Part shown: positions 1-64,000 of the stretch, one piece after another | Layout of the letters: every line of letters starts with the position of its first letter | How positions within the stretch are numbered: the first letter of the stretch is position 1 | Assembly: GCA_015233725.1 (NCBI GenBank) | Contig: JADFXD010000006.1 | Coordinates: 5,848-69,847, forward strand | Direction: 5' to 3' | From: Nitrospirota bacterium | GTDB lineage: Bacteria; Nitrospirota; Thermodesulfovibrionia; Thermodesulfovibrionales; Magnetobacteriaceae | Length of the DNA: 64,000 nt | The notes under the pieces: generated by a model | Database searches by the model: none | The model's input: the letters and a program-made list of their open reading frames with translations, nothing else | What the model was told of the DNA's origin: nothing | Translations under genes and position numbers: made by a program

Positions 1-1
1 A

Positions 2-1234
2 AGAGGGGTAAAATATCTGTTTAGGAGTTTTATAAAAGATTCAACTAACCATCGGTTCTCGGCCCTTGGAGTAAGAGACTTCAGGTTATTTTTCACGGGG
101 CAGACGATATCTCTCGTTGGCACATGGATGCAACAGACGGCGCTTGGGTGGCTTGTGTACTCGATAACGAGGTCGTCATTTTATCTGGGGCTGATGGCCT
201 TGGCGCTTTCCTTGCCTGTGTTGTTTTTCACCCTTATTGGTGGTATTGTGGCGGACAGGTTCAGCAAGCGAAACATCCTTATCGCCACGCAGGGGCTGTC
301 CATAGTGCCAGCGGCGTTGCTCACCATCATAGCCTATGGAGGGGTCACAAACATATGGTTGATACTGGCCGTTGCGGCCATCCTTGGGGTCGTAAACTCA
401 ATAGACATACCGGTACGTCAGAGCTTCATCATTGAGATTACCGGCAGGGAGAACCTTCTCAATGCCGTCGCACTTAACTCCACGACGTTTCATACGGCCA
501 GGGTGGTAGGTCCATTTATCTCCGGGATTGTCATAGAGCATTACGGGGCAGCCCTCTGTTTTTTTATAAACGTGATAAGTTTTCTGCCTATTGTATATGC
601 CCTGTGGAGCATCCAGTTAAGGCACGAGGCAAGCGCTGGTAAGTCAAACGGGTTTGTCAGGGATTTTGGCGATGCACTGTCGTTTATCAGGGACAATGGA
701 CGCCTCTTGTATATCATACTCACGGTGACGGTGTTTAGCCTGTTTGGGATACCGTTTTCGCAGTTCTTGCCGGTGTTTGCAGATGGCGTGTTTAGCTCCG
801 GTGCCAGGGGATATGGCTATATGATGTCGGCGGTTGGCCTTGGGTCGGCCCTTGGGGGGGGGATAATCGCCTTTAAGGGCGATATACAGAAAAAACGACT
901 CTACATGTCCATCACCAGCGTAATCTTTCCGTTTTCGCTGTTTATCTTTGCCATAAGCGGCAATTTTATCTTGTCGCTGGCATCTCTGTGCGTGATGGGG
1001 TTTAACATGGTCAGCTTCCTGGCCACGGCAAACAGCTACATCCAGCTAAAGACCAGGGATGACCTCAGAGGACGCGTCATGAGCGTCTACACGATGATGT
1101 TTTTGGGGATGACCCCCCTTGGAGCCACCCTTATGGGCACCCTTGCTCAAGGCATAGGGATACAAAAGACAGTTGCCATCAATGCCGTCGTCTGTCTGGG
1201 CGGTGTGCTATTTTTCAGAAACAAGTGGAAGTAG
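2..1234 (+). CDS. MFS transporter (DUF894/MFS_3-like), probably 5'-truncated by the window edge
   Basis: The frame is open from base 2 (…FSALGVRDFRLFFTGQTISLVGTWMQQ…), upstream of the ORF-track ATG at 128; GGIVADRFSKR MFS motif A; multiple TM segments. Confidence 0.9.
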   Translation, partial: RGVKYLFRSFIKDSTNHRFSALGVRDFRLFFTGQTISLVGTWMQQTALGWLVYSITRSSFYLGLMALALSLPVLFFTLIGGIVADRFSKRNILIATQGLSIVPAALLTIIAYGGVTNIWLILAVAAILGVVNSIDIPVRQSFIIEITGRENLLNAVALNSTTFHTARVVGPFISGIVIEHYGAALCFFINVISFLPIVYALWSIQLRHEASAGKSNGFVRDFGDALSFIRDNGRLLYIILTVTVFSLFGIPFSQFLPVFADGVFSSGARGYGYMMSAVGLGSALGGGIIAFKGDIQKKRLYMSITSVIFPFSLFIFAISGNFILSLASLCVMGFNMVSFLATANSYIQLKTRDDLRGRVMSVYTMMFLGMTPLGATLMGTLAQGIGIQKTVAINAVVCLGGVLFFRNKWK

Positions 1235-1256
1235 ACACAGACCCGCAAAAACAGGA

Positions 1257-1276
1257 CAGGGGCGTGTCAGCCCCTG
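1257..1276 (-). other. GC hairpin CAGGGGC-6nt-GCCCCTG downstream of the DUF1566 gene (terminator-like or DGR target hairpin)
   Basis: Perfect 7-bp stem 37 nt after the stop at 1314, between convergent genes. Confidence 0.6.
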
Positions 1277-1313
1277 CACCCAGGAAAAGACAAATAACCC
1301 AATAACCACAGAA

Positions 1314-3236
1314 TCAATGTCCTAAACGTACTGGCCAAACATAGATGAGGCCAGACTTGAAGTCGTTATACACGTGGCCGTTGGACATGTCGACGTCCCA
1401 TGCGTAGGATGTATTGTTAACGATGGGAGTAGACGACCAGTAGCTGTACGATTGCACATTTGTAAACCCCGACGACGTAAACGATGATACAAGATCAACC
1501 GCCTGACCGTTACAATAAAAGTTTTGGCTAGTGCCATTGACAATTGCATCTAAGCCTGTAGTAGACCCATCCATCCTGCAAAGACTATACAACTCCTGTA
1601 TAGTTGGTAGTCGCCATCCTGAGGGCATACAGGTAGAGGCCTGATCCCACGTCACACGGCCACAACCGTTAGTGTTTTTCATCCACTGCAGATTGGTAAG
1701 TGTGTCCGTCATTGAGCCGTCACCGTTATCCTTAAACCTCGCTGTGGGTGTAGGCGTAGGTGTTGGTGTGGGCGTTGGCGTCGTTGTACCAGAGCGAACT
1801 GGCCATACGTAGAAGTTGTTGCCCTTGCCGCCGGCGGTTATGTAGCCATCGAACATGCTAATATCCCACGCGTAGAGCGTACTGTTAGCAGAGGTAGTAG
1901 CGGACCAGTAGTAGTTCGATTGCACATTTGTAAACCCCGCAGACGTAAACGATGATGCAAGATCAACCGCCTGAGCGTTACAATACCCGTTACCAGTACC
2001 GTTTAGTATTGCATCCAAACCTGTCTGAGACCCATCCGTCCTGCAAAGGCTATACAACTCCTGCATAGTTGGAAGTCGCCATCCTGAGGGCACACAGGTA
2101 GAGGCTTGATCCCACGTCACCAGGGCACAGGGGTTAGCATCCTTCATCCACTGCAGATTGGTAAGTGTGTCCGTCATTGAGCCGTCACCGTTATCTGTAA
2201 ACCTCTTACCACCTGGTGTCGGAGTTGGCGTAGGTGTTGGTGTGGGCATTGGCGTCGTTGTACCAGGTTGCCAATCTGAAGACATACCATGAACTACAAA
2301 ACCTCCACCTGAGATTGTAAGTCCATTCATAAGCCACACGACAACATCGCCCGTTGTGGTGTCTTGCCAGAGGATATCAGCCTTGCCATCGCCATTATAA
2401 TCTCCATCTGTCAACAGCTTCCAGTTACCTGGCATTGCTCGTACCACGTAGTTGCCGCTAATTATCTTGGCCCCATCCATCAGCCATGCGGCAGTATCAC
2501 CAGTTGTGGTGTCTTGCCACAGGATGTCGGCCTTGCCGTTACCGTCAAGGTCATCAACCGCCTTTACCTGCCAGTTACCTGGAATGCCCTTGGCAACTAA
2601 TCCACTTCCTCCTTGTATATTGACCCCATCCATGATCCAGACGTAGACGTCACCACCAGTGTTTTGCAAAAGGACGTCGCCCTTGCCATCCCCGTTAAAA
2701 TCAGCCACTGCCTTGACCGTCCAATCTGATGACAGACCCTTCACTACAAGGCCTCCACCATTTATCTTGGTTCCATCCATCAGCCACAGGGCAACGTCGC
2801 CAGTTGTGGTGTCTTGCCACAGGATGTCTGCCTTGCCATCCCCGTTAAGGTCGCCTGTCCCCTTGAATGACCACTCCTTTGGCAAACCATGTATGACAAA
2901 ATCACCACCTGTTATCTTTGTACCATCCATAAACCAGATGTAGACGTCACCGTTAGCGTTTTGCAATAGGACATCGGCCTTATTATCACCATTGAAGTCT
3001 CCTGTGCCCTTGATTACCCAATCAGTTGGTAATCCCTTAACTGCAAAGTCACTACCTTTTATTGCCATCCCATTCATCAACCATATAACGACGTCTCCTG
3101 TCTTGGTGTTGCGCCAGAGTACGTCGCTCTTGCCATCGCCGTCAAAATCATTTATCGCCTTGCTGTAGGCGTTTGTCGCCGTACATAGAACCAACGCCAA
3201 TAACAGCAGCCACATCTTGATTATACTTCTTCTCAT
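1314..3236 (-). CDS. Secreted FG-GAP/VCBS-repeat protein with Pro/Thr linkers and two DUF1566 (Lcl C-terminal, CLec-fold) domains; candidate DGR target
   Basis: Signal peptide; six DFxGDGKxDILWQ repeats; (PT)n linkers; two 'FxDNGDGSMTDTLTNLQW…GWRLPTxQEL…YWSxT…AW…YVWPVR' domains. Confidence 0.9.
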   Translation of the reverse strand: MRRSIIKMWLLLLALVLCTATNAYSKAINDFDGDGKSDVLWRNTKTGDVVIWLMNGMAIKGSDFAVKGLPTDWVIKGTGDFNGDNKADVLLQNANGDVYIWFMDGTKITGGDFVIHGLPKEWSFKGTGDLNGDGKADILWQDTTTGDVALWLMDGTKINGGGLVVKGLSSDWTVKAVADFNGDGKGDVLLQNTGGDVYVWIMDGVNIQGGSGLVAKGIPGNWQVKAVDDLDGNGKADILWQDTTTGDTAAWLMDGAKIISGNYVVRAMPGNWKLLTDGDYNGDGKADILWQDTTTGDVVVWLMNGLTISGGGFVVHGMSSDWQPGTTTPMPTPTPTPTPTPGGKRFTDNGDGSMTDTLTNLQWMKDANPCALVTWDQASTCVPSGWRLPTMQELYSLCRTDGSQTGLDAILNGTGNGYCNAQAVDLASSFTSAGFTNVQSNYYWSATTSANSTLYAWDISMFDGYITAGGKGNNFYVWPVRSGTTTPTPTPTPTPTPTARFKDNGDGSMTDTLTNLQWMKNTNGCGRVTWDQASTCMPSGWRLPTIQELYSLCRMDGSTTGLDAIVNGTSQNFYCNGQAVDLVSSFTSSGFTNVQSYSYWSSTPIVNNTSYAWDVDMSNGHVYNDFKSGLIYVWPVRLGH

Positions 3237-3346
3237 CTGATTGTCTCCTTATTCTCAAATTTCTATTTTAATCTGCATACACATGTATCACCCATGAGCT
3301 CAAAAATAACCTCTAACCTCACCTCCTGATAACGTACATCCTTACG

Positions 3347-5188
3347 TTATCTTGTCTGTTGACGTCTTACGATATCAAGGTTGTTTCTTGCCTCAGCGGC
3401 ATTGGGGTTAATCTGTAAGGCCATCTGGTACTGGTTGATGGCCTCAGCGATGTTGCCGGTTATGGCGTAGATGTTTCCCATATCCACGTAGGCCTCAACC
3501 AGATTGGGGTTGAGCCTTATGGCAGCCTGTAGTTCAGCGGCGGCCTTGTCGTAGATGCCCTGCCTTGCCAGTTTGCCTCCAATGGCATAGTGCATACCGG
3601 CAACATCAACGGCGTCAACCTTGTGTCTCTTGGCAGCCCTGGGGTCCTTCAGGATTTCGTCGTAGGACTTCAGCGCCATCTGAACCTCGTTGAGATACTC
3701 CGTGGTAAGGCCTTGCATCGCATAGACGCGACCGAGATTCATGTGCGCCACGACGTAATCGGGCTTGAGGACAGTGGCGGTCTTATAATGCTCTATTGCC
3801 TCGTGCATGTCTCCCTGCCGTTCATAATACATGCCGAGGTTGTTGTGTGGTCGTGCCTTTTTAGGGCTCTTCTCCACGGCGTCCTTCCACAGCGTGAGGT
3901 TGTCCCTCCATACGCCATTTCTGTGATACGCCGCAACGGATAAGACCAGGACAACGCACGCGATCACAGACAGCAGCACCATCCGCCGCCCCCGCCACTG
4001 TAAGTGATCATTCACCCCGGCCCGATGTATCCAGAACATCCCTGTTACAGCCCCAAGCACAATAAAAAAGCCAATGCCCGGAAGATAAACCCTGTGCTCA
4101 AAGATAACGTCCTCTATTGGAACTATGCTTGACTCAACCGATATCGTCACGAAAAACCACGCTATCCCAAATGCAACCAACCTGCCTGTGCGATGCCTCT
4201 TGCCCCGCTCCTCTTTAAATGAGATATAGTAAAGATATACGGCCAAACCTATAATCGCCAAGAGAAACAACAACGACAAGGCCACCGCCGGCTCAGACAA
4301 CGACCTGTAAACGGGATAATCGTAATCGAGGTTCTGGGCAACCGGAAGGCACAGCAATCGTATGTATGTCACGATCACCCTGAACTGGGTCAACAGGTAG
4401 TCCCAACGCGAGATGCCCTCTGAGGTGGCAAGATTAAACGAGTTGCCGGCCGTCAGGATCGTCAGTGGTATGACCAGGATCGTAAGCAGGATCGGCACGA
4501 GGTAGATGAGCCTCTTTTTGACATCTCCGGTAAAGAACAAGAAATCGACAGCGACGATCATCACCGGCAGGGTGAACGATATCTCCTTTGTCCTCATCGC
4601 ACAGATAGCCGCAATGATCGAGACGGCATACAGGGCGTATCTTTTTGTAGCGTTTGACAGGACAAGCCGCGACCATACATAGGTCACAACCGACAGCAGG
4701 TAAAACAACGTAGCCAGGGATGCAAACCGCTGGACGATGTAAGTCACCGCCTGCGTCTGTATTGGATGGCAGACAAACAAGAGAGCGCTTGTCAGGGCCA
4801 CCACTTCAGGGACACCTTGACCCTCAATGGATGATAGATAGGGTGACCTCAAGAGAAGCGTCATAAACCAGAAGACAAGCAGGGCGTTAATGATATGAAT
4901 CATGATGTTAAATATGTGATAGCCCGTCACGTCGTAGCCATTAAGACTATAGTTGATCGCAAAGGAGAGGTAGCCAATCAGGCGTGTCCTGAAGAAGTCC
5001 TTGACGCTGTCATCGGCATTGGTGGCGTTAATGGCCGAGGGGTCAAGGAAGTAGTTGAAGCCTTTTACAAGGGGGTTCTGCACTATGTTGACATCGTCGT
5101 CAAGCACAAAGGGCACGCTTAAGGCATTGGAATATACGATAAGACCAATAACAACTATTAAAAACTGATGGATAACCCTGTTTCGCAA
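3347..5188 (-). CDS. TMTC-like membrane glycosyltransferase (GT-C fold) with C-terminal TPRs
   Basis: FVLDD, GYHIFNIMIH, HPIQTQAVTYIVQR and EHRVYLP motifs, followed by TPR repeats; TTG start with GAGAGG SD. Confidence 0.8.
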   Translation of the reverse strand: MRNRVIHQFLIVVIGLIVYSNALSVPFVLDDDVNIVQNPLVKGFNYFLDPSAINATNADDSVKDFFRTRLIGYLSFAINYSLNGYDVTGYHIFNIMIHIINALLVFWFMTLLLRSPYLSSIEGQGVPEVVALTSALLFVCHPIQTQAVTYIVQRFASLATLFYLLSVVTYVWSRLVLSNATKRYALYAVSIIAAICAMRTKEISFTLPVMIVAVDFLFFTGDVKKRLIYLVPILLTILVIPLTILTAGNSFNLATSEGISRWDYLLTQFRVIVTYIRLLCLPVAQNLDYDYPVYRSLSEPAVALSLLFLLAIIGLAVYLYYISFKEERGKRHRTGRLVAFGIAWFFVTISVESSIVPIEDVIFEHRVYLPGIGFFIVLGAVTGMFWIHRAGVNDHLQWRGRRMVLLSVIACVVLVLSVAAYHRNGVWRDNLTLWKDAVEKSPKKARPHNNLGMYYERQGDMHEAIEHYKTATVLKPDYVVAHMNLGRVYAMQGLTTEYLNEVQMALKSYDEILKDPRAAKRHKVDAVDVAGMHYAIGGKLARQGIYDKAAAELQAAIRLNPNLVEAYVDMGNIYAITGNIAEAINQYQMALQINPNAAEARNNLDIVRRQQTR

Positions 5189-5244
5189 ATTAAACCGACC
5201 TCTCGCTACAGTATATCACGGCTAATAGAAAAATACAAGAAAAA

Positions 5245-5338
5245 AGAAAGAAAGGGGCGGCGGAGCTTCTTTGTCGCTCCAGGACGCTCCTGGCCCCCTT
5301 CAGAACCCCCTGCAAGGGGACCAGTGCCCTTGACCCCA
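5245..5338 (-). repeat. Dispersed double-hairpin repeat family A, long variant
   Basis: Reverse complement reads GGGGTCAAGGGCACTGGTCCCCTTGCAGGGGGTTCTGAAGGGGG…CCCCTTTCTTTC. Confidence 0.9.
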
Positions 5339-5429
5339 TAATTCTTAATTCTACGTTTTATCGATATATATATTTATTTGGCTCAAATGTAGTAAAATCA
5401 TTGTTCAACGATAAAAAGACTGAAAAGGA

Positions 5430-6587
5430 GTGTGTGTTATGTTACAAAACGGTTTGGTCAAGGCATCGTGGAACAGGTGTCTGATGCTGGTAGTGCTATT
5501 GTTGTTTGTGGGATATTCTGCTGCTCCCCTGGATTGCCAAGAAAGAAAAAAGGTTGATGACTCCAGCTTTGAGGAGTATCTTAAGGCCAAGACAACGGAT
5601 ACGTTTCGTTTTGTCGTATACGGCGACAGTAGGAGTCTGACGAATAGTGTCAACGAAAATGTGATATCTAAGATAAACAAAGAGATTGTTTCACTTGATC
5701 CGAGACCTCTTTTTGTAATCTACATGGGCGATCTGGCCATAAGGGGTGGTACTGATATGTACGACTTAGGGAAAGAAGCCATGAAACAGCTTAACGACGC
5801 CCAGATACCGTATGCAATGGTGGTAGGAAATCATGACCTCTATAAATCGTTTCCGGCTTTGGGGGGCATATCGGCAGATATGCAGAGCGAGTACCAGCGG
5901 AGTTTTTGTGAATCAAACACAGTTGGGCCAATCTGTTTTCCGGAGGATCCAAAGTTACCTGGGTACAAGAACCTTGCCTTTGCCTTTGAGTTTGGCAATT
6001 CCTTCTTTGCGATATTGGACACCTACTATGTAACTAAGAGGGAGAGGTACTATGATGACATCTCGCAGAAGCAGTTGCAGTGGTTTAAGGACAAATTGTC
6101 CAACACCGGGAAGAAGTACAAGTTTGTCTTTGCACACAAGGCCATTTACTCTTCTGGCGTTCACAAACATCCCCCCAAAACACACATGCTTGCTCTGATG
6201 GATGTGTTAAACAACAAACACGTTGACATATATTTTGCAGCACATGAGCACTACTACGTCCGAAGGAAGATCGAACAGCCAAATGAAGATTGTCATAATA
6301 AGGCCGATGACCATAAATGGAAAAATGGTGTGACCCATATAGTCGATGGCGGTGGCGGAGCGCTATTGGCCAACCCCAAACCAAAGAAATACAACCTCTC
6401 TGCCTGTGCAAAGATGTACAACTTTACCGTTATAGATGTCACATCAGACAATATAACAGGAGTCACCTACGGTTTTAAGAAGGAAGACATCAAGCCCATT
6501 GATAAGTTCTGCCTGCAAGGTGACGGCAAACCATGTCCAGGTTGGGAGTCGCAGGATAATAAGGTAGATAAATGTATATTTAGGTAA
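5430..6587 (+). CDS. Exported calcineurin-like metallophosphoesterase
   Basis: GDSR, GDL, GNHD, FAH and AHEH metal-binding motifs; N-terminal hydrophobic signal. Confidence 0.85.
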   Translation: MCVMLQNGLVKASWNRCLMLVVLLLFVGYSAAPLDCQERKKVDDSSFEEYLKAKTTDTFRFVVYGDSRSLTNSVNENVISKINKEIVSLDPRPLFVIYMGDLAIRGGTDMYDLGKEAMKQLNDAQIPYAMVVGNHDLYKSFPALGGISADMQSEYQRSFCESNTVGPICFPEDPKLPGYKNLAFAFEFGNSFFAILDTYYVTKRERYYDDISQKQLQWFKDKLSNTGKKYKFVFAHKAIYSSGVHKHPPKTHMLALMDVLNNKHVDIYFAAHEHYYVRRKIEQPNEDCHNKADDHKWKNGVTHIVDGGGGALLANPKPKKYNLSACAKMYNFTVIDVTSDNITGVTYGFKKEDIKPIDKFCLQGDGKPCPGWESQDNKVDKCIFR

Positions 6588-6632
6588 ATGTAGATTAGAG
6601 GATTGAGCCTTCAAGAGGGTACCGCTAAGGAA

Positions 6633-6710
6633 GGGGTCAAGGGGTCCATGACCCCTTGCAGGGGAGGTCTGAGGAGGGGGCGGCCAGGCGTCCCTCCTTC
6701 TTTCTTTCCC
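6633..6710 (+). repeat. Repeat family A copy
   Basis: GGGGTCAAGGGGTC-CAT-GACCCCTTGCAGGGGAGGTCTGAGGAGGGGG…CCCTCCTTCTTTC. Confidence 0.9.
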
Positions 6711-6725
6711 TTTTTTTCTTACTGT

Positions 6726-7733
6726 TTATTCATCTGGTTGTTGGGTGGCGACTGGCCTCATCGGTTTTGTTTTTGGTGAGGGCTTGCCTTCCTGTTTGCG
6801 AGAAGTAGATGAGGTGTTTATACCCTGGAGGGTCTTCCTGGCCGTTTCGGCCTCCGTGCTCTTTGGGAACTCCTCTATCAGTTGTTGCAAGATGGTTTTA
6901 GCGGTTCTTGGGTCTTTTATCTCAATAAAGGCCTGTGCCTGTTTCAGTTTTGCGGCAGGGATTTTACTGTTGCCCGGGTATTTTTTTACAACCACATCGT
7001 AGCTAAGTATGGCATCCTCATAGCTGCCTTCTCTGTAGTACGTCTCCGCAATCCAGAAGTTACTGTTGCCGGCAAGCGAGTTTGCCGGATTGTCCTTGAT
7101 AAGTCGACTAAACTTATCCCTCGCCTCTTTGAGTTTGCCATCCTGGAAGTCCTTGACGGCTGCATCATAGAGGGTCTTGACGTTACCATTTTCCGGTTGT
7201 GCCTGTGGAGTAGGAGGCGGCGGTGTGGGCTGATGCGATTCGCGAGGCGCTTCAATCCTGGGAGGGACCACGGCCAGACCCTTCTGCTGCAATGTAGCGT
7301 CTATCCTGCCCATCTTCAACTGTAGCTCTTTGATCTCCTGTTCGATGTTCTCAATCTGCGCCTTAAGGACGTCCCTGTCCGTCTTGCCCTCAGCGAACAC
7401 CTTGTCCACGTAGTACTTTCGCTCCTCGTAACGACCCTGCAACTGCTGCATCTCCCTGTTTAAATGCTCAAACTTGGAATTGAGACCCTCCTGACTCTCG
7501 CGTATAGCGTCGGATACATCGGGCTTTGCCTTGGGTTGTTGCTGCTTTTGAGCCTCAAGGGTTGCCAGATGCTTTCTTATATCCTGTATCTCATCCTTTT
7601 GACCATACTGAACGCGGTGCAACTCGTTTAGCTCATTTTTTATATGACTGTCGTCCGTTGCACACCCGCTTACAATAACCGACACCACTGCCAGTATACA
7701 TAGTTGCACCAATGGTCTTAGCTTATAACACAC
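6726..7733 (-). CDS. cpoB: Tol-Pal system protein CpoB/YbgF (lipoprotein, coiled coil + TPR)
   Basis: Lipobox VSGC; 'LAGNSNFWIAETYY…YPGNSKIPAAKLK' TPRs; directly downstream of pal. Confidence 0.9.
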   Translation of the reverse strand: MCYKLRPLVQLCILAVVSVIVSGCATDDSHIKNELNELHRVQYGQKDEIQDIRKHLATLEAQKQQQPKAKPDVSDAIRESQEGLNSKFEHLNREMQQLQGRYEERKYYVDKVFAEGKTDRDVLKAQIENIEQEIKELQLKMGRIDATLQQKGLAVVPPRIEAPRESHQPTPPPPTPQAQPENGNVKTLYDAAVKDFQDGKLKEARDKFSRLIKDNPANSLAGNSNFWIAETYYREGSYEDAILSYDVVVKKYPGNSKIPAAKLKQAQAFIEIKDPRTAKTILQQLIEEFPKSTEAETARKTLQGINTSSTSRKQEGKPSPKTKPMRPVATQQPDE

Positions 7734-7754
7734 TTAAACGCCTCCTGACTCCTG

Positions 7755-8324
7755 CTACCTGCTGATTACAAAGGCAGCCCTTCTGTTCTTGGACCAACAT
7801 GCCTCATTGTGTTCGTTGCATATGGGCTTTTCCTTGCCAAATGTTACTGTCTCCATACTGGTTGCCGGTACACCCGATGACACTAAGAATGCCTTTGTAG
7901 CCTGTGCCCTCTGGTCTCCCAGGGCGAGGTTGTACTCGTTAGTGCCTCTTTCGTCGCAGTGACCCTCTATTAGAAGACTAACCGACTTGTGAGCCAACAT
8001 CCAATCAGATATCTTACGCAGCACCGGCTTTGCCTCATCCAATATGTCAGACCTGTTGTAAGCAAACGGGATGTTTTTTAAAACACTCTGCATTGCCGCC
8101 CTAATCTCCTCTTCTGTCAGTGCCCTGTCCTTAATCGAATCTTTGTCTATCGATGTGGTTTCGTCGGCATCCTTTGAGCGATCCTTAACGTCGCGATCCT
8201 TATCCTTACTGGTGTCCTCTTTCTTTGACATCGGCCCGCTATCAGGGACCACGACCTCTTTTTGTGCGCAGCTAACTATAAACAGAAATAGCGCTGCAAA
8301 AACCAAAACTACTAAACGCTTCAT
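7755..8324 (-). CDS. pal: Peptidoglycan-associated lipoprotein Pal
   Basis: IEGHCDERGTNEYNLALGDQRA and WSKNRRA motifs; lipobox. Confidence 0.97.
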   Translation of the reverse strand: MKRLVVLVFAALFLFIVSCAQKEVVVPDSGPMSKKEDTSKDKDRDVKDRSKDADETTSIDKDSIKDRALTEEEIRAAMQSVLKNIPFAYNRSDILDEAKPVLRKISDWMLAHKSVSLLIEGHCDERGTNEYNLALGDQRAQATKAFLVSSGVPATSMETVTFGKEKPICNEHNEACWSKNRRAAFVISR

Positions 8325-8337
8325 TCAAAAACCTCCA

Positions 8338-9618
8338 TTAGTTGTGTGACCATGAAGGGCCAAAGGCCCTTATATTCTTTGGTGATATCCTGTGTTGCTC
8401 ATCTGCCGTTACACTCATCACGTAGACGCCCTTTACGCCGTCCCTGTCTGATGTAAATACGATGTATCTGCCATCGGCTGAAAATGATGGCTCTTCATTA
8501 TTGCCCACATTGGTCAAGACTGTCAAGCTAGTGCCATCGGGCTTTATCGTGGCTATTTGAAACCTTCCTCCTGTCATCATACAAAACGCGATCAGATCGC
8601 CTGCTGGCGACCACTCCGGGGCTGTGTTGTAGTTACCCTCAAAGGTGAGTCTCCTCGAATCGCTGCCATCCGAGTTCATAATATAGAGCTGTGGTGTACC
8701 GCTCTTGTTAGAGACATAGACGATATGTCCGCCATCGGGTGAGGAGGCCGGTGAGACCTCTATCGTGTCGGCATATGTCAGAGGGGTCAACACCCTGGAG
8801 TTGAGCTGTAACAGGTAGATGTCAGGGGAACCTTTACTGGAGGAGGACAGCAACAAGTCCTTGCCATCGGGGGTAAAGTCTCCCACCAGGTTGGTTCCCT
8901 TAGAGGAAAAAACCTCTGTCTCGGAGGCCGTGTCGAAATTCAATATGTTGATTGCCCATCTCCCTTTCCTAAGAAACGAGTATGCCAACCTCTTGCTATC
9001 GGGCGACCAGTGAGGTCTCATGATAAGGCTATTCTTTTTGACTATCTTCTTTATCCGCTGTCCGTCAAAGTCCATCAGGTATATAGACCTGCCCTCAGCG
9101 CTGTCGTAACCAATGAAGGCAATCCTGGTGCTGAATACCCCCTTTTGTCCGGTGATTGCCTCATAGAGGTCATCCGCTATCTTGTGGGCCAGGGGCCGTA
9201 GGAGGTTCTTTTTGGTTGAATAGTTCTTTTTAAGGATATTTCTCATCTCAACAACGTCGTACACCGACACTGTCACACTGAGGGAGCTATCAGATGACCC
9301 CTCAAAGACGCCCTTTACTACGGCATCCACACCAAGCGGCCTCCAGTTATCCGCGTTAAATGGCGTATCCGATGTCTCAAGGAAGGCGTTTTTATCAACA
9401 AACGAAAAGAGATTTGTAAACTGCAGATCGGACTTTATTATCTCGGATACCCCTGGTCCTTCTGCAATGCCAGTAAAGTCCTGTATGGCTATGGGGAGTT
9501 TGCGTCCCCCAGGGGAGGTTACATCGATGTAGACCCTACCCTCGGCGAGGCTACCTGCACATAGCGTTAGCAGCAATAAAATCAGTTGTGAGACGTTTAT
9601 TAAACTTATCTTTTTCAT
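8338..9618 (-). CDS. tolB: TolB
   Basis: AHKIADDLYEAITGQKGVFSTRIAF; PD40 (WSPDG-type) repeats. Confidence 0.96.
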   Translation of the reverse strand: MKKISLINVSQLILLLLTLCAGSLAEGRVYIDVTSPGGRKLPIAIQDFTGIAEGPGVSEIIKSDLQFTNLFSFVDKNAFLETSDTPFNADNWRPLGVDAVVKGVFEGSSDSSLSVTVSVYDVVEMRNILKKNYSTKKNLLRPLAHKIADDLYEAITGQKGVFSTRIAFIGYDSAEGRSIYLMDFDGQRIKKIVKKNSLIMRPHWSPDSKRLAYSFLRKGRWAINILNFDTASETEVFSSKGTNLVGDFTPDGKDLLLSSSSKGSPDIYLLQLNSRVLTPLTYADTIEVSPASSPDGGHIVYVSNKSGTPQLYIMNSDGSDSRRLTFEGNYNTAPEWSPAGDLIAFCMMTGGRFQIATIKPDGTSLTVLTNVGNNEEPSFSADGRYIVFTSDRDGVKGVYVMSVTADEQHRISPKNIRAFGPSWSHN

Positions 9619-10493
9619 GGGTAAAACCTTATGGCGACCTCCATGTTGTCCACCGGTGGTGTCGGCAAAGGGACCGACTTGTTCACCGCACTAAGGCAAG
9701 AGCGATCATAGAATGTATTGCCGGAGGACTTATCGAGTTTTATGTGTTCAACCTTACCGTCCTTTGTAATGGTAAAAAAGACGATTGCCTCCATGTCTTT
9801 TTTTGCGGAATCTGGAAATATCCATCGTTTCCTGATCAGACCTCCGATCAGGCCAATGTATTGAGCCAACATATCGTCGCTTTGAACCCCGTTGGCAACC
9901 CCGTTGGGTGATTCAAACATGGAGGGCTTGCCTTGCCGCTGTGTTGTGGCCTGAGAGTTGCCAGCGCTGTTGTCGGCCTTTAGGCTTATGGTGGAACGCA
10001 GCCTGGCCTGTTGCTGTAGCTTCTTTTTGGCCTTGAGGAGCGCTATACTCTCCTCGACAGTTACTTCGTCTTTGGCCTCGGTCTCTTTCTTGACCTCTGC
10101 GGTGGGTTTAGGCACCTCCTTTTTGGGGACTGGCACCTCCTTGGGGATTGGCACCTCCTTGGGGACGGGTTTAGTTACCTCCTTTTTGGGAACCGGTACC
10201 TCCTTGACCTCTTTCTTGACCTCTTTTTTAACCGGTGGTTCCTTCTTGGCTACAGGCTCTTGTGCCTCCGGCTCTTCTTCTTCCACTTGAGGTTTCCTTA
10301 CAGTGGCTGGCACCGGTGGGTGGGAGGTCTTGGCGCCGGTACTATCACCGACAGAGACCAGATTTACCTTATAAGCAGCGGGAATCAGCATCGGAGACTG
10401 CTTTTTTATCGTGTAGGTCAACAGCGCAAACATCACCGCATGTAGTATAAACGAAACGGCCGTGTTTGTTATGACAGAGGGCTGCCTGTTCAT
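9615..10493 (-). CDS. tolA: TolA/TonB-family energy transducer
   Basis: N-terminal SFILH TM motif, Lys/Glu/Pro-rich linker, C-terminal SSGNTFYDRS…AV domain; lies between tolR and tolB. Confidence 0.85.
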   Translation of the reverse strand: MNRQPSVITNTAVSFILHAVMFALLTYTIKKQSPMLIPAAYKVNLVSVGDSTGAKTSHPPVPATVRKPQVEEEEPEAQEPVAKKEPPVKKEVKKEVKEVPVPKKEVTKPVPKEVPIPKEVPVPKKEVPKPTAEVKKETEAKDEVTVEESIALLKAKKKLQQQARLRSTISLKADNSAGNSQATTQRQGKPSMFESPNGVANGVQSDDMLAQYIGLIGGLIRKRWIFPDSAKKDMEAIVFFTITKDGKVEHIKLDKSSGNTFYDRSCLSAVNKSVPLPTPPVDNMEVAIRFYP

Positions 10494-10891
10494 TTTGCCT
10501 CTTGTGCCGGTTCAGTGACCATGCCGAGTTTCTCGATCCCTGCGGCCTTTATCTCCGCCATTAGCTCGGCGACTTTCCCGTAGGAGACATTTTTATCTGC
10601 CTCAAGGTACACATCCGGGTTACGGGTGCTGATGGCCTTGAGTTTCTGTACCAGTTGTTGCATGGTGAACTTCTCTTTGTTGAGATAGATATCACCGGTC
10701 TTTTTTATGGTGATGGTGAACCTGTCCTGACTTGGCATAGACGTCCCCTTTGTCTGCGGTAGATCGACATCGAGGCCCTGTTTCATCATCGGTGCTGTTA
10801 CCATAAAGATCACCAACAACACCAGCATTACGTCTACCAGGGGGGTGACGTTGATGTCACCGAGCACGCCTCTATCTCTTTCTATCTTCAT
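10490..10891 (-). CDS. tolR: TolR
   Basis: INVTPLVDVMLVLLVIFMVTAP. Confidence 0.95.
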   Translation of the reverse strand: MKIERDRGVLGDINVTPLVDVMLVLLVIFMVTAPMMKQGLDVDLPQTKGTSMPSQDRFTITIKKTGDIYLNKEKFTMQQLVQKLKAISTRNPDVYLEADKNVSYGKVAELMAEIKAAGIEKLGMVTEPAQEAK

Positions 10892-11516
10892 CCATCATCC
10901 CACTAAAAAAGGCCAGCAGGTCCTCTGTAAAGTCTTCCATCTCTATAGTCATCCTACGTGCGGCGCTCAGGAAAAAGTTGTACCCCATAACGGCAGGTAT
11001 TGCCGCTGCAAGCCCCGCGGCTGTCGTAATGAGCGCCTCCGCTATGCCCGGGGCCACCACCGCCAGGGAGGCCGACCCCGCCGAGCCAATCCCTCTGAAT
11101 GCGTTCATTATACCCCATACCGTGCCAAACAGCCCTATAAACGGCGTTGTAGAGCCAGTTGTTGCCAAAAAGTTGAGATATCCCTCGAGCTTGGCGCTTT
11201 CAAGGGCACTGTACCTGCGCACTGCACGCCTTATGCCGTCTATTCCCTCGATGTCCCTGTCCTCATAGACGGACCTGTATATGTTGGCCAACGGACTGAG
11301 ACCGCAGGCCCTGGCCACCTTATTAAGCCCGGGGGCCTCCTTGCCAGAGCGGAAGTATCTCAGAAACGAGAGGGTTTCACCCCTGGCCTTAGAGAAATGC
11401 CTCCATTTAGCCAACATTATACCCCATGATACAACCGAAAAGAACAGCAGTGTCAACAAGACTAACTTTACGACCACCCCTGCCTGGAGTACTAAACCTA
11501 ACGCTGTTTGATCCAT
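10872..11516 (-). CDS. tolQ: TolQ
   Basis: FLATTGSTTPFIGLFGTVWGIM…VAPGIAEALITTAAGL. Confidence 0.95.
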   Translation of the reverse strand: MDQTALGLVLQAGVVVKLVLLTLLFFSVVSWGIMLAKWRHFSKARGETLSFLRYFRSGKEAPGLNKVARACGLSPLANIYRSVYEDRDIEGIDGIRRAVRRYSALESAKLEGYLNFLATTGSTTPFIGLFGTVWGIMNAFRGIGSAGSASLAVVAPGIAEALITTAAGLAAAIPAVMGYNFFLSAARRMTIEMEDFTEDLLAFFSGMMDEDRKR

Positions 11517-11572
11517 AATCGCTATACCTTCATATCTTTAAGAAGCTATTTTAGTACAACGTCACTTAAAAG

Positions 11573-12349
11573 TCAACCGTGGGTTTTTTCCGTGACGTAG
11601 GCTGTCAAAAAGGACTCAAGGCCGTCGACCTGTGGCATGTTGCCAAGTATACGGCCAATGTAGCCCCTCTCTAACAGCAGCCTGTGTGATGTTGCAAAGT
11701 TGAGATCGAATATCCATGACAACTGAAGTAACTTATAGTCATCCAACGTGGAAACGTCCTTGAGGAGTACCATCTGCCTGTTGTAAACGCTCCTCAGGAC
11801 GTCATTGTTACAGAGCCCGACCAGGGGCAGTCCGAGGGCAGCCGCCGAGGGGCGGTCGGCCTCATCGGTATCGAAGTACTCGATAAACACCCGCCAGATG
11901 TCAAGTTTATCGGCATCGCGGATGAGTTTCAGGTATTTCACAGTATCAGAATCCAGCCCTGGGGGAATCTTGTAGGCATTGTGGTATTTTATCGATTGTG
12001 TGAGGATGGCATATTCCTCCACATCCATCTCCGAGATCGGGCATTCCTTGATGAGGGTCTCCACGCCCAGGACGCCGTGGTTTACGGAGATGCTGTCTCT
12101 GAAGGTCTTGTACCGGGCATACTGGGGGAATCTGCCCACGTCATGCAGCAGGCCCACCGCCTCGGCAAGCACGATGCCCTCCTCACCCTCTATGTACTGC
12201 CGCGCTATCAGGGACATGTTCTCACAGACGCCGAAGGAATGCCTCTCCTTTAGCTTAATGTTCAACTGGTCCTCCTTTTCCGCGCTGTAGAATGACTCAC
12301 AAAACCCCTGAAACCAACCCCTCAATAAAACAAATTCCTCCCTCCTCAT
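11573..12349 (-). CDS. HD-domain phosphohydrolase
   Basis: H…LLHDVGRF…H…YHN…RDADKLD. Confidence 0.85.
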   Translation of the reverse strand: MRREEFVLLRGWFQGFCESFYSAEKEDQLNIKLKERHSFGVCENMSLIARQYIEGEEGIVLAEAVGLLHDVGRFPQYARYKTFRDSISVNHGVLGVETLIKECPISEMDVEEYAILTQSIKYHNAYKIPPGLDSDTVKYLKLIRDADKLDIWRVFIEYFDTDEADRPSAAALGLPLVGLCNNDVLRSVYNRQMVLLKDVSTLDDYKLLQLSWIFDLNFATSHRLLLERGYIGRILGNMPQVDGLESFLTAYVTEKTHG

Positions 12350-12361
12350 CTCACCCTCATA

Positions 12362-12427
12362 AAGAAGAAAGGGGCGGCTCCGCCCCCCTTCAGAACCCCC
12401 TGCAAGGGCACCAGTGCCCTTGACCCC
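12362..12427 (-). repeat. Repeat family A copy
   Basis: Reverse complement GGGGTCAAGGGCAC-TG-GTGCCCTTGCAGGGGGTTCTGAAGGGGGGCGGAGCCGCCCCTTTC. Confidence 0.9.
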
Positions 12428-12432
12428 TTCCT

Positions 12433-12459
12433 GCGATCGTCGGGAGCGGTACTGTCAAT
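12433..12459 (+). repeat. Repeat family B copy (GCGACCxxAGGGAGCGG type), abutting a family A copy
   Basis: GCGATCGTCGGGAGCGGTACTGTCAAT resembles the 27-bp units at 36068-36148. Confidence 0.55.
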
Positions 12460-12517
12460 TATTTCTTGTTCACTGCGCATACTTCATACACAATTCCTAA
12501 TTAATTCACAATTCCTT

Positions 12518-13033
12518 TTAATATTCTATTCCTTGTCGTGCGGTTATGCCTTTAGTGAAGTAGTGTTTTATTTCTTTGAATTCGGTAACGAGGTCTGCCA
12601 GTTCGATGAGCCTTTGGTGTGCTCCTCTGCCGGTGAGTATGAGTTCGACGTCTTGGGGTCGGTTTTGTATCAACGTCACGACATCCTGAAGTTCTAAGAG
12701 TCCCAGGGTCAGGGCGACGTTTATCTCATCGAGGATGACTACCTGGTAGTCAGTGGAAAGCACTGCCGCCTGGGCTTGATGGAGGCCCCTTTGGGCTGCT
12801 TCTATATCCTCTGCCATCGGAGCGCCCCTGACAAAGCCCTTGCCATACTGTTGGACATCTATTAGGCCGTCTAACCTCTGCAGACAATGAAGCTCACCGC
12901 TGTAGAGGCTCTTTATGAACTGGGCAAAGAACACCCTCATGCCACACCCTGCGGCCCTGACTGCCAACCCCACCGCCGCGGTGGTCTTGCCCTTACCGTT
13001 GCCGGTGTATACCTGTACGTAGCCGTTAAACAA
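12518..13033 (-). CDS. cobO: Cob(I)yrinic acid a,c-diamide adenosyltransferase (CobO/BtuR)
   Basis: VQVYTGNGKGKTTAAVGLAVRA; ILDEI; LILTGR; ADLVTE. Confidence 0.93.
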   Translation of the reverse strand: MFNGYVQVYTGNGKGKTTAAVGLAVRAAGCGMRVFFAQFIKSLYSGELHCLQRLDGLIDVQQYGKGFVRGAPMAEDIEAAQRGLHQAQAAVLSTDYQVVILDEINVALTLGLLELQDVVTLIQNRPQDVELILTGRGAHQRLIELADLVTEFKEIKHYFTKGITARQGIEY

Positions 13034-13053
13034 TTAACATCCTCGATAATCCC

Positions 13054-13461
13054 TCAATTGATTAACGGGATAATCGTAAATATCAAAAATAAGAGATAGA
13101 GGATACCTAGTACCACAGATGCCCTCAGTCTCCCAGCCTTTGGCTGCTCGGTCTTGTCGATAAACGGGATCATAATCAGCGCCGCCACAAAGGTCAGGGG
13201 TAAGACCACCGTCCCTATAAATGCGGTTCTGCCAGGAAAGTATTTCAACAACTCAAAGAGCCACAAGAAGTACCACTCCGGCTTGGGCTGAAACGGCGTT
13301 GACAGCACAATGCGTCTGCCCATCTCCTGAGGCATCGTCAAGGCTGTCACCGTCAACACCGCCATCAGGCATACCACGACACAGAGTATCTCAAACAGGG
13401 AATCAGGATAAAACCCCTTATTGCTGGTGCAGTCGCACCTCTTATCGTCGTCATCGTTCAT
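13054..13461 (-). CDS. Cytochrome b C-terminal / b6 subunit IV (PetD/QcrC-like)
   Basis: FYP, PKPEWYFLWLFELLK and PFIDK motifs; 3 TM helices; start moved to ATG 13461 because the longer ORF runs through a poly-A/G tract. Confidence 0.8.
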   Translation of the reverse strand: MNDDDDKRCDCTSNKGFYPDSLFEILCVVVCLMAVLTVTALTMPQEMGRRIVLSTPFQPKPEWYFLWLFELLKYFPGRTAFIGTVVLPLTFVAALIMIPFIDKTEQPKAGRLRASVVLGILYLLFLIFTIIPLIN

Positions 13462-13664
13462 TGCCTTGTACACAATAGTATCATAATCGTGTATAAAAAA
13501 AAAGGGGGGGGCGGCTCTTGGTAGCACCACAATCAACCGTGGTTGCCAGGATTTAAGCCACTTTTATACCTTCATAATATGGCGTTGTTACTATGCGGCA
13601 GCAATGTGACCACGTTTGAATGCAGTGGTACCGAGTTAACTCAATATGCAATTAAATTTTTAAT

Positions 13665-13737
13665 AGGGTCAAGGGCACTGGTGCCCTTGCAGAGGAGGTC
13701 TGAGGAGGGGGCAGCCAGGCGTCCCTCCTTCTTTCCC
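13665..13737 (+). repeat. Repeat family A copy
   Basis: AGGGTCAAGGGCAC-TG-GTGCCCTTGCAGAGGAGGTCTGAGGAGGGGG…CCCTCCTTC. Confidence 0.9.
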
Positions 13738-13751
13738 TTACCGTTAAAATA

Positions 13752-13784
13752 ATACTTGACAATATTAGTAGGGTATTCTATAAT
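13752..13784 (+). promoter_or_regulatory. Sigma70 promoter (TTGACA-17-TATAAT) overlapped by an IscR type-1-like operator
   Basis: ATACTTGACAATATTAGTAGGGTAT (13752-13776) resembles the IscR type-1 consensus ATASYYGACTRwwwYAGTCRRSTAT; -35 at 13756, -10 at 13779. Confidence 0.8.
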
Positions 13785-13790
13785 TAAACC

Positions 13791-14279
13791 ATGTTGCGAT
13801 TATCGACAAAGTGCCAATACGGCGTGCGCGCTATGTATGAGATAGCAAAGGGCTATCCCGACACCCCTATCACCATCAGGGAGATAGCGCAGAGGCAGGA
13901 CGTCTCTGTCCCGTACCTAGAGCAGATACTGGGGAGACTGAGACGAACCGGCCTGATAAGGAGCGTCAAGGGCCCCGGCGGAGGGTATCTGCTGGCCTCA
14001 AGCCCTGAGAGGGTAAGCATCGGCGCCATTGTGTCTGACCTCGAGGGGCCGGTGGCGATCACGTCGTGCCTGGACCCCGAGGAGGGGTGCGTCAAGATTG
14101 ACGGCTGCGTCGTCCATATGCTGTGGAAGGCGCTGGGCAGACAGATTGAGGACTTCCTCAACACCATCACGCTGGTTGACCTCCTTGAGGGCAGCCAGTT
14201 TGAGACACAGATGCTTATGGCCGGGCCGACGGCGCACACGTTGCCAACAAGCTTGATCGACGAGACCGCTATCGTATGA
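13791..14279 (+). CDS. iscR: Rrf2-family Fe-S cluster regulator (IscR-like)
   Basis: YLEQIL…SVKGPGGGY; C-x6-C-x5-C-x2-H cluster ligands; upstream of iscS/iscU. Confidence 0.85.
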   Translation: MLRLSTKCQYGVRAMYEIAKGYPDTPITIREIAQRQDVSVPYLEQILGRLRRTGLIRSVKGPGGGYLLASSPERVSIGAIVSDLEGPVAITSCLDPEEGCVKIDGCVVHMLWKALGRQIEDFLNTITLVDLLEGSQFETQMLMAGPTAHTLPTSLIDETAIV

Positions 14280-14542
14280 ACCTTAAGTTTGTTGAAAACG
14301 TAAAGGCTGACATTACCTCAGACATAGTCTATATGATGTGTCCGATGCACCTGTTGAAGCTGGAGGAACACATGGGCGAGTTGGATGAGGGGCAGATTTT
14401 GGAGCTCATGACCGACTATGATGGGGCACTGGAAGACATCCCGGCCTGGTGTGACAATACCGGTAACGAGTTTATGGGCATAGATGAGGTTGATGATTAT
14501 TACAAGATATATATAAGAAAGGCACGTAAAGCCGTGAGTTAA
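14276..14542 (+). CDS. TusA/SirA-family sulfur carrier
   Basis: CPM motif; GQILELMTD…DIPAWC…GNE. Confidence 0.85.
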   Translation: MNLKFVENVKADITSDIVYMMCPMHLLKLEEHMGELDEGQILELMTDYDGALEDIPAWCDNTGNEFMGIDEVDDYYKIYIRKARKAVS

Positions 14543-14559
14543 CACGTGGAGGTTTTGTT

Positions 14560-15744
14560 ATGAGATATTTCGATCATGTGGCAACCAACCCACTGTTGCC
14601 GGAGGTACTGGATGCGATGATGCCGTATTTCAAGGAGCAGTTTGGCAATCCGTTGAGTCCATACGACCTTGGAATAGCCGCAAAGACGGCCATCGAGGAT
14701 GCCAGGGCGCAGGTGGCCGCCCTCGTAAACGCAAAGGCTGGCGAGATCGTCTTTACGTCCAGCGGCGCGGAGGCAAACAACTTTGCCCTAAAGGGTATAG
14801 CGCTGGCAAAGCAGCAATCCGGCAACCATATAATAACGTCAAAGGCCGAACACCACTCCATCATGAACACGGCACGGTCGCTGGAAAAGCTCGGCTTTGT
14901 CGTGACCTACATCCCCGTGGATAAATACGGCCTCGTAGACCCCAAAGACGTAGAAAAGGCTATAATAAAGGACACAACCGTTATCTCCATCATACACGCC
15001 TCAAGCGAGGTGGGCACAATAGAGCCGATCAAGGAGATAGCCGCATTGGCCAAGGCTCACAATGTGACGCTTCACGTTGACAGCGTTGCCGCCGTGGGTG
15101 CTATACCCGTTGACGTGGCGGCTCTTGGGGTTGATCTCATGAGCATGACGGCGCATCAGTTCTATGGCCCCAAGGGGGCCGGGGCGCTTTACATAAGGGG
15201 TGGACAGCGAATACTGCCTCTGATCTACGGTGGAATCCAGGAAAACGGTCGGCGCGCCGGAACGGAGAACGTCCCTGCCATCGTGGGCATGGGCAAGGCG
15301 GCAGCTCTTGCCAAGCGTGACCTCGCCATTCGCACACAACACGTCACGAGGCTCAGAGACAGGCTCATCGATGTCATCGGCAAGGTGGAGAGCGTTCATC
15401 TGACGGGTCATCCACACAACAGGCTGCCCGGGCACGCGAGCTTTGTCGTTGAGTACATAGAGGGCGAGGGGATGCTCCTTATGCTTCAGGCTAAGGATAT
15501 AGTTGCGGCAAGTGGTTCGGCCTGCACGTCCAAGGCGTTGAAGGCCTCGCCGGTGTTGATCTCTATGGGGATACCATCAAGCATGGCTCACGGGTCGCTC
15601 GTCTTTTCGATGGGCATTGGCAATACGGAAGAAGACGTTGAGGCAATAAACGAGGAACTCCCTAAGATCATAAGGAGACTGAGAGAGATATCACCCTTTG
15701 GAAAAAGCGGGTGGGGAAAATCAGAGCCGGAGGCTACACACTAG
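14560..15744 (+). CDS. iscS: Cysteine desulfurase (IscS/NifS family)
   Basis: GGIQENGRRAGTENV; ASGSACTS catalytic Cys; the PLP-binding SxHK motif reads TAHQFYGPKG here. Confidence 0.9.
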   Translation: MRYFDHVATNPLLPEVLDAMMPYFKEQFGNPLSPYDLGIAAKTAIEDARAQVAALVNAKAGEIVFTSSGAEANNFALKGIALAKQQSGNHIITSKAEHHSIMNTARSLEKLGFVVTYIPVDKYGLVDPKDVEKAIIKDTTVISIIHASSEVGTIEPIKEIAALAKAHNVTLHVDSVAAVGAIPVDVAALGVDLMSMTAHQFYGPKGAGALYIRGGQRILPLIYGGIQENGRRAGTENVPAIVGMGKAAALAKRDLAIRTQHVTRLRDRLIDVIGKVESVHLTGHPHNRLPGHASFVVEYIEGEGMLLMLQAKDIVAASGSACTSKALKASPVLISMGIPSSMAHGSLVFSMGIGNTEEDVEAINEELPKIIRRLREISPFGKSGWGKSEPEATH

Positions 15745-15813
15745 AGAAAGAAAGGGGGCGCCTGGCCGCCCCCCCCTTAAACCCCCTGCAAGGGCACCAG
15801 TGCCCTTGACCCC
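15745..15813 (-). repeat. Repeat family A copy
   Basis: Reverse complement GGGGTCAAGGGCACTGGTGCCCTTGCAGGGGGTTTAAGGGGG…. Confidence 0.9.
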
Positions 15814-15912
15814 TTCTTACTAGGGGTTGAAGCTTGAGTTTATGGTGGATAGGGATTTTGTGAGAATAAAAAAACTTTGCAAAAAAATCAAGAGATTCAG
15901 TGGAGGTGAATT

Positions 15913-16299
15913 ATGTATAGCAAGAAGTTAATGGATCACTTTACGAATCCGCGCAATGTTGGTGAGATACCGGATGCCGATGGTGTCGGTATGGAGGGCA
16001 ATCCCACGTGTGGGGATACCATGAAGTTGTTTATAAAGGTTCACGATGACAGGATTGTGGATGCCAAGTTTCAGACGTTTGGTTGTGGAGCGGCCATAGC
16101 GGTATCCAGTATGATAACGGAGATGGCCAAGGGCAAGACGCTGTCGGAGGCGCTGACTATCACGAAGGAGTCTGTGGCCGATGCGCTGGATGGTCTACCC
16201 CCGCAGAAGATGCACTGCTCAAACCTCGGCGCTGATGCCCTCAGAAAGGCCATCGAGGATTACAGGGGCAGGCTTGCGGGCGCCCCTGCAGCAGGTTAA
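15913..16299 (+). CDS. iscU: Fe-S scaffold IscU/NifU N-terminal
   Basis: MYSKKLMDHFTNPRNVG; NPTCGD, FGCGAAIA and KMHCS. Confidence 0.95.
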   Translation: MYSKKLMDHFTNPRNVGEIPDADGVGMEGNPTCGDTMKLFIKVHDDRIVDAKFQTFGCGAAIAVSSMITEMAKGKTLSEALTITKESVADALDGLPPQKMHCSNLGADALRKAIEDYRGRLAGAPAAG

Positions 16300-16338
16300 A
16301 GAGGGAAGGAGGGGGGTGGCTCCGCTCTCCCTTTTCTC

Positions 16339-16490
16339 CTACCGCGGAGTAGCGTCGGGCAAACCGCCATTAAACGGGATGGTGGCGCCTGTGGTTGGTG
16401 TCTGCCGCGTAACCTCATCCAGTTGGGGCCAATCTCCTTCCACAGAGCCGGATTTGCGACCGCCATCAGAAAAGACTGCATCCGGGGCTA
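16339..16490 (-). pseudogene. Remnant of the 3' end of a bifunctional aldolase/short-chain dehydrogenase gene (copy 1)
   Basis: Frameshifted pieces PDAVFSDGGRKSG / LWKEIGPNWMR / TRQTPTTGATIPFNGGLPDATPR*. Confidence 0.65.
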
Positions 16491-16653
16491 ACCGCAGCAC
16501 CATCCACCGCCTCACCCGGCAGGTTGATAACGACCACATGAGCGCACTATTCGGGGACGGATTAGGACTGCTTAGACGTGTTACCTTTGATTCCTAACAA
16601 TTTTTTTCAGGGTAGCCTTTATCTCTTCGCTTACATCAGGATAATTCGTGTAT
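16339..16653. repeat. Left copy of the long imperfect direct repeat bounding the AT-rich island
   Basis: Aligns with 22695-23036; the last 77 bp (16577-16653 vs 22960-23036) have one mismatch. Confidence 0.92.
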
Positions 16654-18035
16654 CCAAGGGCATACGCTTTTAGTGCTAAGTCAAAGAATTTAATATCACC
16701 TTTCCCTGTCAGATAATCTTTATAAACGTTTAATATCCCTGAGAGAGGGGATTCTTTTAGGGTTTCCCAGTCCAAAAATGATATGTCACGGAGTCCAGCT
16801 TTATCATGAAACACCAGAATATCTACAGCCAACTTTGCGATATCTATTGCGATAGGGGCATAATCCGATCTTGCAAAATCTATTAGCGCAGGTATATTGT
16901 CCTTAATCAATATATTTCGTAAGTGTAAATCACCATGGATCAGTGCGCCTGATAACTCAAATGTATTAGCCAACGAGTTACTGTCAATTAAATCTGCCCT
17001 GCTTTCATCAAAACCTGCCCATTTTATTAATTCCTCACGAGGGATGAAAGTATCTCTCTTTGGCTTTTTGTACAGAGAGACAATTGTTTCTATGTGATTA
17101 GTGAATTTATCTAACCCTTCATCGTTTATGAAGTCCAAAGCTGTTTTTGCGTTTTCTTCAAATACATATGCTATATATCCAATACCCTTCCAGGCTACAA
17201 CATTATGATGCAACAGAGGAACCTGAAGGCTACGATTAATCCCTATTTGAAGCATTCGTTTATGGGCTTGGATTTCTTCTACGAGTTTACCTATATTACT
17301 ACTCCATTTCATAAGCCAATACGAAAATATCGGTACCCTATTATCCTCACCAGAGGCCACAACTATAGAAACATTAATACCTGAAAAACCACCTTTAATT
17401 TCGTTTATCGCTAAGGATGATCCACCCAATCCCAATAATACAACACCTTCTTTAAATCGCTCGTCCTCAAATTCATTTACTATATTTCTTGTGTGATCAC
17501 TCAACTTCAACTTGATTTTGCTAACTTTATTCAGTAAGTTATTTATTTCTACTGTAGACCTGCCTGTCATTGCTGCAACCCTCTTGATTGATAAATCTCT
17601 CAATATCCCATTCCATTTTTCGCTGTTGAAATCAGAGCCTATTTCGCCTTTTTGATCAAGAATAATGCTCTTGGGATAAAGACCATCAAAGTCAGATACG
17701 CTTAAATCGCTAATTATAGTATCATCACCTGTGATGTACCTACTTACACATGCAGCTGGTATCCAAGGAGCTATTTCCCTTATCGTTGGTAGTACAATAT
17801 TTAGTCCATATGTGTCATTACGATTTTTATTAATACCAGAGCCAAGTTCTAAATCGACAAGACAATAACTTACATTATCAAAAAAATCTTTGTTTTTGTG
17901 ACTATCTTGGATTTCTTTTAACCCGACCATTTCAATGTCTCGTTTTTCATATAACTGAGAAACAAGAATATTCTTAAAACTATCAAACCAAGAAATCTGG
18001 TCTTCTATAACAAGAATTCTTTCTTTGCCTCTCAT
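16581..18035 (-). CDS. Receiver (REC) domain fused to an APH/protein-kinase-like domain (TCAD9-like)
   Basis: ILVIED…LVDLEL…YPK receiver motifs; GGFSG loop, LMKW, HGDLHLRNILI and LIDFA kinase motifs; ATG 18035 preceded by GGAGGA, 1 nt after the upstream stop. Confidence 0.8.
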   Translation of the reverse strand: MRGKERILVIEDQISWFDSFKNILVSQLYEKRDIEMVGLKEIQDSHKNKDFFDNVSYCLVDLELGSGINKNRNDTYGLNIVLPTIREIAPWIPAACVSRYITGDDTIISDLSVSDFDGLYPKSIILDQKGEIGSDFNSEKWNGILRDLSIKRVAAMTGRSTVEINNLLNKVSKIKLKLSDHTRNIVNEFEDERFKEGVVLLGLGGSSLAINEIKGGFSGINVSIVVASGEDNRVPIFSYWLMKWSSNIGKLVEEIQAHKRMLQIGINRSLQVPLLHHNVVAWKGIGYIAYVFEENAKTALDFINDEGLDKFTNHIETIVSLYKKPKRDTFIPREELIKWAGFDESRADLIDSNSLANTFELSGALIHGDLHLRNILIKDNIPALIDFARSDYAPIAIDIAKLAVDILVFHDKAGLRDISFLDWETLKESPLSGILNVYKDYLTGKGDIKFFDLALKAYALGYTNYPDVSEEIKATLKKIVRNQR

Positions 18036-18036
18036 G

Positions 18037-21000
18037 TCATCCTCCATTATTTCTCTTAGTAGTATCAATATTATAGATTACTTGAATCTTAATATGTTTA
18101 TCCTCTTTTTTAGGGTCAAAATCCAACGCTGCTGAGTATTTCTGACAATATAGTGCAAATTGCTTCATTCCTCCTGTTGGTACAATTTTATCCTCCCATA
18201 GTATATTGTCTCGTACATACATTATGGAAGCAAGTTTGTCTTCTGTATAACCAGCAAAATCAAACTCCATCCAAAAAGTCTCCGGAAATAATTTTGGATT
18301 GTTGTTATTCTTACGGATAAACTCAACAGCATTATCAATAACATTCATGAGACAAGTCTGCAAATTTTCAAGAGTAAATAAGATACCTGGTTGATCGTGG
18401 CTTATTCTAAAACGTATGTCAAAATCTGAGATTGGCCACTTAGATGCCTTTATTTTTTCAATTTCCATTTTTACCTTTATTGGATTGACAAACAAAGTTA
18501 ATAAACCTTCTTTGAGTGCATTTCCATATCCGTCCAGTTTTTCAAGTGTATCTAATAACTCCTGAGTATATTTTTTTTCTATTAACTTCTTCATTATAAC
18601 ACTTGTACTTTTTATTGCTGTAACGGGCTTATCTATATCCTTTAGCTCTATTTTAATAGCATTCCAAAGAGAGTCAATATTTTTTTGTTTGTTTGTTTTC
18701 TTCAGTGATTCCACAAAAGCTAGTACACGATTTATACCCTCAGATTCAAGAACATTAAACAATCTTTCTATGCTCAAAAAATCTTTTATTTGAATAAGCA
18801 ATCGAAGGTTTTCAATGTTTGTGCCCCAAGGAGTGCTTCGTTTAAGCAACCAGAGAAGTTCCATAAAGTCTTCTACTGGTGTTTTAAGGGATTTTTTATT
18901 TTGTGGGTTAAAAAATCTTTTTGTTTGATTAATCAAAGATTTTTTCCAACTATCATCTCCAATGTTTTTAATATCTTTTAAATCTTCCAATTTAGCAAAC
19001 AAATAGCTATCAGGGTCTAACAAAGCCAGACAAATTAAATCCTCACACGCTTCTTTATTATCCGCTTCTATCGCCGATGAAAACATCTTTTTAAAACTGT
19101 TGGATAACATTTCTGGAAAGAGTCGGTATATCCCTAATAACATTTTTATAGATACCCTTTCTTTGTCTAATTTTTGAATGAGCACAGAAGCTGTATTCTC
19201 TATAGCTTTATATGCAGAGACTTTATTTTCTATACCTTCGTATTCGGTATGGATTATTTCTTTAACTTCTTCAGCAGAAAAATGTGAAGACATGAATTCT
19301 TCACCGACCATTTCAATAAAAGTCTCTTGACATTCAACGCTATTCCGTAACATCGTTTTTAATTTTTCTCTTTGCTCAAGGTTTCTTGCTGCCTCTTCGT
19401 AGTATCCCCTCATGATTACTTTTTCTTTATCTTTATAGGATAGAGGGGTAACGATACCTTTATCTAAATCTTCTAAGGTAATTTCCTGTTTGGTGAACAA
19501 TTTTGCACGTTTATTAACAATTTCTGACAGATAATTGTACGTTTTTAAGTTTTTTACTTTATGTTGTACGTCAATAATGACTTTCTCTAACTCACACATA
19601 GGACACGAATTCTTAGACGTATATGCTTTAATAGGAAATATGCTTAATATTTCAATGAAAACATTCTTGCAATCATAGACATCCTCACTATCATTCTTAC
19701 AATTCCCATAGCCTCTTATTTTGCGATAGAACGATAAGAGTGTTGAATCCATTCTGGCCACAAGAATATAAATATAAATATAAGTTGGCTTAAACCTATG
19801 GGCATACTCCAGGCATAACCTTGCTGTTTCACCCGTGATGATTGCTGGAATTATAAACAAAATAGCAGTGGGATTGTTACTTGACATTGCCAATGTTGGT
19901 GGTGGTGCTTTCAACTGATCAAAAGTGATAGCTTCATATTTAGCTATGCCCTTTGTAGATATATAATCAGCGATCAGGTTTTCCCAGCCTTTTTGTTCAT
20001 CTAAGTAAAAAACCGTTATTTCCTCATTGTTTATACCTCGCTTGGTATGGTCGGTAATGAGTATATTGTTCAACCGTTCCTCAAGTTTACCTTTATTGTT
20101 TAAAAATAATTGTGCAAAATACAGGAAATAATTATAATGTTTGCCTTTGTAAAGAATGTGACCAGGAAATATAGCATGACTTTCAATAGCCATATCTACC
20201 AATTCATTAAATGATATTAAGGATATTTCAACATTATCATATGATGTAGGAGCAAGAGTCCGTTTATCTATTATCAAGACCTTTGAATAGTCAGTACCTG
20301 ATGGTAGCTCTTTAATTGGATTGATGGATTTTTTCAATATCCTTAACACAGAGACTTTGTGAGGCCCATCTCTTCTTTCTATAAGTATATACTCATATTC
20401 GTCTACTCGAGCATCAAGAAAACAAAAGACTTTAATCTCATCGATATATGAGTCTGGCACCAACGATAAAAAATTCCTTACCCCTTTTGCCGTACTTACA
20501 ACATCGGTTAATATTAAAAACCCTTTATTTTTATCTCTACTATTAAAAGCATCTATAAAGGAGCTACGTTCTTTATCCTTAATTTTTTTACACCATTTAA
20601 CATCTTTTGTTTTCTCAGTCATGTAATCTGTAAATTCATAAAATGATTCAGTAATAACAAAAACCGTTCCAATGTTACGTTTAAGTAGTAATTGTCTAAA
20701 GTAATTACCAGACATATCTCTAGCAATTTGTTGTGAGACCAGTTTACGAATCTCATAATAAGCATGAGTATAATATTTTCCTTCTATCAGATAATGAGCA
20801 TTTGGATATTTAACAGGAGGCCTTTCTATTAGCTCTCTGAGCTCCTTGTTTAGTGCATTTATATAAAGTTCAAAGAGGGATTCCGTGTTGAATTCCAGAT
20901 AGTTGCCATAAATAGGTGTTTCTGTTTTAACAGTTGAGTCTGGAAGTGTTATATTACCAAATGTTATTGTCTCTGAAAAATCATCGCTACACAAAATAAA

Positions 21001-22458
21001 AGACCTGTATTCTTGAAGACGGATCACTCCATTTGGAGATGCCTGTTGTTTATTTTGAATAAATTCCCATTGTTTTAAAGCTCCTGACATTAGTTCATTG
21101 CGTACCCCAAAGAGTATAAGAGCACAATCATACCTTCTTATAAGTGAGAGTATAACCAAGAGTAATGAAAATGTCTTGGTATCCACTTTTAGACCGTCAC
21201 CTTGTAGACCGTCACAGAGTATCGCTACTTGTAAGATGTCCTTTTGTCTGCACTCCGTTATAACTTCTTCTATTCTTTTTTGAACTTTTAAAATAAAATC
21301 ACTACTTGTAGCAGATTGTTTATTAATATCCCCCAGCGAGATAGAAAGAAATTTCTTTGGTACATAATCGGTCGTTGGTTTTCTCCATTGTACCTGCTTT
21401 ATTTTATCCCGATTACGAGGCACACGCACTAAAACATGGGTACCAGCAATTGGGGCAAGGTTGCTCTTTTTCTTAATTAAACGCTTGGTCAAAATCGAAT
21501 AGTCTATACTAACTAAGACACTACCAGTTCGGACAATTATCTGACCCCCATAAATTCTGCATAACGATGCCACATGAAAAAGCCCTGTAGGGATGGCATA
21601 GGCATATTCTTCACCATCTTTTTTAAGTATCTCCGCTACTTTTTGCTTTCTTCTTTCCTCGTCACTGGTAGAACTAAACTCAAAGGCATATACGACGGTT
21701 TTTAAATCCTTAGACAGCTTCCCTTTTATATCAGCATCTGCTGGGATATAGCCTTCAGGGACAAAAGAGGCCAACTTTTTTAGTAACCCCTCCTTACCTG
21801 AATCAGAAACAACCACCTCTATATATGATCTACCTCCAAATGATGCCAGTATTCCGTGCCATTTGAAGGTATCATGTTTCGGATATTCACTGACAGCAAA
21901 CCTGACATCAACCCCTGCTCCATGAACGAAGGCATTATCCCCGAGCTCATGTAACAATATATCCTTTAAGTCCCCATCCCTGATCAGATCAACGTCATCC
22001 CCACCCCCAAGCAGTTGATTATAGGAGGATGGCCTACCCAATGACCGTTCATATGAACGCAGTTCCTCCGTGTTGGAAAAATCTTTAAACACTGCAATAC
22101 CATAATTACAGCCAGGTTTAATGTTCAGCGATAACGTGACCCCTATCTTTTTTAGCTCCTCAAAGAAGCTGATCCGCGAGAGAAACCATACGGCTTGATT
22201 TTCATCGGTGATCTCTGCACCTACCCTCAACTCCTCAGCCGGTAGAATAGCCTTTACCGTCTTGCCACGGTCTCTTATCATCCGGTGTATCCAGTCAAAG
22301 AGCAGACTGGTCTGAAGTACCCCTATCCATCGCATACCGGAAAAATCAAATGTTATAGAATCATGCTTCTTACACTCATCAACATTCTTAGAAAATGCCT
22401 CTTCATAATCCAGGAGATTACAAGACTCCGGTAACTTTATCACATACTCTCTTTCCAT
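18037..22458 (-). CDS. 1473-aa multidomain protein: STAS-like + GHKL ATPase + two PRTase-like domains + C-terminal degenerate GHKL
   Basis: ITFDFSGMRWI (STAS-like); HELGDNAFVHG / VSDSG / TGL / GTHV (GHKL boxes); LILTDVVSTA and FIIPAIITGET (PRPP-loop-like); CPMC; LMNVIDNAVEF…VRDN. Confidence 0.7.
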   Translation of the reverse strand: MEREYVIKLPESCNLLDYEEAFSKNVDECKKHDSITFDFSGMRWIGVLQTSLLFDWIHRMIRDRGKTVKAILPAEELRVGAEITDENQAVWFLSRISFFEELKKIGVTLSLNIKPGCNYGIAVFKDFSNTEELRSYERSLGRPSSYNQLLGGGDDVDLIRDGDLKDILLHELGDNAFVHGAGVDVRFAVSEYPKHDTFKWHGILASFGGRSYIEVVVSDSGKEGLLKKLASFVPEGYIPADADIKGKLSKDLKTVVYAFEFSSTSDEERRKQKVAEILKKDGEEYAYAIPTGLFHVASLCRIYGGQIIVRTGSVLVSIDYSILTKRLIKKKSNLAPIAGTHVLVRVPRNRDKIKQVQWRKPTTDYVPKKFLSISLGDINKQSATSSDFILKVQKRIEEVITECRQKDILQVAILCDGLQGDGLKVDTKTFSLLLVILSLIRRYDCALILFGVRNELMSGALKQWEFIQNKQQASPNGVIRLQEYRSFILCSDDFSETITFGNITLPDSTVKTETPIYGNYLEFNTESLFELYINALNKELRELIERPPVKYPNAHYLIEGKYYTHAYYEIRKLVSQQIARDMSGNYFRQLLLKRNIGTVFVITESFYEFTDYMTEKTKDVKWCKKIKDKERSSFIDAFNSRDKNKGFLILTDVVSTAKGVRNFLSLVPDSYIDEIKVFCFLDARVDEYEYILIERRDGPHKVSVLRILKKSINPIKELPSGTDYSKVLIIDKRTLAPTSYDNVEISLISFNELVDMAIESHAIFPGHILYKGKHYNYFLYFAQLFLNNKGKLEERLNNILITDHTKRGINNEEITVFYLDEQKGWENLIADYISTKGIAKYEAITFDQLKAPPPTLAMSSNNPTAILFIIPAIITGETARLCLEYAHRFKPTYIYIYILVARMDSTLLSFYRKIRGYGNCKNDSEDVYDCKNVFIEILSIFPIKAYTSKNSCPMCELEKVIIDVQHKVKNLKTYNYLSEIVNKRAKLFTKQEITLEDLDKGIVTPLSYKDKEKVIMRGYYEEAARNLEQREKLKTMLRNSVECQETFIEMVGEEFMSSHFSAEEVKEIIHTEYEGIENKVSAYKAIENTASVLIQKLDKERVSIKMLLGIYRLFPEMLSNSFKKMFSSAIEADNKEACEDLICLALLDPDSYLFAKLEDLKDIKNIGDDSWKKSLINQTKRFFNPQNKKSLKTPVEDFMELLWLLKRSTPWGTNIENLRLLIQIKDFLSIERLFNVLESEGINRVLAFVESLKKTNKQKNIDSLWNAIKIELKDIDKPVTAIKSTSVIMKKLIEKKYTQELLDTLEKLDGYGNALKEGLLTLFVNPIKVKMEIEKIKASKWPISDFDIRFRISHDQPGILFTLENLQTCLMNVIDNAVEFIRKNNNNPKLFPETFWMEFDFAGYTEDKLASIMYVRDNILWEDKIVPTGGMKQFALYCQKYSAALDFDPKKEDKHIKIQVIYNIDTTKRNNGG

Positions 22459-22611
22459 TAACCAACCTCTTTAACTGTCATGAAACCATTGTAATCAAAA
22501 TAAAAAAATATAATCCAGTGAATTTTACTTCACATGTTTTTGAGAGCAAAATTGTAGATCGGGAGTAGGTATGTATCCGCCTCGATTAATTGCATCAAGC
22601 TCACGCATAAT

Positions 22612-22694
22612 GGGGTCAAGGGGGCTGGCCTCCTTGCAGGGGAGGTCTGAGGAGGGGGCGGCCAGGCGGCCCTCCTTCTTTCTTTTCTTTTTTC
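22612..22694 (+). repeat. Repeat family A copy
   Basis: GGGGTCAAGGGGGCTGGCCTCCTTGCAGGGGAGGTCTGAGGAGGGGG…CCCTCCTTCTT. Confidence 0.9.
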
Positions 22695-23036
22695 TTACCG
22701 CGGGTGGCATCAGGCAATCCGCCATCGACGGGGATGGTGGCCCCTGTGGTTGGTGTCTGCCGCGTCGCGAAGAACAATACAGCGCTGGCTACGTGCCTTC
22801 ATCCGGTCGGAGCAGATCTCCTTCCTCAGAATCTGACCTGCGACCGCCATCTGCAAACACCGTATCAGGGGCTAACCGCACCATCCACCGTCTCACCCGG
22901 CAGGTTGGTAACAACCACCTGAGCGCACTATTCGGGGACGGATTCAGGACTGCTTAGGCCGTGTTACCTTTGATTCCTAACAGTTTTTTTCAGGGTAGCC
23001 TTTATCTCTTCGCTTACATCAGGATAATTCGTGTAT
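22695..23036. repeat. Right copy of the long direct repeat: SDR remnant copy 2 plus the duplicated last 24 codons of the REC-kinase gene
   Basis: Minus strand gives PDTVFADGGRR / LRKEICSDRMKAR / ASAVLFFATRQTPTTGATIP(V)DGGLPDAT and YTNYPDVSEEIKATLKKTVRNQR*. Confidence 0.92.
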
Positions 23037-23318
23037 TTATAGGCAGATAGTCCTGCATAAGTAAGGAGACTGTACTTAATAATGCTTCTATGGTTAGCGC
23101 ATGACCTCATTACCACTATCTTTGCAGGACTACCAGTTCTTTAATTGCCCTGTTTGTTCGGGGGCAGTGTCTTCAGCCGTTTCGGGGCAGTCACAAAATC
23201 CCTAAAACTCAACTTTTAGTGCCAGGGGTGGGTGTAAATTCCTGTAAAATGCGGCATGAAATATTTAAAGTAAATATTTAGCATTTATCAAGTAACTTTG
23301 TATAAATAAATTTTTTTC

Positions 23319-23371
23319 TTGACAGCGTCCTGCCATGTGGTATAAAGTGGATCATAGTGGTAGAGATGTGG
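23319..23371 (+). promoter_or_regulatory. dcw promoter with MraZ-binding GTGG repeats
   Basis: TTGACA (23319)-16-TATAAA (23341); GTGG at 23337, 23347, 23357 and 23368 (10-11 bp period), as expected for MraZ autoregulation. Confidence 0.8.
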
Positions 23372-23826
23372 TAGGGTTTTACGGCAGACATAATTTAAAG
23401 GTCGATGACAAGGGCAGGATCGTGATACCTGCTCAGTTCCGAGACGTCATAAGGGGCAACTACGGCAAAAAGATATTTATAACCTGTGCCGTTAGTGACG
23501 AGTGTCTACAGGTGTTTCCCGACAAGGAATGGGAGGCGCTGATGACTAAGGTAAACGCGTTACCAAGGTCAAGCGATGCCGTGAAGTATTTTATGAGAAA
23601 GGTTGTCGGTTCGGCCTGTGAGAGCTCCTTTGACAATCATGGCAGGGTCGTTATCCCTCCCATACTAAGGGATGAGGTCGGCATAGCGTTGGATGGCGAG
23701 GTCGTACTAACTGGCCTCAACGACAGGATCGAGGTGTGGGAGAGACAGAGGTGGGAGAAGATGTTCAGGCCTGACAGCAACGGGGTCAAGCAGTATGAGG
23801 CAGAGCTCGCAAAGATGGGGATTTAG
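23368..23826 (+). CDS. mraZ: Transcriptional regulator MraZ
   Basis: VDDKGRIVIP and FDNHGRVVIP repeats; start set to GTG 23368 because ATG 23335 lies inside the promoter. Confidence 0.95.
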   Translation: MVGFYGRHNLKVDDKGRIVIPAQFRDVIRGNYGKKIFITCAVSDECLQVFPDKEWEALMTKVNALPRSSDAVKYFMRKVVGSACESSFDNHGRVVIPPILRDEVGIALDGEVVLTGLNDRIEVWERQRWEKMFRPDSNGVKQYEAELAKMGI

Positions 23827-23842
23827 ATGAGAGGGGATTTCA

Positions 23843-24721
23843 GTGTGTTTGTATCACAGACCGGTCTTAGTACAGGAGATTATAGGGCTTCTCGAGATAA
23901 TCGAGGGCGGGGTCTATGTTGACGCAACCCTGGGCATGGGTGGGCACAGCGAGGCAATACTGCAGAGGCTTGGCCCTGGCGGCAGGGTCATTGGCGTCGA
24001 TAAGGATGCCCAGGCAATCGATATCGCCAAGGCGAGGCTCTCCGATGAGCGTGCAATTGTGGTAAAGGAGGACTTTCGCAATATGGACAGCGTCATCAGG
24101 GGGTTGGGATATGACAGCGTCAATGGGATATTACTGGATTTAGGGATGTGCATGGGACAGATCAGAGACAAGGAACGAGGCTTCAGCTTTGACTCCGACT
24201 ACCGCCTCGATATGAGGATGGATAGGGAGTTGCCATTAAGCGCATGGCAGGTCGTCAATACCTTCAGAGAGGAAAGGCTCCAGGAGATAATCCGCACATA
24301 CGGCGAGGAAGGCAGATATAGAGCCATCGCCAAGGCAATCGTCATAGAGAGGAAGAATAAGGAGATCGATACCTGCAGGGAGCTGGCAGCGATTGTAGCT
24401 CACCAATATCGTGGCGGCAGGAGAAGGGTACATCCCGCGACAAAGACGTTTCAGGCCCTGAGGATATTTGTAAACGATGAGCTGGGTACGCTCAGACACA
24501 GCCTGGAGCTATGCCCCGATTTATTAAGTAGTGGCGGCAGGTTATGTGTTATTTCGTACAATTCACTTGAGGACAGGATTGTCAAGTTCTTCTTCAGGGA
24601 AAGGCAAGACAGCGGCCAGTTCAAGATACTCACAAAGAAACCAATAGTGCCAGGCCCCTTGGAGGTGCGCGACAACCCCTCATCAAGGAGCGCAAAACTC
24701 AGAGGAGGCATCAAGCAATGA
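23843..24721 (+). CDS. rsmH: 16S rRNA m4C1402 methyltransferase RsmH
   Basis: HRPVL, DATLGMGGHS, HPATKTFQALRIFVNDE and NPSSRSAKLR. Confidence 0.97.
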   Translation: MCLYHRPVLVQEIIGLLEIIEGGVYVDATLGMGGHSEAILQRLGPGGRVIGVDKDAQAIDIAKARLSDERAIVVKEDFRNMDSVIRGLGYDSVNGILLDLGMCMGQIRDKERGFSFDSDYRLDMRMDRELPLSAWQVVNTFREERLQEIIRTYGEEGRYRAIAKAIVIERKNKEIDTCRELAAIVAHQYRGGRRRVHPATKTFQALRIFVNDELGTLRHSLELCPDLLSSGGRLCVISYNSLEDRIVKFFFRERQDSGQFKILTKKPIVPGPLEVRDNPSSRSAKLRGGIKQ

Positions 24722-25011
24722 TCCATGCCAGGAGAAATGAGCTACTGGGCAACGCCCTGATGTTGCTGGGTATGTTGTTGATCGTGGCCAGCATCTTTTT
24801 CACCGTATGGCTGCGCTCAAGTATCAAGTCACTGCAGTACAGGTTGGGCAACCTGCAGCAGAGACAGCATCAGCTGATGAAGGAGCAGAGAAACCTGGTT
24901 GCCACGAGAGAGAGCCTGCTCTCTATCGCTAACATAGACCAGGTGGCAAAGAAAATGGGATTTGATTTTCCAGATAGGAGTAAGGTAATATATGTTAAAG
25001 AAAAAGGTTAG
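24718..25011 (+). CDS. ftsL: Cell division protein FtsL
   Basis: One TM plus coiled coil; position between rsmH and ftsI. Confidence 0.8.
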   Translation: MIHARRNELLGNALMLLGMLLIVASIFFTVWLRSSIKSLQYRLGNLQQRQHQLMKEQRNLVATRESLLSIANIDQVAKKMGFDFPDRSKVIYVKEKG

Positions 25012-25075
25012 ATTTTAACATGAAAGTGGGCACACATAATAATGAAATTAGCACAGGCGGCAGTAGGCGCAGACA

Positions 25076-26821
25076 ATGCTAAGTAGCAGACGTAACATGC
25101 TGTTGTACATAGTCGTATTTGTGGGGTTTTCTGCCATCATAGTACGGCTGTTTGACCTAATGGTCATAAAGCACGAGCGCTTTGCGAGGAAATCCGCAAC
25201 GCAAACCACTGCCCAGCTCGCCATAGAGGTCAGGCGTGGCATGATACTGGATAGACAGGGCAGGCGCCTTGCCATAAACCTGGAAGACAGCTCCGTGTAC
25301 CTGGATAAGCTAAACTACAGCGCCGATGAGAAGAAACTCTACCAGATGGCACAGATAATCAACGTAGACTATGACGACCTGCAACATACCTTAAGGTCAG
25401 ACAAGAACTTCGTGTGGATAAAGAGGAAGGTGCCCCTTGAGGAGACGACCAAGATAGAGCAACTCAAACTCAACGGGATAGGCTTCGTGCCAGAACCCAA
25501 GCGTCACTACACAATGGGGTCGTTGGCCTCGCACATCATAGGTTTCGTGGACGTTGACAACAGAGGGCTTGAGGGCATTGAGGCCAAATACAACAAGGAC
25601 CTCAGTAAATCGGGGGGAAAATACTTCGTGGAGAGGGACGCCCGCGGAAACATATTTTATACATCCAATGAAAATGAAAGAACAGGTAACTCTATAGTGC
25701 TCACTATAGATCAGGGTCTTCAGTATATCGTAGAGACAGAGCTTGACACCGCCATGGAGAAGTGGAAGGCGTCAGCGGCAACGGCAATTATGCTCGACCC
25801 GCACACCGGTGAGATACTGGCGTTGGCCAACCGTCCGACCTTTGACCCCAACGCCCCAGGCAAGTACAATCCCTCAACACGGCGCAACAGGGCTATAACA
25901 GACGCCTACGAACCGGGCTCAACATTCAAGGTCGTAACGGCAACCGGGGTCCTGGAAGAAAAACTGACGCGGCCAGACGAACTGATAGACTGCCAGGGCG
26001 GCTCCATCGAGGTTGGCAGAAAGAGGGTCAGAGACGCTCACCCACACGGGATACTCACCTTCATGGAGGTGGTCCAGAAGTCCTCCAACGTGGGCACGAT
26101 TAAGCTGGCCCAGAGACTCGGTAAACAGAGGCTCTACAGTTACATCAAAAGGTTCGGCTTTGGTGAAAAAACCGGACTCGACCTGCCAGGGGAGATTTCC
26201 GGCTGGGTCAGAAAACCAGAGAAGTGGTCTGGCACCTCTATTGGGGCAATCCCCATCGGACAGGAGGTCGCTGTCACCCCCCTTCAGATACTGACCGCAT
26301 ACTCAATAGTGGCCAACGGCGGCTATGCCATCTCGCCTCACATAGTCAAGGGCGTCATAACCCCAGAGGGCAAGACCATAAAATACTGGGGTGAGGACAA
26401 GAAAGAAAGATTGATATCCAAGGCGACGGTAGATATCCTGACAGAGGCCTTCAAGATGGTCACCCAGACCGGTGGTACGGCTAAAGAAGCCTCGGTTGAG
26501 GGCAACACGGTGGCAGGAAAGACAGGCACGGCTCAGATGTTCGATAAAAGCATAGGCAGGTACTCAAGCGTTGACTACATCAGCACCTTCGTTGGCTTTG
26601 TGCCCGCTGAAAAACCGGCGTTTTCCCTTATAGTCGTCGTCTGGAAACCACGCGGACAGATATATGGTGGTCTGGTATCAGCTCCCGTGTTTAAAAACAT
26701 AACCGAAAAATCACTCTCATACCTAAACGTGCCCAAAGACGACACTATAAAAAAAGACATCTTGGTTGTCGATAAAAGAAACACAAACTCAGCCCCCGGG
26801 GCACTAACACCAGTAAACTAA
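25076..26821 (+). CDS. ftsI: Penicillin-binding protein 3 / FtsI
   Basis: RGMILDR, EPGSTFK (SxxK), SSN and KTGTAQ. Confidence 0.95.
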   Translation: MLSSRRNMLLYIVVFVGFSAIIVRLFDLMVIKHERFARKSATQTTAQLAIEVRRGMILDRQGRRLAINLEDSSVYLDKLNYSADEKKLYQMAQIINVDYDDLQHTLRSDKNFVWIKRKVPLEETTKIEQLKLNGIGFVPEPKRHYTMGSLASHIIGFVDVDNRGLEGIEAKYNKDLSKSGGKYFVERDARGNIFYTSNENERTGNSIVLTIDQGLQYIVETELDTAMEKWKASAATAIMLDPHTGEILALANRPTFDPNAPGKYNPSTRRNRAITDAYEPGSTFKVVTATGVLEEKLTRPDELIDCQGGSIEVGRKRVRDAHPHGILTFMEVVQKSSNVGTIKLAQRLGKQRLYSYIKRFGFGEKTGLDLPGEISGWVRKPEKWSGTSIGAIPIGQEVAVTPLQILTAYSIVANGGYAISPHIVKGVITPEGKTIKYWGEDKKERLISKATVDILTEAFKMVTQTGGTAKEASVEGNTVAGKTGTAQMFDKSIGRYSSVDYISTFVGFVPAEKPAFSLIVVVWKPRGQIYGGLVSAPVFKNITEKSLSYLNVPKDDTIKKDILVVDKRNTNSAPGALTPVN

Positions 26822-26863
26822 AGAACATGGATATAAAATTTATAAATGTAGGATTAATAATTA

Positions 26864-26935
26864 GGGGGTCAAGGGGACTGGTCCCCTTGTGGGTGGGTCT
26901 GAGGGAGGGCAAAGCCCTCCATTCTTTCTTTCCCT
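26864..26935 (+). repeat. Repeat family A copy inside the dcw cluster
   Basis: GGGGTCAAGGGGAC-TG-GTCCCCTTGTGGGTGGGTCTGAGGGAGGGC-AAA-GCCCTCC. Confidence 0.9.
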
Positions 26936-26942
26936 CTTCTTT

Positions 26943-28511
26943 ATGACGATGGACATAGACAAGGTACTGGATAAGGTAGACTTACAGCAGAGCATTGGCA
27001 GCCTGGAGGGTGAGGTCAGAGGCATCTCGTGTGATTCGAGGCGGATCGAGGCGGGCAGCATGTTTTTCGCGCTCAGGGGTGAACACTCCGATGGTCACGC
27101 CTTCATAGCAGAGGCCATCAAAAGGGGCGCCCGTTGCGTCGTCTACGAGGACGACATCGCCCCCGGACTTTTATACAACAGGGATGTCCTGATGCTCAAG
27201 GTGGCCGACGTTGCCCTGGCCCTGGCCCAGATCGCCGCCAACTACTACGGCAACCCCGCAAGGGATATGAGGGTCATCGGTATTACGGGCACAAACGGAA
27301 AGACCACTACCAGCTATATCATCAAGTCAATCCTCGAGGCATACGGTAAAAAGACCGGACTCATCGGCACCATCCACCACATGATAGCAGACAAGGGCTA
27401 CAACGCCTCGCACACAACCCCACAGGCGCCAGATTTCCAGATGTACCTCAAACGGATGCACGACGAGGGCTGTCAGTACGTCGTATCCGAGGTCTCCTCC
27501 CACGCCCTGGCACAGAGACGAGTCGATGCAATAGCCTTTGACGCAGCCGTCTTTACCAACCTCACAAGGGACCACCTCGATTATCACAACGACATGGAGG
27601 ACTACTTTAACGCAAAGAAACGCCTCTTTACCGAACTGCTCAAACCCGATGCCACCGCAATCATCAACGCCGACAACGACTATGCCACGACCCTGTGTAG
27701 ACAACTCAACGCCCTGTCAATAAACACACTCTCCTACGGCATAACTGCCAAGGCCGATGTCATGGCCTGTGACATAGAAAAGACCACGGAGGGTATGACC
27801 TTCAAGCTCCGCCATGACGGCCAGACATATAGCGTGAAGTCAAGACTGCGCGGCTACGTCAACGTCTATAACACCCTGGGGGCGTTTGCCACAGGACTGA
27901 CCCTCAACATCCCCGTTGACGTCATACTCAGGGGCATATCGATCCTTCAGGGAGTCAGGGGCAGACTTGAGGCGGTTGAGCGCGGACAGGACTTCTCCGT
28001 ATTCATCGACTACGCCCACACCGACGATGCCCTGGATAACCTCATACGGGGCGTAAGGAGATTGTACTCAGGCAGGATTATAACGGTCTTTGGCTGCGGT
28101 GGCAACCGCGACACTGGTAAGCGGCCAATGATGGCCAGGATAGCAACCACACTAAGCGATTTTACAATCATAACGAGCGACAACCCCCGCGGCGAGGACC
28201 CCCTCGATATTATCGCCCAGGTCAAGGCCGGTGCAATCGCCAGCACATCCGCCAATGAGTCAAATAACTATGATATCGAACCGGACAGACGCGAGGCCAT
28301 AAGGCGAGGCATCCACATGGCAGAACCCGGCGACGTTGTCCTGATCGCGGGCAAGGGGCACGAGACCTACCAGGAGATCAAGGGCGTCAGATACCCCTTT
28401 GATGATAGAGAGGTGGCACGGACAATTATCGATGAAAGGCTGGGCGTTGCGACGCCATCGCCACAAAGGGGTATGACACCCCAGGCAAAGAGGGGATTAT
28501 GTTTTCCATAG
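26943..28511 (+). CDS. murE: UDP-MurNAc-tripeptide synthetase MurE (meso-DAP type)
   Basis: GITGTNGKTT, EVSSH, DYAHT, DNPR and AGKGHE; start at ATG 26943 or 26949. Confidence 0.97.
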   Translation: MTMDIDKVLDKVDLQQSIGSLEGEVRGISCDSRRIEAGSMFFALRGEHSDGHAFIAEAIKRGARCVVYEDDIAPGLLYNRDVLMLKVADVALALAQIAANYYGNPARDMRVIGITGTNGKTTTSYIIKSILEAYGKKTGLIGTIHHMIADKGYNASHTTPQAPDFQMYLKRMHDEGCQYVVSEVSSHALAQRRVDAIAFDAAVFTNLTRDHLDYHNDMEDYFNAKKRLFTELLKPDATAIINADNDYATTLCRQLNALSINTLSYGITAKADVMACDIEKTTEGMTFKLRHDGQTYSVKSRLRGYVNVYNTLGAFATGLTLNIPVDVILRGISILQGVRGRLEAVERGQDFSVFIDYAHTDDALDNLIRGVRRLYSGRIITVFGCGGNRDTGKRPMMARIATTLSDFTIITSDNPRGEDPLDIIAQVKAGAIASTSANESNNYDIEPDRREAIRRGIHMAEPGDVVLIAGKGHETYQEIKGVRYPFDDREVARTIIDERLGVATPSPQRGMTPQAKRGLCFP

Positions 28512-29905
28512 ACGACGTGCTAAACTCAGACCCAACGGCCAGTGTCGTGGTATGCAACGGCGCTGGACGCTTTGACGCCGTCTCGGTCGACTCGCGCACC
28601 ATACAGAAGGGCGAGCTCTTTCTTGCCCTGATGGGCCAAAACTCCGATGGAGGCGACTTCCTCAACGACGCCATGAAAAAGACACACGGGGCGATCATCT
28701 CACTCTCCCACGCACGTAGGCTCAACCCGGCGGACTACCCGTCTTCTACGATCATCGCCTCTGAGGATACCCTGACCACACTCCAGAGGCTGGCCGCCCA
28801 CCTAAGAGCCAAGGCCAACCTCAAGGTCATCGCCATCACCGGCACCAACGGCAAGACCACCACAAAGGAGATGACCGCAACTGTCCTGCAAAGACGCTTC
28901 AGGGTGTTAAAGACCACCGGTAATCTCAACAACCACATCGGTCTGCCACTGACGCTGACCCGCCTCGATGGTCACGACGTCGCCGTGTTGGAGATGGGTG
29001 CCAGCCGCATAGGAGACATCCGACAGTTGTGTGAGATCGCCCGCCCCGACATTGGTATCATAACCAACATCGGTCCAGGACACTTAGAGGGATTTGGCAG
29101 TCTTGAAGGGGTCAGGAGCGGCAAGCTCGAGCTGATGGACGCCGTGGGGCACCTGATCGTCAACGCCGATGACCACTTCCTGATGGCAGAGGTCCTGGAA
29201 AAAAACAGGACAATGCACAAGAGGCTCACCACCTGCGCGGTCGATGCCGGCGCTGAATTCTCTGCCCGGATTATCAACGCAAACGGCACGGGACTTAGGT
29301 TAGAGGTGACGTTGCCCGATGCCAGTGTCAGAGAGATTGACATTCCTGTCGGTGGCGCCTTTAACGTCTACAATGCCCTGGCAGCGCTTGCGGCGGGGTA
29401 TGTTGTTGTCAACCACGATAATGAGCTGGATAAACCTGCGATTGATAGATTCTTCGACGAGGCTATCGACGCCCTGAGCGAGTTTAAGGGCGTTGCGATG
29501 AGGTTTGAGATAAGACAACACAGGGGCGCAACCGTCCTCTACGACGTCTATAACGCCAATCCAGCCTCCATGAAAGCGGCAGTGGCGGATCTAGTACGAT
29601 TTAGAGGACGCAGGGCTATTGCCGTCGTGGGCGACATGCTTGAACTCGGCAGCTATAGCGAGGGCCTACACGCCTTGCTCGGCAGATGGATGTCGCAACT
29701 GCCGGTGGACGTCCTTATCACTGTGGGCGAGTCTATGAAGATAGCGGCAGATGAGTTTGTGAATCAAAGGAAGAGTAAATCAGGGGTCCATAGCGTGGGG
29801 GACTGTAATTCGGCCAGGGAGATACTCGACAAAATTCTATTGGTTGGCGACACTGTTTTGATAAAAGGCTCACGAGGCAATAAAATGGAAACGATACTGC
29901 AATAA
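28499..29905 (+). CDS. murF: MurF
   Basis: GNLNNHIGLP, YNANPASM, GDMLELG and KGSRG. Confidence 0.97.
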   Translation: MFSIDDVLNSDPTASVVVCNGAGRFDAVSVDSRTIQKGELFLALMGQNSDGGDFLNDAMKKTHGAIISLSHARRLNPADYPSSTIIASEDTLTTLQRLAAHLRAKANLKVIAITGTNGKTTTKEMTATVLQRRFRVLKTTGNLNNHIGLPLTLTRLDGHDVAVLEMGASRIGDIRQLCEIARPDIGIITNIGPGHLEGFGSLEGVRSGKLELMDAVGHLIVNADDHFLMAEVLEKNRTMHKRLTTCAVDAGAEFSARIINANGTGLRLEVTLPDASVREIDIPVGGAFNVYNALAALAAGYVVVNHDNELDKPAIDRFFDEAIDALSEFKGVAMRFEIRQHRGATVLYDVYNANPASMKAAVADLVRFRGRRAIAVVGDMLELGSYSEGLHALLGRWMSQLPVDVLITVGESMKIAADEFVNQRKSKSGVHSVGDCNSAREILDKILLVGDTVLIKGSRGNKMETILQ

Positions 29906-29906
29906 T

Positions 29907-30989
29907 ATGCTTTATTATATCTTATACAACCTTCACGGATATTACACGCCGTTAAACGTATTTAGGTACATAACGTTCAGGACGGCCATTGCCATCATCA
30001 CCGCCCTGTTGATAACCTTTGCACTTGGCCCGGTAGTAATCAGGTTCCTAAAGCAGATCAGCCTGACCCAGCAGATCCGGGACGACGGCCCCAAGAGCCA
30101 CCTCTCCAAGGCCGGCACCCCCACCATGGGCGGTATCCTGATCCTGGTCTCCATCCTGACCTCGGTCCTGCTCTGGGGCAATCTCTCAAACAAGTACATA
30201 GTGATAATGATACTGTCAACGTTGAGCTTTGGCTGTATAGGCTTTGTCGATGACTATCTCAAGGTCTCCCGGCGCAACTCAAAGGGGCTTAAGGCCCTAT
30301 ACAAGTTCGGACTCCAGATACTCATCGCCCTGCTGATAAGCATAGCCCTGTATCTGTTTCCCACAGACCAGTACAGTACGATCCTCGTCGTGCCGTTTTT
30401 TAAGAAGATGCTGATCGACCTGTTTATCTTCTATATACCCTTTGCGGTGTTTGTCATCGTTGGCTCCACAAACGCCGTAAACCTCACAGACGGGGTCGAT
30501 GGTCTGGCGATAGGCCTGGTGGGTATCGCAACCCTGGCAAACGCCGTGCTGGTGTACATATCAGGCCATGCGGAGTTGGCCAAATATCTCCAAATCCTGT
30601 ACAGGACAGACATAGGGGAGCTTACGGTGTTTTGCGGGGCCATGTTAGGGGCGTCATTGGGCTTTCTGTGGTACAACGCCTACCCCGCGGAGGTGTTCAT
30701 GGGCGACGTTGGCTCCCTGGGATTAGGTGGGGCGCTTGGGACCCTGGCCGTGATAACCAAACACGAGATCGTCCTGGCGGTGGTAGGCGGTATCTTTGTT
30801 ATAGAGACACTGTCGGTTATCATGCAGGTGGCCTCCTTTAAGATCACAGGTCGGAGGATATTTAAGATGGCCCCCATACATCACCACTTTGAACTAAAAG
30901 GATGGGCAGAACCAAAGACTGTGGTGAGGTTCTGGATCATGGGCATAATACTTGCTTTATTAAGTCTAACAACTATCAAATTGAGGTGA
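29907..30989 (+). CDS. mraY: MraY
   Basis: GTPTMGG, NAVNLTDGVDGL, FMGDVGS and MAPIHHHFE. Confidence 0.98.
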   Translation: MLYYILYNLHGYYTPLNVFRYITFRTAIAIITALLITFALGPVVIRFLKQISLTQQIRDDGPKSHLSKAGTPTMGGILILVSILTSVLLWGNLSNKYIVIMILSTLSFGCIGFVDDYLKVSRRNSKGLKALYKFGLQILIALLISIALYLFPTDQYSTILVVPFFKKMLIDLFIFYIPFAVFVIVGSTNAVNLTDGVDGLAIGLVGIATLANAVLVYISGHAELAKYLQILYRTDIGELTVFCGAMLGASLGFLWYNAYPAEVFMGDVGSLGLGGALGTLAVITKHEIVLAVVGGIFVIETLSVIMQVASFKITGRRIFKMAPIHHHFELKGWAEPKTVVRFWIMGIILALLSLTTIKLR

Positions 30990-30994
30990 AATTA

Positions 30995-32104
30995 ATGGAA
31001 AACTGTTATTGTAAGTTCAAAAAGTTGACAATGAGTTGTGTTTATGTCTCATTATCTTTGTTAATCTTCTTGTTTATATCAGATTTTGCTTATGGCAGCG
31101 ATATTACTGCCAGGTCGGCTGTGATTATGGATAGCGGCAACGAAAGGATACTTTATGCCAAAAATCCGACACACAGGCAACCCCCGGCAAGCACGACCAA
31201 GCTGGTGACGGCCATGGTGACCATAGACAACATAGACACAAACGAGGTCGTGACCATCTCAAAAAATTCCTCAAGGCTGTACTGCTCGGGGGCGTCTCTG
31301 AGGGAAGGGGACAGGTTCTACGTCAATGACCTGCTGTACCTGTTGCTTGTCAGGAGTGTCAATGGGGCGGCGGTGGCCCTGGCGGAGGCGGTATCTGGCT
31401 CCGAGGAGCAGTTTGTACAGTTGATGAACAAGAGGGCCGCTCACATAGGGGCAAAGGATACAAGGTATATAAACCCTCACGGCCTTCCAGGTGAGGGGCA
31501 ATACATAACGGCATACGACCTGGCCCTGATAATGAAAGAGGCCTTGCGCTATCCCCTGATCAGAGACATAATCAACACAAAGACCAAGACCGTTACCACC
31601 ATAGATGGTCGAAGCATAACGGTGGCAAACACCAATAAGCTGCTCTGGTCCGATGACGACCTGGTAGGGGGCAAGACAGGTTACACCAGGGAGGCGCGCC
31701 ACTGCCTGGCCTTCGCGGCCGAAAAGGGAGACAGTACGCTTGTGGCGGCCGTCCTGGGAGACAACAAGAGGAGTGCCCTGTGGCACAGCGCCAGAAACGT
31801 CCTCTCCAGGGGCTACGATATATCGTCAACCAACGCAGCCCCCGAGATATATTACAGCAAGATAGACCAGGAACAAATAACTGGCGCTGGTGTACATAAA
31901 CTCCAAAAGAGACATCACAAGAGAAGGTCATCACATCACATAAGCAAGGGGACACAGACAAGAGAGATCGCTGAAGGCGGAGACAGGGTTATACAAAAGA
32001 CCAGGAGATCGCACGCGGTAGCAAGACATTCCACCCCAAGGACAAACAAGGAAGTGATAAGATTAGCCCATAAGGGGCACAGGGCAAAAAAAAACGCCAT
32101 ATGA
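30995..32104 (+). CDS. D-alanyl-D-alanine carboxypeptidase (peptidase S11) with a basic C-terminal tail
   Basis: PASTTK (SxxK), SVN, NPHGL and GKTGYT; signal peptide. Confidence 0.9.
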   Translation: MENCYCKFKKLTMSCVYVSLSLLIFLFISDFAYGSDITARSAVIMDSGNERILYAKNPTHRQPPASTTKLVTAMVTIDNIDTNEVVTISKNSSRLYCSGASLREGDRFYVNDLLYLLLVRSVNGAAVALAEAVSGSEEQFVQLMNKRAAHIGAKDTRYINPHGLPGEGQYITAYDLALIMKEALRYPLIRDIINTKTKTVTTIDGRSITVANTNKLLWSDDDLVGGKTGYTREARHCLAFAAEKGDSTLVAAVLGDNKRSALWHSARNVLSRGYDISSTNAAPEIYYSKIDQEQITGAGVHKLQKRHHKRRSSHHISKGTQTREIAEGGDRVIQKTRRSHAVARHSTPRTNKEVIRLAHKGHRAKKNAI

Positions 32105-32126
32105 TTGATTAGTCCGCTCCCTACGG
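32103..32126 (-). repeat. Repeat family B copy
   Basis: GATTGATTAGTCCGCTCCCTACGG is close to the reverse complement of the murG 27-bp unit. Confidence 0.7.
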
Positions 32127-32172
32127 GTACTATAGGGACATAGCAAGATAATTTTTATGGAGAGGATGGGCC

Positions 32173-33663
32173 ATGTTTAAAAACATTAACGGTAAGAGGA
32201 CAGTGGTGTTAGGGCTTGCAAGGAGCGGTGTAGGGGCTGCCAATCTACTTGTCAGACTTGGCGCCACAGTGACTATAATGGACGCACAGGGTTATAAGGA
32301 CCTGGAAGGTTACGTGGAGCAACTTGACTCCGCTGTTGATATCAAGCTTGGTCAGTTCAATGACGAAATCATGGATAAGGCTGACCTTGTCGTCATAAGC
32401 CCCGGGGTATCGATAAAGCATCCATCCATACGGCGCATACGCCAAAGTGGGATCAAGGTGATAGGTGAGCTGGAGCTGGCCTATCAGGTGATAGAGGGGT
32501 TTAACAAGATATGTTCATTGGGTTTCCTGGCGATAACGGGCACCAATGGAAAGTCCACGACGACCACCATGCTCAACGAAATCCTAAGGCACAGTGGCTT
32601 TAAGACCGTCCTTGGGGGCAACATTGGCAAGGCCATCACGGAGGAGATCAGCAAGCTCGTCGGGAGCTTTGAAAAACCGAGGGAGTTTGTCTGTCCCGAC
32701 TATATAGTGACCGAGGTATCGAGCTTTCAGATGGAATCCATCGACAGGTTTAAACCCAAGGTGGCCGCAATCCTCAATATCACACCAGACCACCTCGACA
32801 GACACCTCACAATGGGCAAGTACACGGACGCCAAGTGCAGGATATTTGAAAACCAGGACAAGATGAACTTCCTCGTCCTAAACGCCGATGACCCTGTCAC
32901 CAGGGAGCTGGCCTGTGACATAGGACCTGATGGGCCGGAGATACTGTACTTTAGCCGCAAAGAGGATATAGTTGGGCCAGCCTGCGCACGGCTAAGAGGG
33001 GCATTCTACAAGGACGGCATAATCTCCTTCAGCCTGCCAGAGCTTGAGGTGCTATGCCCCGATCTGGTAGGGGGCGAGATGCCGGAGCTTAAGGCCTCAG
33101 ACCTTAAGGTAACGGGCGTACACAACATAGAAAACGCAATGGCGGCGGCGCTTATGGCGCTTGCCTGTGGGTGCAGCATGAAAAACATATGGGATACACT
33201 AAAGGACTTCAGGGGGCTTGAACATCGGGTCGAGTTCGTAGAGGAGATCAACGGCGTCAAGTACTACAACGACTCCAAGGGTACCAATATCTGGGCGGTC
33301 ATAAAGTCGCTGGAGAGCTTTGAAACACCCGTCGTGCTTATCGCCGGGGGCAGGGACAAGGCCGGCGACTTCTCTGCCCTGCGTCCGGCTATCAAGGACA
33401 AGGTCAAGGCGGCCATCCTTATCGGTGAGTCAAGGGACAAACTCAACAAGTCAATACATGACATAACCAGCGTGGTTATGGAAAACGACCTGCCAGCAGC
33501 CGTCCTCAGCGCCAAGGGCATTGCCAGCCCAGGGGACGTCGTCCTGCTGTCACCGGCATGTGCGAGCTTTGACATGTTTAAAGACTTTGAAGAGAGAGGT
33601 AGGATATTTAAAGAGACCGTATTGGGCCTGTACCATAACTCAGGAAAACCACATACGGCTTGA
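32173..33663 (+). CDS. murD: MurD
   Basis: GLARSG, GTNGKSTT, EVSSFQ, NDSKGTN and SPACASFD. Confidence 0.97.
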   Translation: MFKNINGKRTVVLGLARSGVGAANLLVRLGATVTIMDAQGYKDLEGYVEQLDSAVDIKLGQFNDEIMDKADLVVISPGVSIKHPSIRRIRQSGIKVIGELELAYQVIEGFNKICSLGFLAITGTNGKSTTTTMLNEILRHSGFKTVLGGNIGKAITEEISKLVGSFEKPREFVCPDYIVTEVSSFQMESIDRFKPKVAAILNITPDHLDRHLTMGKYTDAKCRIFENQDKMNFLVLNADDPVTRELACDIGPDGPEILYFSRKEDIVGPACARLRGAFYKDGIISFSLPELEVLCPDLVGGEMPELKASDLKVTGVHNIENAMAAALMALACGCSMKNIWDTLKDFRGLEHRVEFVEEINGVKYYNDSKGTNIWAVIKSLESFETPVVLIAGGRDKAGDFSALRPAIKDKVKAAILIGESRDKLNKSIHDITSVVMENDLPAAVLSAKGIASPGDVVLLSPACASFDMFKDFEERGRIFKETVLGLYHNSGKPHTA

Positions 33664-33682
33664 AATTTCGTTTTAAATTTAT

Positions 33683-34948
33683 ATGGCAATGACAATGGAA
33701 TTACGCGAAAGTATACAGGTAAGGGGAAAATTCGACACCGTGTTGCTGTTGACCACGGCAGCCCTTGTGTTAATCGGGGTGTTGATGGTATACAGCTCCA
33801 CCTCCGTGGTGCCGCCAACTGCCAGGACAGGGAGCAGTACAGGGGGCATTGCAGGGGACAGTATCCCTGGGGCCCCTGCCAACTTCAACCTGATAGATGT
33901 GCGCTACCTGAAAAAACACCTGGCATCGGTACTCTTGGGCATAGTCCTGATGGTCATAGCCTATAAGTTGCCAATTGAAATCTACAGGGAGAGAGCCACT
34001 GAGATACTTGTCGTTACCCTGGTGCTACTGATAGCAGTCAACCTCCCTGTAATTGGCCTTACGGTAAACGGGGCAAGGAGGTGGCTACGGATATGGCACT
34101 TTACGTTTCAGCCATCGGAGGCAGTCAAGTTGGCAGTGGTGCTCGTGATGGCCAGGTACCTCTCTGGCCCCAGCTTTAAAACGGATGAGTTTAAGTCTTT
34201 TCTAAAGCCTATCGTCCTGATGGTCTGTATACAGGCCGTCTTGCTGCGTCAGCCGGACTTTGGTTCAGCGGCCATAATTGGCATGATCACCTTCTGCCTG
34301 CTCTTTATCGCAGAGGTCAGGTTGACCTATATCCTGTCGGTTGGTTTGGCGTTCATTCCAGTCGTTATCAAGCTGGTCAGGCAGCCTTACCGCTTAAAGA
34401 GGGTGTTGGTGTTTTTAGACCCCTGGGCAGATGAGAAAAACAGCGGATTTCAGTTGATACAGTCCTTCGTGGCACTGGGAAATGGCGGGATACAAGGAGT
34501 CGGCCTGGGCAAGAGTATGCAGAAGCTCTTCTTCCTGCCCGAGTCAAAGACCGACTTCATCTTTGCCATAATCGGAGAGGAGATCGGCCTCTTAGGGGCA
34601 GTGTTTGTTATATGCCTGTTTGCGCTATTTTTCATCAGGGCTATATCGATTATGAACAGGTTGAGAGACCGTTTTATGTTCTTTATGGCAAGCGGGATAA
34701 CGCTCCTTATCGTGCTCCAGGCGCTGATAAACATGTGCGTCGTGACAGGGATGGTACCGACAAAGGGACTTCCCATGCCCTTTATCAGCTACGGGGGCTC
34801 CTCAATGATCATAAACCTGGCAGAGGTCGGCCTGCTCCTGAACCTGGCAAGTAACGCCGATGTCACATGGTCTGAATCCTCGGCACAGAGGACTACAACG
34901 AAGATGTTTAACCAAAGAAAGGCAAGGGTGTTTTCATATGATAAGTAA
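33683..34948 (+). CDS. ftsW: FtsW
   Basis: GARRW, FQPSE, QPDFG, LPESKTDFIF and PTKGLPMPFISYGGSS. Confidence 0.96.
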   Translation: MAMTMELRESIQVRGKFDTVLLLTTAALVLIGVLMVYSSTSVVPPTARTGSSTGGIAGDSIPGAPANFNLIDVRYLKKHLASVLLGIVLMVIAYKLPIEIYRERATEILVVTLVLLIAVNLPVIGLTVNGARRWLRIWHFTFQPSEAVKLAVVLVMARYLSGPSFKTDEFKSFLKPIVLMVCIQAVLLRQPDFGSAAIIGMITFCLLFIAEVRLTYILSVGLAFIPVVIKLVRQPYRLKRVLVFLDPWADEKNSGFQLIQSFVALGNGGIQGVGLGKSMQKLFFLPESKTDFIFAIIGEEIGLLGAVFVICLFALFFIRAISIMNRLRDRFMFFMASGITLLIVLQALINMCVVTGMVPTKGLPMPFISYGGSSMIINLAEVGLLLNLASNADVTWSESSAQRTTTKMFNQRKARVFSYDK

Positions 34949-36188
34949 TGATAACAACAGATGTAAGGTCGTAATAGCCGGCGGTGGCACCGGTGGACAC
35001 CTCTACCCTGCCATAGCCATAGCGGAGGAGATCAAGAAACAGTTGCCCCAGGCAGATATCCTCTTTATGGGCACTGACAGGGGTATAGAGACCAGGGTGC
35101 TGCCCATTGAAAGATACTACGTCAAGCTCCTTAGAACAGAGGGATTTGTAGGTGTATCGCTAAGAAAAAAGATATGGGCATTTTTTAAGTTGATTGTAGC
35201 GTTTTTTGAGGCGTACTCATTCTTAAGGAAGGTCAGACCAAACATAGTAATAGGGATGGGCGGGTATGCCTCCTTTGTGCCCGTTGCGGTGGCAGCCCTG
35301 CTGTCTATCCCCATCGTGATACACGAGCAAAACTCCATCCCCGGCCTTGCCAATAAGTTGCTTGCAAAGATTGCAGACAAGGTGTGTATAACATACGAGA
35401 GCTCGCTGGATTATCTGCCTAAAAACAAGTCAATCATCACGGGTAACCCAATCAGGGAGAGGCTCATGAGGGCAACCAGGGCGGAGGGGATCAACATGTT
35501 TTCCCTGCGCGATGGCCTCTTTACAGTGCTCATCTTTGGAGGCAGCGCCGGGGCCAGGGCGCTCAACAGGGCCATGATGGAGGCCCTTGCCCTATTAGGC
35601 CAATACAAGGATAATATCCAGTTCCTGCATCAAACCGGTAACAACGACTACGAGCTGGTCAGGGGGGCATATCAGAGTAGCGGCTTTTCCGGCACCGTGA
35701 CGCCATTTATCTTTAACATGCCCGAGGCCTATGCCGCCTGCGATATGCTTATATCGAGGGCCGGGGCTACAACGCTGGCCGAGATAACAACCATCGGGAT
35801 ACCATCCCTGTTGGTACCCTACCCCTATGCCGCCGGGGCACACCAGGAGGCAAACGCGGCCAGACTCTCCTCCAGTAACGCCGCCATAATGATCAAGGAA
35901 CAAGAACTCACCGGAGAGATACTTGCAAGACACATCACCTCCCTGTGTGGCGACTCCACCCTGAGAAACCGGATCGGCAGAGACTGTAAGGCCTTCGGTA
36001 AACCCGACGCAGGTAAGAGGGTCGCCCACATCGCACTGATGCTTATGAAAGATAAATCACACTATAGCGACCATAGGGAGCGGACCGATCAATCCGACCG
36101 CAGGGAACAGACTGTTCAATCCGACCGCAGGGAGCGGACCGATCAAATCAAACAGGAGTATGACAGATGTTTAACCAGTACAGAGTAA
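34938..36188 (+). CDS. murG: MurG with a repeat-derived C-terminal extension
   Basis: GGGTGGH, HEQN, GGSAGA, RAGATT and HQEANA. Confidence 0.96.
   Translation: MISNDNNRCKVVIAGGGTGGHLYPAIAIAEEIKKQLPQADILFMGTDRGIETRVLPIERYYVKLLRTEGFVGVSLRKKIWAFFKLIVAFFEAYSFLRKVRPNIVIGMGGYASFVPVAVAALLSIPIVIHEQNSIPGLANKLLAKIADKVCITYESSLDYLPKNKSIITGNPIRERLMRATRAEGINMFSLRDGLFTVLIFGGSAGARALNRAMMEALALLGQYKDNIQFLHQTGNNDYELVRGAYQSSGFSGTVTPFIFNMPEAYAACDMLISRAGATTLAEITTIGIPSLLVPYPYAAGAHQEANAARLSSSNAAIMIKEQELTGEILARHITSLCGDSTLRNRIGRDCKAFGKPDAGKRVAHIALMLMKDKSHYSDHRERTDQSDRREQTVQSDRRERTDQIKQEYDRCLTSTE
36068..36148 (+). repeat. Three tandem 27-bp units (family B) in the 3' end of murG
   Basis: CGACCATAGGGAGCGGACCGATCAATC / CGACCGCAGGGAACAGACTGTTCAATC / CGACCGCAGGGAGCGGACCGATCAAAT. 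Confidence 0.9.
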
Positions 36189-37540
36189 TACACTTTGTAG
36201 GGATCGGCGGTATCGGCATGAGTGGCATCGCCGAGGTGCTTCATAATCTCGGCTATGAGGTCACCGGCTCCGATATCAAGGGGTCCTCGACGATAGACAG
36301 GCTACTGGCCTTGGGTATCAAGGTCTACATTGGCCACAGACCGGAAAATATAGACAGCGCGCACGTGGTCGTTGTCTCCTCAGCCATAGGCAAGGAAAAC
36401 CTGGAGGTTACAGAGGCTAAAAGACGCGCCATCCCCGTGATCCCGCGGGCAGAGATGCTGGCAGAGCTGGGCAGGTTAAAATACAGCATCCTGGTTGCCG
36501 GCTCACACGGCAAGACCACCACTACATCGCTGATATCAACCGTCCTCCTGGATTCAGGCTACGACCCCACCGTGGTCATCGGCGGCAAACTCCTAGCCAC
36601 CAACAGTAACGCAGCCCTGGGCAGGGGACAGTTCATGGTGGCAGAGGCCGACGAGAGCGACGGCTCATTCCTGAAACTGAGTCCAACGATCGCAGTATGT
36701 ACAAACATCGACAAGGAACACATGGACTACTTCTCGGATATGGAACACCTCAGGAAGGCCTTCCTGTGCTTCCTGAACAAGGTACCCTTCTATGGCCTGA
36801 GCGTCGTGTCAATGGACGACCCAAATGTCAGGGAGATACTGCCCTATATAAACAGAAAGACCGTCACCTATGGTTTTTCAGAGATGGCCGACTACACGGC
36901 TCGCAACATAAAATTCGGCTCTATGACAACTCAATATGACCTGTTTTTTAAGGGTGAGTTCCTCGATAGCTTTGAGGTCCCCCTCACAGGCAGACACAAC
37001 ATCCTCAACACCCTGGCAGCCACGGCCACGGCCCTCTACCTCAAGATCGACATAGAGGTGGTCATAGGCTCGCTACAGAGGTTTAAGGGTATCAAGCGTA
37101 GGCTGGAGTTTAAGGGCGAGGCCATGGGTGTAAAGGTCTACGACGACTACGGCCACCACCCCACAGAGATACAGATGACTATCCAGGGGGTCAGACAGCA
37201 GGTGAGAAACCGCCTGCTTGTCGTCTTTCAACCCCACCGATACTCACGTACAAAGGCCCTGATGGAGGAGTTCACACACTCATTCACAGACACCGACAGA
37301 CTCTACCTGATGGATATCTACCCGGCAGGGGAAGAACCCATCGATGGGATAAACTCACAGACCCTCTATCACAGGCTGAGGTCTGAGGGCGTAGACGTCG
37401 CCTACTTTAGTGACACACACGAGTTGCTGAACACACTGTCACGGGAGGTCAAAAAGGACGACTACCTGCTGACCTTTGGCGCAGGGGACGTGTGGAAGGT
37501 CGGTGAGGAATTCATTCGAGGTGACTATGTACACAACTAG
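36167..37540 (+). CDS. murC: MurC
   Basis: HFVGIGGIGMSG, GSHGKTTT, EADESD and DDYGHHPTE. Confidence 0.98.
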   Translation: MFNQYRVIHFVGIGGIGMSGIAEVLHNLGYEVTGSDIKGSSTIDRLLALGIKVYIGHRPENIDSAHVVVVSSAIGKENLEVTEAKRRAIPVIPRAEMLAELGRLKYSILVAGSHGKTTTTSLISTVLLDSGYDPTVVIGGKLLATNSNAALGRGQFMVAEADESDGSFLKLSPTIAVCTNIDKEHMDYFSDMEHLRKAFLCFLNKVPFYGLSVVSMDDPNVREILPYINRKTVTYGFSEMADYTARNIKFGSMTTQYDLFFKGEFLDSFEVPLTGRHNILNTLAATATALYLKIDIEVVIGSLQRFKGIKRRLEFKGEAMGVKVYDDYGHHPTEIQMTIQGVRQQVRNRLLVVFQPHRYSRTKALMEEFTHSFTDTDRLYLMDIYPAGEEPIDGINSQTLYHRLRSEGVDVAYFSDTHELLNTLSREVKKDDYLLTFGAGDVWKVGEEFIRGDYVHN

Positions 37541-38474
37541 TATCGACTACGACTATGACTCGTTGGTGAGAGACCTCAAGGGCACGATATATTACAATGA
37601 ACCATTACGGCATCACACGTCGTTAAGGATCGGCGGTGTGGCCGCCATGTACTATGAGCCTCAGGACCTCGATAGCCTGATGAGACTGGCTATGAGACTC
37701 TCACAGGGGGCAAGGGATATGGAACTGCCTCTGTTTATCATGGGCGGAGGCTCCAATCTGCTCTTTGCCGATGAGGACTTTGATGGCGTAGTGATCTCAA
37801 CAAGGCAGTTAAACACCCTCCAGTGGCTCCTGGACGGAGACGTCCTGACGATAAGGGCCGCTGCCGGACTCCAACTGGCAAAGCTCCTGAGCTTTACGCT
37901 AATGGCCTCGGCGGTTGGCCTTGAAGGCCTCGCTGGTATACCCGGCACCGTGGGCGGGGCAATAGCGGGCAATGCCGGCTCATTCGGTTTTGAGATCAAA
38001 GACGCCATCGAGGATGTCAGCTTTATCAACAACAAAGGCGCCTTGAAACAACTCACCAGAGACATGATACCATTTTCCTATCGACACTGCGGACTTCCCG
38101 CAGACAGCTTCATCGTTGAGGCCACCCTCAGACTCATAAGAGGCAGCCAATCCGAGATCAAAGAGAGATTTGACGCCTGCCTCTGTCAAAAGAAACAATC
38201 CCAACCCCTGAACGAACTCTCAGCAGGGTGTGTGTTTAAAAATCCCCCCGGTGACTTCGCAGGCAGACTCATAGACATGGCAGGATGCAAGACTCTGTCC
38301 GAGGGACAGATAGAGGTAAGCTCAAGACATGCCAACTTCTTCGTCAATAAAGGCAACGGCACGGCCAGAGACTTCCTCACCCTGATGGAAAGGGTACAAG
38401 AGGCAGTTCAGGCCAACTTCGGCATAGAACTCACGCCAGAGATAAAAATAGTCTCTGGAAGATTTGGAAGATAG
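37527..38474 (+). CDS. murB: MurB
   Basis: GGGSNLL, GIPGTVGG, SAGCVFKNP and HANF. Confidence 0.96.
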   Translation: MYTTSIDYDYDSLVRDLKGTIYYNEPLRHHTSLRIGGVAAMYYEPQDLDSLMRLAMRLSQGARDMELPLFIMGGGSNLLFADEDFDGVVISTRQLNTLQWLLDGDVLTIRAAAGLQLAKLLSFTLMASAVGLEGLAGIPGTVGGAIAGNAGSFGFEIKDAIEDVSFINNKGALKQLTRDMIPFSYRHCGLPADSFIVEATLRLIRGSQSEIKERFDACLCQKKQSQPLNELSAGCVFKNPPGDFAGRLIDMAGCKTLSEGQIEVSSRHANFFVNKGNGTARDFLTLMERVQEAVQANFGIELTPEIKIVSGRFGR

Positions 38475-38493
38475 ATATGGAGGTTTGATACAT

Positions 38494-39450
38494 ATGAGAG
38501 ATGAGCTTAAGGACAAGAGGATCGTGGTCTTAATGGGTGGTATATCATCAGAGCGTGAGATATCTATAAAGAGCGGGACGGCGGTCCTGGCTACCCTGTC
38601 CGAGGAGGGGTACAACGTAACATCGCTGGATGCCAGGAGGGATGTGGTCTCTCGCTTGATTGCCCTGCATCCGGATGTGGTGTTTATAGCGTTGCACGGC
38701 GGTTGGGGTGAAAACGGCGCCATCCAGGGGCTGCTCGATATCCTCGAGATTCCATACAGCGGCTCAGGCGTCCTGGCCTCAGCGCTGGCGATGGATAAGC
38801 ACACCTCAAAGATTATGTTCACCAGTCATGGCGTAGACGTAACCCCTTACAAGGTCATCGACAGAGCGAATGTTGTAGGGGACTTGATCGTGCAGGAGCC
38901 CCAATGGCCAATGCCGTGGATAATAAAGCCCAATGCCGAGGGCTCCAGCGTAGGCATAAGCATCGTCAGGTCAACGCCGCAGTACGCCGAGGCCATTGAC
39001 CAGGCGTTTCAGTTTGGCAATAAGGTACTGGTAGAGAGATTCATCAAGGGCAAGGAGATACAGGTTGGCATACTGGGCAATCGCCCGATTGGCTGCGTGG
39101 AGGTGCGCCCCTGCGGGGAATTCTACGACTACACCGCAAAGTACACGGTCGGCCAAACCCGCTACATACTGCCTCCGGAGATCAGTCAGGAGACCTCTTA
39201 CATGGTCACGGAGGCAGCCATCAGGGCCTTTAATGCCCTGTCTTGTAGCGGCTACGCACGGGTGGACACAATATTGTCCGAGGATGGAGAGGTCTACGTA
39301 CTTGAGGTCAACACACTGCCTGGTATGACGGCGACGTCGCTCCTGCCTAAGATAGCAAGAAGTGCCGGTGTGTCATTCCTCGGACTTATAGAGGAAATCC
39401 TGGCGCTGGCCATAGAGGCTAAATACCCAACTACGAGGGTAGTAGCTTGA
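38494..39450 (+). CDS. ddl: D-alanine--D-alanine ligase
   Basis: GGISSEREIS, LHGGWGE, EGSS and EVNTLPGMT. Confidence 0.97.
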   Translation: MRDELKDKRIVVLMGGISSEREISIKSGTAVLATLSEEGYNVTSLDARRDVVSRLIALHPDVVFIALHGGWGENGAIQGLLDILEIPYSGSGVLASALAMDKHTSKIMFTSHGVDVTPYKVIDRANVVGDLIVQEPQWPMPWIIKPNAEGSSVGISIVRSTPQYAEAIDQAFQFGNKVLVERFIKGKEIQVGILGNRPIGCVEVRPCGEFYDYTAKYTVGQTRYILPPEISQETSYMVTEAAIRAFNALSCSGYARVDTILSEDGEVYVLEVNTLPGMTATSLLPKIARSAGVSFLGLIEEILALAIEAKYPTTRVVA

Positions 39451-40211
39451 ACTACATGAAAAAGAAAATACTCGGCAGACAGCAGGTTCTTAAGAGAAAA
39501 AAAGACAATGCAATGTCACTGAAATTCTTCATTGCCATAGTGGCAATCGTGTTTTTGACAGGATGCGCCACGGCAGGTATATATATGTTTATAAAGGCTG
39601 ATTTTTTAAAGGTTCAGCACCTTAACCTCGAGGGAAACTTCCACCTCAAGGAGGCAGACATGCTCAGGCTGCTCAACGTAAGCGGCAAGAGTCTTATCAC
39701 CATGGACTGTACCCAGGCATCGCAACGTCTCTTTGGCTCTGCGTGGGTAAAGAACGTCCTGATGCGTAAGGAGTTCCCCAATACACTGTTTGTCAGGATA
39801 GACGAAAAAGAGCCAGTAGGTATACTCGATGACGGTAAGGAGACATACCTGATAGATAAATCCGGTCAGAGGCTCGAAAAGGTGGACAACCCCCCCATGA
39901 CCTTACCCGTTATCAGCGTTGACACGACAAATCAGAAGGCCTACGATAACGCGCTAAGGCTCACAGACGCCTTAAACAAAAACAGCGTGACACAGGGTAA
40001 AAACGTCCTCATAACAGGTAAGAAACCCGAAGAAATAGCGATCAGGATCAACGACACAATCGTATTGCTAGGCTCTGGCGATTATGAGAGGAAGATCATA
40101 AACTACCTGCAGCTCAGAGATGAGATAAGCAACAGAAACATCCCCATAGAGTATATAGACGCGAGATTTTCACAGCGTCTTATAGTAAAACAGGCCAGGA
40201 GGCAGTCCTGA
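39447..40211 (+). CDS. ftsQ: FtsQ/DivIB
   Basis: Basic N-terminus, TM, POTRA (WVKNV…FPNTL) and YIDAR; lies between ddl and ftsA. Confidence 0.9.
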   Translation: MNYMKKKILGRQQVLKRKKDNAMSLKFFIAIVAIVFLTGCATAGIYMFIKADFLKVQHLNLEGNFHLKEADMLRLLNVSGKSLITMDCTQASQRLFGSAWVKNVLMRKEFPNTLFVRIDEKEPVGILDDGKETYLIDKSGQRLEKVDNPPMTLPVISVDTTNQKAYDNALRLTDALNKNSVTQGKNVLITGKKPEEIAIRINDTIVLLGSGDYERKIINYLQLRDEISNRNIPIEYIDARFSQRLIVKQARRQS

Positions 40212-41422
40212 AAGACACAATAGTTGTGGGCCTGGATGTTGGGACAACCAAGATATGCACGATAGTGGCACAGGTCAGCGCCGCGTCGATAAGGTTCCTG
40301 GGAGTCAGTACGACACCGTCACGCGGGGTCAAAAAGGGTATGATCGTAGATATGGAATCGGCATCCAAGGCCATCAGGGCCTCAATAAAGAAGGCCCAGA
40401 CGTTATCCAACGTCGAGATAAAAGAAGTATATGCCGGTATAGCAGATAGTCATGTCAAGTGCATGACAAACACAGGCGCCGTGGGCATAGCGCGTGGAGT
40501 TGTCAGACAGAAGGACGTTGAATGGGCAACGGAGACGGCCAGTAGCGTCTACATGCCATTGGACAAGGAGGTGATGCACATCATACCGCTGGAGTACGTA
40601 GTGGATGGCGAGGGACAGATAACCAATCCATTGGGGATGAAGGGTGTACGGCTTGAGGCCAATGTGCAGATCGTAACGGGGTCTACCAACTCGTTGCACA
40701 ACCTCATCAAGTGCTGCGAGATGGCCGGGGTATCGGTTGCCGACATCGTGCTTGAACCCCTTGTCTCTGCCATGGCAACACTGAGGGATGATGAGAAGGA
40801 GTGTGGCTGCATACTGGTAGATATCGGTGGTGGCACCACGGATATCGCACTCTTTAGGGACTCCAGGTTTGTCAGCACTGCCATCCTGGACATTGGCGGC
40901 AATCAGATCACAAACGATATATCGGTCTGTCTGGCAATACCCTTGGCAGAGGCCGAAAGAATACAAAAGGCCTACGGGATGACCGCCTCCGGTGAGTATG
41001 ACTCGGAGGAGATAACTGTAACAGGAGCCAGCGGTGAGAAAAAGGTCACAAGAGGCTTTATAACCGATATCGTCAAATCCCGCAGTGAGGAATTGCTAAA
41101 CCTCGTAAAGACAGAAATAGCACAGTTATGTGGAAACACCACACCATCCTTTGGCGTTGTATTTACCGGTGGGGTGGCACAGTTAAAGGGCTTTGAGATA
41201 CTTGCGCAGTCTATACTCAACATGTCCGTCAGGATTGGTATGCCCGAGGGCAAGGATATGATCGACATGGTCAGAAACCCCATCTACTCGGCAGCCGTCG
41301 GTCTGGTCATGTACGCACAGAAGAGTATGGACGATCCATCGTCAATGGAGCTGCTGGCAGGTGATCTGAGCCATATCAGAAAATGGATAAAGGGTCTTGT
41401 GGGTAAGCTGTTCTCAGCATAG
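40208..41422 (+). CDS. ftsA: FtsA (probable CTG start)
   Basis: (M)KDTIVVGLDVGTTK, DIGGGTTD and TGG; AGGAGG 5 nt upstream of CTG 40208. Confidence 0.95.
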   Translation: MKDTIVVGLDVGTTKICTIVAQVSAASIRFLGVSTTPSRGVKKGMIVDMESASKAIRASIKKAQTLSNVEIKEVYAGIADSHVKCMTNTGAVGIARGVVRQKDVEWATETASSVYMPLDKEVMHIIPLEYVVDGEGQITNPLGMKGVRLEANVQIVTGSTNSLHNLIKCCEMAGVSVADIVLEPLVSAMATLRDDEKECGCILVDIGGGTTDIALFRDSRFVSTAILDIGGNQITNDISVCLAIPLAEAERIQKAYGMTASGEYDSEEITVTGASGEKKVTRGFITDIVKSRSEELLNLVKTEIAQLCGNTTPSFGVVFTGGVAQLKGFEILAQSILNMSVRIGMPEGKDMIDMVRNPIYSAAVGLVMYAQKSMDDPSSMELLAGDLSHIRKWIKGLVGKLFSA

Positions 41423-41465
41423 TTGACAAAACATATTAAATAGATATATAAATATAGGAGACAAA

Positions 41466-42656
41466 ATGAGGGAGGTACACACGGCTATGTTTGAACTGTT
41501 AGAGAGTAATGAAGGAAAGGCAAACATCAAGGTAGTAGGTGTTGGCGGCGCTGGTGGCAACGCTATAAACAACATGATCCTATCTGACCTTAAAAACGTG
41601 CAGTTTATTGCCGTCAATACGGACGCGCAGGTGCTTCAGACCTCCAGGGCTGAGTATAAGCTGCAGGTGGGAGAGAAGATAACCAGGGGGCTTGGCGCCG
41701 GCTCTAATCCACAGGTAGGAAGGGAATCAGCACTTGAGGACAGTGAACGTCTACGTGAAATCCTGGAAGGGGCCGATATGGTGTTTATAACGGCCGGCAT
41801 GGGTGGAGGCACGGGCACGGGCGCTGCTCCGGTTATCGCGGAGATCGCCAGAAACCTCGGGGCGTTGACCGTGGCTGTAGTGACAAAACCGTTCTTCTAC
41901 GAGGGCAGAAAACGCCTAAGCAATGCAACTCTTGGCATAAAAGAACTAAACCAGTTCGTTGATACCACCATTGTCATCCCAAATGACAAGATACAACTGG
42001 TTGTAGAAAAGGGCACACCTCTTATCAAATCATTCGAAATAGCAAACGACGTCCTCAGAGACGCCGTGCAGGGCATCACAGACCTGATCCTCGTACCAGG
42101 ACTGATAAACCTCGACTTTGCCGACGTCAAGACCATCATGCAGTACTCCGGCAAGGCCGTAATGGGCATAGGCAAAGGCAAGGGCGACCAGGGACATATC
42201 GAGGCCGCCAAAAAGGCCATCTCCAACCCACTCCTGGAGGAAACCTCCATAGACGGAGCCAGGGGTATCCTCATCAACATCACAGGCGGAAACGACCTGT
42301 CACTGGACGCCGTGCAAGGCGCCTCGGAGCTAGTCTTTGACTCCGCACACGACGATGCCGACATCATCTTTGGCGCCGTCATCGACCCCAGCAGCAACGG
42401 CGAGGTCAAGGTCACTGTCATAGCAACAGGCTTCGAAGACAAGAAAGACACCAAGATGTCGCTCTCCCCAGAGATGAGCAGATGGAAATCAACAGAAAAA
42501 GACCGCGTCTTTACCAGAAGCTCCGACAGGCTATTGACCAAAAACCTGTTCGACTTCTCAAAAGAAGACAAAGTCCCTACAACCGAACTGATGTCCTACG
42601 ACGACGACATCGATATCCCAACATTTATCAGAAAACAAAGAGAAGACAAGAGATAA
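41466..42656 (+). CDS. ftsZ: FtsZ
   Basis: GMGGGTGTG signature, NLDFAD and C-terminal DIPTFIR; alternative start ATG 41487. Confidence 0.99.
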   Translation: MREVHTAMFELLESNEGKANIKVVGVGGAGGNAINNMILSDLKNVQFIAVNTDAQVLQTSRAEYKLQVGEKITRGLGAGSNPQVGRESALEDSERLREILEGADMVFITAGMGGGTGTGAAPVIAEIARNLGALTVAVVTKPFFYEGRKRLSNATLGIKELNQFVDTTIVIPNDKIQLVVEKGTPLIKSFEIANDVLRDAVQGITDLILVPGLINLDFADVKTIMQYSGKAVMGIGKGKGDQGHIEAAKKAISNPLLEETSIDGARGILINITGGNDLSLDAVQGASELVFDSAHDDADIIFGAVIDPSSNGEVKVTVIATGFEDKKDTKMSLSPEMSRWKSTEKDRVFTRSSDRLLTKNLFDFSKEDKVPTTELMSYDDDIDIPTFIRKQREDKR

Positions 42657-42842
42657 TAGAGTTTCCCTCCAAAAACGGGCAGAGGATATTCCTCCTCCTC
42701 ACACATAACGATCCTCTGCCCACTCCTCCCCTTAAGTAATTCAAGAGTATCGTTTATATCACCCCTCTATCAATAAGAATGATTGCTCCCTACCTTTACA
42801 ATGTCTCTGCAATAGATCATTCGCTCCTTACAGTGGTGGGGA

Positions 42843-42971
42843 TGTCTGAACCACGATTTAACGGATTAAAGGATTATCAGGATTTATGTTAAAGAAAGCC
42901 TTATCCCTTTTTCCTGTTATTTACCGCTTCAGGTTGCACCTGGTTTAATCTGCATAATTATAGTTCAGACA
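42843..42971. repeat. 129-bp MITE-like element with 9-bp terminal inverted repeats TGTCTGAAC…GTTCAGACA
   Basis: Perfect 9-bp IR; internal GATT/GGATT motifs at 8-9-nt spacing. Confidence 0.55.
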
Positions 42972-43015
42972 ATCCCTATGTTTACTTAAATGTGACATTG
43001 TCAAACTACGATCAA

Positions 43016-43135
43016 ATTGATCATTGCGCTAGCTATGGTCGCAGGAAGGGGTCAAGGGGTCCGTGACCCCTTGCAGGGTGGGTCTGAGGGAGGGGCGGAG
43101 CCGCCTCCCTTCTCTCTTTTCTTCTCTTTTCTTTT
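43016..43135 (+). repeat. Composite: degenerate family B unit (43016-43042, reverse orientation) + family A copy (43048-43135)
   Basis: …TATGGTCGCAGGAAGGGGTCAAGGGGTC-CGT-GACCCCTTGC…; same TCGCAGGAAGGGGTCAAGG junction as at ~12418-12436. Confidence 0.85.
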
Positions 43136-43143
43136 TCCTTTGG

Positions 43144-44688
43144 TTAGTAGATGCTCCACTGGTTTGGGACGCCGTGATCGGCGTAGCCACTGGAGTTGAT
43201 CGTAGTGCCATCCATAAACCACATGTAGACGTCGCCGGTTGAGTTGTTCTGCCAGAGCATGTCGTTCTTGCCATCACCGTTGTAGTCTCCAACGGCCCTC
43301 ATGACCCAGGTATCAGAGCCGGAACTCACTGACACGCCCATCGACTGACTGGAGCCGCCCTTGGGCTTAACAAAATCACCGCCCTTGATGTTTATGCCGT
43401 CCATCAACCAGACGTATATATTGCCCGTATTGGTGTCTTGCAGGTTTATATCGCTCTTGCCATCGCCGTTGTAGTCAGCAATTGCCTTGATCTGCCACTG
43501 AGGCGGTATCCCCTTGGCCACGAAACCGCTGCTGCCCTGTATCTTTGTGCCATCCATGATCCAGGCGTAGACGTCGCCGGTGGCCTTGCTTTGCCAGAGG
43601 ATGTCGGTCTTGCCGTCGCCGTTGAAGTCTCCAACGCCCTTGACCTCCCAGTCGGCGGGGACACCCTTTACGGCAAAATCCTTCGACTTTATCTTGGTGC
43701 CGTCCATGAGCCAGATGAAGATATCGTTGGTGCTTGTGTTTTGCCAGAGGATGTCGTTTCTGCAATCCCCGTCAAAGTCGCCAACCGCCTTGATCTGCCA
43801 CTCCGAGGTGATACCCCTGTAGGCGTAATCGCCGCTGCTTTGCTTTGTGCCATCCATGATCCAGACATAGACGTCGCCCGTGTCTGTGTTCTGCCACAGG
43901 ATGTCGCTCTTGCCATCGCCGTCAAAGTCATCCGACGCTATGACCTTCCAGTTCTTGGGCACCCCGTTGGCCGCAAGTGCCTCGGACTTCTTTGCGGCGC
44001 CATTCATCAACCATATTGCCACGTCGCCGGTGTCTGAGTTCTGCCAGAGGATATCGCTCTTGCCATCTCCATCGAAGTCCTTCTTTGTCTTCTTGCATAC
44101 ACCGTTGAAACCGGCGGTGATGGTCTTTGATGCCGTCATGTTGACCGTGCATTGATTGCCGATGGTGACGTCACATCCCGACCATTCGCTAAAGGTCGAG
44201 GCGTTATCCGACATAGCCGTGGCTATCACCTGTGTGTTAAGGGCATACAGGGCGGTGCCAGTGTTGCCATTCCAGTTGAGGTTGCCCGTTGATGTCGTCA
44301 CGACGCCACTACCGGTGCCCTGTTTCACTACCGTCAATGTCACCGGAGTCGGTGTGGGGGTAGGCGTTGGTGTGACGGTTGGGGTAGGTGTTGGGGTTGG
44401 AGTTGCTGTCGGTGAGGGTGTCGGGGTTGGTGTTACCGACGGAGTTGGAGTAGGCGTTGCTGTGGGAGTGACTGTAGGAGTAGGTGTTGGAGTCGCCGTA
44501 GGTGTGGGAGTTGGAGTTGAGGTTGGGGTAGGTGTTGGTGTAGCCGTTGGAGTGGGCGTAGGCGTCGGTGTTGGGGTCGGTGAGACATCCCAATAGCCCT
44601 GATCCCACATCATGCCATCCCACGTGTTGACCGCCCATGCCGATGACGCCATCAGCGCTATGATTATTGTTAAGACAATTCTTTTCAT
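43144..44688 (-). CDS. Secreted protein: Trp/Asp peptide + ~80-aa Pro/Thr linker + InlB-B-like domain + FG-GAP repeats
   Basis: Signal peptide; [12 protein letters not shown]; (PT)n; [13 protein letters not shown]…FSEWSGC…CTVNM; six [13 protein letters not shown]-type repeats. Confidence 0.88.
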
Positions 44689-44714
44689 CTTGTCGTCTCC
44701 ATTATGTCTTGTGG

Positions 44715-45542
44715 CTATCTGTCTTGATTTTCAAGCGACTTCACCCTGTCCGATAATTCAGCGATGGTCTTCTGCTGTTCCTGGACTATCTTTGTCAGGA
44801 GCGCAACCATGTCCATCGGGCTTAGGCCCTTGCGGTCCTTTGTGGCCACGATCTCAGGGACGTCCTCAGCGATAAACCCGATGTGGTGCTCTGTAGTGTC
44901 GGTCTTGTAATTGAAGGTCACGGGCTTTAGGTCGTTTAAGGCCAACATCGCATCATTGGCGGAAAGCTCCTCGATGTTTTCCTTGTATTCGCGGCTTGAG
45001 GCGTTAGTCCATACGCCGCCTGTGGTAACGTAGGCGCCAGAGGCCATGTGCAGGGGGTAGGAAATAGTATCGTAACTGCGGTCAACCCCTAAATAACCAT
45101 CAGTAGTTAATACAATCTTGTGAAGTCCTCCATTTACACCAATCTCTATACGATGGTTAGATTCAGTAACAATTCCAAAACTTTGGTATGCAGCACCTCC
45201 CTCATCACCAGAAACTCCAATATCAGCGATAACACCAACGTGATTAGTCATACGTATTGCAGCTGCATTATTACTTACCAAGATATGAAACGGTCGTTCA
45301 GGGGCTGTTGTCCCAATCCCGACATTCCCCCCGTTAAAATACAGATTACTCCCCGACTTATCCCAACTCCTATCCCCCAGATAGCTGAAGTTCGCATTGA
45401 CATCGGCGGATTTGGCGACTGTCCCCGACGTGAACACATTTGGCACCGACCCTGCGTATGCCGGCAGCGTCAGAAACAGCAACGCAATGATTACTACGTT
45501 AGCCTCGATAACACTTTTGAAACCCTCGATCTTAGACTTCAT
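44715..45542 (-). CDS. Secreted tail-fibre-like protein with a C-terminal peptidase S74 (intramolecular chaperone) domain
   Basis: [10 protein letters not shown] repeat; [21 protein letters not shown] and IGFIAEDV; terminal coiled coil. Confidence 0.85.
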
Positions 45543-45986
45543 CTTAGTACCCTCCGAAATGTTTTAAATTTACACGCAAAATGCGTGCTATAGCAAGCTT
45601 TGATTCTACTATATTGATGAAAAAGGCCGAACAAAAGAAAACAATTACGGTGATATGTGGTAGCCCAATTAAACGCAAAAAAAGAGGGAAAAAGAAAAAA
45701 GTCTGGAGGAAGAAGGCCACTAGAGGTGCGTTAACCGAGAGAGAGCAAGAACCGCGCCAGAACTACGCTCAGGCGGCAAATTACCTCGCGATAAATAATA
45801 TCTCTGGCACACTAAAAAAACCTCCTTGCTAACATTCTTTAACGCTAACTCCACCATGACACTACAAGCATATAACGAGTGTCGTGGAAAAGTCAATAGC
45901 AGAAACCTGAAAAAACCATTACTATTTAAACCATCAGGGCAATCGCACTTGAAATGTATGTATCAGAAGGCTTCTACGTGGTAAGG

Positions 45987-46280
45987 TCAAGCGTTACCCT
46001 GCAGATACAATCTCAACTGGGCTACCGACGTGGACCTTTTGATAAGTGCACTAAACTCATCCAGCTTGTCTATCTTATCAATAGTCCTGACCACATCCAT
46101 AAGCTCAAGTCCCTCAGGACCATACTTGATCTCAAGCATCCCTTCTATCCCTTTGAGTTCGCCTTCCAACCTGCCTTTGAGTTCGCCTTCCTGCCTTCCT
46201 TCCTGCCTTCCTTTCTGTTCGCCCTTCATAAATACATCCCTAAAGACCTCATATTCATCCAAATCAATGGTTATCGGCAT
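45987..46280 (-). CDS. Putative internally initiated 97-aa C-terminal product (RpnS-like)
   Basis: In-frame ATG (Met194) preceded at 7 nt by AGGAGGT (46288-46294). Confidence 0.6.
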   Translation of the reverse strand: MPITIDLDEYEVFRDVFMKGEQKGRQEGRQEGELKGRLEGELKGIEGMLEIKYGPEGLELMDVVRTIDKIDKLDEFSALIKRSTSVAQLRLYLQGNA

Positions 46281-46859
46281 GTTCAATACCTCCTGCTTTA
46301 CGTTATATGCCAAATTTTTTAACCCAGAAAGATATAACAACTTCCTGATATAACTCTCCCTTTCACTGGGTGGCAGCGGGTAAAACTTATCAAGAATCCT
46401 CTTTATAGTAACGTCTGGATAGTCGATCTTGCACAGAATAGCCAACACATTATCATCAGGGTCATCGCTGTCGATGAGTTGGTCGCCGTCAACATTACGC
46501 ATGTCTATCAACTTGTAAGCATACTTTATCAATCCAAGCTCCACGCTATTTTCCATATTTAGCGGCTTATTGCCAACATACAAGACAATCTGCATCGGTA
46601 ATCTCTTGTGCTGGTTGTATATAAATGCAGAATAGAGATACATCCGCCCCAACATGTTACTATCGTTTGTAGATTGAAGCTCAAGCTGGACTATGTTACC
46701 ATCTGCCGTCTCATACGCAATATCGACATACCTAACCTGAACATCGGAAAATTGGATATCTATGAATTTGCTTGCCTCATATCCAGTCAACAGCTTTAGA
46801 AACCTCTGCGGCACATCTTTAATGATGTCCTTTAATGTTATGTCATATTTCTGGTGCAT
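45987..46859 (-). CDS. Rpn/YhgA-like PD-(D/E)XK nuclease (putative transposase family)
   Basis: KYDITLK…VDI…QLELQS…RMYLY…QIVLYVG; C-terminal EGRQEGRQEGELKG repeats. Confidence 0.8.
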   Translation of the reverse strand: MHQKYDITLKDIIKDVPQRFLKLLTGYEASKFIDIQFSDVQVRYVDIAYETADGNIVQLELQSTNDSNMLGRMYLYSAFIYNQHKRLPMQIVLYVGNKPLNMENSVELGLIKYAYKLIDMRNVDGDQLIDSDDPDDNVLAILCKIDYPDVTIKRILDKFYPLPPSERESYIRKLLYLSGLKNLAYNVKQEVLNMPITIDLDEYEVFRDVFMKGEQKGRQEGRQEGELKGRLEGELKGIEGMLEIKYGPEGLELMDVVRTIDKIDKLDEFSALIKRSTSVAQLRLYLQGNA

Positions 46860-46867
46860 TAATGACT

Positions 46868-46897
46868 ATTATAGTAATATCTGAGTGTTTCTGTCAA
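46868..46897 (-). promoter_or_regulatory. Consensus sigma70 promoter of the rpn-like gene
   Basis: TTGACA-18-TATAAT, 8 nt upstream of the ATG; no SD. Confidence 0.7.
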
Positions 46898-47111
46898 CGG
46901 TTAATTTATGCACATATGAGTAGGGTATGTATTTTTTTAAGCGATTGCCCTGCCCTCATGATTGATCTTTTGTGACGATAACGGATAAAATATATCCAAA
47001 CATGATGTGTATAAGCATAACCATGGAGGCGCTATGAATAACTTATGACAACAGAGAAACTTGAGTTTAAGACTGAAGTAAATCAGCTCCTTCATTCTCT
47101 CCCTTAAGCGA

Positions 47112-48791
47112 ATGTCCATAAACAGACGCCTGCTCCAACAGACAAAGTCACTGCTCAAAAGCGAGCAGGGGACGGTGTACAAGGAACACGGCGGTAAGGT
47201 TAGGGTCTGTCTGTGCTATCCAAACACATACTACGTGGGGATGTCAAACCTGGGAATGCGCATTGTCTATTCGCTACTAAACGCACGTCGCGACGTTGTA
47301 TGTGAGAGGGCATTTCTACCGCAGGATGACACTATTGATGAGTTCTTGCGCACCCGCACGCCACTGTACAGCATGGAGTCCATCACCCCTGTTGCTGATT
47401 TTGACATAGTTGCCTTCTCCGTATCCTTTGAAAACGATTACCCTAACCTATTGAAGCTCCTGAGACTCTCACGCCTGCCTATCTACGCAAAGGACAGAGA
47501 CCACAGGTCCCCCCTGATAATTATGGGCGGCCCATGTGCGCTCCTAAACCCTGAGCCATTGAGCGCCTTTGTAGATATCGTCTTTATAGGTGAGGCAGAG
47601 ACGATGCTGGATGACTTCATCGAGACATACAAGGCCAGTAGCAACAGGGACGAGTTGTTTGATAACCTGAGGGCTATCAGCGGCATATATGTGCCATCAC
47701 GTTATGTCGTCCATTACCACGACGATGGCAGGATCAAAGACAGAACGGGTTATCCGGATGTCATCAGACGCAACTACGTCAAGGACCTCAACGAGCTACC
47801 CCCCCCCACCTGCGGTGACAATAATAGATGGGAACAGATAATAACGCCACAGACCGAGTTCTCCTCGATGTACCTCGTAGAGGCCATGAGGGGATGTCCT
47901 TGGAATTGTAGGTTCTGTGCCGTGAGAAACATCTACGGCCCTCCGCGTAAGAGGGGGCTTGAGTCCTTGACACAACAGATAGAGGGCCTCAGCCAGGGAG
48001 CCAAACAGTGTGGCAGCAGGGTTGGTCTCATCGGGCCGTCTCTGACAGACTATCCCCATATCGGGGAGGTCTTGCGCATGGAGGGCGTTGATTTTTCGAT
48101 CACCTCGTTGCGGGCAAGCAGGCGTTCCTTTGAGCTTATGTCGCTGATGCGCACCAAGAACAGTGTCTCTCTGGCACCTGAGACTGGCTCTGAGCGTCTG
48201 AGACGTGTAATAAATAAACAGATCACCCGAGAAGACATCATAGAGACATCAACCCTTATCTTTAACACAGGCATATCAACACTCAGGCTCTACTTCATGC
48301 TTGGCCTCCCCACCGAAACCGATGACGATGCCCTTGAAACCGTTGCGCTTGTAAGGGAGATCAGAGGAATAACAAAACGTGCAAACATCGTGATGAGTAT
48401 CAGCGTGTTTGTGCCAAAGCCACAGACGCCATTTCAGTGGCACCCAATGGCCACAGGGGAGGTGATCAAGAGGAGGCTCAAGCTCATCAAGGATGGCCTA
48501 AAGGCGGATAACGTAAAGGTGTTTCACGACATCGCGCGATACGCCTACCTGGAGGGCATCTTATCCGTGGGGGACAGGAGGCTCTGCAGGGCGCTTGAGG
48601 GCATGGGCGAGGAGTCGGACTGGAGAAAGGCATGTCAGATGGCCAATATATCGCCTGACTTCTACATCCATCGGCAAAAGCCCCTCGACGAACCACTCCC
48701 CTGGGACTTCATCAACTGCGGCATCACCAAAGATAGGCTGTCAGCAGAATACGAGCAAGGAAGAGAAGAAGGAAAAGAAGAGGGTGGTTAG
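47112..48791 (+). CDS. Radical SAM protein with N-terminal B12-binding-like domain (TIGR03960-like)
   Basis: YPNTYYVGMSNLG; RGCPWNCRFC; LAPETGSERLR; FVPKPQTPFQW. Confidence 0.88.
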   Translation: MSINRRLLQQTKSLLKSEQGTVYKEHGGKVRVCLCYPNTYYVGMSNLGMRIVYSLLNARRDVVCERAFLPQDDTIDEFLRTRTPLYSMESITPVADFDIVAFSVSFENDYPNLLKLLRLSRLPIYAKDRDHRSPLIIMGGPCALLNPEPLSAFVDIVFIGEAETMLDDFIETYKASSNRDELFDNLRAISGIYVPSRYVVHYHDDGRIKDRTGYPDVIRRNYVKDLNELPPPTCGDNNRWEQIITPQTEFSSMYLVEAMRGCPWNCRFCAVRNIYGPPRKRGLESLTQQIEGLSQGAKQCGSRVGLIGPSLTDYPHIGEVLRMEGVDFSITSLRASRRSFELMSLMRTKNSVSLAPETGSERLRRVINKQITREDIIETSTLIFNTGISTLRLYFMLGLPTETDDDALETVALVREIRGITKRANIVMSISVFVPKPQTPFQWHPMATGEVIKRRLKLIKDGLKADNVKVFHDIARYAYLEGILSVGDRRLCRALEGMGEESDWRKACQMANISPDFYIHRQKPLDEPLPWDFINCGITKDRLSAEYEQGREEGKEEGG

Positions 48792-48838
48792 GTTGGGTCG
48801 GGGCAGGGGTGAGTTGTGGCGTGGTTGGATTATGTGTG

Positions 48839-50215
48839 CTATTGATCCAATTGCTTCAGGTAATCGACATAGTCCTTGGTGTCTTTCAGGGCCTTTTTGA
48901 CCATCCGTTTACTGTAAAGACCAAAGGCAGCGTAGAACAGGTCAAGGGACTTCATGTGACTCAAGAAGTGTTCCCAGGAGTAGAACCTCTCCATTGCCTT
49001 TATGGGCTCTACCTGGAGGTGTTGTGGCTTGATCATGGCCGTCTTGTAGACTACGTGGTTGATGTCGTACTTGGACCAATCGGTGTGCAGGAGTCGTTGT
49101 GTTGCCTTAAAGTCCTCATACAGCGCCGTTCCAGGCAGGGGGGTCAGGATCATAAACTGCACCGAGTCAAGGCCACTGTTGATGGAGAACTCGGCAGACT
49201 CCCTGATTGTCTCCACGGTGTCGGCATCGGAGCCAAAGACAAACATGCCGTGTATCTTTATCCCAAGGGCCTTAAGGGCAGTGACGCACCTTACGTTGTC
49301 ATCGACCTTTTGGTGCTTGTTGTAGGCCTTTAGGGCTTCTGCGCTTGTTGACTCAAAGCCAATGGAGGCGGTAAACTTCCCACAGTCAGCCAACAGACGC
49401 AGGAGTTCCTCGTCCCTGTATATATCGGGGCGAACCATGCCAGACCATCGTGGCTTTATGCCATCGGCGATCATATGCCGCAGGATATCCTTGGTTCGTT
49501 TCTTGTTAGCGGCGAAGTTGTCATCAACGAAGAACAGGGGAGACCTCGATACGGCGGATATCCGTCTCAACTCCTCCACCACCCTCTCAACAGAACGAAA
49601 CCTGTATCTCCTGCCAAACATGGGACTTACAAGGCAGAATCGGCAGTTAAAGGCACACCCCCGTGAGGTGGCAATTGGGTGGATGTTAGAGTTCCTCCAA
49701 CCGTGGACTAGGCCGTAGTCGGGGTCGGGCAGTGAATCAAGATCGGCAACAAACTCTCCCTGTGGATTATGGACATCGTTGCCGGCCTTATCCCTGTAGG
49801 ACAGGCTCTTGATTGAGCCCAACGCTGGTGTCCCGCTCTTAAGCGACTCCACAAGTTGCAACAGTGCCGTCTCACCCTCGCCCCTTATCACGAAATTGGC
49901 ATGTTGCAGGGCCTCCCCCGCCATAAAGGTGGGATGCGCCCCACCCATCACCACCGGTATCCCTATCTTTCTGGCCCTGTCTGCCGTCTCATATGCCATG
50001 TGGGCGGTTGATGTAATGGTCGATATACACAAGAGGTCTGACCTCTCAATGAAAGGCCAGTCCGGCTTACGGATGTCCTCGATGAACGTCTTTACCTCAT
50101 ATCCCTTCTGTCTCAGCAGGGTTGACAGTAAAACCGCCCCCACGCGTGGTATGGGAAATCTCCTGAATATATTTGACTGCGGAGACCTCGTCTCTATAAA
50201 CGCTATTGTCTTCAT
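48839..50215 (-). CDS. B12-binding radical SAM protein (class B type)
   Basis: MGGAHPT, SRGCAFNCRFC, FVDDNF, IGFES and TPLPGT. Confidence 0.9.
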   Translation of the reverse strand: MKTIAFIETRSPQSNIFRRFPIPRVGAVLLSTLLRQKGYEVKTFIEDIRKPDWPFIERSDLLCISTITSTAHMAYETADRARKIGIPVVMGGAHPTFMAGEALQHANFVIRGEGETALLQLVESLKSGTPALGSIKSLSYRDKAGNDVHNPQGEFVADLDSLPDPDYGLVHGWRNSNIHPIATSRGCAFNCRFCLVSPMFGRRYRFRSVERVVEELRRISAVSRSPLFFVDDNFAANKKRTKDILRHMIADGIKPRWSGMVRPDIYRDEELLRLLADCGKFTASIGFESTSAEALKAYNKHQKVDDNVRCVTALKALGIKIHGMFVFGSDADTVETIRESAEFSINSGLDSVQFMILTPLPGTALYEDFKATQRLLHTDWSKYDINHVVYKTAMIKPQHLQVEPIKAMERFYSWEHFLSHMKSLDLFYAAFGLYSKRMVKKALKDTKDYVDYLKQLDQ

Positions 50216-50401
50216 CCCTTTATCATGTCAACATTAACTATACTACAGTTGCACACACTTTGACAAGGCTTAATAGTCCACCCTTCACACATAAAGTTAA
50301 AAAGCAAAGCCCTCCCTTCTCTTAGAGGGTTGGTTATTCCTCTCCGTCAAATGCGATTGTCTTGGGTTGTGTTTTAGGCATTGAGGGTGTATAATATATC
50401 T

Positions 50402-50929
50402 ATGGCATTGACGTTACCAATAGACGTATATGAGGCCTTTGAAAAGGGGCTCGGTTATGAAGAGGGCAAACATGTCGTGAAGGCCTTTGAGACGGCGATC
50501 TCAGATATCACCGATTACAAGTGGAAAACCAACAAGGAAGATATCTTGTCAGAGATAAGAAACGAGTTCTCTGAGCTGAGAAAAGAGATGGATAGGAAGT
50601 TCGCCGATGTGGATAGGAAATTCGCCGATGTGGATAGGAAGTTCGCCGAGATGGATAAGAAGTTCACCGAACTAATAGAGAGGAAGTTCTCGGAAGTTGA
50701 TAAGAAGTTTGCTGAACTGGATAAGAAGTTTGCTACAAAGGCTGACCTGGCCTTGCTCGAAAGCAGGGTGAATGAACGGTTTACCCGCATTGAAGGTAGA
50801 ATGGACGCTGAGTTTAAGGCATTGCGTCTTGAGATGAAGATATTCTTTCTGGTTATCATATTCCTGATGCTTGCCACCAATCCAAGGGCACTTGACATGA
50901 TAGGCAAGGTACTCGGGCTGGTGAAATAG
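50402..50929 (+). CDS. Coiled-coil protein with C-terminal TM anchor (DUF1640/CCDC90-like) and heptad tandem repeats
   Basis: (DRKFADV)n; ATKADL; hydrophobic C-terminus; TATAAT 6 nt before ATG 50402. Confidence 0.75.
   Translation: MALTLPIDVYEAFEKGLGYEEGKHVVKAFETAISDITDYKWKTNKEDILSEIRNEFSELRKEMDRKFADVDRKFADVDRKFAEMDKKFTELIERKFSEVDKKFAELDKKFATKADLALLESRVNERFTRIEGRMDAEFKALRLEMKIFFLVIIFLMLATNPRALDMIGKVLGLVK
50588..50666 (+). repeat. 21-bp coding tandem repeat (GTGGATAGGAAGTTCGCCGAT)n
   Basis: 3-4 near-identical units; further degenerate units to ~50732. Confidence 0.9.
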
Positions 50930-50930
50930 T

Positions 50931-50952
50931 TGGAGGGATTTAAGCCCCTCCA
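50931..50952. terminator. Hairpin TGGAGGG-8nt-CCCTCCA, probable terminator between convergent genes
   Basis: 7-bp stem right after the stop at 50929; no strong U-tract. Confidence 0.5.
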
Positions 50953-51001
50953 GTCGTTGTATTAATTTTCGATGTTTTGATATTACTGTGTTTAAACACC
51001 T

Positions 51002-51091
51002 TTAGAAATATATTTTCACAACGATGTCTATTATGGTCAAAACGATGTTTATTAACTCGATAATGGCCAAAAAGATATGTATTGAAATCAT
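51002..51091 (-). CDS. Unannotated 29-aa hydrophobic peptide MISIHIFLAIIELINIVLTIIDIVVKIYF
   Basis: ATG with upstream GAGG; promoter TTGACA(51195-51190)-17-TATATT with a TG extension; downstream hairpin. Confidence 0.55.
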   Translation of the reverse strand: MISIHIFLAIIELINIVLTIIDIVVKIYF

Positions 51092-51251
51092 TTTTTTTTC
51101 CTCACATATCTATAGAGTATTTTTGGTAACTGTTTTGGTTAATTGAAAACTAACCTTTAACCCTTTAATATAGCACATATAAAAATAATTTGTCAATATC
51201 AAAATAATTTTGATAGACTTGCTTATTGAATCATTCTCAGGGGGTATTTTT

Positions 51252-52508
51252 ATGGACTTAAGGCAGTACGTCGTAGACAAGGCAATTGAGGCAAGGGAGG
51301 GTGCCCGTGGGCTGGCCAAGGCATCCGGAGCAATAAAGAAGAAGGCGCTCGTTGGTATGGCCGAGGCGGTCCGCAGCAATCGTGCGGCGCTCATCAGCGA
51401 AAACACCAAGGACGTTGACGCAGGCAGGCAGAAAGGGCTCTCTGGGGCCATGATCGATAGATTGACCCTCAACGACAAACGCATAGAAGAGATGGCCGTG
51501 GGGTTACTTGAGGTCTCCGAGCTGAAGGACCCCGTGGGGGAGATCACCAATCTCCAGAGGAGACCAAACGACATGATGGTTGGCAAGATGCGCGTACCAA
51601 TTGGGGTGGTGTGCATCATCTACGAGTCGCGCCCAAACGTCACGGCGGATGCTGCAGGGCTGTGCCTGATGGCCGGTAACGCCGTGATCCTCAAGGGCGG
51701 CTCCGAGGCTATACACTCAAACATGGCAATTGTCTCACTGCTGCGCCAGGCGCTCGTCGCAGAGGGACTCAACCCAGGGGCGGTCACCTTTATCGACAAC
51801 ACGCAACGAGCAGCCGTGATGGAACTGATCAAGCTCGAAGGCCTCATCGACCTGATCATCCCACGAGGCGGGGAGGGACTCATCAGGTCGGTCACTGAAA
51901 ACTCACGTATCCCCGTGCTTAAGCACTACAAGGGTGTCTGCCACGTCTTTGTCGATGCCCACGCAGACCTCAAAATGGCAGCGGATATATGCTTTAACGC
52001 CAAGGTCCAACGTCCAGGCACCTGTAACGCGATGGAGACCATGCTGGTTGACTCCGCCATAGCCGCGGAGTTTCTGCCTCCCATGACAGAGCGTTTCCTG
52101 AAGGCCTCCGTGGAGCTCCTTGGCTGCCCGCAGACGATCAAGCTCGCCCCGCAGGTAAAACCCCTTTCAGAGCAAGACTACTACAACGAGTATCTATCGC
52201 TGAAGCTAAACATTCGTGTCGTAGGCACAATGGATGAGGCCATCGAGCACATCGCGACCTACAGCTCCAATCACACCGACACCATCGTCACCGACAACTA
52301 CCAACGGGCCATGAGATTTCTGCGCGAGGTTGACTCCGCCGCGGTGCTCGTAAATGCCTCAACACGCCTCAACGACGGTGGGCAGTTTGGCCTCGGCGCC
52401 GAAATCGGGATATCCACAGACAAGATACACGCCCGCGGCCCTATGGGGATCGAGGAGCTGACATGCAACAAGTTTATAGTCCTTGGCAACGGTCAACTCA
52501 GAGGATAA
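51252..52508 (+). CDS. proA: Gamma-glutamyl phosphate reductase
   Basis: IIYESRPNVT, IPRGG, CNAMET, VNASTR and KIHARGPMG. Confidence 0.98.
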   Translation: MDLRQYVVDKAIEAREGARGLAKASGAIKKKALVGMAEAVRSNRAALISENTKDVDAGRQKGLSGAMIDRLTLNDKRIEEMAVGLLEVSELKDPVGEITNLQRRPNDMMVGKMRVPIGVVCIIYESRPNVTADAAGLCLMAGNAVILKGGSEAIHSNMAIVSLLRQALVAEGLNPGAVTFIDNTQRAAVMELIKLEGLIDLIIPRGGEGLIRSVTENSRIPVLKHYKGVCHVFVDAHADLKMAADICFNAKVQRPGTCNAMETMLVDSAIAAEFLPPMTERFLKASVELLGCPQTIKLAPQVKPLSEQDYYNEYLSLKLNIRVVGTMDEAIEHIATYSSNHTDTIVTDNYQRAMRFLREVDSAAVLVNASTRLNDGGQFGLGAEIGISTDKIHARGPMGIEELTCNKFIVLGNGQLRG

Positions 52509-52527
52509 ACGCACGGCTAAAAAGAGA

Positions 52528-52615
52528 AGGAGGGGCAAGGAGCATCCTGGAGCGGTAAAGAACCAGGAGCGTGCCTTGAGCGGTAAAGAAGCGGCTCCGC
52601 CCTCCTTTTTTTTCT
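52528..52615 (+). repeat. Partial family A copy (second hairpin, with a duplicated GAGCGGTAAAGAA insert)
   Basis: AGGAGGGGC…GCCCTCCTTTTTT; insert shared with the copies at 5245, 58477 and 59239. Confidence 0.75.
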
Positions 52616-52642
52616 TCTTAAAAACCGGTCAAGGACACATTT

Positions 52643-54660
52643 TTACTGTATTACCCAATCGGATGACATTACTCCACTGCTGACAGAGCCAGAGACTGAA
52701 GTAGCGTTCATAAGCCAGGTCACAACCTCTCCATTGGTATTCTGCCAGAGGATATCAACCTTTGCATCGCTATTGAACTTGCCAAGCCCCTTAAATACCC
52801 AGCTCGAATCCAGACCACCAGGAGTTCCAGTCCACGTTATTGTGGCGCCATTCATAGTCCAGATTGCCAACTGTCCACTTGTGGTGTTCTGCCACAGTAT
52901 CTGCACCTTTGCTCCACCATCGAATGCAGCCGCACCTCTGTATGCCCATCCTGAAGGAGGTAAACCTACGATAGAGCCTGATCCTATATTAGGGCCGTTC
53001 ATTATCCACATAGCAATCTGGCCGGTGTTTGGGCCTGCCACAGGATGTCATCTGTGCCATCGCCGTTAAAGTCAGAGATACCCTTGAACTGCCACGTTAA
53101 AGGCAACGATCTGACTACCCACGCCCCTGATGCTATTGTAGCGCCGCTCATTTGCCATACGGCGACATCACCTGTCCTGGTATTCTGCCATAATACACTG
53201 GCAGTAGTTGCACCGAACTTGCCTGTTCCAAGCAGCCTCCAGTCGGAATTGTTTCCAAGCGATACAGGGGCGCCATTGAAGGTCACAACTGAAGCGGTTA
53301 CGGACATACCATCAGAGGAGGTTATCCACATAGCCAATGCCCCGCTTGAGTGTTGCCAGAGGATATCTGCCCTGCCATCCCCGTTGAAGTCGGCAATGGC
53401 CGTTATAGTCCACCCCGATGGCGCAACTCCGTATGTAGTGGCGCTTGAGTATTTACCGTTGGCCATAAACCACACTGCCACTAGGCCTGATGAGCTATTC
53501 TGCCAAAGTATGTCACTGACTCCGTCGCCGTTGAAATCGCCCTTGTAGGCGATCCCGTTAGAAGCTGATGGAGTTGGTGTCGGGGTTGGCGTTGGGGAGG
53601 AGACAGATGGATCAAATACGGTAACATCGTATGTAAAAGTCCTCGACGCCCCGTTGATGACAACGTTGGCAACCGTAACTGTGTAAGTTGTATCGTTAGA
53701 TGGTTTAGGCCAATTAGCTGAATCGTTGAGGTTCATAGGTATCCATACCAGGGTGTTTTCTCCGTAGCCATTTTGTACCTGGCTTAGTGCAACGGCAATA
53801 TTATTACCGCCGGAGGTCATAGACACTGTAGCGCTTGAGAGATCAGCATTTGCATAGGAGAAAGACCATCTTGCAAACACAACCTGATATGGAACATACC
53901 CCTTAGGCGGCCATGCGACAAACTCCTCTCGTGTAGTGGGACGCGGCCCCCAGATATTAGAATCCATGACCCATAAGGCATTTGCCTTGAAATAACTACC
54001 TACGCTAGGAATATCTCCAGTGCCCATGACCTGAGTCTGAGGATATAGAATCCAACGTCTATGTCCAACAAAAGAATTACCTGAACCAGGGTCTTGTATA
54101 TATCCTGAGATAGCGCTAACAGAGTTGACCCCTAAGAACAAGTTTGAATGTCCTGCTGCCTCGGCTCCATTGGCCGTATAACATGTCCAGGTAGATGGTG
54201 GGATGTGATTTAACGCATTGTTAACACTCATCATCAGCGCAGCCTCTTGAGCCTTGGCGCTATAAGTATCCGAGAATGTTATAATGGCAGGGACACCAGC
54301 CATTGCCCTGAAATAGTTTATCCGCTGTGCGATTGCATCTCGAAAGTCCTGTGCCGTGGTGCCTGCATTACAGGATTGGTGATTACCGTTCCAGCTTATT
54401 GCAGGCTCATTGACGACGTAGTAGGTATTATAAAAGTTTGTGGACTCATCGCGATTTTGTGGATTTACACTAAGGGACTGTGCCTGTGAAACAGACTCTT
54501 CCGTTAAGCCAAAGGGTGACAGGTTCCCTGGGAAAACAGGTGGCTCTCCAAGAGCATAACCGTAAGCAAAAGGCAAGAGCAAAACCATCGTAAATAACTG
54601 ACATGCTGCTATAAACAACAGACACAGCGCCTTGTTTCCTAACCTATCTTTAACTCCCAT
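52643..54660 (-). pseudogene. Secreted CAP/SCP-domain + FG-GAP protein, split by a 1-nt frameshift near 53035
   Basis: INYFRAMAG and GHRRWIL (CAP); PT linker; repeats continue across frames: …DDILWQ | (D)PNTGQIAMWIMNG. Confidence 0.8.
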
Positions 54661-54806
54661 TTAATTCCTCCTTCTCCATTGTGATGCGTTAAACATCTTT
54701 ATATTCTATACACTAACAAAGACAATATTCAACCCCAAAAAAATATTTTAAAAGCTCCCATATCTCAGTAAGGCGATCGAGTCAAAGAATGGGGATTGAG
54801 TATTAT

Positions 54807-54873
54807 GGGGTCAAGGGCACTGACGCCCTTGCAGGGGAGGTCAAGGAGGGGGCGGAGCCCCCTCTTCTCTTCT
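54807..54873 (+). repeat. Repeat family A copy
   Basis: GGGGTCAAGGGCACTGACGCCCTTGCAGGGGAGGTCAAGGAGGGGGCGGAGCCCCCTC. Confidence 0.9.
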
Positions 54874-54927
54874 TGCTTTGCTTTGAGGTATAATTATAAT
54901 AAACCACAAAGGAGGGTTTTATAGACA

Positions 54928-55923
54928 ATGCTTGATGGTGGGATAGCGGCTATTAACGAGAAGGTACAAAGGGAGAGTGCATTTGTTTCGCTCTTGCTTT
55001 CCGAGATAGAGAAGGTCATCGTTGGTCAGAGGTACTTGCTTGAGCGGCTGCTGGTTGGACTCTTCGCCAACGGACATGTACTGTTGGAGGGGGTGCCGGG
55101 GTTGGCCAAGACCACCGCGGTGCGCGTCCTTGCCCAGACCATCCAGACAGGCTTTAAGCGCATCCAGTTCACCCCGGACCTGCTTCCAGCCGATATCCTT
55201 GGCACTATGGTGTATAACCCAAAGGATGCTACCTTCTCGGTGAAGAAGGGGCCGATATTTTCCAATATAATCCTGGCTGATGAGATCAACCGTGCCCCGG
55301 CCAAGGTCCAGAGCGCCCTGCTAGAGGCCATGCAGGAGCGACAGGTGACCATCGGCGATGATACGTTCAAGCTGCAGGAACCATTTCTGGTGCTGGCCAC
55401 CCAAAACCCCATCGAACAGGAGGGCACCTACCCCCTGCCAGAGGCCCAGATGGACAGGTTCATGCTCAAGGTCAAGGTCGATTATCCAAGCAAGGAGGAC
55501 GAACTGACCATACTCAAGCGCATGGCCTTTACATCAAAGGAGATAAAGAGCTACCCCATAGTCAAGCCCATCGACATACTCAATGCCCGCATGGTCGTTG
55601 ACGAAATATACATGGACGAAAAGATAGAACGCTACATCATCGACATAGTCTTTGCAACCAGAGACCCCGCCCAGTACAAGCTCCAGCAGCTCCGCCCACT
55701 GATCCAATACGGGGCATCTACGCGGGCGACGATCTATCTCGTCCTTGCGGCAAAGGCCTACGCCTTTATCCAGGGCCGTGGGTTTGTCACCCCACAGGAT
55801 GTCAAGTCCATTGGCCTGGATGTCCTGAGGCACAGGGTCATTGTCAGCTACGAGGCCGAGGCCGAGGACAAGACCTCCGAGGATATCATCAGGACAATCT
55901 TTGACAAGCTGGAGGTTCCCTAA
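54928..55923 (+). CDS. MoxR-family AAA+ ATPase
   Basis: LEGVPGLAKT, RIQFTPDLLPAD, DEINRAPAKVQSALLEAM and EGTYPLPEAQMDRF. Confidence 0.96.
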   Translation: MLDGGIAAINEKVQRESAFVSLLLSEIEKVIVGQRYLLERLLVGLFANGHVLLEGVPGLAKTTAVRVLAQTIQTGFKRIQFTPDLLPADILGTMVYNPKDATFSVKKGPIFSNIILADEINRAPAKVQSALLEAMQERQVTIGDDTFKLQEPFLVLATQNPIEQEGTYPLPEAQMDRFMLKVKVDYPSKEDELTILKRMAFTSKEIKSYPIVKPIDILNARMVVDEIYMDEKIERYIIDIVFATRDPAQYKLQQLRPLIQYGASTRATIYLVLAAKAYAFIQGRGFVTPQDVKSIGLDVLRHRVIVSYEAEAEDKTSEDIIRTIFDKLEVP

Positions 55924-55994
55924 TGGTCTGGCACAAAATAATTGTAATAGCTTGCATTGTTTTTTCTCGCGATTACGCATGCATATATCTGTGA

Positions 55995-57510
55995 TTTGAT
56001 ATGCTTATTTCATGACAAGCCCTAAGGTTGTAAGAATATTTGTACTTCAGGATATTTTTCATAAGTCAGCTTATAATGCTGACTTCAATAAAGACACAGT
56101 TGTTCCAAAGGAGACGCTTCGTTTGATAATCTAAAACTGGCTATTGACAACATCATTTATCCGTATGGTACTATTAATCTATATGTATATTTTAGAACTG
56201 AAAAGTGCAAAATTATAGGGAATGAGTAAACTTTCTGTTGTGATTCATCTCAGCTGAATGGTATGAGGAGTAAGTTTAATGAATAAGAGGGTTGTACCTG
56301 TTTATAGTGAATATCTGACAATTAATGAACCAGCCTTACGGATTATTTCTCCTTGGCGTATGCCTGACGGAGACGAACTTTTCGTTAATGGAGTAATATA
56401 TAGCAACGAAGAATTAAGCAGGGGATGGGTATCTACTGAAACCGGCTCAGAGTTGACTATTAAAGATTACGCAGGTCCGCAGTTGGACAAAACATCGTAT
56501 TGTTATATCAAAGAGTTTTTCTGTACATTGAAAAACTATTATCTGGAAAGGCAAATAATTTCCAGCGGTTGGTATCAGTTTGTCCTTAATTTGCATTTTA
56601 TTTTCGGCGATACCATTTACGATTATGATGTCATTTTAGACGACAAGTATGAAGTACTTAAAGATATATCCCCAAACGACTTAATGTTTCATAATGATAT
56701 CGATAGGTATTTAAGTGTTGGAGACTCGGCACTTCGCTCCATAAACATTGGATTAATAGCCGCACGAAAAGTGTCGGTAAATAAAATACTTGACATGCCT
56801 TGCGGCCACGGCAGGGTGTTAAGAACTTTGAAATCAGCTTTCCCCGATGCGCTGATTACAGCTTGTGACTTAGACAGAGATGCCGTCGATTTTTGTACGA
56901 AATATTTCTCTGCCATCCCCCTTTATTCTAAAGAAATAATTGAGCAAATTCGCATAAAAGATAAGTATGACTTAATATGGTGCGGCTCATTGTTTACTCA
57001 TTTGGACAGTAAACGATGGGATAGCTTACTTAATTTATTTAGTTCTTCACTTGAAACCGGCGGAATTTTGGTGTTTACCGTCCATGGTATTCATGCTGTT
57101 CATTTGATACGCAACTGTAATAGGGATTTTGGCCTCGAGCCCTTTAAATTACCCGAAATGCTGGAAGAGTTTGACAACAGCGGATTTGCATATTTGGATT
57201 ATCCAGGGGCGGCAAACTGGGGAATATCCTTGTCATCGCCAACTTGGGTGATGTCGCAGCTCCAGAAAATACGGCAATTACAAGTTGTAATGTTTACAGA
57301 AATAGGTTGGACCCATTTTCAGGATGTCATAGTTTGTACAAAACTGAAGCTACCATAGTGGGTAGTACTGCACATTGTATGGGCTGTCTGAAATAACTGT
57401 CTGTCATCTGCCGTCAGGAACCAATGGAATAAGATTGAGGATTGTTTGTTTTTATTCATAAGTCAGGATTGATGAGGTTTGATACACTTATTTCATGACA
57501 AACCCTAGGG
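55995..57510. mobile_element. AT-rich islet bounded by 33-bp direct repeats (55995-56027 and 57478-57510)
   Basis: TTTGATATGCTTATTTCATGACAAGCCCTAAGG vs TTTGATACACTTATTTCATGACAAACCCTAGGG (29/33); separates moxR from DUF58. Confidence 0.65.
56279..57358 (+). CDS. Class I SAM-dependent methyltransferase with an unknown N-terminal domain
   Basis: ILDMPCGHGR motif I; YDLIWCGSLFTHL; LETGGILVF. Confidence 0.85.
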   Translation: MNKRVVPVYSEYLTINEPALRIISPWRMPDGDELFVNGVIYSNEELSRGWVSTETGSELTIKDYAGPQLDKTSYCYIKEFFCTLKNYYLERQIISSGWYQFVLNLHFIFGDTIYDYDVILDDKYEVLKDISPNDLMFHNDIDRYLSVGDSALRSINIGLIAARKVSVNKILDMPCGHGRVLRTLKSAFPDALITACDLDRDAVDFCTKYFSAIPLYSKEIIEQIRIKDKYDLIWCGSLFTHLDSKRWDSLLNLFSSSLETGGILVFTVHGIHAVHLIRNCNRDFGLEPFKLPEMLEEFDNSGFAYLDYPGAANWGISLSSPTWVMSQLQKIRQLQVVMFTEIGWTHFQDVIVCTKLKLP

Positions 57511-58397
57511 GTACCATGCAGCCCTCCGAGGTAATCAAGAACATCCGTAGGATTCAGATCACTACGGGGCGTCTGGCCTCGGACTTCTTCTGCGGACGCT
57601 ACCACAGCGTGTTTAAGGGCAGGGGGATAGAGTTTGACGAGGTGCGCCAGTATCTGCCCGGTGATGACATCCGATCAATCGACTGGAACGTCACCGCGCG
57701 GATGGGCGAGCCCTTTATCAAGAAGTTTGTGGAGGAGCGTGAGCTTACCATCATGTTCTTGCTGGATGTCTCGGCCTCGTGCGAGTTTGCCACGGTCAAT
57801 CGCTTCAAGCGCGCCATCGCCGCCGAGATATGCTCCCTGCTGGCGCTGTCTGCCGTCAAGAACAACGACAAGGTTGGCTTTGTCGCCTTCTCCGACAGGG
57901 TGGAGAGGTTCATACGACCATCCAAGGGGCTCAGGCACGCCCTGGCGATAGTCAGAGACGCCCTGTACTTCGATCCCCAGGGCAGGGGCACAGACATCGC
58001 CACGGTCGTGGAGTACCTCAACAGGGTGGTCAAGCGCAGGACGATCACGTTTGTCCTGTCCGACTTCTATACCGAGGGATATGCAAAGCCCCTGTCGATG
58101 GCCAACAGGCGTCATGATGTGATTGCTCTGTCCATCACCGATCCCGTGGAGGTTGACCTGCCTGATGTGGGTCTCATAGAGCTTGAAGACGCCGAAACGG
58201 GCGAGGTCTTTGTCGTTGACACCTCGAGCAAGTCGGTCAGGGACCGCTACCGCAATGACGCCCTCAAGAGGCTGTATGAGAGGAAGCGTCTCTTTCGCTC
58301 CATCAACGTTGACCACGTCGAGGTCTCAACCAGCATCCCATACATAAAGACCCTCGCCAGGTTCTTCAAGATGAGAGAGAGGCGGATCAACAGATAA
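57495..58397 (+). CDS. DUF58 protein (MoxR-associated, vWA-like)
   Basis: SVFKGRGIEFDEVRQYLPGDDIRSIDWNVTAR; EEREL; DVSAS; alternative start 57516. Confidence 0.93.
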   Translation: MTNPRGTMQPSEVIKNIRRIQITTGRLASDFFCGRYHSVFKGRGIEFDEVRQYLPGDDIRSIDWNVTARMGEPFIKKFVEERELTIMFLLDVSASCEFATVNRFKRAIAAEICSLLALSAVKNNDKVGFVAFSDRVERFIRPSKGLRHALAIVRDALYFDPQGRGTDIATVVEYLNRVVKRRTITFVLSDFYTEGYAKPLSMANRRHDVIALSITDPVEVDLPDVGLIELEDAETGEVFVVDTSSKSVRDRYRNDALKRLYERKRLFRSINVDHVEVSTSIPYIKTLARFFKMRERRINR

Positions 58398-58476
58398 AAT
58401 AAAGAAGAAATCGAAAATAAAACAACAAATACGGAGAGAAATAAGTACCTGCCCATAATTAATTATATAAAGAAGC

Positions 58477-58568
58477 GAAGAAAGAAAGGGGCGGTGGAGC
58501 TTCTTTGTCGCTCCAGGACGGACCCCCTTTAGAACCCCCTGCAAGGGCACCAATGCCCTTGACGCGCC
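58477..58568 (-). repeat. Repeat family A copy (GGCGCGTCAAG long variant), one side of the Uma2 gene
   Basis: Reverse complement GGCGCGTCAAGGGCATTGGTGCCCTTGCAGGGGG…. Confidence 0.9.
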
Positions 58569-58618
58569 ATAAAAGTGCTACATATTGGACAGCTTACAAT
58601 ATTAGCCCTTTACACACC

Positions 58619-59149
58619 CTAAAAAGAGAAATCACCAAACACGTCATTAACGTCTACTTCCAGCCCTTCAATGACCTGGGACTTAACCACGCCTTCACCT
58701 TCTGCTGTAGAAAAAAGTTTGTATTTATCACCTTCAATGGTAAATACCTCTATTGTCTCAAGTTCAGGTATGACTATCCAAAATTCAGATACCTTAAATT
58801 TTTCGTATATATCCCTCTTGGTTACGGTATCTTTAGTATAAGAGCCTTTGCTTACAATTTCACAAACCATGTCTGGCACGCCTCTTATAAAATCTTGGGC
58901 TATTGCCATATTTTCTTTTCTGATAAATAAGATATCCGGCTGTAGCTTCTGCTGCCTTTCTTCAAGAATGACATCTAAAGGAGAGTAATAAACCGTCCCC
59001 AATTTTTTGTTTTCCAAATGTAGTATTATTCTTCTTACTATCCTCATGCTAATGTTTTGATGCTTCCTAAACGGACTAGGCCCCATGACTTCCACCCCGT
59101 TGATGATTTCTGTCAACTCAAAATCTCTGTCTAATGTCTGTACTTCCAT
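58619..59149 (-). CDS. Uma2-family (DUF820) PD-(D/E)XK endonuclease-like protein
   Basis: EIING…PSP…HQ; QPDILF; PDMVCEIVS; K…YEKFKVSEFWIV. Confidence 0.92.
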   Translation of the reverse strand: MEVQTLDRDFELTEIINGVEVMGPSPFRKHQNISMRIVRRIILHLENKKLGTVYYSPLDVILEERQQKLQPDILFIRKENMAIAQDFIRGVPDMVCEIVSKGSYTKDTVTKRDIYEKFKVSEFWIVIPELETIEVFTIEGDKYKLFSTAEGEGVVKSQVIEGLEVDVNDVFGDFSF

Positions 59150-59238
59150 AAAGAATATTGTACCACTTGTGATGAAAAAAAACAAATCTACCCTAAAAAG
59201 GGGTGCATCAATTTTTCATGGGTAAGAGTATCAATTAC

Positions 59239-59335
59239 GGCGCGTCAAGGGGGCAGTGCTCCCTTGTGGAGGGGTCTGAGGGGAGCCAGGTGCGACCTGG
59301 AGCGGTAAAGAAGCAAAGCCTCCCCTTCTTTCTTT
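59239..59335 (+). repeat. Repeat family A copy (GGCGCGTCAAG long variant), other side of the Uma2 gene
   Basis: GGCGCGTCAAGGGGGCAGTGCTCCCTTGTGGAGGGGTCTGAGGGGAG…CTCCCCTTC. Confidence 0.9.
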
Positions 59336-59475
59336 GACCAAGCTACCCATGACTTTTTGATGCACCCCTAAAAAGTTCTTCTTTGGGGCTTGATAACCGG
59401 AATACATTCTTGCTAAAATAGTAACCATAAGTATAAATATTCAGAATCGCTCCTTACGCGGGGCAGGAGGAAGAC

Positions 59476-60348
59476 ATGTTTAAAGGCTCAATGGTAGCCC
59501 TGGTTACACCCTTTAAGAACGGGGTTTTTGATGAGAAGGCATATGGGGATTTGATACAATGGCACATAGCGGAGGGAACGAGCGCTATAGTGCCCTGTGG
59601 CACCACCGGAGAATCCGCCACGCTTGAGTACGAGGAACACTATCGCGTGATCGAGGTAGCGGTTGAGGCGGCGGCCAGGCGGGTTGCCGTTATAGCCGGT
59701 ACGGGGGCTAATGCCACCGACGAGACGATCAGGATGACGAAAAAGGCCAAGGCCATAGGCGCTGATGGCGTGCTGCTGGTGTGTCCCTACTACAATAAGC
59801 CTACGCAGGAGGGGTTGTATCGTCACTACCGAGCCGTGGCCGAGGCCGTGGATATACCGCAGGTGATGTACAATGTCCCGGGCAGGACGGCCCTTAACAT
59901 CCTCCCCACTACGGTGGCGCGCCTCAGCGCGATTGAAAACATAGTCGCCATAAAAGAGGCCAGCGGGGATATGAGACAGGTAAGCGAGGTTATAAGGCTC
60001 TGCGGGGATAGCATGACGATCCTCTCAGGGGATGACTTCACTACCTTTGCGTTGATGATGCTTGGCGGCAAGGGGGTCATATCGGTGACAGCCAACATAA
60101 TGCCAGGGGCCGTTGCGCAGATGTGCTCTCTTGCGCAAGAGGGTCAGCTCGACAAGGCCAGAGATGCCCATTACAACCTTGAGATACTAAACAACGCCAT
60201 GTTTATCGAGACTAACCCCATACCGGTAAAGACAGCGCTTGCCATGATGGGTAAGCTAAACGGGGAGTTCAGGCTGCCCCTCTGCGAGATGTCTCACGAT
60301 AACAGGGAAAGGCTCAAGACCGTCTTAACCGCTTACAGGTTGATATAA
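59476..60348 (+). CDS. dapA: 4-hydroxy-tetrahydrodipicolinate synthase
   Basis: GTTGES, PYYNKPTQEG, YNVPGRT, IKEASG and ETNPIPVK. Confidence 0.98.
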   Translation: MFKGSMVALVTPFKNGVFDEKAYGDLIQWHIAEGTSAIVPCGTTGESATLEYEEHYRVIEVAVEAAARRVAVIAGTGANATDETIRMTKKAKAIGADGVLLVCPYYNKPTQEGLYRHYRAVAEAVDIPQVMYNVPGRTALNILPTTVARLSAIENIVAIKEASGDMRQVSEVIRLCGDSMTILSGDDFTTFALMMLGGKGVISVTANIMPGAVAQMCSLAQEGQLDKARDAHYNLEILNNAMFIETNPIPVKTALAMMGKLNGEFRLPLCEMSHDNRERLKTVLTAYRLI

Positions 60349-60434
60349 CGGCTCAGGCGATTATACAGGCAGCAAAAGGGGGCAAGGGGGCGATTGGGGC
60401 GGTTCTTGTCTCCTGAGCGTCCAGAACCCCTGCA

Positions 60435-61388
60435 TTACCACTTGTGACCAATATAGCGTAGTTTTTCTTGTGCATCATTATAGCCAAGTTGCGCCGCCTT
60501 AATCCAATCAATGATGGCCTTATCATGGTGTCCTTTCTTTTCGTAGGCAATGCCACGATGATAGTACGCATAGGCATCCCGTGGGTCTAACTCAATAGCC
60601 CTGGTGTAATCAGCAATAGCTTTGTCGCTGTCTCCCTTTCTAACCCAGGCAAGCCCTCGATTATTGTACGCGCCAACATACCGTGGGTCTAGTTCAATGG
60701 CCTTGTTGTAATCCTCGATAGCCTTGGCACATTCCCCTTGTTCAACCAGGGCGACACCACGATTATTGTACGCCCAGGCAAACCGCGGGTTGATTTCAAT
60801 GGCCTTGTTGTAATCCTCGATAGCCCTGTCGTAGTCATCTTTGGCCGCCCAGGCAAGACCACGATAAGAGTACGCCTCCGCACGACGTGGGTCTATCTCA
60901 ATAGCCCTGGTGTAATGGACGATAGCCTTGTCGTGGTCTCCCTTGTCAAAGCAGGCAAGACCACGCTTTATATACGCCTCCGCATCCCGCGGGGTTATAT
61001 CAATAGTGCTGGTGTAGCCTCCCTTGGCGCTGGCGTAGTCTCCCCTGTGACCAATAGAGAGTAAATGCTCCTTAGCCTGCTTGGAACCAAGCTGTGCCGC
61101 CCTGCTCCAATCAGCGATAGCCTTATCATGGAGCCCCCTCCGTTCGTAGGCAAAACCACGACTAAAGTACGCCCAAACAAACCCTGGATTTATTTCAATG
61201 GCCCTGGTGTAATCCGAGATAGCCCTGTCGTAGTCCCCCTTTTCAAACCAGGAAAAACCACGAAAAGAATACACCTCCGCAAACCCTGGGTCTATCTCAA
61301 TATACCTGGTAAAATCCGCGATAGCCCTGTCGTGATTCCCTTCTCTACCCCAGGCGATACCACGATTAAAGTACTCCCTTGCCTCCAA
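60435..61388 (-). CDS. TPR-repeat protein (two blocks of near-duplicated 34-aa repeats)
   Basis: AYNNRG…AIxDYxxAIExxP repeats; each block ends AAQLG. Confidence 0.88.
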   Translation of the reverse strand: MEAREYFNRGIAWGREGNHDRAIADFTRYIEIDPGFAEVYSFRGFSWFEKGDYDRAISDYTRAIEINPGFVWAYFSRGFAYERRGLHDKAIADWSRAAQLGSKQAKEHLLSIGHRGDYASAKGGYTSTIDITPRDAEAYIKRGLACFDKGDHDKAIVHYTRAIEIDPRRAEAYSYRGLAWAAKDDYDRAIEDYNKAIEINPRFAWAYNNRGVALVEQGECAKAIEDYNKAIELDPRYVGAYNNRGLAWVRKGDSDKAIADYTRAIELDPRDAYAYYHRGIAYEKKGHHDKAIIDWIKAAQLGYNDAQEKLRYIGHKW

Positions 61389-61452
61389 TTGATAGTTTAC
61401 CTACTCCTCAGACACGTCCTTTAAATCCACCTCAACAAGACTAAAGGACAGC

Positions 61453-62472
61453 TCATACCTCATAGACGTTGTAATCTCTAACAAGACAGATGTCCTCTTC
61501 AGAGAACTTGATATCATGCGCATCTAATTTGTATGTGCTAAGGAACTCCTCGTTTGCCTTTATCTTGCTGATGGCCATAGCGGCCTCCTGCATGATAGCC
61601 TCTTTGAGGTGCTTGTCGGTGCTGCGGGGGTCGTGGTGAGTAAGGCCGATCTTCTTGACCTTGCAGATTATGCCCTGCTTGATGCTGCCATGAGGGGTGC
61701 CATGTCCATAACCCGCGGTGGAGGTCTGGTATCTCTGATTGTCGTACTGGGAATCTATAACAAGCAGGTCGGCATTATCAAAATGCTCCCTTAAGTCCGA
61801 GGAAATGGCCGCCACGTCCTCGTGGTCAGTGGCTATGACAGCAACCTTGCCAGTTGGATTTTCCTCAAAACGGTAACTTATGCAGTTGGCGTTACCGTGA
61901 TTGGTCCTGGCCATCTTGATCACCATGCACTCACTCAGCAGATACTTGTTCTTGCTTAAGGAGACCTGCACATTCTTTTTTATTATATTCTTGTAGTCAT
62001 CAAGACCTATCATCGTAAACCCCCCGATGGGATGAACCACGATTACGCAGACGTCATAGTGTGTCAGTGTGATGAACTTCATCTTGTGCGATATCTTCTT
62101 GGCATCAACCGGGAAATAGGGACGGTTAAACAGATACTTGATCATACTCTCCGGGCCATGCCCGTTATCCATGGGACCATATAAGGTCATCGGTATCCTG
62201 TCAATAAAGGTCGGTGGACTGAGCGTTAACCCCACTATGTGATCCCAGTGAAAGTGCGTCAAAAGAATGTAGTAGTGGAGTCCGTTGGCTATTTCACTTA
62301 GATAATTCCACCCCGCCGGCACAAACCCCGTACCGGCATCAACAAACAACCTCGCCCCCCTTGGCAAACACCCTGACATGATCTCAAAACAAGTCGTGTT
62401 ACCACCAGCCTCTACGCTGTCAACATTGGATATCGCAATGCTACCACGTGTCCCCCACGCCTTAACTATCAT
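61453..62472 (-). CDS. MBL-fold metallo-hydrolase
   Basis: WGTRGS…GGNTTC…DAGTG…THFHWDH…GHGT…THHDP. Confidence 0.9.
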   Translation of the reverse strand: MIVKAWGTRGSIAISNVDSVEAGGNTTCFEIMSGCLPRGARLFVDAGTGFVPAGWNYLSEIANGLHYYILLTHFHWDHIVGLTLSPPTFIDRIPMTLYGPMDNGHGPESMIKYLFNRPYFPVDAKKISHKMKFITLTHYDVCVIVVHPIGGFTMIGLDDYKNIIKKNVQVSLSKNKYLLSECMVIKMARTNHGNANCISYRFEENPTGKVAVIATDHEDVAAISSDLREHFDNADLLVIDSQYDNQRYQTSTAGYGHGTPHGSIKQGIICKVKKIGLTHHDPRSTDKHLKEAIMQEAAMAISKIKANEEFLSTYKLDAHDIKFSEEDICLVRDYNVYEV

Positions 62473-62594
62473 AATAAATATAATACCCTACTTTATAATT
62501 TTGTTGCCATATTTTTTATTGCCGTATTATAATTATACATATGGTAAAAGCTGCCACTAAGGATAGGTAAAATGAGATCAGGCTTGAGCATTAA

Positions 62595-62670
62595 GGGGTC
62601 AAGGGGGCTGGCCCCCTTGCAGGGGGGATCTAAGGGGGGGCGGAGCCGCCCCCTTATTTTCTTTTTCTTT
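62595..62670 (+). repeat. Repeat family A copy
   Basis: GGGGTCAAGGGGGC-TG-GCCCCCTTGCAGGGGGGATCTAAGGGGGGGCGGAGCCGCCCCCTTA. Confidence 0.9.
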
Positions 62671-62672
62671 AT

Positions 62673-62981
62673 ATGAAGGATAAAGGGTATACGGAGTTGA
62701 TATGCAAGCCGTTTTGCGAGTTTTACACGGAGGGCAAGGAGTCTATCCAGTGCGCCACCTACGTGTATGTCAGGGACAGGGTACCACTGGATATCCTGGC
62801 TGCGCTCACCTGTGGGGTTGAAAGGCAGAGCATGTTCCTGGATGATAAGTTTATAAAAGAGGCAATCTGCAGACAGTGCGACTTCCTAACGGACGGTTGT
62901 GATTATCGCGATGGATTAAACTCCCCGCCATGTGGCGCTTACAGGGTGGTAGAGATATTAAGGGAAAAGGGGGTCTTGTAA
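62673..62981 (+). CDS. Small Cys-rich hypothetical protein (possible metal or Fe-S binding)
   Basis: CKPFCEFY…C…CRQCDF…C…PCG; two similar half-motifs. Confidence 0.65.
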   Translation: MKDKGYTELICKPFCEFYTEGKESIQCATYVYVRDRVPLDILAALTCGVERQSMFLDDKFIKEAICRQCDFLTDGCDYRDGLNSPPCGAYRVVEILREKGVL

Positions 62982-62992
62982 CAGGCAGACAT

Positions 62993-63760
62993 ATGAGAAA
63001 TTACCCCGATGAAGTGACAATAGACAACACGTTGTATAAGTTTGAAAGAGTGCTTAAAGAGGACTTCTTTTCGATAAATCTCCTGTATAACAGCGAAAAC
63101 AATACACGCTATGTCCTGAAGCTCTCCGACTTCAGGTTCATCTTCGGTGTGTTTTTACGTCCGTTGGCCTCGTTTTTTTCAAGGAGGGAGTACAATATAT
63201 ATCAGCGCGTAGCCGACATCAAGGGCATACCCGCCCTGGGACCGCGGCATGGAGGTCGAGGATACCTTCATCTCTACGTCGATGGCCTGACTCTGCATGA
63301 GTTTAAGGGGAGGTTGGGGAAGTTGCCCGATGACTTCTTCGTCCGATTAAAGGCCATCATTGAAGAGTTGCATAACAGGCGCATCTTCTACCTTGACCTC
63401 AATAAGCTGGGCAATATCATCGTGGGCAGCGACGGGTTGCCGTATCTTATTGACTTCCAAGTAAGCATATATTTTAAGCACCACAGAGGCGTCTTGGGTT
63501 ACGTTATCGATAAAATATTCAAGGGACTTATCAAGGAGGATATATACCACCTTTACAAGCACAAAAGGCGTTTTCAACCCGAACTAATGACGCCACAAGA
63601 AATTGACCTGGCCAAACGCACTGGCTTTAATCAGTGGTACAACCGTATCTTTGGTCACCCCTACCGTAAGGTAAAACGCCTCATCTATCCCTCTGGGAGT
63701 AACGAGATCATCTGGTATAAGTGGAAAAAGACCAAAGACAAAAAACAAAATATTCCGTAA
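62993..63760 (+). CDS. RIO/Kdo-like protein-kinase-fold protein
   Basis: VLK…REY…IPAL…LHNRRIFYLDL…NII…LIDFQ. Confidence 0.75.
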   Translation: MRNYPDEVTIDNTLYKFERVLKEDFFSINLLYNSENNTRYVLKLSDFRFIFGVFLRPLASFFSRREYNIYQRVADIKGIPALGPRHGGRGYLHLYVDGLTLHEFKGRLGKLPDDFFVRLKAIIEELHNRRIFYLDLNKLGNIIVGSDGLPYLIDFQVSIYFKHHRGVLGYVIDKIFKGLIKEDIYHLYKHKRRFQPELMTPQEIDLAKRTGFNQWYNRIFGHPYRKVKRLIYPSGSNEIIWYKWKKTKDKKQNIP

Positions 63761-63872
63761 CTAAAATCACCCTCTTGACAAAGAGGTGCAGTTTTAAATA
63801 CTATATAATTAGTAATTAAATACTATACATATAAGTATTAGTATATTAAAACCACTAAGGAGGTTATGTGTA

Positions 63873-64000
63873 ATGAAACACAAGTTTAAGGTACAGAGGC
63901 TTCTCCTGCTAATGCTGTTGATGTCTATAGCGGCGCTTTATGGTTGTGCTGGTCTGGAGTTTGCCCCTAAGAAGGCAATGTGGTACTATCACAAGGAGCT
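63873..64000 (+). CDS. Lipoprotein, 3'-truncated by the window edge
   Basis: MKHKFKVQRLLLLMLLMSIAALYG-C; AAGGAGG SD upstream. Confidence 0.7.
   Translation, partial: MKHKFKVQRLLLLMLLMSIAALYGCAGLEFAPKKAMWYYHKE

Follow-up and report, generated by a model that had tools for sequence, protein, structure and literature searches.

Two probable relic DGR variable regions in an FG-GAP/Lcl_C protein of a Candidatus Magnetobacterium genome

The analysis was performed on a window of 64,000 nucleotides (G000:C27:5848-69847) from a Candidatus Magnetobacterium MAG with an assembly of 3.32 Mb in 168 contigs and a completeness of 88.6%. One protein encoded in the window carries two Lcl_C (DUF1566) domains, each ending in a tail of 45 codons with a DGR-type codon footprint, and both tails differ from the only DGR template (TR) of the assembly at many sites other than adenines. 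These two tails are probably relic ('orphan') DGR variable regions (VRs), a reading to which a probability of roughly 0.65 can be given. DGRs in this genus, DUF1566 targets and remote targets are already known, and the useful twist is a template-less copy in a very large DGR-imprinted family. Surveys of DGRs count targets by their match to a template, while the much larger set of paralogs described here has the same imprint without a template. If the tails are relics, DGRs leave a readable fossil record and add to the permanent expansion of a surface-binder family in uncultured magnetotactic Nitrospirota, beyond transient hypervariation. For annotation, the NNY-codon footprint by itself is no proof of an active DGR target.

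The two-domain protein and its fold

The gene encodes a protein of 640 amino acids and is preceded by a Shine-Dalgarno sequence, AAGGAG, 8 nt 5' of its ATG. The predicted Sec signal peptide reads MRRSIIKMWLLLLALVLCTATNAYS. The FG-GAP repeats exceed the Pfam threshold (PF01839 with 70.1 bits and an E-value of 1.3e-19, PF13517 with 64 bits), and this part of the protein likely folds into a beta-propeller, as judged from the repeats in the translation. Lcl_C (PF07603) scored 138.6 bits over two stretches (cut-off 34.9, E 1.4e-40). Together with the predicted signal peptide, these matches agree with the initial annotation, which had described a secreted FG-GAP/DUF1566 protein with two DUF1566 domains. 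The coordinates of all features are listed in Table 1.

Table 1. Features of the gene under study, in positions of the window, and DGR parts on two other contigs of the same assembly
Feature	Position	Strand	Basis
Gene for the 640-aa secreted FG-GAP / 2x Lcl_C protein	1314..3236	(-)	ORF list, sequence, Pfam
Predicted Sec signal peptide	3162..3236	(-)	inferred from the translation by eye
Six FG-GAP/VCBS-type repeats	2262..3155	(-)	Pfam FG-GAP and FG-GAP_3, repeats seen in the translation
Pro/Thr linker 1	2208..2267	(-)	translation
Lcl_C (DUF1566) domain 1	1791..2204	(-)	Pfam; PF07603 match of the genome-wide scan at C27:7641-8024
VR1-like segment of 45 codons, aligned without gaps to the DGR template	1794..1928	(-)	alignment to TR
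Pro/Thr linker 2	1740..1793	(-)	translation
Lcl_C (DUF1566) domain 2	1326..1739	(-)	Pfam; AlphaFold2 model; Foldseek
VR2-like segment of 45 codons, likewise aligned without gaps to the template	1326..1460	(-)	alignment to TR
Intrinsic-terminator-like hairpin followed by a T-run, ~40 nt past the stop codon	1256..1277	(-)	sequence
TR	G000:C29:3487-3621		comparison of A-sided mismatches
bAvd-like ORF	G000:C29:2892-3320		PF22296
First VR on C29	C29:2788-2922		alignment to TR
Second VR on C29	C29:4245-4379		alignment to TR
VR on C14	C14:41619-41753		alignment to TR

No exact match to the protein was present in the protein collection. The homologue search in this collection gave at best 47% identity across both domains and 68% across one, with no near-identical homologue. 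Sequencing runs covering the locus were looked for as well, and none was listed. A PDB sequence search with both Lcl_C domains returned spurious WD-repeat matches only. An AlphaFold2 model of domain 2, built on 31 aligned paralog domains (mean pLDDT 88.9, pTM 0.83), shows a C-type-lectin-like fold. Its top PDB match in Foldseek was 8q4e, the C-terminal domain of Legionella Lcl (probability 1.00, TM 0.50-0.55), followed by animal C-type-lectin-like domains (CTLDs). Lcl belongs to the same Pfam family with a sequence identity of 19%; it is a collagen-like adhesin and not a DGR target.

The statement of the initial annotation that CLec-fold DUF1566 domains are DGR targets corresponds to a recognised target class (PMC5758913). 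DUF1566-type C-type-lectin domains account for ~14% of the surveyed DGR targets, with LdtA of Legionella pneumophila as the type (PMC5758913), and the DUF1566/CLec2 class is category 'd' of Wu et al. 2018 (PMC5758913). As in the LdtA class, the variable segment of the window protein covers the last ~45 codons of a C-type-lectin-like Lcl_C/DUF1566 domain, the protein is secreted, the tails show an AAY-template codon footprint, and an avd-TR cassette is present in the same genome. Unlike that class, in which the survey accepts A-to-N differences with minor exceptions (PMC5758913), the window tails are without a cognate TR (20-23 mismatches at 93 non-adenine sites), the protein carries two tandem domains on an FG-GAP propeller, and the assembly is without an RT. 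Candidatus Magnetobacterium is included in the list of DGR-bearing taxa in the metagenome survey of Roux et al. (bioRxiv 10.1101/2020.04.01.020958); in the main text of that survey, the terms 'DUF1566' and 'paralog' do not appear (bioRxiv 10.1101/2020.04.01.020958).

The template on contig C29 and its relation to the window tails

Each Lcl_C domain was compared with the whole genome, and for every match the side of the mismatches that carries A was scored. One outlier emerged from this comparison, a TR of 135 nt with 42 adenines and 14 AAY codons. A bAvd-like ORF is located just 5' of it (PF22296, E 2e-9, with 38.3 bits against a cut-off of 40), and an Avd-like gene next to a TR is therefore found on contig C29, outside the window. 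Three VRs could be assigned to this TR. In the two VRs on C29, 16 out of 16 and 20 out of 20 mismatches to the TR fall on adenines, and in the VR on C14 this holds for 20 out of 21, leaving 0, 0 and 1 mismatches at the 93 non-adenine sites; the active TR-VR pairs of this genome are 84-88% identical. The C29 sequence is a genuine DGR template that serves two targets next to it and a third on a different contig. A DGR elsewhere in the genome had been postulated by the initial annotation and is represented by this TR, the bAvd-like ORF and the three VRs. From column 4 the TR encodes SNNYWSSTSYANNTSNAWIVNMNDGNVNANDKSNNNYVWPVR, which agrees at 34 of 42 residues with the template peptide that the annotation had predicted.

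Both window tails align to the TR without gaps. VR1 shows 37 mismatches, 17 of them at the 42 TR adenines and 20 at the 93 other sites; VR2 shows 42, divided into 19 at adenines and 23 at other sites. The remaining paralogs have 11-46 non-adenine mismatches (12%-54%). With 0-1 such mismatches in the true VRs, 20 and 23 in the window copies and 11-46 in the other paralogs, a clean gap separates the true targets from all other copies. In addition, the ~24-nt 3' end TACGTTTGGCCGGTTCGTTCTGGA is common to the TR and the three active VRs, while each window copy has 3-4 mismatches in it. Thus, measured against the only TR of the assembly, neither tail has a cognate template or the shared IMH-like 3' anchor of an active VR. 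For non-adjacent DGR targets, the published criterion is 'only A-to-N differences, allowing minor exceptions' (PMC5758913), and both window tails fall outside it. The suggestion that these regions are targets of a DGR elsewhere in the genome was not upheld for the present TR by these numbers. The genome search for a template copy beside an Avd or RT, which had been proposed as a check, was successful in recovering a TR with a bAvd-like ORF, but this TR differs from the tails far beyond its adenines, and no RT was detected in the assembly.

A comparison with Treponema denticola, in which seven non-adjacent DGR targets are known (PMC5758913), leads to the same distinction. In both cases the DGR is chromosomal, and the genus studied here has several VRs on other contigs. 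True remote targets match their TR outside adenines, unlike the window tails.

At the AAY-derived codons only 1 of 14 (VR1) and 2 of 14 (VR2) third bases differ from the TR, against 12 of 31 and 15 of 31 in the other codons (p ~0.04 each). Between the two tails, synonymous differences are found in 8 of 23 codons with identical residues and exceed those of the framework (10 of 76, p = 0.03). The better-kept AAY third bases and the excess of synonymous differences hint at templates other than the present TR as the last source of the tails, in preference to a simple decay from this TR. Templates of this kind could still exist. The initial annotation had named a fossilised VR as its fallback, which gives the best fit to the data; the two different templates that it also proposed may still apply, given that the assembly is not complete and that the RT is demonstrably missing from it.

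Codon footprint of the tails and of the paralog family

The two domains were compared in a codon alignment, with the tails taken as 1326-1451 and 1794-1919 for the counts made in the initial annotation. These counts were reproduced exactly: of 22 non-synonymous codons, 21 have a pyrimidine as third base in each copy, ATA/GTG being the sole exception, and in 13 the third base is C on both sides. The probability of at least 21 of 22 codons having a pyrimidine in both copies is ~2e-11, given the third-base usage of this gene. The identical framework stretch of ~50 nt measures 53 nt in the alignment. The length of the variable tail, given before as 42 codons, had to be revised, since the template homology begins at AATGTGCA (NVQ) and extends over 45 codons (1326-1460 and 1794-1928). 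The two domains differ at 13.4% of framework bases, a value that rises to 34% over the final 45 codons, and non-synonymous codons make up 22 of 42 in the tail against 16 of 95 upstream (Fisher p = 5e-5).

When the tails are set against the template, all 28 window codons at the 14 AAY columns of the TR are NNY, and 21 of the 22 at its AAC columns are NNC. Only 8.1 would be expected from an amino-acid-matched control with the codon usage of the framework, and none of 20,000 simulations reached 21. AAY-derived variable codons are hence found in both tails, in line with the DGR-type footprint recognised by the initial annotation.

The same footprint extends over the family. A genome-wide PF07603 scan gave 70 Lcl_C matches, and the statistics were calculated on 49 paralog domains after the active targets had been left out. 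Among these, 13 of the 14 AAY columns are occupied by 10-16 amino acids each; column 1 is the exception and keeps Asn. Codons at AAY columns have C as their third base in 68% of cases and a pyrimidine in 90%, and K/E/Q/M/W make up 4.6% of the residues there versus 23% in conserved columns. The third base also tracks the template: at column 16, where the TR has AAT, the ratio of T to C is 38:5, compared with 74:399 at the AAC columns (p = 8e-23). Codon bias is excluded as the cause, because the third base changes between neighbouring columns that have the same amino acids. Judged from these sequence patterns, the footprint of the tails throughout the family is DGR-derived.

Compared with each other, the window tails differ at 46 sites, spread 18:14:14 over the codon positions, and the differences are only weakly enriched at TR adenines (19 of 42, against 27 of 93 elsewhere, p = 0.08). 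Both features would suit an explanation in which a DGR never acted, the two domains being ordinary paralogs whose lectin binding loops were driven apart by point mutations and diversifying selection, with pyrimidine endings caused by amino-acid or codon bias. In principle, the third bases could also be spared if positive selection acted very strongly on positions 1-2. Such an origin is improbable in view of the excess of NNC codons over the amino-acid-matched control, the family-wide shift of the third base from C to T exactly at the AAT column of the template, and the near absence of K/E/Q/M/W, which need a purine third base; moreover, the same genome has a DGR aimed at the same domain segment.

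A second explanation without retrohoming is that the ~70 paralogous cassettes exchanged their tails through gene conversion or segmental recombination, as in antigenic variation. It draws on the pair C160:73929-74306 and C160:75514-75894, which has 6 differences in the first ~250 nt of framework and ~30 in the tail, with non-NNC codons among the tail differences and a sharp boundary at the start of the TR homology. VR-only fragments are also present on C97, C73, C120 and C30. No long identical tract is shared, however, between the window tails and other copies: full-length identity reaches 77% at most, and tracts of exact identity do not exceed 19 nt and all lie in scaffold codons. Recombination would also leave the template-tracking third bases unexplained. 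This is the least credible of the alternatives. The closest paralog of the window copies, on C128, is without a sharp VR boundary, its identity declining gradually from ~90% to 62%.

Missing RT, further templates and proposed history of the tails

No RT was detected in the assembly with PF00078, even at E <= 10, and tblastn searches with RTs from relatives, among them the DGR RTs of Candidatus M. casense, retrieved TR/VR-like segments only; at a completeness of 88.6% this is not proof of absence from the genome. Two relatives of the same genus, Candidatus M. casense MYR-1 (G001) and Candidatus M. cryptolimnobacter (G002), were used for comparison. In the relatives the RT lies directly 3' of the TR, and the order in Candidatus M. 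casense, where the RTs are intact, is target A, avd, TR, RT, a small ORF and target B. Homology of the C29 locus to this cassette ends ~30-40 nt past the TR and restarts at target B. The gap before target B (junction at C29:3651-3787) measures ~125-135 nt and holds a dispersed palindromic repeat of ~70 nt, so that roughly 2.4 kb, RT included, is missing. The undecayed VRs would be compatible with a very recent deletion, and the loss is due either to such a deletion or to a mis-join in the MAG. In both cases, parts of a DGR can be missing from this assembly.

This matters for the possibility that one or both tails are active trans targets, served by one or two further TRs and an RT located in the ~11% of the genome that was not assembled or in an unbinned element. 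The RT is missing although the true VRs have only 0-1 non-adenine mismatches, which means that the assembly evidently misses essential DGR parts, unless their loss is very recent. Candidatus M. casense and Candidatus M. cryptolimnobacter have two avd-TR cassettes each, and remote VRs are used in the genus (C14 in the genome studied here, C39 and C8 in Candidatus M. casense). Furthermore, the 3' end of VR2, GGCCAGTACGTTTAGGACATTG, resembles the TR2-type anchor of Candidatus M. casense more closely than the TR of its own genome, and in the tails NNC third bases are better kept than scaffold third bases. On the other hand, VR1 and VR2 disagree at 27 of the 93 non-adenine sites, so that two extra, mutually divergent templates would be needed. 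An avd-TR query found the C29 cassette alone in this genome, despite reaching cassettes of 79% identity in the relatives. In addition, a TR-like partner was absent from the 22 genomes of the family searched, from JGI metagenome contigs (VR2 pattern only) and from IMG/VR. Active rewriting of the tails in trans is on balance unlikely, though it is the strongest of the alternatives.

The search for such partners covered several sources. Within the assembly no second TR was found, the other copies having at most 6 AAY codons compared with 14 in the C29 TR; VR-only fragments on C97, C73, C120 and C147 were considered as second templates and rejected with at most 5 AAY codons each. In the 22 genomes, G000 included, neither tail had a partner above 77% identity. 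Pattern scans for TR and VR variants were run with N at the presumed adenine-derived sites, and gave two unrelated GC-rich chance matches for the VR2 pattern in the JGI contigs and zero matches for both tails in IMG/VR. Templates of genus g6 (G009) were rejected, as 11 of the 29 mismatches of VR2 to G009 lie off the template adenines. TR2 of Candidatus M. casense was rejected as the template of the window tails, showing 19-22 mismatches at 93 non-adenine sites and being one codon longer. This TR2 acts on its own neighbouring target, with 13 mismatches at adenines and 1 at another site. VR2 has some TR2-type states, including a ...VRLGH* tail, but they are too few for it to be a target of TR2.

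If the tails are relics, the following history can be proposed. The C-terminal ligand-binding segment of the family (~70 Lcl_C domains) would formerly have been written by adenine-specific mutagenic retrohoming from an AAC-rich TR, a process which randomises codon positions 1-2 and keeps the third base of the template. In the window protein a tandem duplication of the domain may have come first, after which each tail would have received a separate set of binding-site residues. Both tails would then have left the reach of the DGR. Subsequent drift at non-adenine sites and in the IMH-like 3' anchor may have brought them to a state in which the present TR is unable to rewrite them. The present protein would thus belong, in fixed form, to a hard-wired repertoire of binders that are secreted or surface-exposed; it would consist of a beta-propeller and two different C-type-lectin-like heads.

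A wider proposal, which we regard as speculative and rather doubtful, is that the DGR of Magnetobacterium serves as a builder of gene families, in which VRs are written, duplicated and released, giving a hard-wired repertoire of ~50 frozen lectin heads per genome; or else that the heads of the window protein are rewritten in trans by extra unassembled templates, in a network of multiple templates and many targets. The family-builder version is based on the template-tracking third bases in the 49 paralogs and on a graded series of 0-21 in Candidatus M. casense. There, the non-adenine mismatches of VR-like ends to TR1 are 0, 1, 1, 2, 4, 5, 5, 7, 8, 10 and so on up to 21, which fits VRs that were written, escaped their template and drifted, and this series also favours the relic reading of the window tails. 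In the equivalent distribution of the genome studied here, the two window tails fall in the middle of the range.

RT-less DGR cassette of the Candidatus Magnetobacterium MAG

On contig C29, a target gene (target A, 203 aa) is followed by a bAvd-like ORF (2892-3320), by the template repeat (TR, 3487-3621) and then directly by target B, a protein of 1191 aa combining Lcl_C, BACON and FG-GAP domains. In the counterpart of Ca. M. casense, the avd-TR stretch is 91% identical to that of the MAG, and an RT and a small ORF come next; relative to this genome, about 2.4 kb are absent from the C29 cassette. Despite this gap, no decay was seen in the three variable regions (VRs) of the MAG, and the missing stretch can be put down either to recent deletion or to a mis-join in the MAG. 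The junction where the RT is missing is occupied by a palindrome-bearing repeat of about 70 nt that resembles REP or MITE elements. Five copies of this repeat are present in the MAG, with many additional ones in other genomes of the genus Candidatus Magnetobacterium.

Each of the two DGR cassettes in Ca. M. casense has its own template, TR1 in one and TR2 (138 nt) in the other, and TR and RT share one open frame in this genome. At least four of its VRs, including two located on other contigs, fit TR1 with 0-2 non-adenine mismatches. Its other VR-like ends are decayed to varying degrees and can be arranged as a graded series.

Lcl_C domains, replaced tails and probable remnants

The expansion of the Lcl_C (DUF1566) domain in the MAG is extreme, with 70 PF07603 matches over about 40 contigs of a 3.3-Mb genome. 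These domains occur mostly as tandem pairs, with a maximum of four in one open frame of 1120 aa (C23), and are frequently fused to FG-GAP, BACON or InlB-B-repeat domains.

For the pair on C160, the frameworks are near-identical (first 188 nt identical; 6 differences within ~250 nt). The tails carry about 30 differing sites, which begin exactly at the start of TR homology and take in non-NNC codons. In this pair an entire VR cassette has been replaced after a very recent duplication.

None of the four VR-only or truncated fragments on C97, C73, C120 and C30 is rich in AAY codons, and some contain in-frame stops. They are probably pseudogene remnants of one-time DGR targets. Stretches resembling the GGTTATTTGG-like motif were also found 3' of other Lcl_C gene ends (C72, C73, C119); this motif may be a leftover of the target-avd junction.

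Coordinates of DGR-related features (G000, the MAG; G001, Ca. M. casense)
Feature	Location	Remarks
DGR cassette without RT	G000:C29:2323-7379 (locus L031)	outside the window
Dispersed repeat, ~70 nt	G000:C29:3710-3783 (L031)	internal palindrome TTCCTGCTTAAGCAGGAA
GGTTATTTGG-like repeated motif	window 1290-1313	after stop codon of window gene; tggttattgggttatttg
GGTTATTTGG-like repeated motif	G000:C29:2935-2965	after stop codon of target A; ggttatttggtattttggttatttgg
Lcl_C domain pair	G000:C160:73929-74306 and C160:75514-75894	neighbouring genes
VR-only or truncated Lcl_C fragment	G000:C97:19773-19979	
VR-only or truncated Lcl_C fragment	G000:C73:6210-6374	
VR-only or truncated Lcl_C fragment	G000:C120:28105-28338	
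VR-only or truncated Lcl_C fragment	G000:C30:13894-14223	
DGR cassettes	G001:C10 and C3	together with loci L130-L147

Follow-up and report, generated by a model that had tools for sequence, protein, structure and literature searches.

We identified in the window, the 64,000-nucleotide stretch of Nitrospirota DNA that was analysed, a foreign and mobile cassette of two minus-strand genes, encoding a giant putative sensor/transmitter (P0001) and a receiver fused to an APH/TCAD9-type kinase. We consider it best explained, with a probability of about 60%, as a horizontally mobile conflict module, directed most likely against phages or mobile elements, whose build is two-component-like and not canonical.

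Gene 1 ends with TGA at 18039-18037 and gene 2 reads 484 amino acids from ATG 18035, ahead of which lies GGAGGA at 18046-18041; an alternative ATG at 18047 yields the 488-aa database call (P0010). Stop, GGAGGA and ATG agree with the earlier note, which had described two tightly coupled genes, and the coupling is translational. GC is 0.30-0.43 over 16500-22500 versus ~0.47-0.59 in the flanks, with IscS and IscU (NifU_N, 8e-50) on the left and MraZ and RsmH on the right; both the AT-richness of the island and its placement between iscU and mraZ were as described. The genes around it are housekeeping genes (isc operon, dcw cluster), no integrase or transposase adjoins the island in the window, and no mobile-element backbone is present there. 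The flanking direct repeats reported in the earlier note exist (~315 bp, 77-94% identical), but they do not mark an insertion, since they are two copies of a junction in which the last ~25 codons of gene 2 are joined to an aldolase/SDR 3' fragment; a role as att sites was rejected. The orphan gene-2 tail in the right copy reads '...YKYTNYPDVSEEIKATLKKTVRNQR*' on the minus strand, and contig C36 carries an intact 694-aa Aldolase_II+SDR paralogue.

Table 1. Features of the cassette and its flanks, in window positions.
Feature	Position	Strand	Basis
Gene 1, giant putative sensor/transmitter P0001, 1473 aa, seven domain regions	18037..22458	-	ORF, translation, AF2 models
STAS domain, residues 1-112	22123..22458	-	structural matches RsbV, RsbS, SpoIIAA
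SpoIIAB/RsbW-like GHKL (Bergerat-fold) ATP-binding kinase-type domain, residues 120-352	21403..22101	-	SpoIIAB fold match
Variable alpha/beta domain, residues 361-530	20869..21378	-	AF2 beta-alpha-beta-alpha-beta-alpha
PRTase-like domain 1, residues 534-760, motif LILTDVVST	20179..20859	-	OPRT fold match
PRTase-like domain 2, residues 761-1010, IIPAIITGET, H767/H774/C952/C955	19429..20178	-	hhalign vs PRTase-like domain 1
All-helical region including four-helix bundle, residues 1011-1259	18682..19428	-	AF2 secondary structure
Histidine-kinase-like DHp hairpin (without His) and CA domain, residues 1260-1473	18040..18681	-	CckA/NtrB fold match
Gene 2, receiver and APH/TCAD9-type kinase, coupled to gene 1	16581..18035	-	Pfam APH, position behind the giant
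Gene 2 divergent receiver, residues ~8-135 (P0010 numbering)	17643..18026	-	hhalign vs 14 receivers
Gene 2 APH/eukaryotic-like-kinase fold, residues ~205-488	16584..17435	-	Pfam APH, PDB profile
Left repeat copy	16349..16662	.	gene 2 3' end (16577-16662) and aldolase/SDR pseudogene 3' fragment (16349-16576)
Right repeat copy	22704..23045	.	orphan gene-2 last ~25 codons (22964-23040) and frameshifted SDR fragment

AlphaFold models of gene 1 (pLDDT 89.2 and 88.2), with fold and profile searches, confirmed the domains suggested earlier and gave the order STAS, SpoIIAB-like GHKL, variable alpha/beta, two PRTase-like domains, helical region and histidine-kinase-like DHp-CA; residue conservation was computed over 124 family members. 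The STAS-like N-terminus matched RsbV (6m36_B, Z 9.3, rmsd 2.4 over 92 aa), 4qtp_A (Z 9.3), RsbS (6jhk_A, Z 9.2) and SpoIIAA (1tid_B, Z 8.6) in VIA-align, overall with Z 8.6-9.3 and rmsd ~2.5 A over ~94 residues. The GHKL ATPase, which had been called complete, was confirmed: its best structural match was SpoIIAB (1l0o_A, Z 9.8, rmsd 3.1 over 135 aa), with histidine-kinase CA domains at Z 8-8.6, the motif residues E171, N175, H179, D219, G292, L293 and G339 are 98-100% conserved among the 124 members (90-100% with G221 and G224 included), and Pfam HATPase_c matched 7/42 members. These N-terminal 350 residues, STAS plus a SpoIIAB-type GHKL with an N-box of the form ExxxNAxxHG, resemble SpoIIAA-SpoIIAB and RsbV-RsbW, and the fused RsbU-RsbW protein Rv1364c of M. 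tuberculosis (3ke6) matched with Z 8.0. Unlike SpoIIAA-SpoIIAB, however, the giant fuses STAS and kinase in one chain inside a 1473-aa protein, the gene 1 family conserves no Ser/Thr where the N-terminal STAS has its canonical helix N-cap, and neither a sigma factor nor a PP2C phosphatase partners the cassette. The variable domain has no Pfam match, and hhalign related it to the N-terminal STAS with a probability of 3%. Its [S/T]427-[K/R]428 motif caps the N-terminus of a helix (K/R428 95%; S/T among the three residues before it 77%), and alignments of free-standing HATPase proteins, a part of which carry DUF4325, reach residue ~480 (Atlas rows); it is possibly a second STAS/DUF4325-like domain.

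Both PRTase-like domains proposed in the earlier note were recovered. Domain 1 (residues 534-718) matched OPRT with Z 11.4-12.3 (3qw4_C, Z 12.3; 3m3h_A, Z 11.9), APRT and XPRT with Z 10-11 and PurR (1o57_A) with Z 9.7; Pfam Pribosyltran was found in 13/42 members (best 8e-6), and D652 and V653 of the motif are 88% and 91% conserved. Domain 2 aligned with domain 1 profile to profile (hhalign, 91.8% probability, E 7e-7), matched 4paw_B in Foldseek (E 1.2e-3) and contained Pfam Pribosyltran in 11/42 and PRTase-CE in 7/42 members; by these profiles it is a diverged duplicate of domain 1. The likeness to type I PRTases (OPRT, APRT, XPRT) and PurR, with Z 11-12.3 over 160-180 residues for domain 1, concerns the fold, and the domains are PRTase-like with doubtful catalysis, because of the acidic pair of the PRPP motif domain 1 keeps one residue (T651-D652) and domain 2 none (P-A, the loss noticed earlier). 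In both domains the position of the PRPP loop can be made out, the phosphate loop being all that domain 2 keeps of the motif. Conserved polar residues are D652, D682, R684, D731 and T734 in domain 1 and S/T875, G876, T878 and R902 in domain 2. The giant differs from type I PRTases also in its tandem domains within one chain and in an added invariant His2Cys2 site, in which the cysteines of the CPMC motif (C952, C955) are joined by H767 and H774, all four present in 124/124 members; we infer that it is a Zn site.

The helical region matched generic helical bundles and nothing else. The second ATP-binding domain, histidine-kinase-like and, like the GHKL domain, of the Bergerat fold, is borne out by matches of the CA domain to CckA (5idm_B, Z 13.0) and NtrB (1r62_A, Z 12.5), of the C-terminal module to the whole HK853 DHp-CA (Foldseek E 5e-5) and of Pfam HATPase_c to 14/41 members (best 6e-7); its marker residues are N1376, D1417 and G1430, with N1376 100% conserved. 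The relay by phosphotransfer that had been inferred was not supported as first put: the DHp-CA fold is present, yet no column of the helical/DHp-like region exceeds 25% His among the 124 members, and no His was seen in this stretch of the window protein when its translation was read by eye. Canonical His-to-Asp phosphotransfer is not supported, and, with a conserved His missing from the DHp-like hairpin, such a relay is unlikely.

Set against 14 true receivers from its own genome, the gene 2 receiver aligned with 91.5% probability (hhalign, E ~9e-7; 8.8e-7), D65 falling on the phospho-Asp and S102 on T/S; its PDB matches were weak (E 0.03-0.4). It has an E/D-D pocket, Asp65, Ser102 and a Lys near 128. 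Domain, pocket and phospho-Asp stand as first read, Asp65 being invariant in receiver alignments of 24-26 sequences, but conservation of the Lys breaks down in the kinase-partner subgroup that is most distant. The APH/TCAD9-like kinase with intact motifs is supported by Pfam APH (1.1e-9), TCAD9 (3.2e-9, 36.9 bits, below the cut-off of 40) and PDB profile matches to methylthioribose kinase (MtnK, 1.6e-6) and then choline kinase; K247, E258, H371, D373, N378 and D390 are invariant, HGDLHLRN spanning 371-378. Domain searches of the cassette proteins turned up no TM or DNA-binding domain, as the earlier note had seen. Co-folding of giant residues 1011-1473 with gene 2, a check it had proposed, gave 'weak support', with scores of 0.57, 0.54 and 0.58 against 0.00 for the best of three controls, partner pLDDT of at least 81 and at least 79% of contacts shared between runs; the mark is reached by 58/80 solved complexes and 2/110 mismatched pairs, and scores up to 0.60 include 7/80 solved complexes and both passing mismatches. 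The pass may stem from resemblance to histidine kinase-response regulator complexes, of which solved structures are available.

The missing His and the polar residues conserved in both PRTase-like domains would also suit a second-messenger conflict system, and PRTase-type domains are known from retron defence systems (PMC13712802). Here the PRTase-like pseudo-dimer would make or tightly bind a PRPP-derived phosphoribosyl/nucleotide-like signal once the giant is activated, and the receiver-like domain, not phosphorylated by any kinase, would read it as a phosphate/nucleotide-binding switch and activate the fused enzyme. We regard this as unlikely, since the depleted acidic pairs make catalysis doubtful, the conserved DHp-CA-like and SpoIIAB-like modules with their intact ATP-binding motifs would go unexplained, and the complex prediction, though weak, suggests direct contact over a diffusible signal.

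The giant family comprises ~730 clusters at 50% identity, with most representatives of 1400-1550 aa. No Pfam, NCBIfam or PADLOC model matches the giant and PADLOC matched neither window protein, in agreement with the view that the cassette is no named system. A partner gene lies directly behind the giant, usually overlapping it, at 10/10 distinct-giant loci with a readable downstream gene (a count that includes the Metallophos partner at L050), and the pairing persists at 23-30% identity. In distant relatives a metallophosphoesterase (P0192, at L050) or a PNP nucleosidase (P0195) replaces the kinase on a homologous receiver. The PNP half of P0195 alone matched PADLOC PDC-M60C (1e-85; also a model named Effector (PN-superfamily), 1e-15), its receiver half matching none, and the Metallophos part of P0192 matched PDC-S60 (6e-11) and a model named Effector (Endonuclease) (5e-9). 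This pairing of a sensor/transmitter giant with a receiver whose effector is swapped bears out the conflict-system logic first proposed. The cassette occurs in 2/5 genomes of the genus, at different sites; the family was absent from 36 other relatives searched, a sample of 400 further genomes of the phylum yielded no member, and relatives carry Acidobacteria, Delongbacteria and Edwardsbacteria labels. Around family loci, a suggested check for which the evidence is qualitative (~11 independent loci), we found transposases (IS21, IS200, DDE, IS110), integrases, conjugative-element TraG/TrwB, Type ISP and MmeI restriction-modification, Mrr, HipAB and MazE-PIN genes, and a conserved metabolic neighbour at none of the loci examined. 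Counted against a conflict module were the housekeeping site in the window, the absence of a PADLOC match, the missing phospho-acceptor His in the transmitter and the variable receiver Lys in the most distant subgroup.

The kinase's best structural relatives are metabolite kinases, PurR uses the PRTase fold as a PRPP-sensing regulator, and the window's island lies among housekeeping genes, all of which would fit ordinary non-immune signalling, with a cytoplasmic nucleotide/energy-status sensor that controls a small-molecule kinase (e.g. metabolite salvage, antibiotic modification) and rides on mobile DNA. This is decidedly unlikely given the very patchy distribution, contexts in which transposases, integrases, restriction-modification and toxin-antitoxin genes prevail and a conserved metabolic neighbour is lacking, and swapped outputs that match PADLOC models of known and candidate defence proteins. 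Least probable is selfish addiction or inter-element competition, with the giant restraining a receiver-effector toxin so that the pair stabilises or defends its carrier element and not the host: the strict pairing of overlapping genes, effectors that could be toxic (the kinase; the PNP class is reported toxic, 10.1101/2023.01.24.525353) and frequent location on integrative/conjugative elements and beside toxin-antitoxin loci speak for it, but known antitoxins are far simpler than a 1450-aa protein with seven regions and two ATPase modules, the window holds no mobile-element backbone, and the reading overlaps abortive-infection defence, from which sequence hardly separates it.

The closest known system is Detocs, of which the cassette is no member. 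Detocs consists of the sensor histidine kinase DtcA, the buffer receiver DtcB and the receiver-PNP effector DtcC, requires DtcA H645 and carries PNP effectors in 80% of cases and others in a minority (Rousset et al. 2023, 10.1101/2023.01.24.525353). Both use two-component-style logic, in the cassette for a probable conflict function, with a large cytoplasmic transmitter bearing a histidine-kinase CA, then a receiver fused to a modular enzymatic effector (kinase, metallophosphoesterase or PNP in the cassette family). The cassette, however, has two genes against three because it lacks a DtcB-like free receiver, and its giant has neither a conserved phospho-acceptor His nor a TPR sensor and adds STAS, SpoIIAB-like GHKL and two PRTase-like domains. 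Its receiver has diverged beyond the reach of Pfam Response_reg, P0195 resembles PDC-M60C by its PNP half and not its receiver half, and the family's dominant effector is an APH-type kinase. APH/TCAD9 kinases belong to vWA-MoxR 'ternary' conflict systems (Kaur et al. 2020, PMC7159879), and the scores against Pfam TCAD9 here were 36.9-39.9 bits; the window's kinase falls just below the 40-bit cut-off, is fused to a receiver and has a partner that belongs neither to a vWA-MoxR nor to a STAND NTPase system.

As a mobile conflict module, the cassette would use the giant both to sense and to switch. A sign of infection, or else a phosphoribosyl/nucleotide ligand, may be read by the giant's STAS, variable and PRTase-like parts, its state would be set as the two GHKL sites bind or hydrolyse ATP, and the gene 2 receiver would dock on the C-terminal DHp-CA-like module. 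Upon a trigger, the receiver would be switched at Asp65, by a non-histidine phosphorylation route or a conformational/ligand change, and release the intact kinase, which may act on a protein or small molecule essential to host or phage and, by phosphorylating it, stop growth or phage replication. The cassette belongs to a large, unnamed and horizontally moving family whose output enzyme is exchanged in the manner of anti-phage systems, so it is, from comparison of sequences, a credible candidate for a new immune system.

The two tightly coupled, AT-rich genes that the earlier note had placed between iscU and mraZ are laid out as it described, as shown by the ORFs, the Shine-Dalgarno and ATG positions, the GC content and the neighbouring genes. 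Gene 1 encodes a putative sensor/transmitter, P0001 (here denoted the giant), and gene 2 encodes its partner P0010, a receiver fused to a kinase. The GGAGGA sequence lies within the last codons of gene 1, and translational coupling is implied whether gene 2 starts at the ATG that follows or at the in-frame ATG used by the public gene call. GC content is 0.30-0.43 over both genes versus roughly 0.47-0.59 on each side. IscS and IscU (NifU_N 8e-50) are encoded to the left, with a pseudogene fragment between gene 2 and iscU, and MraZ and RsmH to the right. An Rfam scan of 15500-23500 gave no match, and a scan for promoters and terminators performed no better than on shuffled sequence. A GC-rich, partly palindromic element is present as an inverted pair, and a same-genus genome has a copy of 85% identity ~300 bp upstream of mraZ (L056 792-865); the element resembles a REP-type or terminator-like repeat of the lineage.

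The long direct repeats reported to bound the cassette are real (~315 bp, 77-94% identity), but they are not attachment sites. Each copy joins the last ~25 codons of gene 2 to a GC-rich, decayed remnant of the 3' part of an aldolase/short-chain-dehydrogenase gene. The source of this GC-rich half in both copies is the 3' end of the gene for an intact 694-aa Aldolase_II plus short-chain dehydrogenase paralogue on contig C36 of the same genome (L024 377-2461, minus strand). We rejected the reading that an integrating element had these repeats as its att sites, since part of each repeat is the tail of the cargo gene itself and part is a fragment of a host pseudogene. The junction between tail and fragment is common to both copies, indicating that it arose once and was duplicated later; the cassette probably underwent tandem duplication, or recombined with a second allele, before most of one copy was lost. 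The empty site was sought in four same-genus genomes and not recovered: mraZ is present in them and iscSU is not upstream of it, so that the insertion boundaries are not definable by comparison.

Features of the cassette in the window (nucleotides) and of the giant (residues)
Feature	Position	Strand	Description	Pfam, members scanned singly
Two-ORF cassette	16581-22458	minus
Gene 1 (P0001, giant)	18037-22458	minus	1473 residues; TGA stop at 18039-18037
Shine-Dalgarno GGAGGA	18046-18041	minus
Gene 2	16581-18035	minus	ATG at 18035
Gene 2, alternative ATG	18047	minus	start of public gene call P0010, 488 aa
Direct repeat, left copy	16349-16662
Direct repeat, right copy	22704-23045
Gene 2 tail in right copy	23040-22964	minus	reads '...YKYTNYPDVSEEIKATLKKTVRNQR*'
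Palindromic element	15755-15833		after iscS
Palindromic element, inverted	22592-22672		upstream of gene 1
STAS	residues 1-112		anti-sigma-factor antagonists RsbV, SpoIIAA, RsbS, Z 8.6-9.3, rmsd 2.4-2.8 A, ~94 residues
Bergerat-fold GHKL	residues 120-352		top match anti-sigma serine kinase SpoIIAB 1l0o_A, Z 9.8, rmsd 3.1 A, 135/141 residues	HATPase_c, 7/42, best E 0.0026
Middle domain	residues 361-530		variable alpha/beta
Type I PRTase 1	residues 534-718		orotate PRTases, Z 11.4-12.3; APRT, XPRT, UPRT, PurR, Z 9-11	Pribosyltran, 13/42, best E 8e-6
PRTase-like 2	residues 761-1010		hhalign vs PRTase 1 91.8%, E 7e-7, 162 columns	Pribosyltran, 11/42, best E 1.3e-6
Helical region	residues 1011-1259		generic bundle matches only
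LLWLLRRS(T)xWG motif	residues 1198-1212 (window ~18823-18867)		semi-conserved; first helix of four-helix bundle
Histidine-kinase CA	residues 1321-1473		CckA Z 13.0, NtrB Z 12.5	C-terminal half: HATPase_c, 14/41, best E 6e-7

Single-sequence scans of the giant with Pfam, NCBIfam and PADLOC yielded nothing useful, profile searches of PDB sequences gave sub-threshold leads only (HPRT E 0.68; prestin STAS E 1.2), and a profile of its GHKL part had no matches. AlphaFold models were built from 47 relatives aligned in two halves (residues 1-760, pLDDT 89.2, pTM 0.85; residues 761-1473, pLDDT 88.2, pTM 0.72), and the first half was compared exhaustively with 48,161 PDB representatives. Together with Foldseek and profile comparison, this recovered the domains previously read from the sequence: a STAS-like N-terminus, a complete GHKL ATPase, two PRTase-like domains of which the second lacks the acidic pair, and a second ATP-binding domain of histidine-kinase type. 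Pfam support emerged only from scanning many members singly. Histidine-kinase CA domains also match residues 120-352 (Z 8-8.6), ranking after SpoIIAB. PRTase-like 2 is a diverged duplicate of PRTase 1 and in Foldseek matches 4paw_B, a chain of PRTase fold annotated 'hypothetical protein HP1257' (E 1.2e-3); ~240 columns of the second half align to entire DHp-CA cytoplasmic portions, e.g. HK853 (E 5e-5). Separately, ORFs of 806-810 aa in three genomes of a sister genus (G006, G016 and G012; loci L017, L018 and L019) weakly match giant residues 569-669, the start of PRTase-like domain 1 (E 1e-5 to 6e-4, 26-29% identity), and may represent another PRTase-containing family.

Conservation was read from a local MAFFT alignment of 124 full-length family members. 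Essentially invariant are E171, N175, H179, D219, G292, L293 and G339 in the N-terminal Bergerat domain, and N1376 (100%) and G1430 in the C-terminal one, where D1417 is kept in 81%. At positions 46 and 47, where partner-switching STAS proteins have the helix 2 N-cap Ser, the N-terminal STAS carries G/D and a hydrophobic residue, respectively. The middle domain aligned to this STAS by hhalign with 3% probability, an ESM Atlas feature search gave no usable match and a per-member Pfam scan found nothing in it. It holds a [S/T]-[K/R] motif at a helix N-cap (K/R428 95%; S or T within three residues before it in 77% of members). SpoIIAA and other STAS proteins have a phosphorylated 'DSS' site, which this motif recalls. 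Atlas structure matches to stand-alone HATPase proteins span the middle domain, and in one cluster DUF4325 occurs in 16% of members; we take this likeness as a lead only.

The kinase and receiver proposed for gene 2 are both supported. Its C-terminal half matches Pfam APH (1.1e-9, 38.9 bits vs a cut-off of 23.2); TCAD9 (PF19974) stays below its 40-bit cut-off, the window's protein scoring 36.9 bits and P0193 39.9, and precomputed tables list PF19974 for nearly all partner proteins. K247, E258, H371, G372, D373, H375, N378 and D390 are invariant among 25 homologues, and the kinase superfamily features are all present (HxDxxxxN catalytic loop, DFG-like Asp, beta3 Lys, alphaC Glu). With its invariant catalytic residues and the APH match, the kinase should be active. 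Pfam Response_reg gave 114 receiver matches in the genome, none of the listed places being at gene 2. Alignment of the gene 2 receiver by hhalign with 14 true receivers from the same genome reached 91.5% (E 8.8e-7), pairing its E/D-D pocket with theirs and placing Asp65 on the phospho-accepting Asp and Ser102 on the conserved Thr/Ser; Asp65 is invariant in receiver alignments of 24-26 sequences.

This anatomy is that of a putative sensor/transmitter with a receiver-gated effector, following a Detocs-type defence logic. In the reading we favour, with a probability of about 0.6, the giant would integrate a cue with its two ATP sites and its STAS, variable and PRTase parts, hold the partner by its DHp-CA-like module (residues 1260-1473) and, when triggered, switch the gene 2 receiver at Asp65; the switched receiver would activate the kinase, which would then block the cell or the invader. 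Co-folding of giant residues 1011-1473 with gene 2, as the earlier note had suggested, scored 0.57, 0.54 and 0.58 (best of three controls 0.00), with contacts agreeing in at least 79% between runs and a partner pLDDT of at least 81. Among 80 solved complexes 58 reach the mark, as do 2 among 110 mismatched pairs; of those that pass, only seven of the solved complexes, but both mismatches, score 0.60 or less. The prediction weakly supports contact between giant and partner, and the pass may come from resemblance to histidine kinase-response regulator complexes of solved structure.

The phosphotransfer relay first proposed is not borne out in canonical form: neither the DHp-like hairpin nor the preceding bundle has a conserved His, though Asp65 is invariant. 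The H-box is absent from the giant, the maximum His frequency in any column of residues 1190-1344 being 25% (124 members), and the P0001 translation, read by eye, has no His from ~residue 1190 to H1358 in the CA domain. The signalling chemistry has a real chance of being new. The LLWLLRRS(T)xWG motif (R1207 56%, S/T1208 70%) could be a phospho-acceptor or contact site. We consider unlikely a histidine-independent, receiver-gated immune pathway, in which infection sensing would switch the receiver Asp by chemistry foreign to known two-component systems and unleash interchangeable effectors, including a protein or small-molecule kinase. Its sensor would be the tandem PRTase pair, acting as a pseudo-dimer that carries a His2Cys2 metal site and lies between two kinase-type ATPase modules; its chemistry would be either a phosphoribosyl signal derived from PRPP or a direct relay from GHKL to Asp or Ser/Thr.

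The first rival to the favoured reading is a variant with a PRPP-derived second messenger, on which the central domains bear. The type I PRTase fold is present in both. PRTase 1 keeps the second acidic residue alone (T651, 66%, and D652, 88%, followed by C/S-T-A), and PRTase 2 has P-A for the acidic pair and keeps the phosphate loop S/T875-G876-x-T878 and R902. Each therefore carries a half-motif, and the full PRPP motif (two adjacent acidic residues plus a T/S-G-x-T loop) is in neither, which makes catalysis by the giant doubtful; ligand binding by these domains is plausible. H767, H774, C952 and C955, the cysteines being those of the CPMC motif singled out earlier, are each found in 124/124 members. 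The model places the histidines on a beta-hairpin and the cysteines at a helix start, and from this geometry of two His and two Cys we infer a structural zinc site.

Word-indexed searching retrieved only eight relatives of the giant; when 1.84 billion representatives were searched with a profile, 730 matched at E<=1e-3 and, of these, 231 at E<=1e-30, most being 1400-1550 aa long. Named members are labelled Ca. Magnetobacterium/Nitrospirae, Acidobacteria, Ca. Delongbacteria and Ca. Edwardsbacteria, and all are 'hypothetical'. Wherever the downstream gene is visible the partner lies directly behind the giant, usually overlapping it, and this holds to 23-30% identity. In distant branches the output domain of the partner varies and the homologous receiver is retained. 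At L050 the partner is a 521-aa receiver-Metallophos protein (P0192; Pfam 5e-15) whose Metallophos half matches PADLOC PDC-S60 and the model Effector (Endonuclease). P0195 is a 435-aa receiver-PNP protein. The ORF before it, truncated by the contig end, has at least 570 aa, and an Mrr-type gene comes after P0195, whose PNP half matches PADLOC PDC-M60C (1e-85) and the model Effector (PN-superfamily). PADLOC has no family for P0001, P0002 or P0010, in agreement with the claim that the combination matches no named system, and a literature search for this domain combination found no describing paper.

Ordinary metabolic signalling is a second rival. A PDB profile search with the gene 2 kinase returned methylthioribose kinase (1.6e-6) and choline kinase (0.01); the genes after the giant-partner pair differ at every locus. 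The homolog neighbourhoods, a qualitative tally over ~11 independent loci, contain transposases (IS21, IS200, IS110, DDE), tyrosine integrases with excisionase-type HTH, TraG/TrwB, Type ISP and MmeI restriction-modification, Mrr and phage-like nucleotide-modification genes. HipAB and MazE-PIN toxin-antitoxin genes are also among these neighbours, and a selfish addiction module is the third rival. Directly downstream of the pair at L014 (12770-19215), an HATPase_c_3 (MORC-like) gene, two unannotated genes and an MmeI-type restriction-modification gene form a compact block resembling a defence island. Beside the acidobacterial pair at L048 (11055-16111) are a tyrosine integrase, thymidylate synthase, thymidylate kinase with HMUDK_hel, dCTP deaminase and a 983-aa Ser/Thr kinase with a beta-propeller, suggesting a prophage or integrative element.

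The distribution of the giant is extremely patchy. It is present in 2/5 genomes of the genus, at different sites, in none of 36 other relatives searched and in none of 400 other sampled genomes of the phylum, and tblastn found no match to it among 72,556 plasmids or among 50,697 phage records. A species-genome search with the pattern HGD[LF]HLRNI only returned at least nine mostly unrelated APH kinases and one 78-residue remnant, and is uninformative on distribution. This 78-residue stretch (L039 10001-10237, Ca. Magnetominusculus sp. LBB02) is 49% identical to the gene 2 kinase core, has no giant gene nearby and is probably the remnant of a lost cassette.

Two-component-style logic for defence was established by Detocs, in which H645 of the sensor kinase DtcA is required for defence and the receiver is fused to a cell-stopping effector, PNP in 80% (10.1101/2023.01.24.525353). 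The cassette shares the receiver fused to an effector, a kinase here and PNP (P0195) or Metallophos (P0192) in relatives, and differs in three of the four features of Detocs membership: the giant family has no conserved phospho-accepting His in the DHp-like region, its loci have no stand-alone buffer receiver (DtcB) gene, and the window's proteins have no PADLOC HMM match. With canonical two-component systems it shares the CA domain and the receiver Asp65, but not the H-box. The N-terminal third of the giant resembles partner-switching systems as a fused STAS and SpoIIAB-like kinase, whereas the conserved pair includes no sigma factor or PP2C phosphatase gene. Unlike type I PRTases, the centre of the giant consists of duplicated PRTase domains to which a putative metal site has been added. 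The gene 2 effector probably belongs to the APH/TCAD9 kinases, noted as rare effectors of ternary conflict systems (PMC7159879). The argument for a defence role is a comparative one, and we rate the cassette as a candidate defensive two-component-like system.

The family appears confined to uncultured environmental lineages, which, with the lack of plasmid and phage matches, would explain its absence from defence-island screens centred on cultured bacteria. The family offers features that, to our knowledge, would be new among defence systems: a kinase as immune effector, a natural effector-swap series (kinase, phosphoesterase, PNP) on one receiver scaffold, and a tandem PRTase/zinc module. Should the pair confer protection from phages, a large family of ~730 clusters at 50% identity, all 'hypothetical', would be added to bacterial immunity. 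The 'defensive two-component' idea would then extend past Detocs to a transmitter without phospho-histidine, raising the question of how a receiver aspartate is switched without a histidine kinase.
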